In this document: piece by piece, positions 1 through 32,000 of the stretch
Layout of the letters: each line of letters begins with the position of its first letter
How positions within the stretch are numbered: the stretch's first letter is position 1
Assembly (NCBI GenBank): GCA_038858525.1
Contig: JAWCFL010000004.1
Coordinates: 1-32,000, forward strand
Source: Candidatus Jordarchaeales archaeon
Lineage (GTDB): Archaea; Asgardarchaeota; Jordiarchaeia; Jordiarchaeales; Freyrarchaeaceae
Reading direction: 5' to 3'
Length of the DNA stretch: 32,000 nt
The notes under the pieces: generated by a model
Database searches by the model: none
What the model was told of the DNA's origin: nothing
The model's input: the letters and a program-made list of their open reading frames with translations, nothing else
Translations under genes and position numbers: made by a program

Positions 1-147
1 ACATTTTTACCTCAAATGGCTCTGTCCTGTCTGGATCTTTTTAGGCAAAAAACCAAATTGAAAGCGGCTCCCCAATTTAGACTAACTTCTCACTTCGAGA
101 AAAATAAAAATCTGTAGTAGTAACTTATCTCTCTTAAAGGTGATGTC

Positions 148-1485
148 ATGATAAGGCTAGAGTACGACAAGGGCACTATTCTTATCTATGGCTTACAGGT
201 TCCGAATTCGAGATGGGATGACAGAGTAGGCGCTTACCGCTCATTAGCCATGTATTACAGGGACATTATCGAGTTCCTAAAAGCGTCAAACTTGGATTTT
301 ATCGACAACGTCTTAGACTTAGTTCCATGCCCGCTTCTCAACTTTAAAGCAGAACTAAAGGACTACCAAGAAGAAGCCGTAAATGCGTGGGTCAACGCCG
401 GCAAGCGCGGCGTCATAGTGATGCCAACAGGCTCCGGTAAGACGTTCGTCGCCATGAAAGCAATCTCCATAATCTCGGAAGCGACACTCGTTGTCGTTCC
501 AACACTCGACCTCATGGACCAGTGGGCTACAGCAGCATCAGACCTCCTCGACGTTGAAGTCGGCCTCTATGGGGGAGGAGAACATGCCCTTGGGCCTATA
601 ACTGTGGCAACCTACGATACAGCCTACCTGAGAGTCGAAGAGCTGGGAAACAAGTTTTCCTTCGTAGTCTTCGACGAAGCACACCACCTTCCATCACCCG
701 GGTACTCCCACATAGCTGAAATGCTAGTCGCCCCCTACAGGATGGGACTCACAGCAACACCGGAACGGTCAGACGGGCTACACGTCGAACTCAACCGCCT
801 CATAGGAGGAGTAAGATACGAAGTTCCCATAAGGGAGCTGGCCGGACGCCACCTCGCCGAATACGAAATAAAGCGCATCCTCGTCGATCTCACTCCTGAA
901 GAGAAAAGAGAGTACGAGGAAGCCTACAACGTGTACATGAACTACCTGAAGGAAAATAATTTCTCGATGAGCTCTCCAGAAGACTTCAGAAAGCTCATTC
1001 TCAGGAGTGGAAGAGACCCAAAAGCGAGAACCGCACTCCTAGCAAGACACAGGGCGAGAACGATATCCATAAATTCCTCATCCAAACTTGACGCGCTAGC
1101 AAAAATCCTCGAAAAGCACGCAAACGACAGGATCATAATCTTCACAGAGCACAATAGCCTAGTTTACAAGGTTAGCTCAGCCTTCCTGATACCTGCAATA
1201 ACCCATAAGACCCCAAAAAAAGAAAGGCGCGAAGTGCTGAAAAGGTTCAAGGAGGGCGTCTACCGCGCAGTGGTAACAAGCAAGGTTCTAGATGAAGGCG
1301 TAGACGTGCCCGAAGCTAACATCGGAGTAATCCTTGGAGGGAGCGGAAGTAAACGCGAATTCATCCAAAGACTCGGAAGACTTCTGAGGAAAAGAGAGGG
1401 AAAAAGGGCTATACTATACGAGGTCGTTTCAAAAACATCTGAAATAGCAATATCCAGAAGGAGACGTGAGGGAATAGAAGAATAA
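148..1485 (+). CDS. xpb: XPB/Rad25-family SF2 DNA repair helicase
   Basis: 445-aa ORF with Q-motif LKDYQEEA, Walker A MPTGSGKT, DEAH box, motif III GLTATPERSDG (RED-like loop), LDEGVDVP and QRLGRLLR. N-terminus MIRLEYDKGTIL is typical of archaeal XPB. SD-like AAGGTGA lies upstream. Confidence 0.9.
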   Translation: MIRLEYDKGTILIYGLQVPNSRWDDRVGAYRSLAMYYRDIIEFLKASNLDFIDNVLDLVPCPLLNFKAELKDYQEEAVNAWVNAGKRGVIVMPTGSGKTFVAMKAISIISEATLVVVPTLDLMDQWATAASDLLDVEVGLYGGGEHALGPITVATYDTAYLRVEELGNKFSFVVFDEAHHLPSPGYSHIAEMLVAPYRMGLTATPERSDGLHVELNRLIGGVRYEVPIRELAGRHLAEYEIKRILVDLTPEEKREYEEAYNVYMNYLKENNFSMSSPEDFRKLILRSGRDPKARTALLARHRARTISINSSSKLDALAKILEKHANDRIIIFTEHNSLVYKVSSAFLIPAITHKTPKKERREVLKRFKEGVYRAVVTSKVLDEGVDVPEANIGVILGGSGSKREFIQRLGRLLRKREGKRAILYEVVSKTSEIAISRRRREGIEE

Positions 1486-1585
1486 ACTAAGAAGCTTTGA
1501 ACGAACTAATATTCTGAGATTTTCCTGTAGCTGTAATGTTGCTAATAAGCAGCCAACCGACTACCTGTAATCGACAACCTCCCAC

Positions 1586-2362
1586 TTAGTTGCCTATTTT
1601 CTCCTTGGCTATCAGTGCAGCTCCTAGTGCGCCTACTATTTGCGGCTCATCCGGCACATATATTTTCTCTCCAAGCTTCTCCCCCAGAATATTAACTAAC
1701 CCCTTATTTTTAGCTACTCCACCACTCATCATGACAACCCCCTTAACTCCCAGCTTTCTTACCATTGATGCTAGCCGGTCTGCTATAGAATGACATAGTC
1801 CTGCGGCAATGTCTTCCTTTCTAGCTCCCTTAGCTATTAAAGAGATGACTTCAGACTCGGCGAAGACCGTACACATACTGGATATTCTCGCTGGGTTGCG
1901 CGAGCTGAGAGCGGCGTGCGCCATCTCTTCATAGCTCATCTCCAAAGTGGACGCCATAACGTCGAGGAACCTTCCCGTGCCAGCGGCACACCTGTCATTC
2001 ATATAGAAATCTACAACTTCTCCCTCACTACCTACCGCTATCACCTTACTATCCTGTCCCCCGACATCAATCACGATACGCACGTTTCTATCGATGAAAT
2101 AGGCTCCCTTAGCGTGACAGGTTATCTCAGATACCTTTACATTAGCGTAGGGCGCGTTCACCCGCCCATAACCTGTCGCCACAATGCAAGCTACATCGTC
2201 TAAGCTAATCCCAGCCCTTAAACAAAGTAGAGAGAGAATTTTTCTTCCTGCCTCTTGAGGATCCACTCCGGTTGGGCAAATTTCATAGATCATCACTCCA
2301 TCCGCAAGAAGCAAGGCTTTCATCGCTGTTGAGCCCATGTCAAGCCCAATGACGTAGCCCAT
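1586..2362 (-). CDS. ATP-dependent [4Fe-4S] activase/reductase (HgdC/BcrAD/BadFG ASKHA family), probable DCCP reductase
   Basis: Motifs GLDMGST, ATGYGR, EITCHAKG, IDVGGQDSK, MNDRCAAGTGRFL, SSMCTVFAESEVIS and GALGAAL, including the two cluster-ligating Cys. It lies directly downstream of a DCCP-like gene on the same strand. Confidence 0.9.
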   Translation of the reverse strand: MGYVIGLDMGSTAMKALLLADGVMIYEICPTGVDPQEAGRKILSLLCLRAGISLDDVACIVATGYGRVNAPYANVKVSEITCHAKGAYFIDRNVRIVIDVGGQDSKVIAVGSEGEVVDFYMNDRCAAGTGRFLDVMASTLEMSYEEMAHAALSSRNPARISSMCTVFAESEVISLIAKGARKEDIAAGLCHSIADRLASMVRKLGVKGVVMMSGGVAKNKGLVNILGEKLGEKIYVPDEPQIVGALGAALIAKEKIGN

Positions 2363-2408
2363 AATCTCACCTAAAGGAGAAGAATCAAAAACTTCTAATT
2401 TCCACCTA

Positions 2409-2425
2409 ATTCTGAATTTCAGAAT
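2409..2425. promoter_or_regulatory. Perfect 8-1-8 inverted repeat ATTCTGAA-T-TTCAGAAT, candidate transcription-factor site
   Basis: Read directly from the intergenic gap between the DCCP-like gene and its activase, 47 bp upstream of the activase start. Function is inferred only. Confidence 0.35.
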
Positions 2426-2480
2426 AGGAAAAATAAAATGGACGAGTAGCGTCGGTCTGAATGTGGTCTTATGTGGCCAG

Positions 2481-3764
2481 CTACTTTTTGATCATTTCGA
2501 TGAAGGCTTCCACCCTAGTGGTGAGCTGGCCCACATCCTCCTTGCTGTAATCCGTCTCTATGCTCATTGCAGGGATGCCTTCCTCCTTGAGAGCCCTGAT
2601 CACCTTGTTCGCCTCAACGCTGTACGGGTGACAACTGTGAAGGTTGTAGTGTATGACACCATCAGCATCAAACTCCTCGACCAGCTTCACCACGTCACTC
2701 ACCCTTTCATCGTTAGGCGTGAAGCAAGCACAGTGAACGTTGCTGTAAGCATCAGCTATCGCCTTGAGAAACTCATCCACGCTTTTAGCGTTCGTGTTAA
2801 CACTTCCAATGCTAAGATACCTTGAACCCGTACATGACTCCTCTGCAACCACTACCGCTCCACTGCTCTCGATAATATGGTGAAGCTTCCAATTCGGAAT
2901 AGCCATAGGACATCCGCTAATTATGATCCTTGGCGCATCCTCGTCTGCAACACCCTCCTTGTTCTTTATTCTCTCCTCAAGCTCCCTAACGAGTTCCCCT
3001 GTCTTTTCGACGAAACGCCGTGGATCATCATAAAAGCCTATTTGAGTTACAAGAATAGCATCCTTACCACTTATGGGCGAGGGACGAGCCTTCCTCGCCT
3101 CAAAAAGCTTCCTGAGGACGTTTCTCTTCTCATTCACGATGTTGACCGCATTCCTCAGCTTCTCAACGGTAACTTTGTTCCCAGTAAGCTCCTCAAGTTT
3201 AGCCTTAAGTAACTTAAGCTCTTCAAGCCAAAGCCTTCTAGCCTGCTCAGTGCTCGGCTTGTGAGGCATCTCAACAACGTAAGTCGGAGCATGCCTGCCG
3301 AGAAACTCATACATCTTCTTTTTCCCGTCACAAGTAGTTTCTCCAACGATAAGGTCACTTACGGCGAAGTAGGGACACAAGGCGGATATCTTGAATCCGT
3401 AAGACGACTTAATCAGCGGGCAGAGGTTTCTAGGCAAGTCCCTCTCTGCGTACTCTATCGTTGCATTCGCTCCACCACAGAGACCAACCTGCACTGCCCC
3501 CGCGGCGATCACGAGTTCCTCAGGGACGTAAAGGCAGAAAGTTGAGACTACCTTCCCGCCCTTTTTCCTGAAATCCACGAGCTCCTTCACCCTTAACCCA
3601 TGTATCTCTGAGACGACGAAGTCGTAATACCCCATCGACTTGGGCCTGTTTTTCTGGGAGAGATACATCTCTTGGTAAACCGGCAGTAATGAGGCTAAAA
3701 GCGCGTCATGTCTCTCCAAGTCCAATCCAAGCTCTCTCCACATCTCACGGTACCCATCAGACAA
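2481..3764 (-). CDS. Double-cubane [8Fe-9S] cluster protein (DCCP), 2-hydroxyacyl-CoA dehydratase superfamily
   Basis: 427 aa, TTG start after GTGAGG. The N-terminal extension (MWRELGLDLERHD..KNRPKSMGYYDFVVSEIHGLRVKEL) and Cys motifs FCLY, GLCGG, NLCPLIKS, ALCPYF, GETTCDGKKK, EESCTG, HCACFTPN and SCHPY match my recollection of Carboxydothermus DCCP along the full length. Confidence 0.85.
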   Translation of the reverse strand: MSDGYREMWRELGLDLERHDALLASLLPVYQEMYLSQKNRPKSMGYYDFVVSEIHGLRVKELVDFRKKGGKVVSTFCLYVPEELVIAAGAVQVGLCGGANATIEYAERDLPRNLCPLIKSSYGFKISALCPYFAVSDLIVGETTCDGKKKMYEFLGRHAPTYVVEMPHKPSTEQARRLWLEELKLLKAKLEELTGNKVTVEKLRNAVNIVNEKRNVLRKLFEARKARPSPISGKDAILVTQIGFYDDPRRFVEKTGELVRELEERIKNKEGVADEDAPRIIISGCPMAIPNWKLHHIIESSGAVVVAEESCTGSRYLSIGSVNTNAKSVDEFLKAIADAYSNVHCACFTPNDERVSDVVKLVEEFDADGVIHYNLHSCHPYSVEANKVIRALKEEGIPAMSIETDYSKEDVGQLTTRVEAFIEMIKK

Positions 3765-4128
3765 ACCTCACACCACCAAAAATCATCTGAAACCATCTCG
3801 ATAACGTCATTAATTTAAATTTTTTGGTATTTTTTATCAGAAAAAATAATAATTAAGTGGGTGAGCGCTGCAAACGAGTACAAGCTTAACGCATTACTCC
3901 TCACTCGTAGACTAAAACTAAACCCAACAATACTGAATCCTTAACCACCTCAGGGCCATCAACGAAAATTAAAGTCGGAGCACGTTCATACGCAGTAGTG
4001 GAGAATTGAGAATAGTCGGGTTGTTGAATTCCTTATACTAGTTTGGGAACGTTGTTTGGTAACTTACAATGGAAAATTGGAATATCGGGGGTTATGAGTG
4101 GTCTTAATTTAGCCTATTTGAGGCTAGG

Positions 4129-4143
4129 CGAAAAATTTATAAA
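4129..4143 (+). promoter_or_regulatory. BRE + TATA box of the cdc48-regulator operon
   Basis: CGAAAAA-TTTATAAA is a close match to the archaeal BRE/TATA consensus, about 195 bp upstream of the cdc48 start. Confidence 0.7.
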
Positions 4144-4160
4144 CCCTTTCTGTTAAAAGT

Positions 4161-4183
4161 TTTAGTAGATTACTAAATGTAAT
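4161..4183. promoter_or_regulatory. Candidate heat-shock repressor operator (two overlapping palindromes)
   Basis: TTTAGTA-gat-TACTAAA (4161-4177) overlaps ATTAC-taaat-GTAAT (4169-4183) at the expected transcription start. The AC-N5-GT core resembles recalled HSR1/Phr sites, and a Phr-like gene is in the same operon. Confidence 0.55.
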
Positions 4184-4207
4184 ATAGTTCAAGTAAATTT
4201 CGCTGGC

Positions 4208-4300
4208 TCTCATACTTCACCGCTAAGGAGGTGAGAGTATGGGGCTGGCTTGGCTGATGGGCGTGCCATGGATATAGCGCCATGGCCGTAACCCAACCCC
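4208..4300 (+). other. Structured 5' leader with two hairpins and a 12-codon uORF (4239-4277, MGLAWLMGVPWI)
   Basis: Hairpin 1: CATACT-TCACC (4211-4221) pairs with GGTGA-g-AGTATG (4230-4241), burying the 3' part of an AAGGAGGTGA SD and the ATG. Hairpin 2: GCCATGG (4265-4271) pairs with CCATGGC (4280-4286), with the uORF TAG in the loop. Confidence 0.45.
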
Positions 4301-4320
4301 AAAACATTTCTTGTTCATGA

Positions 4321-6531
<2,211 letters not shown>

Positions 6532-6563
6532 TCTTTTTTATCACAAGTTGGAGGGAGCTCCCT

Positions 6564-7235
6564 TTGCGTAAACCCATAGAAGTTGAAGACCTTTTTTACA
6601 TTCTTGGAAACCCAACAAGAAGGCTTCTCCTGAAGTTTTTATCCATGGGCCCCCATTACCCGTTCCAGTTGGCACGCCTACTGAACATCAGCCAGAAAGC
6701 GGTAATGGATCATTTGAAGGTGTTGGAGGAAAGGGGGCTCGTCGTTAAGCTTGGATGCGAAAAGTCCAGTGCAGGTCCAGAGAGAACGTATTATGGGCTT
6801 AACAGCTTTCTGATTGTTGATTTTTCTGTTGCTCCCTCCCTCTACGAGCTAAAGATTGTTGAGGCCAAGAGAGAAGAAAGAAAAAGTGAAGCTACTTCCA
6901 GCGTCCTCGAGGAGCTCACATCCAAGCTGAGAAGTCTCGTCAAGGAACTTGGAGATGTAGAGAAAGAGCTGAAAGAGCTGGAGAGACGAAGAGTAGAAGC
7001 TCTCGATGCTAAGCAGAGGATCAGCGTCAGGATAAGCGAGCTGATCAACCTTCTAGACTTAGACTACATTGAAAAGCTGATTCTAAGTTTACTCGTCATA
7101 AAGGGCGGGGCAAGATTAGAGGAGATCTCCGAAGAACTAGACTTGAGGGAGAAGCATGTTGAAAAATGTCTTGAGCGGCTGAAGGAGCGAGGCTTGATTG
7201 AAGAGCAAAACGGTTTTTATAGTGTTGTGAGCTAG
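6564..7235 (+). CDS. ArsR-type heat-shock transcriptional regulator (Phr/HSR1-like) with coiled coil and second C-terminal wHTH
   Basis: LGNPTRRLLLKFLSMGPHYPFQLARLLNISQKAVMDHLKVLEERGLV closely parallels recalled Pyrococcus Phr (LGNETRRRILFLL..GQKAVLEHLRILEEAGLI). It has a central coiled coil and follows cdc48 directly, as in known archaeal heat-shock operons. Confidence 0.8.
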   Translation: MRKPIEVEDLFYILGNPTRRLLLKFLSMGPHYPFQLARLLNISQKAVMDHLKVLEERGLVVKLGCEKSSAGPERTYYGLNSFLIVDFSVAPSLYELKIVEAKREERKSEATSSVLEELTSKLRSLVKELGDVEKELKELERRRVEALDAKQRISVRISELINLLDLDYIEKLILSLLVIKGGARLEEISEELDLREKHVEKCLERLKERGLIEEQNGFYSVVS

Positions 7236-7786
7236 CCGGGTAGCTTAAGGGGTATGCTCACTTTTGCCCTCAGTCTTAACTGCCTTTTGAGTGCCCCAAT
7301 ATCCTTTGAAAGCCCAAAGTACTCTGAAAAGTAGTCTGTTGTCCGGAGAACTCTTGTCGCCCCCTCGGGTTCAGACCTCACAAAGCCCTTTATCTCCAGC
7401 TCTCTAATGTGGCTGTAGGCTGCCTTACCAACGGCTTTAGCTATGACCGACTGCTTAACAGGCTGGAGGTAAGCGATAAGAGATAGAGTCTTCATGACCT
7501 CCTCAGATAAGACCGCATCGGGAGCCACTCTTTCCGCTATTGGGGCGAGCTCCTCCCTGAGCTCCATAACGTATCTTTCACCTGGAAGCTGCCTTATAGT
7601 AAATGCAGTTCCCTTTTCGTCGTATTCATGCTCGAGTAGCTCTAAGACCTTTTTGACTGCGCTCCTTGTTGCGCCAGTGCTCTCTGATATCTCATCCAAG
7701 GTCAGAGGTCTTCCTGCAATGTAAAGAACGGCTTCAACTTTCCGTCTAAGGTCAAGTTTCTTCTCTCCCGCCTCAACCTCCTCCAA
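7232..7786 (-). CDS. scpB: SMC-Scp complex subunit ScpB (kite)
   Basis: Motifs VEAVLYIAGRPLTL, LS..MKTLSLIAYLQPVKQSVI and YRTT-like VLRTTDYFSEYFGL. Third gene of the smc operon, overlapping scpA. Confidence 0.9.
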   Translation of the reverse strand: MEEVEAGEKKLDLRRKVEAVLYIAGRPLTLDEISESTGATRSAVKKVLELLEHEYDEKGTAFTIRQLPGERYVMELREELAPIAERVAPDAVLSEEVMKTLSLIAYLQPVKQSVIAKAVGKAAYSHIRELEIKGFVRSEPEGATRVLRTTDYFSEYFGLSKDIGALKRQLRLRAKVSIPLKLPG

Positions 7787-8438
7787 CTAGTACCACCTCT
7801 ATGTTTCCTCCCTCATCTTGTAGAATGTTTATCCTTCTGTGTGAGACAAGATGAAGGAGGCATAATAGTATGCGGGTTAGCTTGAGCCTAGCGGCCTCTA
7901 AAGTCATGCTTTTCCAGTTGTAGCTAAGAATCAGCCTCTTAAAACTCACAGCTCCTCCACCGTTAGAGAGCCTCCTGATGCGCGCATATACCTCCTCCAT
8001 TAATTCTTCAATTCTAACCTCCTCGCTATCAATTATTACATCGATCTCCCCCTGCGTCTCCCCCCTCTTTCTCCTCGAGCTCCTAAACGTTATACGCGAC
8101 ACCGCCTCATGAAAGGCTCTAACGAGCTCCTCTAAAGTTACAGGTCTCATGCCCCTTCTCAGAGCCGGCTCGATTTGGGGCGCCTCCTCCTCTTTCACCT
8201 CCTCCTTCTTGGGTTTTTTGGAGTTGAGGAAGGCCTCCACTCTCCTGCGGTGCAAGTATGACCCATTATAAACTATTATACCGCACATTCCAAGGTCAAG
8301 GAAGTCCCCATCCCTCACCCTCTCGGCAAACTGCTCTATGATGGGAACCAAATTTACCGATAAGGGGCTTCTAATCCATCTCTCTGGTGGGTCGAGCAGT
8401 AAGAGAAACGAGTCTTTAGCTTCCTGATGCTTCTTCAT
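7773..8438 (-). CDS. scpA: Kleisin subunit ScpA
   Basis: Lies between smc and scpB. Contains the archaeal ScpA-like RRGMRPVTLEELVRAF segment and a C-terminal winged helix (FKRLI..LLCLLHLVSHRRINILQD). Divergent. Confidence 0.75.
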   Translation of the reverse strand: MKKHQEAKDSFLLLLDPPERWIRSPLSVNLVPIIEQFAERVRDGDFLDLGMCGIIVYNGSYLHRRRVEAFLNSKKPKKEEVKEEEAPQIEPALRRGMRPVTLEELVRAFHEAVSRITFRSSRRKRGETQGEIDVIIDSEEVRIEELMEEVYARIRRLSNGGGAVSFKRLILSYNWKSMTLEAARLKLTRILLCLLHLVSHRRINILQDEGGNIEVVLVGGG

Positions 8439-8441
8439 TAC

Positions 8442-11400
8442 CTAACCCCCTCTTTCTTTCTCCTCCGTGTAGGGTAATACCTCCTGAAGGTTAACCCCCA
8501 CTATGCTCGACACTCCGTCGACACTGGTTACCCCATAAACCATGTCCGCCTCGCTGACCATGATGTCCTTCAGCGTGATCACTATGAACTGTGATTCCTT
8601 GGAAAGCTTCTTTATCAGTTTAGCCACCCTTTTCACGTTCTCCTTGTCTAAGAAAGCATCTATTTCGTCTAGAAGGTAGAACGGGGCAGGCTTATACCTG
8701 TAAAAGGCGAAGATGAACGCTATGGTGGTCAGCGACTTCTCTCCCCCAGACATCGCTTCTATGCTTTTTATCTCCTTCCCAGCGGGTTTGGCCTTTATAA
8801 CGACTCCCCCCTCAAAGGGATCCTCCTCGTTCTCCAAGACGAGCTTAGCCCACCCTCCAGGAGAGAGCTCCGAAAAGAATTCCCCAAAATACCTATTAAT
8901 ACTGTTGAACGCCTCCATGAACGCCTCTCTTTTCCGCCTACTTATCTCCTCTATAACCTCCTCTATCTTTCTTCTCTCCTCAATTAATTCCCGTATTTTT
9001 TCTTCGAAGCCCGAAATTTCTTCCAATGCCTTCTCGAACTGTTCCGGCGCCTTAAGATTAACAGGTTCAAGTTTCTTCCTTTCCTCAAAAAGGCGAGTCA
9101 TCTCCTTCTCAAGCTCCGCCGCGTCTACGTTCGGCAGAGGAACCTTGCCAATATCTAATTGAAGCTCCTCTATCTCCTTTTCGATCCCCCTTCTCTCTGC
9201 CTCCATCCTGCTTAACTCGCTTGCTACCTCTCCTTGCGCCGACAAAACCTCCTCAAAAACTTTAGTTAATGACCTAACTTTCTCGTCTATGCCCTTAAGC
9301 CTCACCCCTTCCGCATCAATCTCCCTCTGAAGCTCTCTCATTTCCTCCTCAAGCTCTTCTTTCGCCCTCCTCCTGTCCGCCAATAGTTTTTCAGCATCAG
9401 ATAATGATGCCTTAATGCTCCCCTGTCTCCTCAAAGCTTCTTCTATTTCTTTCTCGACATCGCTTAGCTCACTAACTATTCTTTCTTTCCCCAGCTTCTC
9501 TCTCCCCCCTTGAAGCCGCGCTAGGGCAACTTCAACCTTTCTGAGCTCCTCTCGAAGACCTGCAATCCTTTTCTCCTTTTCCATTAGCTTTTTCTCGAGC
9601 TCTGCGGCCTGAAGCAGAACATCCTCCTTCTCCACCTCCCTTCTAGCCGTAGTGATCCTTCTCGCCTCTTCCTCTACCTCCTTCAATTCAACGCTTAGCC
9701 TTTCCACTTCTTTTCTCTGCAGATCTCTCTTTACTTGAAAGTCATCAATAACACGCCTTACTTCATCAATGCCTCGCTTCAACTCCTCAAGCTCCTCTTT
9801 TAAAGAAGCAAACTTAGAGATTCCCTTCTCTCTTCTTCTTATGAGGGATTCCCTCTCCCTTTCAAGAACAGCTATCGCAGCGGCAGTTCTCTCAACGAGC
9901 CGCCTAAACCTCATAGTCCTCCTCTGCACTTTTTGCGCCTCACTACTTAAAGCAGAGAGGTCTGTGTCCTCTCTCAATTCTAACCCCTCGTAAACCACCA
10001 GCCCCCTCCTAGAGTACAATGTTCCATATTCAGTTATCACGTCAACCCCTTTTTCAAACCCCTCCCCCAATATAATGTCCCCTAGAAGGTAATCAAAAAC
10101 ATCCTTGAATTCGTCGCTCTTGATCATCCTCGCAAAAGACCTATCCTCCACAACGCAAGCTTTAACGGCTTCCCTTGGAAAAACCGTCGCCCTCACAAGC
10201 CCCATCTCTCGTATACAGTTTAAGGCTGCCTGAACATCACTCACTTTTTCAACTAAGATCGCCATGAAGATGCTTCTCAAGGGACCTGGAACATCGACGC
10301 TTTCACATAAATCCACTAGGAAGCCGTAAACATTCACACCTCTACTCCTCAGACAATCAACTATCTCTCTTCTCCTCTCAGGTGGAATAACCTGCTCCGC
10401 CTCTATCATCGCTTTTGCCTTAGCCTCCTCATTCCTTAGGCGTTCCATCATATCCCTTAATTCGTCAACTTTAAACTCCAATTTTTGCCTCTCTTGCAGT
10501 AAAATCGGGAGAATAAGAGAAACCCTGCCAAACATCTCCTCATATAACTTAATCTCGTTCTCGATTCTCAAAGCCTCACTCTCAACCCTCCCCTTTTCTT
10601 CCTCTAATAACGCCAGCTCCCGCCTCTTACCGTTCAGCCCAGCTTCTATGAGCGCTAGGGTGCTAAGCGCCTCGTTAAGCTTCTCTCTAGCATAACTTAT
10701 CCTCCTTTCCGCCTCCCTTTCCGCCTCCCTCAGCTCATTTATTCTCCTCCTGACTCTCTCACTCTTCTCCTCAACCATCTCTTTGTTATCTGTAATCGCT
10801 CTAAGAGCTTCCTCCTCCCTAGCTAACTCCTCCAAAAGCCTTTTCCTCTCAGCTTCGATCCTCATTACCTCTTCCTCTCTCATGTGTTCCTCTTTTTCAA
10901 TAGATTCAAGAAGAGCGTTCAGCCTCTCTTTCCTCATTCGTGCCTCCTTCAGCCTTTCCTCCCAATACTTTACCTCAGCTCTGAGCTCCGCTATCCGAGC
11001 ACTAACCTCCTGCTCCTCCGAAGCAAGCTTCTTCACATCCTCGGCCACTCTCCTTTTATCCTCTTCGAGGCCGGCTATCTTTGCTTCCACAGAATGCTTC
11101 GCATTAATCACTTCCTCTCTTTCCCTTGATATCTTCGCCCTCCTCTCCTCAATCATTATAAGCCTATCTCTAACTTCCTTAACTTTCTCATCGATTTTAG
11201 TGACCTTTACTTTTAGAAGCGCCGCCTTCAAATCCTTTATTCTTTGAGAAAGCTCAATCCACTTTTCTGCTTCCTCCTTCTCACGCCTCAGCCTCTCAAT
11301 GCGCTTCTGCGCCTCAGAGTATAACAATTCCAGCTGGGAAAACTTCCTTTTAGCCTCCTCAAGCTCTTTTTGAGCTTTCTCCCTTTTTTCCTCGAACTGG

Positions 11401-11909
11401 GATATCCCCGCTATGTCCTCTATCAGCTTCCTCCTCTCCAGGGGGGACATTAGAACGATGCGGGCAACCTCACCCTGCATTATTATGTTGAGACCACCCG
11501 GACTCGCGTTAACCAATGAAAGCACATCGACTATCTCCGTTCTAGTGGCTAACTTCCCGTTAAGGCGATACTCGCTTCTCCCATCCTTGTTTATCCGCCT
11601 TGAAATTTGAACTTCGTTACTATCAACAGGGATCAACTTGTCACTGTTGTCAAGCCATAAAGTAACCTTAGCATAGCTGGGCTGCTTTCCCTGCTCGCCT
11701 CCAGCAAAGATCAAGTCAGTCAGTATTGATGCTCTTAGGTTCTTGGAACTTAGATTTCCCAGCACAAACAATACTGCATCAATTATGTTGCTCTTACCGC
11801 TACCATTTGGGCCAAAAATAGCTGTGAATCCCCTTGGGAACGTTAAGGTAACTTTCTTGTCGCCGTAACTTTTAAAGTTCGTCATTTCAAGCTTCTTCAA
11901 GAAGACCAA
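8442..11909 (-). CDS. smc: Chromosome segregation protein SMC (condensin-type)
   Basis: 1155 aa with NFKSY, Walker A GPNGSGKSN, Q-loop IIMQG, long coiled coils around a central hinge, signature MSGGEKS, Walker B/D-loop LLDEIDAFLD and H-loop VITLK. Confidence 0.95.
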   Translation of the reverse strand: MVFLKKLEMTNFKSYGDKKVTLTFPRGFTAIFGPNGSGKSNIIDAVLFVLGNLSSKNLRASILTDLIFAGGEQGKQPSYAKVTLWLDNSDKLIPVDSNEVQISRRINKDGRSEYRLNGKLATRTEIVDVLSLVNASPGGLNIIMQGEVARIVLMSPLERRKLIEDIAGISQFEEKREKAQKELEEAKRKFSQLELLYSEAQKRIERLRREKEEAEKWIELSQRIKDLKAALLKVKVTKIDEKVKEVRDRLIMIEERRAKISREREEVINAKHSVEAKIAGLEEDKRRVAEDVKKLASEEQEVSARIAELRAEVKYWEERLKEARMRKERLNALLESIEKEEHMREEEVMRIEAERKRLLEELAREEEALRAITDNKEMVEEKSERVRRRINELREAEREAERRISYAREKLNEALSTLALIEAGLNGKRRELALLEEEKGRVESEALRIENEIKLYEEMFGRVSLILPILLQERQKLEFKVDELRDMMERLRNEEAKAKAMIEAEQVIPPERRREIVDCLRSRGVNVYGFLVDLCESVDVPGPLRSIFMAILVEKVSDVQAALNCIREMGLVRATVFPREAVKACVVEDRSFARMIKSDEFKDVFDYLLGDIILGEGFEKGVDVITEYGTLYSRRGLVVYEGLELREDTDLSALSSEAQKVQRRTMRFRRLVERTAAAIAVLERERESLIRRREKGISKFASLKEELEELKRGIDEVRRVIDDFQVKRDLQRKEVERLSVELKEVEEEARRITTARREVEKEDVLLQAAELEKKLMEKEKRIAGLREELRKVEVALARLQGGREKLGKERIVSELSDVEKEIEEALRRQGSIKASLSDAEKLLADRRRAKEELEEEMRELQREIDAEGVRLKGIDEKVRSLTKVFEEVLSAQGEVASELSRMEAERRGIEKEIEELQLDIGKVPLPNVDAAELEKEMTRLFEERKKLEPVNLKAPEQFEKALEEISGFEEKIRELIEERRKIEEVIEEISRRKREAFMEAFNSINRYFGEFFSELSPGGWAKLVLENEEDPFEGGVVIKAKPAGKEIKSIEAMSGGEKSLTTIAFIFAFYRYKPAPFYLLDEIDAFLDKENVKRVAKLIKKLSKESQFIVITLKDIMVSEADMVYGVTSVDGVSSIVGVNLQEVLPYTEEKERGG

Positions 11910-12053
11910 ACCTTAAGCCCCCGGCAACGAGACAAAACACGGTATATTCCAAGGAAATCCCTAAGCCTCCCAGTTATATGGATTCTAGAAAAATGAACCT
12001 TAATCACCGTAGGAACTCAATGTTTTTAAAAATTATCGTTAAAGGTAAGCGGG

Positions 12054-13598
12054 TTATGTAGCTTTAAGCTTTACTACTCTCGCCTTTCGTGGATCCACTC
12101 CGCGCCATATTGTTTTGAAGCCCAAGAAATCTAGGACAGAATCAATGTCTCTTATGCCATACTTTCTGAGCGCATCCTCCACGTCACTCCTCACTCCTCC
12201 CTCAAAACGCTCCAGCTCCGCTTCAACCTCCTTGAGAAGGGTTTCGCTTATCAGCATGTCCCCCAAAATTCGGTATCCCTCAAATTCAATGTTCTTCCTC
12301 ACCACGTCCACGCTTAGCCCGTACTCAGCCGCCACTTCACTCAAGTAAACAACTTTTTCCTTCGGTTTATACTTCTTAAGTTCTGAGATTCCAAGAGCTT
12401 TCGTGCCCGCCTCAGCTTCCCTCCTGCCAAGCACTTCTAAGAGGCTTTTCAAGGGAATCCTTCTCTTGTAGTATATCACATCCGGATGCCTTTGAAACGC
12501 TGAACAAGCCAGTTCCTCGTTTACAAGCAAAACAACTTTCTCCTGAAGTCTTCCAAGCTTCTCGAGCTTCTTCTTAACATAGTTTTCAGTCCAGAATCCC
12601 ACTATCTCCACATAGACCTTTACGTTCCCCTTCTCCAATACGAAATCCGGCACAAAAACTGAGGACCCCGCGACGAGAGTATCCGGTTCTCTCCGTATTT
12701 TCCAACCCGTACCAAGTGACTGAAATGTAGTGTAGAATTCCTCCTCAATACTGCTATCAAATTCCTCCCTCTTCTCCTTAACGTTCTCCTTAGCGCTAAG
12801 AAGATACTTGTCCCTGTAGGTCAGTAGAAACTCGTAAACTCTAGGCCTACCATCCATGTCCCTTCTCACAACATTCGCCCTCAAAGTCCACCTGTCCAAA
12901 GAGACGATCGACGGCAGAATCTTGGCCATAGAAGTACCGTACTTCTCAGTTAACTTAAGGAGAGAGGCCGGTCCATCGATGGTCAAAGAAACTCCTCCAT
13001 CAGTCTTCTCAGCGAAATACATTAAGCCCCTGTATTTGATCTCTCTAAGCACGCCTCTAAACAAGCCTTCAACGTAAAGGTTCATGCTTGTGGCGTTGAA
13101 AAGTAGCGTCTGAGCCAGAGACAAGTTATACATTTTAAGGAGCTCGATGGGCTCAACCTCGCTGAAAGCTGACAGAACTTGTTCTCCCTCTTGATCCGCC
13201 CATAATGCCTCTTCAACTTCCTCCACGCTGGCGGAAAACTTCGAAGCAACTCTTTCAAGAAGATTCCTCCTCGCATCCCTGTCTGCCACAACCCCCCCAA
13301 CCCTGCTCGCCTCCTCGAAAACTAGCTTTCTAACCTCAGCAGGGTTAAGCCTGCTTTTCACCTCGAACATACTCCTCCTCTCAAGTAAAATACGTAGCCC
13401 TCTGATGAAACGGTAATTGACACCCTGCTCAAACTCACTTAGAATCTCGAGGATCTCGTCTCTCTTCCTCCCAATACTGCTCCTGAAAACCTCTATTACC
13501 TCTGATGCCAACTCAATGTTATCTCTACTAAGCCTAGCGAAGCGAGGAAAAATCTTATTCCCATAAACTTTAACAACCAGTAGCTCGCTAGGAAGCAT
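12054..13598 (-). CDS. bax1: DUF790 family endonuclease (Bax1, XPB partner)
   Basis: N-terminus MLPSELL..KIFPRF, LLKMYNLSLAQTLLF, DGPASLLKLTEKYG and nuclease motif FVPDFVL..VYVEIVGFWT. 514 aa with a C-terminal extension. Confidence 0.85.
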   Translation of the reverse strand: MLPSELLVVKVYGNKIFPRFARLSRDNIELASEVIEVFRSSIGRKRDEILEILSEFEQGVNYRFIRGLRILLERRSMFEVKSRLNPAEVRKLVFEEASRVGGVVADRDARRNLLERVASKFSASVEEVEEALWADQEGEQVLSAFSEVEPIELLKMYNLSLAQTLLFNATSMNLYVEGLFRGVLREIKYRGLMYFAEKTDGGVSLTIDGPASLLKLTEKYGTSMAKILPSIVSLDRWTLRANVVRRDMDGRPRVYEFLLTYRDKYLLSAKENVKEKREEFDSSIEEEFYTTFQSLGTGWKIRREPDTLVAGSSVFVPDFVLEKGNVKVYVEIVGFWTENYVKKKLEKLGRLQEKVVLLVNEELACSAFQRHPDVIYYKRRIPLKSLLEVLGRREAEAGTKALGISELKKYKPKEKVVYLSEVAAEYGLSVDVVRKNIEFEGYRILGDMLISETLLKEVEAELERFEGGVRSDVEDALRKYGIRDIDSVLDFLGFKTIWRGVDPRKARVVKLKAT

Positions 13599-13633
13599 AC
13601 AGTTTCACCCGAAGCCTGCAAGCCTCACTATAA

Positions 13634-13640
13634 CTATAAA
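13634..13640 (-). promoter_or_regulatory. TATA-like element upstream of bax1
   Basis: TTTATAG on the minus strand, 36 bp upstream of the bax1 ATG, within the 116-bp tatD-bax1 gap. Confidence 0.4.
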
Positions 13641-13714
13641 TGACACAAAGTAAGCGTAAAGGCTTTCTTGGGAACCGTGGAGAACGCGCCCTCCGCTCCC
13701 AGCTTCAACAAGAA

Positions 13715-14479
13715 CTAAGTGCAGTTAACACGCTTAAATACTCTTTTCACGTTTTCAAGTAGCGCTTCCTCCACTCTACTAATCTCAAGCCCTTTCACAT
13801 CCGCTATGTTTTTGATAACCATCCTGCAGTTGGCAGGCTCACCAATCACCCCCCTATACTCCACGGGTCCGTCCGACTCACAGAACAAAAGCTCCAAGGG
13901 CACACGTCGAGCCACTCTTCTGACCTTGGCTGAGTAAGTTATCGCCGGAGTCACCGAGAAATAATAACCTTTCTTTATGCCCTCCTCCAGAAGCTCTGAA
14001 GGCCCAGTAAACCAGTGAATGATGGCAGTCAAGTCCCCGTATTCCCCAAGAATACTGAATGTTTTCCTCTCAGCCCTGAAAGAGTGAACGATCACGGGTA
14101 ACTGTTTTTCAACAGCAAAATCCAGCATAGCCCTAAAAACCTCTTCCTGCTTTAACTGTAATTCTCCTACTTTCGACTGGTAACTGTCCAGTCCCACCTC
14201 CCCCACCGCGACAACCTTATCACTCTTCCTTCTCATCAAAGATAGTGCTTCCTCCAAATCTCTCTCCACGCTAAAGTTCAGCTGTACAGCGAGCGGATGC
14301 ACGCCGAGTGCAGGTTTAACTACAGATTCAAAGCCCTCAGCAATGCTAAGCGTTCTCCACATGGAATTCGTATCCATGGAAACTGCGATAATCCTCCATA
14401 CTCCCGCTTTCTTCGCTCGCTCTACAATCTCCTCAGGTTTTTCGTAAAGGTCAACGTGACAATGAACATCAATGATCAT
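13715..14479 (-). CDS. tatD: TatD family metal-dependent hydrolase/DNase
   Basis: IIDVHCH, LGVHP, VGEVGLD, IVHS, IHWF and CESDGP metal-binding motifs. Confidence 0.92.
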   Translation of the reverse strand: MIIDVHCHVDLYEKPEEIVERAKKAGVWRIIAVSMDTNSMWRTLSIAEGFESVVKPALGVHPLAVQLNFSVERDLEEALSLMRRKSDKVVAVGEVGLDSYQSKVGELQLKQEEVFRAMLDFAVEKQLPVIVHSFRAERKTFSILGEYGDLTAIIHWFTGPSELLEEGIKKGYYFSVTPAITYSAKVRRVARRVPLELLFCESDGPVEYRGVIGEPANCRMVIKNIADVKGLEISRVEEALLENVKRVFKRVNCT

Positions 14480-14678
14480 CTAGTTTCACCCTCCCCAAAC
14501 AATGGACATCTCTCTTTCCTTTAAATTCTGCCGCAAAGGTCATTCTCAGTTGCATGTTCCTATATTTATAGCAAGTTTTTGGTGGCGATGTATTAGTCTC
14601 GTAGAACGTAAAACATTTATTGTGTGCTACATCTATTGAGGAATGATCCTTTTTGAATTTGCGGGAGGGCTTCATAGA

Positions 14679-15074
14679 GTGTCTAGGGCCTATGATGTGG
14701 CTAGGCGTAACGTTGTTTTTTGCAGAACAGACGACCCTCTATGTGAAGTTGCTAGAAAAATGGTGGAAGAAGAAGTAGGGTCAGTTCTCGTGCAGGACGA
14801 GGAGGGCAACGTTGTGGGTCTAATAACTGACAGGCAGATATTCCAGTTTGTGGCTGAGGGAGGCAACCCAGCTGACACCATAGCGGAGGAAATTATGACC
14901 TCACCTGTATACACCGTTGATAAAGAAGACACACTGGAGGAAGTCAGAAGGATCTTTCTCAAGACCAATGCCCCCCGCCTCGTCGTCTGCCACGAAGGAC
15001 GCGTAGTTGGCGTCATAAGCCGTAAATTTCTAGAACGAGTCCTCTCCTTAAAGCGCGGCTCTCTGAATGTTTAA
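14679..15074 (+). CDS. CBS domain pair protein
   Basis: Two CBS repeats (VGSVLV..VVGLITDRQI; IMTSPVYTV..RLVV..VVGVISRK). GTG start at 14679 after GGGAGG is preferred over 14643. Confidence 0.85.
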   Translation: MSRAYDVARRNVVFCRTDDPLCEVARKMVEEEVGSVLVQDEEGNVVGLITDRQIFQFVAEGGNPADTIAEEIMTSPVYTVDKEDTLEEVRRIFLKTNAPRLVVCHEGRVVGVISRKFLERVLSLKRGSLNV

Positions 15075-15204
15075 TTTAAACAATTGTGAAATAAAAAAGT
15101 AGAGAAAGAAATATTTTTAAGTTTATTTTTTCAGAATAAGTAGTAACTTTTGATTAAGATCAGTGATGGCTCCTGCAATTTAATCCTTTTAAGGGTGAAT
15201 TTGT

Positions 15205-16074
15205 ATGAGTGATGAAGCTGTTTTTGAAGGTGGGGGGAGGAAACACAATAGCATAGTGCTTAACTCTCTTAGAAGGTTTAAGTCGAAACTGGTGAAGGCG
15301 CTTCACGACTCTGCCACCATGATGGGGCTATGCTTTCTTGATATTAAGGGTCGGATTGTTTACGTGGATCCGCTCTTCAGCCGCTTCGTTTTAAGGTCAA
15401 TTTCAAACTACGTGAAAAAACATTTTCCCTCTCTCCCGGTTGGAAGCTACGTCATACCTGACGATAATATTCCAGTAATACTATGGAGAGTGTCAGATCA
15501 AATGTTTTTGGCCGCTCAAACTAGGGAGTCTGTCGCTCCATTGATAACGCGCACCTCCCTCGTTCTGAGGCTCGCCAAGAAATTCATAAAAAAAATGAGT
15601 TATCCCTCTGATATAGAGGAAAGTCTTGCTGCCGATGACTTTAACATACATGCTTGGGAAGTCTTCTCTTTCAAAGAAGACTTTAGCGATTTTGCGTTGG
15701 GTGCATTGGGGGAAGATAAAGACGTGCTTAAAGTGGTGGAAGCCATTGACGGGAGGAGATCTGTTTTAGCTATAAGTAAGCATACTGGTGTTCCTCTGGA
15801 TAAATGTGTCCTGATACTCAGGAATCTTCTTGAGCAAGGTGCGCTTGTAAAAGTGGAGATTTGTCCACTCATCAGGAAAGTTAACGCAGGAAAGCTTCTT
15901 CTTTTCGGCATCCAGGAAAAGTACGTCCGGCTTTACAGGGAACTAAAAACTCTGTGCGATGGCACAAGAAGCGTGAAGGAGATCGCTGATGCCTTAGGCA
16001 TAGACTACGACAATCTCCGCTACCTCCTAAGCATATTGGGCGAAGACGTCATTTGGGTTAAGCGTGAAGGCTAG
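15205..16074 (+). CDS. Hypothetical protein: roadblock/longin/profilin-like N-domain plus two winged-helix repeats (NPRL2-like architecture)
   Basis: N-terminal helix, GLCFLDIKGRIVYV hairpin, helix, three strands, helix pattern. C-terminal repeats IDGRRSVLAISKHTGVPLDKCVLILRNLLEQGAL and CDGTRSVKEIADALGIDYDNLRYLL. Confidence 0.55.
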   Translation: MSDEAVFEGGGRKHNSIVLNSLRRFKSKLVKALHDSATMMGLCFLDIKGRIVYVDPLFSRFVLRSISNYVKKHFPSLPVGSYVIPDDNIPVILWRVSDQMFLAAQTRESVAPLITRTSLVLRLAKKFIKKMSYPSDIEESLAADDFNIHAWEVFSFKEDFSDFALGALGEDKDVLKVVEAIDGRRSVLAISKHTGVPLDKCVLILRNLLEQGALVKVEICPLIRKVNAGKLLLFGIQEKYVRLYRELKTLCDGTRSVKEIADALGIDYDNLRYLLSILGEDVIWVKREG

Positions 16075-16094
16075 CGGAGGAGGAAAGAGAGAGG

Positions 16095-16682
16095 TTGCAT
16101 CGCTCAAGAGGAGCTGAAAAAGCAGTAAAAAACGGTATTAAGTTAAATAATCTTCTCGCGAAAGCTTTTTTGGTATTGATAATTGTTATGCCAGTTATAG
16201 GCACACTCACCACGCCCGCATTAAGGTATGAAATATCTTTAGAGAAACCTGTAGTGTTCGAAGCTCAAGTAAACAACGTTTCTATCTTCTTTCATCCTGT
16301 AACCGACATAATGTCTCTCAAGGACTTCTTCAAGCTTCATCCGCTTCTCGAGCCAATAATAACCGTCCTCTTGTCAGCGGGTTTACTCTTATTCACCCTC
16401 ACATTCATCCAAACATGGAACCTTCTATCCCTCGTCGCCAGAGGAGACCTGTGGGAAGACTGGAAGTATACTGCCTATGGCGTAGCGTCGTTACTCTACG
16501 CTGGTTACGTCACTTTGGTATGTTTCGTGTGGGGAAACTTGAACTCAAACTACTCGATTTTTAACAGCCCCGTCTTCATAATTCCAGTAGTAGCGTCTCT
16601 CCTATCCACGCCAACATTCCTTTTCCTCTCCTTCTACCGCTTCAGAAAGAAAGCAGAACTATTCATCAGAACAATGGACTAA
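16095..16682 (+). CDS. Hypothetical integral membrane protein (about 4 TM segments)
   Basis: Hydrophobic stretches AFLVLIIVMPVIGTL, IITVLLSAGLLLFTLTFI, YGVASLLYAGYVTLVCFVW and VFIIPVVASLLSTPTFLFLSF, followed by a basic tail. Start codon uncertain. Confidence 0.65.
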   Translation: MHRSRGAEKAVKNGIKLNNLLAKAFLVLIIVMPVIGTLTTPALRYEISLEKPVVFEAQVNNVSIFFHPVTDIMSLKDFFKLHPLLEPIITVLLSAGLLLFTLTFIQTWNLLSLVARGDLWEDWKYTAYGVASLLYAGYVTLVCFVWGNLNSNYSIFNSPVFIIPVVASLLSTPTFLFLSFYRFRKKAELFIRTMD

Positions 16683-17034
16683 AAAGCCCAACAAACGAAA
16701 CACTCTTAATCACAGAACGCCTCGTCGGCTGATGAGAATACACACTACCGGAGTCCACTGAGATGTACACGCTTAAAATTCTTGACGAATGGATCAAGCT
16801 TCACAACGAAGACGGAGAATCTCCCTTCAAAATCGAAAGAAGACACGGAACAAAAAGGAAAAACACCATTACGTTCTCCAAGTAAATTAAGCTCCCTTAA
16901 TTCAAATAGTCAAATCGCGAGATCTCTCCCTTCTATTGACAACTTTCCGCTCTAAGATCCGAACTTTAAATGCTTTAGGTGATCATTAATTTTCAGAGCT
17001 ATTTCTGTTTCAAGCACTTTTCTGTTCCTTTTCG

Positions 17035-17619
17035 TTATTTTTTCGCTTTTTTTAGTTCCTCCACTTTTCTCTCGAATTGCTCAGCGTACACTCGTTCCTC
17101 CAGCTCTCTAGATATTACGGCGGCTTTCATATAGAGGTCCGCGGCTTCCTCAGCTTTTCCCTCTTTTTCTAGCATGTCTGCCTGAGCGAGGAGAATGCTT
17201 CTTCTTCCTTCAAGTTCCGTCTCAACTTTCTTTTTCAGTTCAAACAATTCGGGTGGAACTTCCATTGTCGCTTTCCCAGTCACCTCTTCGGACGGCGACC
17301 ATGAAACTCTTTCCCCCTCAGAAGGGACTACACTCAAATCCCTCACAAAAGACAGAGATTTCACTGCTAATTTTACCCAGAAAAGTTTTCGTAAATCTGC
17401 ATCCCAATCGATTCTGAGAGCAAAATTATTTGGTTCTCCTGAAATAACTACCTGCCCCCAGCTCTTGTCAACATGGCTCTCGGAGGTAGCTTCAAGAGAC
17501 ATCTTCTTTCTGTTAACTTTAACCTTAAACCCGCTCTTCTCCAACTCATCCACGAATCGATCCAGCAACTTTTCTAGGTTCGTTCCCCGTCCTTGGAAAC
17601 GCTTTTCCCATCCAGGCAA
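17035..17619 (-). CDS. Hypothetical protein with C-terminal TPR/MIT-like helical hairpin
   Basis: TTG start after GGAGG. Alpha/beta N-domain, then LLAQADMLEKEGKAEEAADLYMKAAVISRELEE. Confidence 0.65.
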   Translation of the reverse strand: MPGWEKRFQGRGTNLEKLLDRFVDELEKSGFKVKVNRKKMSLEATSESHVDKSWGQVVISGEPNNFALRIDWDADLRKLFWVKLAVKSLSFVRDLSVVPSEGERVSWSPSEEVTGKATMEVPPELFELKKKVETELEGRRSILLAQADMLEKEGKAEEAADLYMKAAVISRELEERVYAEQFERKVEELKKAKK

Positions 17620-17743
17620 TAATAACCCTCCACTAAGGCCACAAAGATTTAATTGAGCGTCGTATATTAAAACATTAATGCCTCGTTAGAAGCAATAACG
17701 CATTCCCCCTCCAAGAATATAAGTCACTAAAATTTCGGGAAGG

Positions 17744-18688
17744 TTAATCCCGCTTATTTTTTAGTACGAATTGCAGTTCGTAATCGTATTCTGTCACTAC
17801 GTTAACCTCGTGCAACCTTCTGTTCGCCTCCTCTAAGCTCTCAGAATCCGCCACTCTCTTGGCGAGAAAGCTAAGTGAGTAGACGACTTCTGTGTCGAAA
17901 TAAAATGTTAGCGTTGAAAGAATTGAAAGGTTAACTTTCCTCTCTCCGCCCCTTATTTCTATGATTCCTCTTTTTCCCCTCCAAGCCAGCAGGGGGAGCA
18001 TGCTTGCCTCCGTTTTGACGTATTTCAAAGCATTGCTCATCGCTTCAACATCCTCATATGTGAGTCCTCTAGCTCCTAGATAGCCGCCTTTCTCAGCTAT
18101 TCTACTTATGCGCTCCAATATCTCCTCCGTTGTTAGCTCCCCGTCACATGAGGGTGCGAAGACTGCTGTGACGGTCGGCACGTCAACTTGGTGTAGCGCA
18201 GCGAGCATCATTGCGTCTGCAAGCGGGCTCCTCAACCCCGCCTCCCCACCCTGAGCCAGCACATCCCCTCCGACGTCGACGCCGACTACGAAGTCTATGT
18301 TCATGCGCCTCACGGTCTCTTTGATCCCCCTAGCAACCCCCTTAACTCCCTTTGTGATGTCGACGAGAAGCGTTTTTTTGCCGAGAAACCTTGCCATGTT
18401 GCTACACTGGAAGACAACACCATAACTGGTTCGCGTTTCACCATCAGCCAGCCCTGTAGTTTCAGAGATCCTCTCAACGCCAACCACCTCCTCGAGGCTT
18501 CTGGGTCCCGGCTTAGGATCATACACTATGCGTTCCCACCCAACCCCACCAAGGATAACCTCAACCCCTAACAGCTCAAGGTATCTCCCCGTCGGAAAAG
18601 CTCCTAAAACATCACCTCCTCCACCTATACCTAGAACAAGCGCTTTCTTAGCGCTCTCAGCTAATCTTTCCAAAGACATCCTAGCCAA
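17744..18688 (-). CDS. DUF1152 family protein
   Basis: GIGGGGDV, GVDVGGDVLA.G.E.GLRSPLADAMMLAAL and SCDGEL motifs. Confidence 0.8.
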   Translation of the reverse strand: MARMSLERLAESAKKALVLGIGGGGDVLGAFPTGRYLELLGVEVILGGVGWERIVYDPKPGPRSLEEVVGVERISETTGLADGETRTSYGVVFQCSNMARFLGKKTLLVDITKGVKGVARGIKETVRRMNIDFVVGVDVGGDVLAQGGEAGLRSPLADAMMLAALHQVDVPTVTAVFAPSCDGELTTEEILERISRIAEKGGYLGARGLTYEDVEAMSNALKYVKTEASMLPLLAWRGKRGIIEIRGGERKVNLSILSTLTFYFDTEVVYSLSFLAKRVADSESLEEANRRLHEVNVVTEYDYELQFVLKNKRD

Positions 18689-18748
18689 AAACGGCCCCCC
18701 TCAAATATAGAAAAAAGAAGTTGGAGGATTAAAAAGAGGCAAAGCCGA

Positions 18749-19351
18749 TTACTTCATTTCTTCTATAGATTCGATATTTATTCCTTCATTTGTGATCGTC
18801 ATTACGTCTATTCCTTCACCTGAACCTACATCTCGCTTCGCGGCAGCCCTTATCGACCTTATCGCTATCTCCCTTCCTTCATCAATCGATAATCCGTCCT
18901 TGTAGAATCTTTCAAGTGTCCCGAAAGCTATGTATGACCCTGAACCAACCGCTGCATACTTCTCCCTCAAGATGGACCCCAAGGGGTCTAATACGTATAT
19001 TGCAGGGCCATCTTTGTCTATGCCACCTACTATCGTTTGGGTTAAGAGGGGATACATTCTTACATCGAACAAGATGTTCGCCATAATCTTCGCGACAGTT
19101 CTCACCGATATAGGCTTCTTCTCCTCCATGAAGTAAATATTTGATATGGCTTCTAAGCGCCTCGCCAAAACCTGCATGTCGGATACGAGACCAGCGCAAG
19201 CCACCCCGATCCTATCAGTTATCTTAAAAACCTTCTTACCTCTACGGCTTAGGACGATGTCTCCCCACGTCACCCTCTTTTCGGATGCAAGCACAACACC
19301 GTTACTGCACGTTAAACCTACAGATGTGGCTGAGTCAGGATAGCCGGCCAT
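18749..19351 (-). CDS. psmB: 20S proteasome beta subunit, predicted non-catalytic
   Basis: Ntn-fold motifs GVVLASEKR, KVFKITDRIG, AGLVSD, VLDPLGS, AVGSGS and RDVGSG. The N-terminus reads DSATSVG instead of catalytic G-TTT-VG. Confidence 0.9.
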   Translation of the reverse strand: MAGYPDSATSVGLTCSNGVVLASEKRVTWGDIVLSRRGKKVFKITDRIGVACAGLVSDMQVLARRLEAISNIYFMEEKKPISVRTVAKIMANILFDVRMYPLLTQTIVGGIDKDGPAIYVLDPLGSILREKYAAVGSGSYIAFGTLERFYKDGLSIDEGREIAIRSIRAAAKRDVGSGEGIDVMTITNEGINIESIEEMK

Positions 19352-19449
19352 AAATGTTTCCCTCCACCTTGCACAAGCAGCTCAAGCTACATAAAACCTT
19401 TTTTATAACGCTTAAATCCTTATCGTGATCTTAAAGGGAGCTTGAGTCT

Positions 19450-20478
19450 ATGCAGCCGCAGCCATTTTCCGCTATAAAAAAGGTTCACGGAGCTAAGGAA
19501 TTGCTCGACATCGCGTTCTATAACGCTTCTAAGGTCAGCGTCAGCTTCTCCTCTCAAGATACGCCGCTGGAGAAAGCTAAGAAAAGAGAGGAAGCCAGAG
19601 TAAGAGCAGCCTCGAAAATACTGGAATCTAGATTAATGAAAGTTGTTAAAAGCTTTCCAAGCTTGGAAAATCTTCACCCGTTTTACCGCGAAATGTGTGA
19701 TGTTCTAGTCGGAAATCAGACGCTTAAAATGTATTTAGCCTCACTCGAAGGTGCTGCAGGAGTGATCAGGCGCATTGCCTCCGAGGCAATAAGTAAAATA
19801 AGGCGCTCTCAAACACCCAGGGATGCCGCTAAGGCCAGAATCGAAGCTTACGGTAGAATGACCTCCATGGTCAAGAAGCTTGATGACCGGCTTGCCTTCT
19901 TAGAGCGGGCACGCATAAACTTGGCGAAGATGCCATCGATAAACCCTGAGGAGCCAACTATTGTGGTTGCAGGTTACCCTAACACGGGCAAGAGCACGAT
20001 AGTTAGAGCCGCATCTACCGCTAAGCCCGAAATAGCAGAATACCCCTTCACGACGAAAACAGTGATCTTGGGTCACTTTAATGTTGGTGACGAACGGTTC
20101 CAGATAATGGACACGCCGGGCATACTAGACAGGCCGATGAGCGAGAGGAACTTTATCGAGAAACAGGCTATAACTGCCATAAAGCACCTGGCGCAAGCTG
20201 TAATTTTCGTGGTTGACCCAACTCCTTCCTGCGGCTACTCATTGGAGGAACAAGCATCGCTCCTAGAAGAAGTAAAAAAGCTAATGCCCGGCGGAGTTCC
20301 CATAGTAACCGTCATAAACAAAGTCGACTTGGCAAGCCAAGAGAACCTTTTACTGGCTAAGGGAATGTTTAAAGACGCTATCGAAGTTATAGCGATTGAA
20401 GGAGTAGGGATAAAGGAAACTATCGAGAAGGTGGTTAAAGCAATAAGAGCAGGAAGGAAAAACACGGCCTCAGCTTAG
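19450..20478 (+). CDS. nog1: NOG1/Obg-family GTP-binding protein
   Basis: N-terminal helical domain (FPSLENLHPFY), G1 GYPNTGKS, G2 EYPFTTK, G3 DTPG and G4 NKVD. Confidence 0.92.
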   Translation: MQPQPFSAIKKVHGAKELLDIAFYNASKVSVSFSSQDTPLEKAKKREEARVRAASKILESRLMKVVKSFPSLENLHPFYREMCDVLVGNQTLKMYLASLEGAAGVIRRIASEAISKIRRSQTPRDAAKARIEAYGRMTSMVKKLDDRLAFLERARINLAKMPSINPEEPTIVVAGYPNTGKSTIVRAASTAKPEIAEYPFTTKTVILGHFNVGDERFQIMDTPGILDRPMSERNFIEKQAITAIKHLAQAVIFVVDPTPSCGYSLEEQASLLEEVKKLMPGGVPIVTVINKVDLASQENLLLAKGMFKDAIEVIAIEGVGIKETIEKVVKAIRAGRKNTASA

Positions 20479-20594
20479 AATTCCCTCTTTTATCTCTCAC
20501 TACGGCCACTTCATAACGACGGGGTAAAGGGCTGCATTAGCGCGCCGTTAAATGAGGAGAAACACTCGTCGCGGCTCACCCTATTTGTTAGTGT

Positions 20595-21659
20595 TCACAC
20601 ATGTGGGTTCTCTAGGCCTAGGCCATTAACCCTCACAATACCTGTTTCACCCTCTCGTCCTTCAACCTGAAATTTCACTTCCAATATTTTTTCAGTCACC
20701 ATAATGTTTGTTAGAAGGTGCATTGTGAGCCTTGAAATTTTAAGCTCTGATTCCCCCTCAGCAACAGCGATGAATGGTATCATCATGTCTCCCATATGCC
20801 TATCAATAGGAGCCCCACTTTCTAGCTCCTCAAGGATCTTGTATGCTGCCTCCTCGCCTACTTTCTCGGCTGGTTTTCCCTTTTCCCCAAGGCTATCCCC
20901 TCCTATTACGCTTCCCGCCTCAGTCTTAGCCCACAAGACTATCCCCGACCCTGGACCAAGATTCCTTTCACTTAGAGACTCTACTCTTATTTTTGCGTCG
21001 TAACCCGCCTTCCTGAGAATGGACTCCGCACTTTTCGCCTGCCTTTCAGCCACGTGAGCGGGCAAGTTCACAGCGTGAGACACTCCTTCAATTACTTTAA
21101 CTTCTCCTCTTTCGAGAAGCCTCACCGATTTAAGCTTTTTAACCGGCATTATAACCGCTCTAATCAGCCCCCCTCCTTTAGGATAATGCCCCCTTCTCTC
21201 AATTTTTATTTCAGCCATATACCCCATAAGGCTCAAGTTCGGTAACACAACGTTTGAGAAGTAATCTATTGGAGGACTCCAGGCAACGTCGGTTCCGCCA
21301 CTTATCTCCAGCTCCATTTTTTCAGAAGCAAAGGGTGCCGCGGGCATTATTGACTGGAGCACAAGAGTTATAGCTCCAGCAGTCCCAACATCGAACCTGT
21401 AACGTCCTCCTCTCAATCCAGTTGGCTCAAAGACTATATTAGTTGAGCCTACACTCAAACCAGAAACCCTGGCCCCCGCTATTTCTGCCAGAGCCTTTAT
21501 CCCCGTCATGTGCTGGGCGCGAAGCCCAGGGTTAGGTCTCCCAGCTCTTATGTTAAAAATTTCGATCGGCTTCTTAGACAGCGTCGAAAGAGCTACGCTG
21601 GTACGAAGAACCTGCCCGCCTCCCTCGCCTAAGCTACCATCTATCCTAACTCTGGTCAC
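20595..21659 (-). CDS. rtcA: RNA 3'-terminal phosphate cyclase
   Basis: IDGSLGEGGGQVLRT, NIRAGRPNPGLRAQH, GGTDVAWSP, RRGHYPKGGG and the adenylated-His motif IDRHMGD. The GTG start overlaps the ogt stop (GTGA). Confidence 0.95.
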   Translation of the reverse strand: MTRVRIDGSLGEGGGQVLRTSVALSTLSKKPIEIFNIRAGRPNPGLRAQHMTGIKALAEIAGARVSGLSVGSTNIVFEPTGLRGGRYRFDVGTAGAITLVLQSIMPAAPFASEKMELEISGGTDVAWSPPIDYFSNVVLPNLSLMGYMAEIKIERRGHYPKGGGLIRAVIMPVKKLKSVRLLERGEVKVIEGVSHAVNLPAHVAERQAKSAESILRKAGYDAKIRVESLSERNLGPGSGIVLWAKTEAGSVIGGDSLGEKGKPAEKVGEEAAYKILEELESGAPIDRHMGDMMIPFIAVAEGESELKISRLTMHLLTNIMVTEKILEVKFQVEGREGETGIVRVNGLGLENPHV

Positions 21660-22171
21660 GCTTTCACCGCCCAGTTAGCTCCTTCAGCTTCTAGCAGTTT
21701 AATTTTAATCTCTAACCCACCAGTATAACCTCCAACCCCTCGTGTCCCTACCACCCTGTGACATGGTATAATTAACGGAAGAGGATTCTTTTTTAAAGCG
21801 CTTCCAACGGCTCTCGCCGCTTTAGGCTTACCAACTCTCCTAGCTAGCTCGCCATACGTCAAAGTGACGCCCGGCGGGATTCTCCTAACCTCCTCGAGCA
21901 CCATTCTTTGGAATGAAGTTAGGCGTGAAAGGTCAACTTCATAGTTAAAGTCGACGTTTTCCCCCTCAAGAAACCTAAACATCTTCTCAGCAACCTGTTT
22001 GCAAATGTCGTCACTCCACACTTCCACCTCACACACTATATCTAAGATCCTTCTCTTGGCTTCCTCAGCACTCTTACATGGAAGCGTCGCAGCCAGCAAC
22101 CCGCACTCTCCTCTAGCCACAGCGATAAATTTCCCATTCCATTCTACAACGGATGCCGAAACCATCATCAC
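21656..22171 (-). CDS. ogt: Methylated-DNA--[protein]-cysteine S-methyltransferase
   Basis: TYGELA, AARAVG and active-site IIPCHRVV. Confidence 0.95.
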   Translation of the reverse strand: MMMVSASVVEWNGKFIAVARGECGLLAATLPCKSAEEAKRRILDIVCEVEVWSDDICKQVAEKMFRFLEGENVDFNYEVDLSRLTSFQRMVLEEVRRIPPGVTLTYGELARRVGKPKAARAVGSALKKNPLPLIIPCHRVVGTRGVGGYTGGLEIKIKLLEAEGANWAVKA

Positions 22172-22176
22172 TCCTC

Positions 22177-22710
22177 CTAGTGACGTTCCCCTTCAGCCAC
22201 CAGTCTCACCCGCTCAACACCCCTGATCTCCTCTATAACTTTCGCAACTGCCGGCGGAACTAAGTCTCTCCACTCTTCTCCCCTAGCCATTTTCTCCCTT
22301 ATTTTTGTCGCACAGTACTTGTCCCTATGATAGAAAGGAACGGGCCTGACCTCGTATCCCGCCTCTTCGAAGAGCACCTTTACTAAGCTGTTGTTTGAGT
22401 AAATCACTTTGAAGGGGGGAATGAGCGAGACCACGTGGGCAACCCATAAGCGGTTATCGTTCACGTCAGGTATCGGGATAATGAGGTATCTGGACGCCGG
22501 AATTCCCTCATCCTCCAGCGAAAGCCTTATCATGAGAATACGCTCCCCGGCGCTAAAGGGGTCTTTCAATGTATGGCTGTACTGAGCGCTGCCAACCCCT
22601 ACTATGATCTCGTCTACTTCGTTCAGCAAAGTTTTGATGGCGTGGAGGTGCCCTAAGTGGAATGGCTGAAAGCGTCCTATGAATAATCCTCTTTTCCTGT
22701 CACCACTCAT
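22177..22710 (-). CDS. nadM: Nicotinamide-mononucleotide adenylyltransferase
   Basis: FIGRFQPFHLGH, GVGSAQYSH..DPFSAGERI, WVAHV and ATKIRE. Start placed at ATG 22710 behind AAGGAGG. Confidence 0.93.
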   Translation of the reverse strand: MSGDRKRGLFIGRFQPFHLGHLHAIKTLLNEVDEIIVGVGSAQYSHTLKDPFSAGERILMIRLSLEDEGIPASRYLIIPIPDVNDNRLWVAHVVSLIPPFKVIYSNNSLVKVLFEEAGYEVRPVPFYHRDKYCATKIREKMARGEEWRDLVPPAVAKVIEEIRGVERVRLVAEGERH

Positions 22711-22800
22711 AGCCGCGTCCTCCTTTAGGGAGGTCAAGTTTCACTACCTTAGTTAACCTTAAACGTTTTATCTCTCCAAAACAAAAGAGGGGGTGTCGTC

Positions 22801-23604
22801 TTGAGGAAACTTATAGTGCTAATGACAGATTTCGGTCTCAGAGATGCCTTCGTAGCTTCCATGAAGGGAGTGATCCTCTCCATATGCCCTGACGTAAACA
22901 TAGTAGACCTTTCCCACGAAGTTGATAGCTTCGATGTTATGCATGGCGCCCTTCTTCTTTCTTCTTCTGCAAAGTTTTTCCCCGATGGAACGATCTTCTT
23001 GGGCGTGGTCGACCCTGGCGTTGGAACCGAGAGAAGAGGCATCGTGGTTGAGACAAGGCGGCATGTTGCTGTTGGGCCGGATAATGGGTTATTCAGCTTT
23101 CTGATAGAAAACGAGGGGAGTGTAGGAGTCTACGAAATTCGAGACAAGTCCCTGCTCCTAGACTTGCCATTTGAAACATTTCACGGTCTTACTGTTTTTG
23201 CGCCGGTCGCGGCCCACATAGCTAACGGTACCCCGCCTAGCTCTGTCGGGCCAAGAATATACGACTACGTTAAAATAAGTCTACCAAAACCCCAAGTATG
23301 CGGCTCAAAAATTTATTCTACGGTCTTACATGTTGACCGCTTCGGAAATATAATAACAGGCATTCCGGTGGAAACGCTCTGCGGGATGAACGTGAAGCAG
23401 GGAGCGAAGCTGAAACTGACGTCTAAAAACAAGACTGTTGAAGCCACTCTCGAGAAATCTTACGGATACGTTCCAGCCGGTTCCTTCGTGTTCGTCCTGG
23501 ACAGCTACGGCTTCTTGGAACTTGCAGTTAATCAAGGCAATGCAGCTAGGTCACTTGACCTAAAAAGAGGAGACCCTATTGAAATAAATTTGTCAGCCCC
23601 GTAG
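22801..23604 (+). CDS. SAM hydroxide adenosyltransferase (DUF62; chlorinase/fluorinase superfamily)
   Basis: MTDFG..DAFVASMKGVI, VVDPGVGTERR, VGPDNG, TFHG, HVDRFGNI and YGFLELAVNQGNAA. Confidence 0.9.
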   Translation: MRKLIVLMTDFGLRDAFVASMKGVILSICPDVNIVDLSHEVDSFDVMHGALLLSSSAKFFPDGTIFLGVVDPGVGTERRGIVVETRRHVAVGPDNGLFSFLIENEGSVGVYEIRDKSLLLDLPFETFHGLTVFAPVAAHIANGTPPSSVGPRIYDYVKISLPKPQVCGSKIYSTVLHVDRFGNIITGIPVETLCGMNVKQGAKLKLTSKNKTVEATLEKSYGYVPAGSFVFVLDSYGFLELAVNQGNAARSLDLKRGDPIEINLSAP

Positions 23605-25758
23605 AGCTTCTAGCCTCTCAAGCATCTCACCGAAAACCTTCTTTTCTTCGCCCTCGGATAATGCGTAAAGCCTCTTCAGGATAAGCTCGGGCGTCGACCT
23701 AGCCAGATAGTTAAACCTCGGACTTCTATTCACTATCAAGTCGTACTTCTCGTCTAACCCTGATGCTTCTATTCCGTCCACGCGGATCCTACTTTTAGCC
23801 ATTGATATTATCTCCTTCGCAAGGTGACTAACAACAACTACGCAGGTCCTCTCCTGCGTCCCAAGTAGGTCTAGGAGACTGGCTATTATGACCGCCGCCG
23901 CACCTGTCTCGGTCATCGCTTCAAGCTCGTCGAAGAGTGCAATCTTAGGTTTGCCAGTTGAAGCTATGGCTGCAAATCTCTTGAGAGTAGTTTCGAGGGC
24001 GCCTGCTGACACCATCCCCTGCGACTTTTCAAAGAAATATATCTCCTCGAAGGGGCCAACAACCGCTTCTGCTGCCGGAACAGGAAATCCCATCTGGGCA
24101 AGAATGCAAACCTGAGCTATAAGCTGTATAAGCGTAGTTTTGCCTCCCGAATTCGCTCCAGAGAGGACTATGATCCTTTCCCCTCCAGCCCCATCAATTC
24201 TTACTCCAACGTCCCCAACCACGTAGCTCACCGGAACCACTCTTTCTCCCCCCTCAAGCTCTCTTTTCTTGAGAAAGACGTTAACACCATCACTGAAAAA
24301 CACGCCTACCCCATCAACCATCTTCGGAGGGTTGAGACAGTAATCTCTCGCAAAGAGACCAATGGCAAAGTAGAGATCCAGCTCTAGGGATGCTCTTAGC
24401 CCTCGCCTGACAGCGTCCATATATCCTGAAAGTTCACGAGCCACTTCACGTAAAACTTTATGCTTCTTGACGGAGCGCTGCCTGTTAAGCCAGCTCTCAA
24501 GAGCTGAAACTTTTCTAGGGATCATTGATACAGGTAATGCTGGCTCCTCAGGAAAAACTCCCTCAAGCCACAATAATTCCTTCTCATTGACTCCTAAAGC
24601 CTCGCAGAACCTTTTCTCGCCCTCAGTTATTGTTCGCGTTATGACCTCGTCCACCTCTGGGGGAAGGTAGCTTCTGAGCTTGCCTGCCTCCAGCGTCGCG
24701 CCTCTAGCCTCCTCCAGTATCCTTATTATCTGCTCTCCCCTCAGCTTAGCTTCGCTCTCCGCAAGTCTACTCCTTATGGTTTCGTTAACCCATGCCTCAA
24801 CTTCAGCTACAGCTTCGTTAAGCTTCTGCAACGCGTCCCTATACCTGTCAAGCTCAGGATCAACTCCACGAGCTACCTCCCCTTCAACGGTAATCTTTCC
24901 AATAAGCTCCCTAACTCTCCGTAAAGCTTCCCTATTCAGCTCCCCTCTTAAAACGTCTAGGTGCTTAGCTCCCGGCAAGGTGAACACTACATCAGCAAGG
25001 TCACAGATCGCCTCCACTGTCCTGTAATTTTCAGCGTAAAACAAAATGACGGTCTCAGGCACCAAGTCCTCAATCTTCCACCCGCCAGCAACGGTGATCA
25101 AGTTATCGGTGTAATCCTCGTCTCCAACGTCCCCAACAAAAACAGCTAAATCGTAGCCCTCAACGTAATCCTTAACCTTTTCCCCCTCCCCTATGAGGAA
25201 GACGCTGCAATACTTGTCTACGCCAGCCTCTCTTAACTTAGCATACTCCACTTCACTCCTCGTAATTATAACTCTCCCCTTAACCTTTCTCGCCGTCACC
25301 TTCTCGAAATTCTTAAGTCTGCGTAAAGCCCCCCTAATACGCTCTAACGTTTCGACGCTTGCAGCCTCCACCACCCTCTTCGCCTCAGAGAAAATTTCAA
25401 GCCGCCCCATCACCTTTTCAATCTTAGAGGCGGGGTAAGGCCAGAATAAACGCAGCTTGTTCTTTGCGTACTCTGTTTGCGCGTACTCCTGAATTAGCTT
25501 TAACAAGTCCTCATAAATCCTCTTGACTCCTTCCGTCTTAAGGACGCTATCCCACTTTACTCCTTCAACCAGTTCCCAAGCGCTCCTAACTATGCTATAC
25601 GCCTTACCCAAGCCTACGCCTGGAGCGCTGGCGACCTCTGACACCCTCCCCTCTAAAATAGCCCTTACAGCCTCCTCCTCGGAGCCGAAAAACTCTATAA
25701 GCCTACTTCTAATTTTCTCACCTACGCCCTCAATGTCGCTAAGCCTCAGTTTTTCCAT
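23593..25758 (-). CDS. Archaeal MutS-family ATPase with N-terminal helix-hairpin-helix (MutS5-type)
   Basis: HhH motifs IEGVGEK and APGVGLGKA. MutS domain V has SGANSGGKTT, ILAQMGFPVPA, LFDELE and VVVSH. No mismatch-recognition domain. Start at ATG 25758 is preferred (25773 alternative). Confidence 0.8.
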   Translation of the reverse strand: MEKLRLSDIEGVGEKIRSRLIEFFGSEEEAVRAILEGRVSEVASAPGVGLGKAYSIVRSAWELVEGVKWDSVLKTEGVKRIYEDLLKLIQEYAQTEYAKNKLRLFWPYPASKIEKVMGRLEIFSEAKRVVEAASVETLERIRGALRRLKNFEKVTARKVKGRVIITRSEVEYAKLREAGVDKYCSVFLIGEGEKVKDYVEGYDLAVFVGDVGDEDYTDNLITVAGGWKIEDLVPETVILFYAENYRTVEAICDLADVVFTLPGAKHLDVLRGELNREALRRVRELIGKITVEGEVARGVDPELDRYRDALQKLNEAVAEVEAWVNETIRSRLAESEAKLRGEQIIRILEEARGATLEAGKLRSYLPPEVDEVITRTITEGEKRFCEALGVNEKELLWLEGVFPEEPALPVSMIPRKVSALESWLNRQRSVKKHKVLREVARELSGYMDAVRRGLRASLELDLYFAIGLFARDYCLNPPKMVDGVGVFFSDGVNVFLKKRELEGGERVVPVSYVVGDVGVRIDGAGGERIIVLSGANSGGKTTLIQLIAQVCILAQMGFPVPAAEAVVGPFEEIYFFEKSQGMVSAGALETTLKRFAAIASTGKPKIALFDELEAMTETGAAAVIIASLLDLLGTQERTCVVVVSHLAKEIISMAKSRIRVDGIEASGLDEKYDLIVNRSPRFNYLARSTPELILKRLYALSEGEEKKVFGEMLERLEALRG

Positions 25759-25845
25759 TGCTCCATCCCCCATAAGAAAAAGACATTAAAACCCGAATTC
25801 TAAAAACTTAAAAGAAAATAAAAGCTTCACCCATGATGATAAGCT

Positions 25846-26412
25846 ATGAACGGCAAGATGATACTACTACTGGGGGATACACACATACCTGATAGGGTCA
25901 CCGAGCTTCCTCGCCAACTTAAATCCTTCGTTGAATGCACTCGTTTTGACTTTATCCTTTCAACGGGCGACCTAACATCGCAGGTAGTCTTGTCATGGAT
26001 GCAAAAAATGGCCCCGCTAAAAGTCGTAAAGGGTAACATGGACTACCTTTTCCTTCCAGAAGAGGAAACGCTACATCTTCCACCATTCAAAATAGGCTTA
26101 ATACACGGAACCGGCATCTGGCCCAGAGGAGACACGAAGCAACTCCTGAAAGTGGCTAAACGTTTGGATGCGAACGTTCTCGTCTCAGGGCACACTCACC
26201 GTCCAGAGATAACCCTATCGGAAGGTGTCCTCCTCCTCAACCCAGGTAGCCTAACGGGCGCCTGGGGTGGTTCGTCAGACTGGGGTTCCCCATCCCTCAT
26301 AACACTGAGCATCTCAGAGAAAGAAGTAAGGGTGCATCTATTCGTGCTGGAAAAAGAACTGAAGAGAAAAGAAGAAATATTCAAGATTAAAAGCGGAGAA
26401 ATAGTTTCGTAA
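25846..26412 (+). CDS. YfcE/MJ0936/Vps29-family metallophosphoesterase
   Basis: LGDTHIPDR, TGDL, VKGNMD, KIGLIHG, WPRGD, VSGHTH and NPGSLTGA motifs. Confidence 0.88.
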   Translation: MNGKMILLLGDTHIPDRVTELPRQLKSFVECTRFDFILSTGDLTSQVVLSWMQKMAPLKVVKGNMDYLFLPEEETLHLPPFKIGLIHGTGIWPRGDTKQLLKVAKRLDANVLVSGHTHRPEITLSEGVLLLNPGSLTGAWGGSSDWGSPSLITLSISEKEVRVHLFVLEKELKRKEEIFKIKSGEIVS

Positions 26413-26422
26413 TTCTCTTTAT

Positions 26423-27100
26423 TTAAGAAATGATCCTTTTGGTAAGCTTCTCGACTATTCTGTCCCAGAGAGCGGTGTGCTCCGCGTCCTTGTTGTAGTT
26501 TATCTTTGTTCTATTGAGTTCAAGGGCGCCGGGTGCCGGACAGGCGTAGACGCATAAGCCGCAAAGCAAGCATTTGTTTTGGTCCACTTGGACTCTGGGA
26601 ACTTTCTCCCATGGCTTCTCGGGCTTCGGAATAGTTATAGCTTCGTTCGGGCAAACTTCAGCGCAGGTTGAGCATCCAGCTGGGCACAGCTCCCAGTGTG
26701 CAATCAGCTCGCCCTCAGCGTATTTTTTCGCCCTCCGATTCCCTCTAAATGTGACGAACTCCTTGTATTCGAGGGGTGGGAGGGCTCCTTCCTCTACCAA
26801 TATCAGCTTAGGTTCCCCGTTGATCCTGAGCTCTAAGGCTTCGAAGGGGCACATGTACGAGCATACGCCGCAGAAGCTGCACTTCTTTTCGTTAACCAAT
26901 ACTGGAGGAAGCTTTGCTTCTCCCTTACCGAAAGCGCCTACTGGCCCTCTCTCTATAGCTTCCTTCGGGCAGACAATTGTGCATGTGCCACACCCGACGC
27001 ATTTGTTTAGATCCAAAGTTAACGTTACATCAACGTCAAGAGTTTTCATCCGGGTGACTACCTTATCCTCCTTAACTTCGGAAGCATAGTAAGGGTACAC
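26423..27100 (-). CDS. Polyferredoxin, shortened FwdF-like (4 x [4Fe-4S])
   Basis: Four CxxCxxCxxxCP-type motifs. GPVGA and CPFEALELRING match the recalled FwdF N-terminus; EGEL, PKPEKPWEK and RTKIN..LW match its C-terminus. Confidence 0.75.
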   Translation of the reverse strand: MYPYYASEVKEDKVVTRMKTLDVDVTLTLDLNKCVGCGTCTIVCPKEAIERGPVGAFGKGEAKLPPVLVNEKKCSFCGVCSYMCPFEALELRINGEPKLILVEEGALPPLEYKEFVTFRGNRRAKKYAEGELIAHWELCPAGCSTCAEVCPNEAITIPKPEKPWEKVPRVQVDQNKCLLCGLCVYACPAPGALELNRTKINYNKDAEHTALWDRIVEKLTKRIIS

Positions 27101-27110
27101 TCAAACCACC

Positions 27111-27368
27111 TCACTTAGCAACCTTCAAGCTTATTGCTTTAGGGCCACACGCCTCAATACATATGCCGCATCCATCGCAGAAACTCTGATTTGACACTAT
27201 TGCTTTTCCATTCCTGACAATTATAGTGTAGTTCTTTATGTCCCCTCTCATTTCAGGAGGCAAACTGGCATTGTGAGGGCAGGCGACCACGCAGTCGTTG
27301 CAGCCGACGCAAAGAGCGGAGTTTATGTGTAACTTGTAAACGTTCATACTCTTATACGCTTCCATCAT
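27111..27368 (-). CDS. 2[4Fe-4S] ferredoxin, FwdG-like
   Basis: CVGCNDCVVACPHN..IIVRNG..CDGCGICIEACG, 85 aa, directly upstream of the fwdF-like gene. Confidence 0.8.
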   Translation of the reverse strand: MMEAYKSMNVYKLHINSALCVGCNDCVVACPHNASLPPEMRGDIKNYTIIVRNGKAIVSNQSFCDGCGICIEACGPKAISLKVAK

Positions 27369-27607
27369 TTTTTAATTCCTCCTCGAAGCATCTAGAAGTC
27401 ATTAACAGCCCACTCGCTACCACAACGTGAGTGGCTTACTCCTTAAAAAAATTATGTGCCATAGAGCCAAAAAACGCTGTGATCCCTGAAACGTTAAGCT
27501 TCTGTTCACCGCGTGAAAACCAACGAAGAATGTCTAGACAAAATAAAATAGAAAGAGACTATTTTCCCCCTTGTTAATTTTAAAAGGAAGTATAGCTTAC
27601 CGTATTC

Positions 27608-27892
27608 ATGGAGGGTTTTTCCATGGCAGACGCGAAGAAGGTAATCGCAGTTGATCGCAAAGTGTGCTGGGGATGTGGCAACTGCATCGAGGCATGTCCC
27701 TTTAACCCAGGGAACAGGCGAGTTCCGTTAATCTGGATGAAACACGCCCCAATTTTGCGCTTGGTTAACGGTGCATGTAGCGTGGTGAGTGATGCCTGCT
27801 CGGAACTGCTTCCAGACTGCAAGGCATGCGAAAGAATTTGCCCGACAGGCGCCCTAAAAATACTCATAACCTCCATGGATACCTTAAAGTAA
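27608..27892 (+). CDS. 2[4Fe-4S] ferredoxin, second FwdG-like
   Basis: CWGCGNCIEACPFN..LRLVNG..CSELLPDCKACERICP. The start may be the ATG at 27623. Confidence 0.75.
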   Translation: MEGFSMADAKKVIAVDRKVCWGCGNCIEACPFNPGNRRVPLIWMKHAPILRLVNGACSVVSDACSELLPDCKACERICPTGALKILITSMDTLK

Positions 27893-28035
27893 TTTTTTCT
27901 CTTCTCTCCGAGGCGTGAAAAAGTTTTTTAATGAAAAGAATGGAAAAGTTGGCTTGAAGCGCTAAGCGTTATTGTTAGCCTTCAGCTGGATAGCTGCTAT
28001 GAGAAAGCTACTTTGTTGTGTATGGAGGGTTAAAG

Positions 28036-28437
28036 ATGGCTAAAAAAAAGTCGCTTGAAATGACCCTTGTAACGTGCAGGACGATTAGTCAGGGTGCCGC
28101 CCGAGAAGGGGAAAAAATGGGATACGACTACCAGAGGGCTTGCGGCGTGTGTTATATGGACTACGAAGATATGAAGCTACTGGATATTCTTCCGGGAGAC
28201 TGTGTCTCGGTAAAGTCGCCTCACGGTGAAGTGGTTCTCCGCGTGGAAAGGTCTAAGGACGAGCCTCACAAGGGAATACTTGTCGTACCACTAGGACCAT
28301 GGGCGAACAAAATAGTGGATCCCGAGACCCACTCGACGGGCATGCCCTCGCTAAAAGGGATACCTGTGATCGTGGAGCCAACGTTCGAATCAAATGTACC
28401 AAGCATCAAAGAGTTGATAAGTGCCCTTAAATCATAA
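28036..28437 (+). CDS. fwdD: Formylmethanofuran dehydrogenase subunit D (molybdopterin dinucleotide-binding)
   Basis: LVTCRTISQG, V.SPHGEVVL, VPLGPWAN and ETHSTGMPSLKGIPV. ATG at 28036 follows GGAGG. Confidence 0.9.
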   Translation: MAKKKSLEMTLVTCRTISQGAAREGEKMGYDYQRACGVCYMDYEDMKLLDILPGDCVSVKSPHGEVVLRVERSKDEPHKGILVVPLGPWANKIVDPETHSTGMPSLKGIPVIVEPTFESNVPSIKELISALKS

Positions 28438-28506
28438 CCAAAATCGTTATATTCCTCTCCAATCTTGTGAACCCTGATTGTTTTCACCCTTTAAGTTGGA
28501 GGTTTC

Positions 28507-29820
28507 ATGATGCCTCGGGAAGTCATAACGGATGTTGTCTGCCCTGTGTGCGGCTCTCTATGCGACGATATTTCGGTGATATTTGGTGATGGTGGGAGGA
28601 TTATAGAAGTTGAGAATGCCTGTTCAGTTGGTGCCAGCAAGTTTCTTAGTGCTCAGAGCGAGCACCGCCTCAAAACCCCCCTAATGAGGAAGAATGGGTC
28701 CTTCGTAGAGGTTTCTTTGGAGAAAGCCGTCAAGGAGACGGCTAAGCTTCTAGCTAACGCTGAACGCCCGCTTCTCTATGGTTGGAGTAATGCTGAGTGC
28801 GACGCTCACAGAGTGGGGCTTGAGCTGGCTGAGGAAGTAGGTGGAATAATAGATAGCACTACGACGACGTGCCATGGCCCATCCGTCCTTGCAATTCAAG
28901 AGGTGGGTTGCCCCACATGTACTTTGGGTGAAGTCAAGAATAGGGCGGACGTGATAATCTACTGGGGTGCTAACCCAATCCACGCTCACCCTCGTCACAT
29001 GTCGCGCTACACCACTTTTCCGAGAGGCTTCTTCAGAGAGAAGGGTGAAAAGGATCGGACGATAATCGTTATCGACGTGAGGCGGACGGATACAGCTAAG
29101 CTAGCCGACTACTTCCTCCAAGTTAAACCAGGATACGACTATGAGATCGTAGCAGCCATGCGTGCGCTCCTCAAGGGGCACTCCATTAGTGTGAGTGAAG
29201 TGGGCGGAGTTCCCACTTCTAAGATCAAAGAAGTAGTCGAAGTGATGAAGAACGCAGGGTTCGGCGCTCTCTTCTTCGGCATGGGGCTCACAATGACTAG
29301 AGGCAAACACCGAAACATAGACAACGCGATAAGCCTTATCGCAGACCTCAATTCGTTCGCAAAGTGGATACTGATGCCTATGCGTGGGCATTATAACGTA
29401 AGCGGCACAGGCGAAACCTTTTCTTGGGTTACAGGGTATCCATTCGCTATAGATTTCCAGAGAGGATTCCCATACTATAATCCGGGCGAGACCACCGCTA
29501 TAGACCTGCTGATGAGAGGCGAGGTTGACGCCGCACTAATAGTAGCAAGCGACCCCGTATCCCACTTCCCCGCAGCGGCCGTAAAGCACCTCACCAGGAT
29601 CCCAGTATCAACTATCGAGCCTCACCCAACGCCAACAGTCGAGATCTCAAAAATAGTGATTCCGCCAGCCATTGCAGGAATAGAAGCTGAAGGGACCGCT
29701 TATAGGATGGACCATGTGCCAATCCGGCTAAGAAAGATAATTAACCCACCAGAAGGATGCCTCCCTGACAAAGAAATCCTCGAAATGATACTTGACGAAG
29801 TAAGAAAAATCAAGAAATAA
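28507..29820 (+). CDS. fwdB: Formylmethanofuran dehydrogenase subunit B (W/Mo-bis-PGD catalytic subunit)
   Basis: CPVCGSLCDD..C cluster, TTCHGPS metal ligand (Cys codon TGC, not Sec), CTLGEVKNRAD, WGANP.HAHPRHMSRY, MRGHYNV and GTAYRMD. Confidence 0.95.
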   Translation: MMPREVITDVVCPVCGSLCDDISVIFGDGGRIIEVENACSVGASKFLSAQSEHRLKTPLMRKNGSFVEVSLEKAVKETAKLLANAERPLLYGWSNAECDAHRVGLELAEEVGGIIDSTTTTCHGPSVLAIQEVGCPTCTLGEVKNRADVIIYWGANPIHAHPRHMSRYTTFPRGFFREKGEKDRTIIVIDVRRTDTAKLADYFLQVKPGYDYEIVAAMRALLKGHSISVSEVGGVPTSKIKEVVEVMKNAGFGALFFGMGLTMTRGKHRNIDNAISLIADLNSFAKWILMPMRGHYNVSGTGETFSWVTGYPFAIDFQRGFPYYNPGETTAIDLLMRGEVDAALIVASDPVSHFPAAAVKHLTRIPVSTIEPHPTPTVEISKIVIPPAIAGIEAEGTAYRMDHVPIRLRKIINPPEGCLPDKEILEMILDEVRKIKK

Positions 29821-29926
29821 CCCTTTCATTTTCTTCCATTAAGCTGGCTATTCATAGCGGCAAGAACACGAATTAAAGAATAACGGATCAAAGAATAAAA
29901 TGTGTCCTTCCCCTTTTCAGTTTCTT

Positions 29927-30349
29927 TTACTCTGATCTTCTAAGTCTGCTGAAGAGCTCTTTTAGCTCAGATTGAAGTTGCATTCTTGCGCTAGCAGGGC
30001 TTGGGGGTGCCCTCGAGGCGCTTGCCGGCTTATCTATTGCAGGCGCCATTGCCGGCGTCCTCGCCGTTACAGTCGGTGCTGATCTTATCTCGTGCTCAGG
30101 GGCATATTCTCTTTCGGGTGACTGTAACGGAGAAGCCGATGGTAACGGTGGGGGCGAGCTTGCCTTAGCTTCTAAAATGCTTATTTTTCTTTCAAGGGAC
30201 CTTATTTCGTTGTCCAACTGGTTTATTCTGTCTTCAAGCAGACCTACCGCGTTAAGTATTATACCTATGAGTCCCGTCACTATTTCAGCTAACTGCTTAA
30301 GCTTTTTACTTTCCCCAAAATCTATCATAAACTCTATGTCGTCGCTCAA
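29927..30349 (-). CDS. Hypothetical protein: N-terminal coiled-coil helix, proline-rich linker, C-terminal amphipathic WH2-like helix
   Basis: 140 aa with a TTG start after AGGAG. Heptad helix at about residues 15-61, 14 Pro in residues 66-118, then SARMQLQSELKELFSRLRRSE. Confidence 0.7.
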   Translation of the reverse strand: MSDDIEFMIDFGESKKLKQLAEIVTGLIGIILNAVGLLEDRINQLDNEIRSLERKISILEAKASSPPPLPSASPLQSPEREYAPEHEIRSAPTVTARTPAMAPAIDKPASASRAPPSPASARMQLQSELKELFSRLRRSE

Positions 30350-30452
30350 CAGGCACCGTCTCCTTTAAAACCCAAAGATACCCTTCCCCCCATAACTAAT
30401 AAAGTTTTTCGGAAAAGTAAGCATTCTGGGTCCTGAGGATGGGGGTGTAAGC

Positions 30453-31832
30453 TTGGCATCCATGGTGTATCTACCTTATGGTGGCGCTCAAGTTAGGCTT
30501 ACAATTCCATATCCGGCATTAGAACTCAAAGTTGATCCTCTGAGAGGCACAGATGACCCCGACGGACAAATTAAAGCAGCGCTCCAAACCCCCCTCGGAA
30601 TGGAACCATTATACAGCCTCGCTAAAAGAGGGAGTAAGGTCGCCATCCTCATTGAGGGTTCTCAAGTTCCGGGAGGTTACAGAAGACGTGTTCTCAGTAT
30701 ACTTTTGAGCGAGCTCCATAAAGCTGGCGTTAAGCGAGGAGACATTACGCTGGTTGTGGCTGCTGGACTTTACAAGAAGCCAAGCCGCAAAGAACTTATA
30801 GATTTGATTGGCGGGGAGGTGCTTGAAGGTTATACGGTTGCCGTTCACGATTGCGAGGAAAGCCGCTTATTGGTGAGAGTTGGAGAAACACCTTTGGGAG
30901 GGGCCTTGGAGGTTAATAAGTGGGTTGCCGAGTCAGACCTAGTAATAGTGATTTCTAAGGTTCTCCCATGGGGGGCATGGGGAGGATACAACTCCGGAGC
31001 CCGGACGTTGGTTCTTGACCTAACGTCGACTGAGACAGCCTCTCAGTTTTATGACCTGAATTTAGTCAGCAATCCTGCTTGCAATGGAGACCCAACTTTG
31101 AACCCTCTCCAAAAACTGTTCCATGAAACAGTCAGAACGATAGAGGAAGCTAAGGGCTCCCCCCTCTTCTTCATTGAAGTGGTTGCGAATATTAATGGTC
31201 ATCTCCTATCGGCAAAAGCAGGCTCACTGAAACCTGTTGAGAGCACTCTGTGGGCAGAGGCTGACAAGCAGTATGTGGCTCACGTTAAGGGGCGAAGCGA
31301 ACTTCTAGTATTAGGAGTACCCAGCGTGACGCTCTTAGGTGAATCCGCCAACAGCAGTATCACGTTACTTCACGCTGTGACTTTCGCTCTCAGAAACCAC
31401 CGTGTATCGCCTGTCATTCGGAGGGGCGGACTAATCCTTACCGCTGCAGAGTGCACAGCAACGAGAGCGAATCCGGTGGAAAACGAAGTTCTAAGGGCAC
31501 TCGTCAGGACAGGCTCTATAGAGGAACTAGCAGCTAAACAGGAAAGCCTAAAGAATCCAGCACTAATCAAGCTTTACAAGGATGGGCTAACCCCCCATCC
31601 GCTTCACCCCCTCTTCAGCCTATACACGTCAACATTCACTCTAGAACACATAGAAGAAATACTGGTGGTCGGTTGCAGGTCCAAGTTGGCAACAAAGGAG
31701 CTCAAAATCACCCCCTTAAACAAACCAGAAGACGCCCTAAAAAAGATTGAAAGCTATTTAGGATCAGACCCGGCAACCATAACCTCGCCGGAATACTTCA
31801 CAAAGGGACCCATCATACAACACGTGAAGTAA
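30453..31832 (+). CDS. Lactate racemase (LarA/DUF2088) family protein, catalytically degenerate
   Basis: Overall LarA layout (LPYG, AALQTPLGMEPL, KVAILI, VHDCE, VGETPLG..EVNKWVAESDLVI), but canonical motif residues are replaced. Confidence 0.7.
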   Translation: MASMVYLPYGGAQVRLTIPYPALELKVDPLRGTDDPDGQIKAALQTPLGMEPLYSLAKRGSKVAILIEGSQVPGGYRRRVLSILLSELHKAGVKRGDITLVVAAGLYKKPSRKELIDLIGGEVLEGYTVAVHDCEESRLLVRVGETPLGGALEVNKWVAESDLVIVISKVLPWGAWGGYNSGARTLVLDLTSTETASQFYDLNLVSNPACNGDPTLNPLQKLFHETVRTIEEAKGSPLFFIEVVANINGHLLSAKAGSLKPVESTLWAEADKQYVAHVKGRSELLVLGVPSVTLLGESANSSITLLHAVTFALRNHRVSPVIRRGGLILTAAECTATRANPVENEVLRALVRTGSIEELAAKQESLKNPALIKLYKDGLTPHPLHPLFSLYTSTFTLEHIEEILVVGCRSKLATKELKITPLNKPEDALKKIESYLGSDPATITSPEYFTKGPIIQHVK

Positions 31833-32000
31833 TGAAAACTTGGTCATTTTTCTTGAATTTTTTATAATAACTAGGTTTTAATTTGGAAAGAAATTTAACT
31901 CCTTCGGCACTTTACCTTTTCTGAGGAAAAACTTTCTAGTAACAGAAGAGAGGTGGCGTTCTTGTGGTGGCTTAAAAAGAAAGAGAAAGGTGATGAAGCC

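Follow-up and report, generated by a model that had tools for sequence, protein, structure and literature searches.

The 140-aa protein encoded near the end of the window (the whole 32,000-nt stretch of Jordarchaeales DNA analyzed here) is a member of an undescribed and unnamed Asgard-wide family, new to the databases and the literature that we searched. It is small, nearly universal among Asgard archaea and composed of a coil, a Pro-rich arm and a basic end helix, which makes it a concrete candidate that can be tested cheaply. By analogy with eukaryotic proteins we tentatively propose that the family works as an Ena/VASP-like multivalent cofactor of actin assembly, a proposal that we would place a little short of even; the protein is a candidate for experiment and not yet an actin regulator.

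The ORF lies on the minus strand at positions 29927-30349 including the stop codon (TTG start, TAA stop), and full-length orthologues are known. Because orthologues with 96-40% identity are found in Jordarchaeia/Freyarchaeota, to which these close relatives are restricted, and because 227 of 301 Asgard genomes contain a match to the family profile, the ORF is a real gene. It is a solitary minus-strand gene between two plus-strand genes, which, as judged from their synteny with an orthologous contig of Jordarchaeales, encode a molybdopterin oxidoreductase (formylmethanofuran-dehydrogenase-type subunit) and a LarA-like protein. Inspection by eye revealed three putative expression signals on the minus strand: a Shine-Dalgarno-like GGAG 10 nt upstream of the TTG codon (30360-30363), a candidate archaeal promoter ~50 nt upstream of the start codon in which a purine-rich, BRE-like GAAAAAC is followed by a TATA-like TTTATTA (30397-30410), and a T-rich run, TTTTATTCTTT, ~27 nt past the stop codon (29890-29900) that may be an archaeal terminator. 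Positions 26423-29820 of the window hold a cluster of 4Fe-4S ferredoxin-like ORFs followed by two molybdopterin-related genes, for which synteny with locus L001 indicates a molybdopterin-binding subunit and a molybdopterin-oxidoreductase subunit, both of the formylmethanofuran dehydrogenase type. The cluster has no connection with the 140-aa protein.

Exhaustive searching of 1.8 billion representatives with phmmer added a few distant relatives with an identical layout, and a profile search extended the family to Helarchaeota and Lokiarchaeota proteins. Among high-quality genomes, 76 of 90 were matched by the profile, and the matches were mostly full length and located in ORFs of 125-200 aa. 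One lineage seemed to be without the family, with 2 of 21 genomes positive by profile, but was positive in 19 of 22 genomes when the end motif alone was used as the query. The members from this diverged lineage are ~200 aa long with very Pro-rich linkers that include LPPLPG. All family members that we found are from Asgard archaea. No family name was found in Pfam, NCBIfam or Protein Atlas, where the neighbors were unnamed Asgard clusters without any named protein, and our literature search returned no publication on the family. The genome that carries the window has a single copy; weak second matches on its contigs 13, 10, 4 and 1 were generic coiled-coil ORFs and not paralogues. Tandem paralogues occur in Helarchaeota. 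In one such locus (L004), two adjacent, diverged and likely co-transcribed copies (5595-5999 and 6001-6438, plus strand) are flanked by a gene with V4R and Roadblock domains, a gene for a 1123-aa helical protein and an ORF that looks Roadblock-like by eye.

An AlphaFold2 model of the 140-aa protein, built with a 49-sequence alignment, predicts a helix at residues 2-64, disorder at residues 65-117 and a second helix at residues 118-139. The pLDDT was 97-98 over residues 20-60, below 50 in the linker and 92 in the end helix. The model confirms the architecture of helix, Pro-rich linker and terminal helix that a first-pass annotation of this DNA had described, including the long amphipathic helix, for which its limits (residues 17-60) were slightly too short. 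Its reading of the translated ORF was also borne out, as the protein contains both PPPLPSA and the tail ARMQLQSELKELFSRLRRSE, and a recount of residues 66-118 gave the reported 14 Pro, in 53 residues. On the minus strand of the window, the N-terminal helix (residues 2-64) occupies positions 30158-30346, the disordered Pro/Ser/Ala-rich linker with PPPLP (residues 65-117) positions 29999-30157, and the conserved C-terminal amphipathic helix (residues 118-140, P.SARMQLQSELKELFSRLRRSE) positions 29930-29998. Both the sequence and the length of the linker vary among orthologues.

The N-terminal helix probably oligomerizes as a coiled coil, as judged from the AlphaFold2 model, from conservation and from profile matches in the PDB, which were mainly to trimeric coiled coils. 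Three parts can be distinguished in it: a head, SDDIEFMIDFG, that is acidic and aromatic; a wide hydrophobic face formed by residues 17-38; and a stretch of regular heptads (I42/L45/I49/L52/I56/L59) containing an R-h-x-x-h-D motif. No position of this helix is invariant among 49 diverse members. In the window protein alone, residues 20-38 are hydrophobic enough to resemble a membrane helix. Since distant members of the family have Lys, Asp or Asn in this part, a transmembrane helix was ruled out, and we take the helix to be amphipathic.

The first-pass annotation had aligned residues 17-60 with the WHD of human WAVE1 and had likened the tail to a WH2 motif. When PDB sequences were searched with the family profile, no chain of WAVE1 was detected at E values of 10 or less, despite the presence of entry 3p8c in the library, whose chain E (BRICK1) was matched. 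Neither the protein nor the family gave a match to a WAVE-family Pfam entry. The non-heptad residues proposed as a WHD signature, G29, N33, R41 and N43, are kept in 5, 21, 18 and 16 of the 49 members, respectively. For WH2, we did not detect a PF02205 match at E values up to 10 with the whole protein, with residues 110-140 alone or with the LKKV peptides of the Heimdallarchaeial long forms described below, using HMMER, whose filters can lose very weak matches. The LKK[T/V]-type element that WH2 domains have behind their amphipathic helix would correspond to L136-R137-R138-S139 of the window protein, but its Leu is poorly conserved: position 136, the L of 'LRR', is Arg in 23 members, Met in 13 and Leu in 10 of 49. 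WHD and WH2 membership thus fails, because the proposed residues are not conserved, no WAVE1 chain and no WH2 match was found, and Leu 136 is mostly replaced. As judged by these comparisons, the N-terminal helix is not a demonstrable WAVE/SCAR homologue and the tail is not a WH2 domain.

The likeness to the WASP family is one of order. WASP-family nucleation-promoting factors have an N-terminal assembly helix, a Pro-rich region and WH2-C-A, and the Asgard protein likewise runs from an assembly helix through a Pro-rich linker to a terminal helix, as WAVE/SCAR and WASH do. Its layout thereby supports the earlier view that the modules are ordered generally as in eukaryotic actin-assembly factors. 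In contrast to the WASP family, the Asgard protein lacks a Trp-containing acidic tail, in addition to the missing profile matches and the poor conservation of the proposed WHD residues.

CCDC53 (WASHC3), BRICK1 (HSPC300) and HSBP1 are small trimeric coiled-coil subunits or assembly factors of WASH/WAVE complexes. They are similar to the family in size and in having an N-terminal helix, and they appeared in several of our searches at or near threshold. The window protein scored 23.5 bits against PF10152 (CCDC53), for which the Pfam gathering threshold is 24.6 bits; its coil alone scored 14 bits, and 22-23.5 bits were reached only when the Pro-rich linker was included. The N-terminal helix of one Heimdallarchaeum orthologue scored 25.5 bits, which is above the cut-off. 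BRICK1, which shares an EIIT...LN stretch, was the third match in an hmmsearch of the PDB (E = 0.021 over residues 18-66) and stood there among other trimeric coiled coils. HSBP1 was the best match for the most diverged Jordarchaeial members, and a Foldseek search of 550,129 Swiss-Prot models returned human WASHC3 as the top match (E = 0.27). In CCDC53, too, the helix precedes a linker of low complexity and then a C-terminal region that is conserved, and the tandem paralogues of Helarchaeota could make hetero-oligomers. These observations would favor the reading, in our view a very unlikely one, that the family is truly homologous to CCDC53, BRICK1 and HSBP1, though very diverged, and belongs as a subunit to an archaeal precursor of the WASH/WAVE regulatory complexes. 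Nearly all of the scores lie at the threshold or below it, and they are not mutually independent. At E < 0.1, PF10152 matched 8 of the 49 members whereas Baculo_PEP_C matched 15, and many further coiled-coil families were hit as often as CCDC53 or more often. An hhalign comparison with a BRICK1 fragment gave 64% probability, but the aligned part comprised only 26 generic heptad columns. For primate CCDC53/WASHC3 the probability was 5.8% over 28 heptad columns (0.8% with a second alignment) and BLASTP against CCDC53 produced no alignment, in comparisons whose power is low since the CCDC53 sequences were mammalian only. The C-terminal motifs of CCDC53, BRICK1 and HSBP1 are unrelated to that of the family, and no link of Asgard archaea to these proteins was found in our literature search. 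Because the signals are not mutually independent and fail the controls, homology to CCDC53 or BRICK1 is unproven; across the family, the scores appear indistinguishable from generic coiled-coil similarity.

The most conserved part of the family is the tail. Among the 49 members, E128 is present in 48, L129 in 49, K130 in 45, F/L133 in 49 and R/K137 in 48, and in the whole protein it is only this C-terminal core, ELKxL[F/L]..[R/K], that is near-invariant. A variable linker followed by a near-invariant end helix is characteristic of a docking motif on a tether. The same combination of an oligomeric or folded core, a variable disordered linker and a short, highly conserved docking motif at the end is seen in tethered-peptide hubs of prokaryotic cytoskeletal and translation systems, such as the FtsZ C-terminal peptide, the CdvA E3B peptide, the ribosomal stalk P1 and the ESCRT-III MIM, to which the family has no sequence relation. 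Two specific readings of the tail were discarded: a PIP box (QxxLxxLF), as the Gln is kept in 24 of 49 members, and an RPEL motif, for which the spacing does not fit.

We compared the end helix with the F-actin-binding motif of human VASP (GLMEEMNxxLARRRK; printed as residues 259-278 in PMC10340426). With hhalign, the end-motif profile aligned to VASP 259-278 over 23 columns with P = 6e-4. The HMM score of 8.5 bits to the VASP motif was reached by 4 of 5000 shuffles and also by the best random ORFs in a background of 6236 ORFs. When identities were counted without gaps over the 16-residue core, 9 of 55 tails matched, three at 8/16 and six at 7/16, all from two lineages (e.g. LMGELKSLLAARRRKT); in a background of 8757 ORFs (1.24 million residues), none reached 8/16 and 17 reached 7/16. 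The tail of the window protein itself has 4/16 identities, which is the background level. We regard the likeness to the VASP F-actin-binding motif as a real but modest lead at the level of the family, picked post hoc.

Further motifs are present in ~300-aa orthologues from Heimdallarchaeota AB_125, Ca. Heimdallarchaeum aukensis and Ca. Heimdallarchaeum endolithica, which keep both the N-terminal helix and the end helix (L069:1501-2430 and L089:1516-2454, both on the plus strand, and 20 more loci within L070-L093). Four conserved inserts were recognized between these two helices: DLMKAAxxLQKAPE, in one or two copies; SAxDIQDVRxGL[T/K]KVDPDEHRKER; ALNxEVKDALAKRKSR, which repeats the end-helix motif and has a basic tail; and an acidic stretch, DDDEDDF. 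The long forms contain two or three conserved motifs made of a helix and L[KTQ]K[VA], their L[KT]K[VI] motifs lie elsewhere than in the tail, and their linker has GAPNLSAAP repeats. In the AlphaFold2 model, every insert forms a short helix, behind which LKKV is extended. All four are absent from the window protein. In their order, the inserts recall WH2-WH2-C-A or the GAB-FAB arrangement of Ena/VASP, and the added elements (LKKV-type motifs, then a basic amphipathic helix, then an acidic stretch) follow the V-C-A order of the WASP family. At the level of profiles and structures we detected no counterpart: no motif peptide or long form matched WH2 or thymosin in Pfam, PDB profile searches found no WH2-bearing chain, and Foldseek of the long-form model gave only noise. 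In the comparison with the VASP G-actin-binding motif, whose KLRK core the AKLKKV-type motifs recall, only AKLRKVS/AKLKKVD aligned, over 7 columns (P = 0.067, not significant). A different Heimdallarchaeial protein of 926 aa (L180:458-3238, minus strand) has at its N-terminus about ten tandem ~30-aa repeats of the motif made of a helix and L[KTQ]K[VA], here KQDLQSEIRDxKxGLKKVSxSEKKH, and at its C-terminus TPR repeats; it has no Pfam WH2/thymosin match, and its gene adjoins one for an Arf-like GTPase (L180:3278-4249).

A terminal amphipathic helix with a basic tail, preceded by a flexible linker, could also bind lipid. The end helix would then be a membrane-targeting helix like those of MinD and FtsA and would tether the coiled-coil partners to the inner face of the membrane. 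Its hydrophobic moment is ~0.45, and a Heliquest-type lipid-binding discriminant is 0.75 for the window protein, with a family median of 0.78. The discriminant exceeds 1.34 in 16 of 55 members; in 13 of 55, however, it is below the lipid-binding threshold, and taken together the values speak neither for nor against membrane binding. The helix also contains the near-invariant E128 and frequently a second Glu, and the Heimdallarchaeial long forms have LLESDTQEEE, an acidic tail, on their terminal copy; these features argue against a membrane tether. We consider this role quite unlikely.

Nor does the end helix seem to be a partner of its own chain. Were it to fold back on the N-terminal helix, against the broad hydrophobic face, it would close the protein into a self-contained helical bundle, structural or autoinhibited, whose tail has no external partner. 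Such a bundle would explain why residues 17-38 are hydrophobic at heptad positions a, d, g and c, beyond the need of a simple coiled coil, why the two ends always co-occur and why the pLDDT of the tail is unusually high for an isolated helix. Linkers of 50-150 residues are a better fit to tethered ligands, as is the second copy of the tail motif that the long forms have, and no charge complementarity between the two ends is kept across lineages. The chance that we would give to a fold-back is a faint one.

Gene neighborhoods bear on whether the docking partner would be actin. Clustering of the neighborhoods of 41 loci from ~20 lineages revealed no operon conserved across lineages, and within them the family gene is not linked to actin, profilin or gelsolin genes. 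The end helix might instead dock on a different machine that is conserved in Asgard archaea; the MIT domain of Vps4/ESCRT, small GTPases and Roadblock proteins are examples. In that case the family would act as a multivalent adaptor unrelated to actin. L129-x-x-L132-F133-x-x-L136-R137 fits a MIM1-type helix at five of six positions, the consensus of which we take to be L-x-x-R-L-x-x-L-[KR], and the near-invariant acidic-basic pair E128/K130 suggests specific recognition of a protein. This fit is broken by the 23 of 49 members with Arg at position 136. A Vps4/ESCRT-II/Snf7 cluster lies 4-5 kb from the family gene in two lineages (L051:11806-14375 and L052:11766-13697, the ESCRT-II gene being Vps25-like and the Snf7 gene present in L051 only), but these are only two of ~20 lineages, and in both loci sugar-metabolism genes intervene. 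An apparent Vps4 cluster across the loci was set aside, since it was composed mostly of ~750-aa ORFs that we took to be CDC48-type AAA ATPases; true Vps4 was present in 3 loci. In 14 of 41 loci, Ras/Arf-family GTPase genes are no more than 4 kb away, and the Helarchaeota pair has Roadblock-like genes as flanking neighbors. As small GTPases are very numerous in Asgard genomes, the 14 of 41 may reflect chance. On balance, we judge an adaptor unrelated to actin to be unlikely.

The partners that the actin reading calls for are encoded in the same genome, as the first-pass annotation had expected for actin and profilin. Actin was found at 466 bits, together with two gelsolin-domain ORFs. The profilin orthologue (contig 1, 7138-7542, plus strand) was missed by a direct PF00235 search and was identified, at E = 1e-40, through another profilin, which is from a genome of the same order and clears the Pfam cut-off. 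A weak PF00235 match on contig 13 was not counted as profilin, as it looked Roadblock/LC7-type by eye. According to the literature, Asgard archaea have dynamic actin, and the regulators named are mainly gelsolins and profilins; we found no description of a dedicated Asgard actin-assembly factor or of a native polyproline ligand for Asgard profilins. Profilins of the Loki, Odin and Heimdall LC2 types are reported not to bind polyproline (PMC8410842).

In the preferred reading, that of an Ena/VASP-like cofactor, two or three chains would come together through their N-terminal helices, probably in a parallel coiled coil, and each would contribute a flexible Pro-rich arm of 50-150 residues ending in the conserved basic amphipathic helix. 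Oligomerization would create multivalency, the terminal helices would dock on actin, and the Pro-rich arms may recruit profilin-actin. We infer all of these properties: oligomerization, binding to actin and profilin, and the effect on filament assembly.

Ena/VASP proteins are composed of an EVH1 domain, a Pro-rich region and an EVH2 region with a G-actin-binding motif, an F-actin-binding motif and a tetramerizing coiled coil. Like them, the Asgard family would combine an oligomerizing coiled coil, a long disordered Pro-rich region and a basic amphipathic helix, which in some Asgard lineages reads GGGGLMGELKSLLAARRRKT where it was compared with the human VASP motif. On these grounds Ena/VASP rather than WAVE/SCAR would be its closest functional analogue. 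The two differ in that the family has no EVH1/WH1 or VASP_tetra match in Pfam and no homology at profile level, and in that its coiled coil is N-terminal whereas that of VASP is C-terminal; the window protein, in addition, lacks an LKKV-type motif and has a tail with background identity to the F-actin-binding core. By sequence, homology of the family to WAVE/SCAR, WASH, CCDC53, BRICK1 or Ena/VASP could not be demonstrated. A broader version, in which it is the archaeal counterpart of both Ena/VASP and WASP-type factors (by descent or convergence), a coiled-coil oligomer with arms and tail that bind profilin-actin and filaments and with WH2-/connector-like and acidic motifs added in Heimdallarchaeia, seems to us possible but doubtful.

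If the family binds actin, VASP/WASP-like regulation would have originated before eukaryogenesis. Were the actin-factor reading true, the family would be the first actin polymerization-promoting factor outside eukaryotes and a native polyproline ligand of Asgard profilins. Should the partner be other than actin, the family would still be a new conserved hub protein of Asgard archaea. A second Pro-rich sequence was observed in the genome that carries the window: a 198-aa ORF on contig 3 (74376-74972, minus strand) contains a perfect (FPPP)5, a polyproline tract resembling EVH1 ligands, in a protein that by eye resembles the PadR-type winged-helix proteins.
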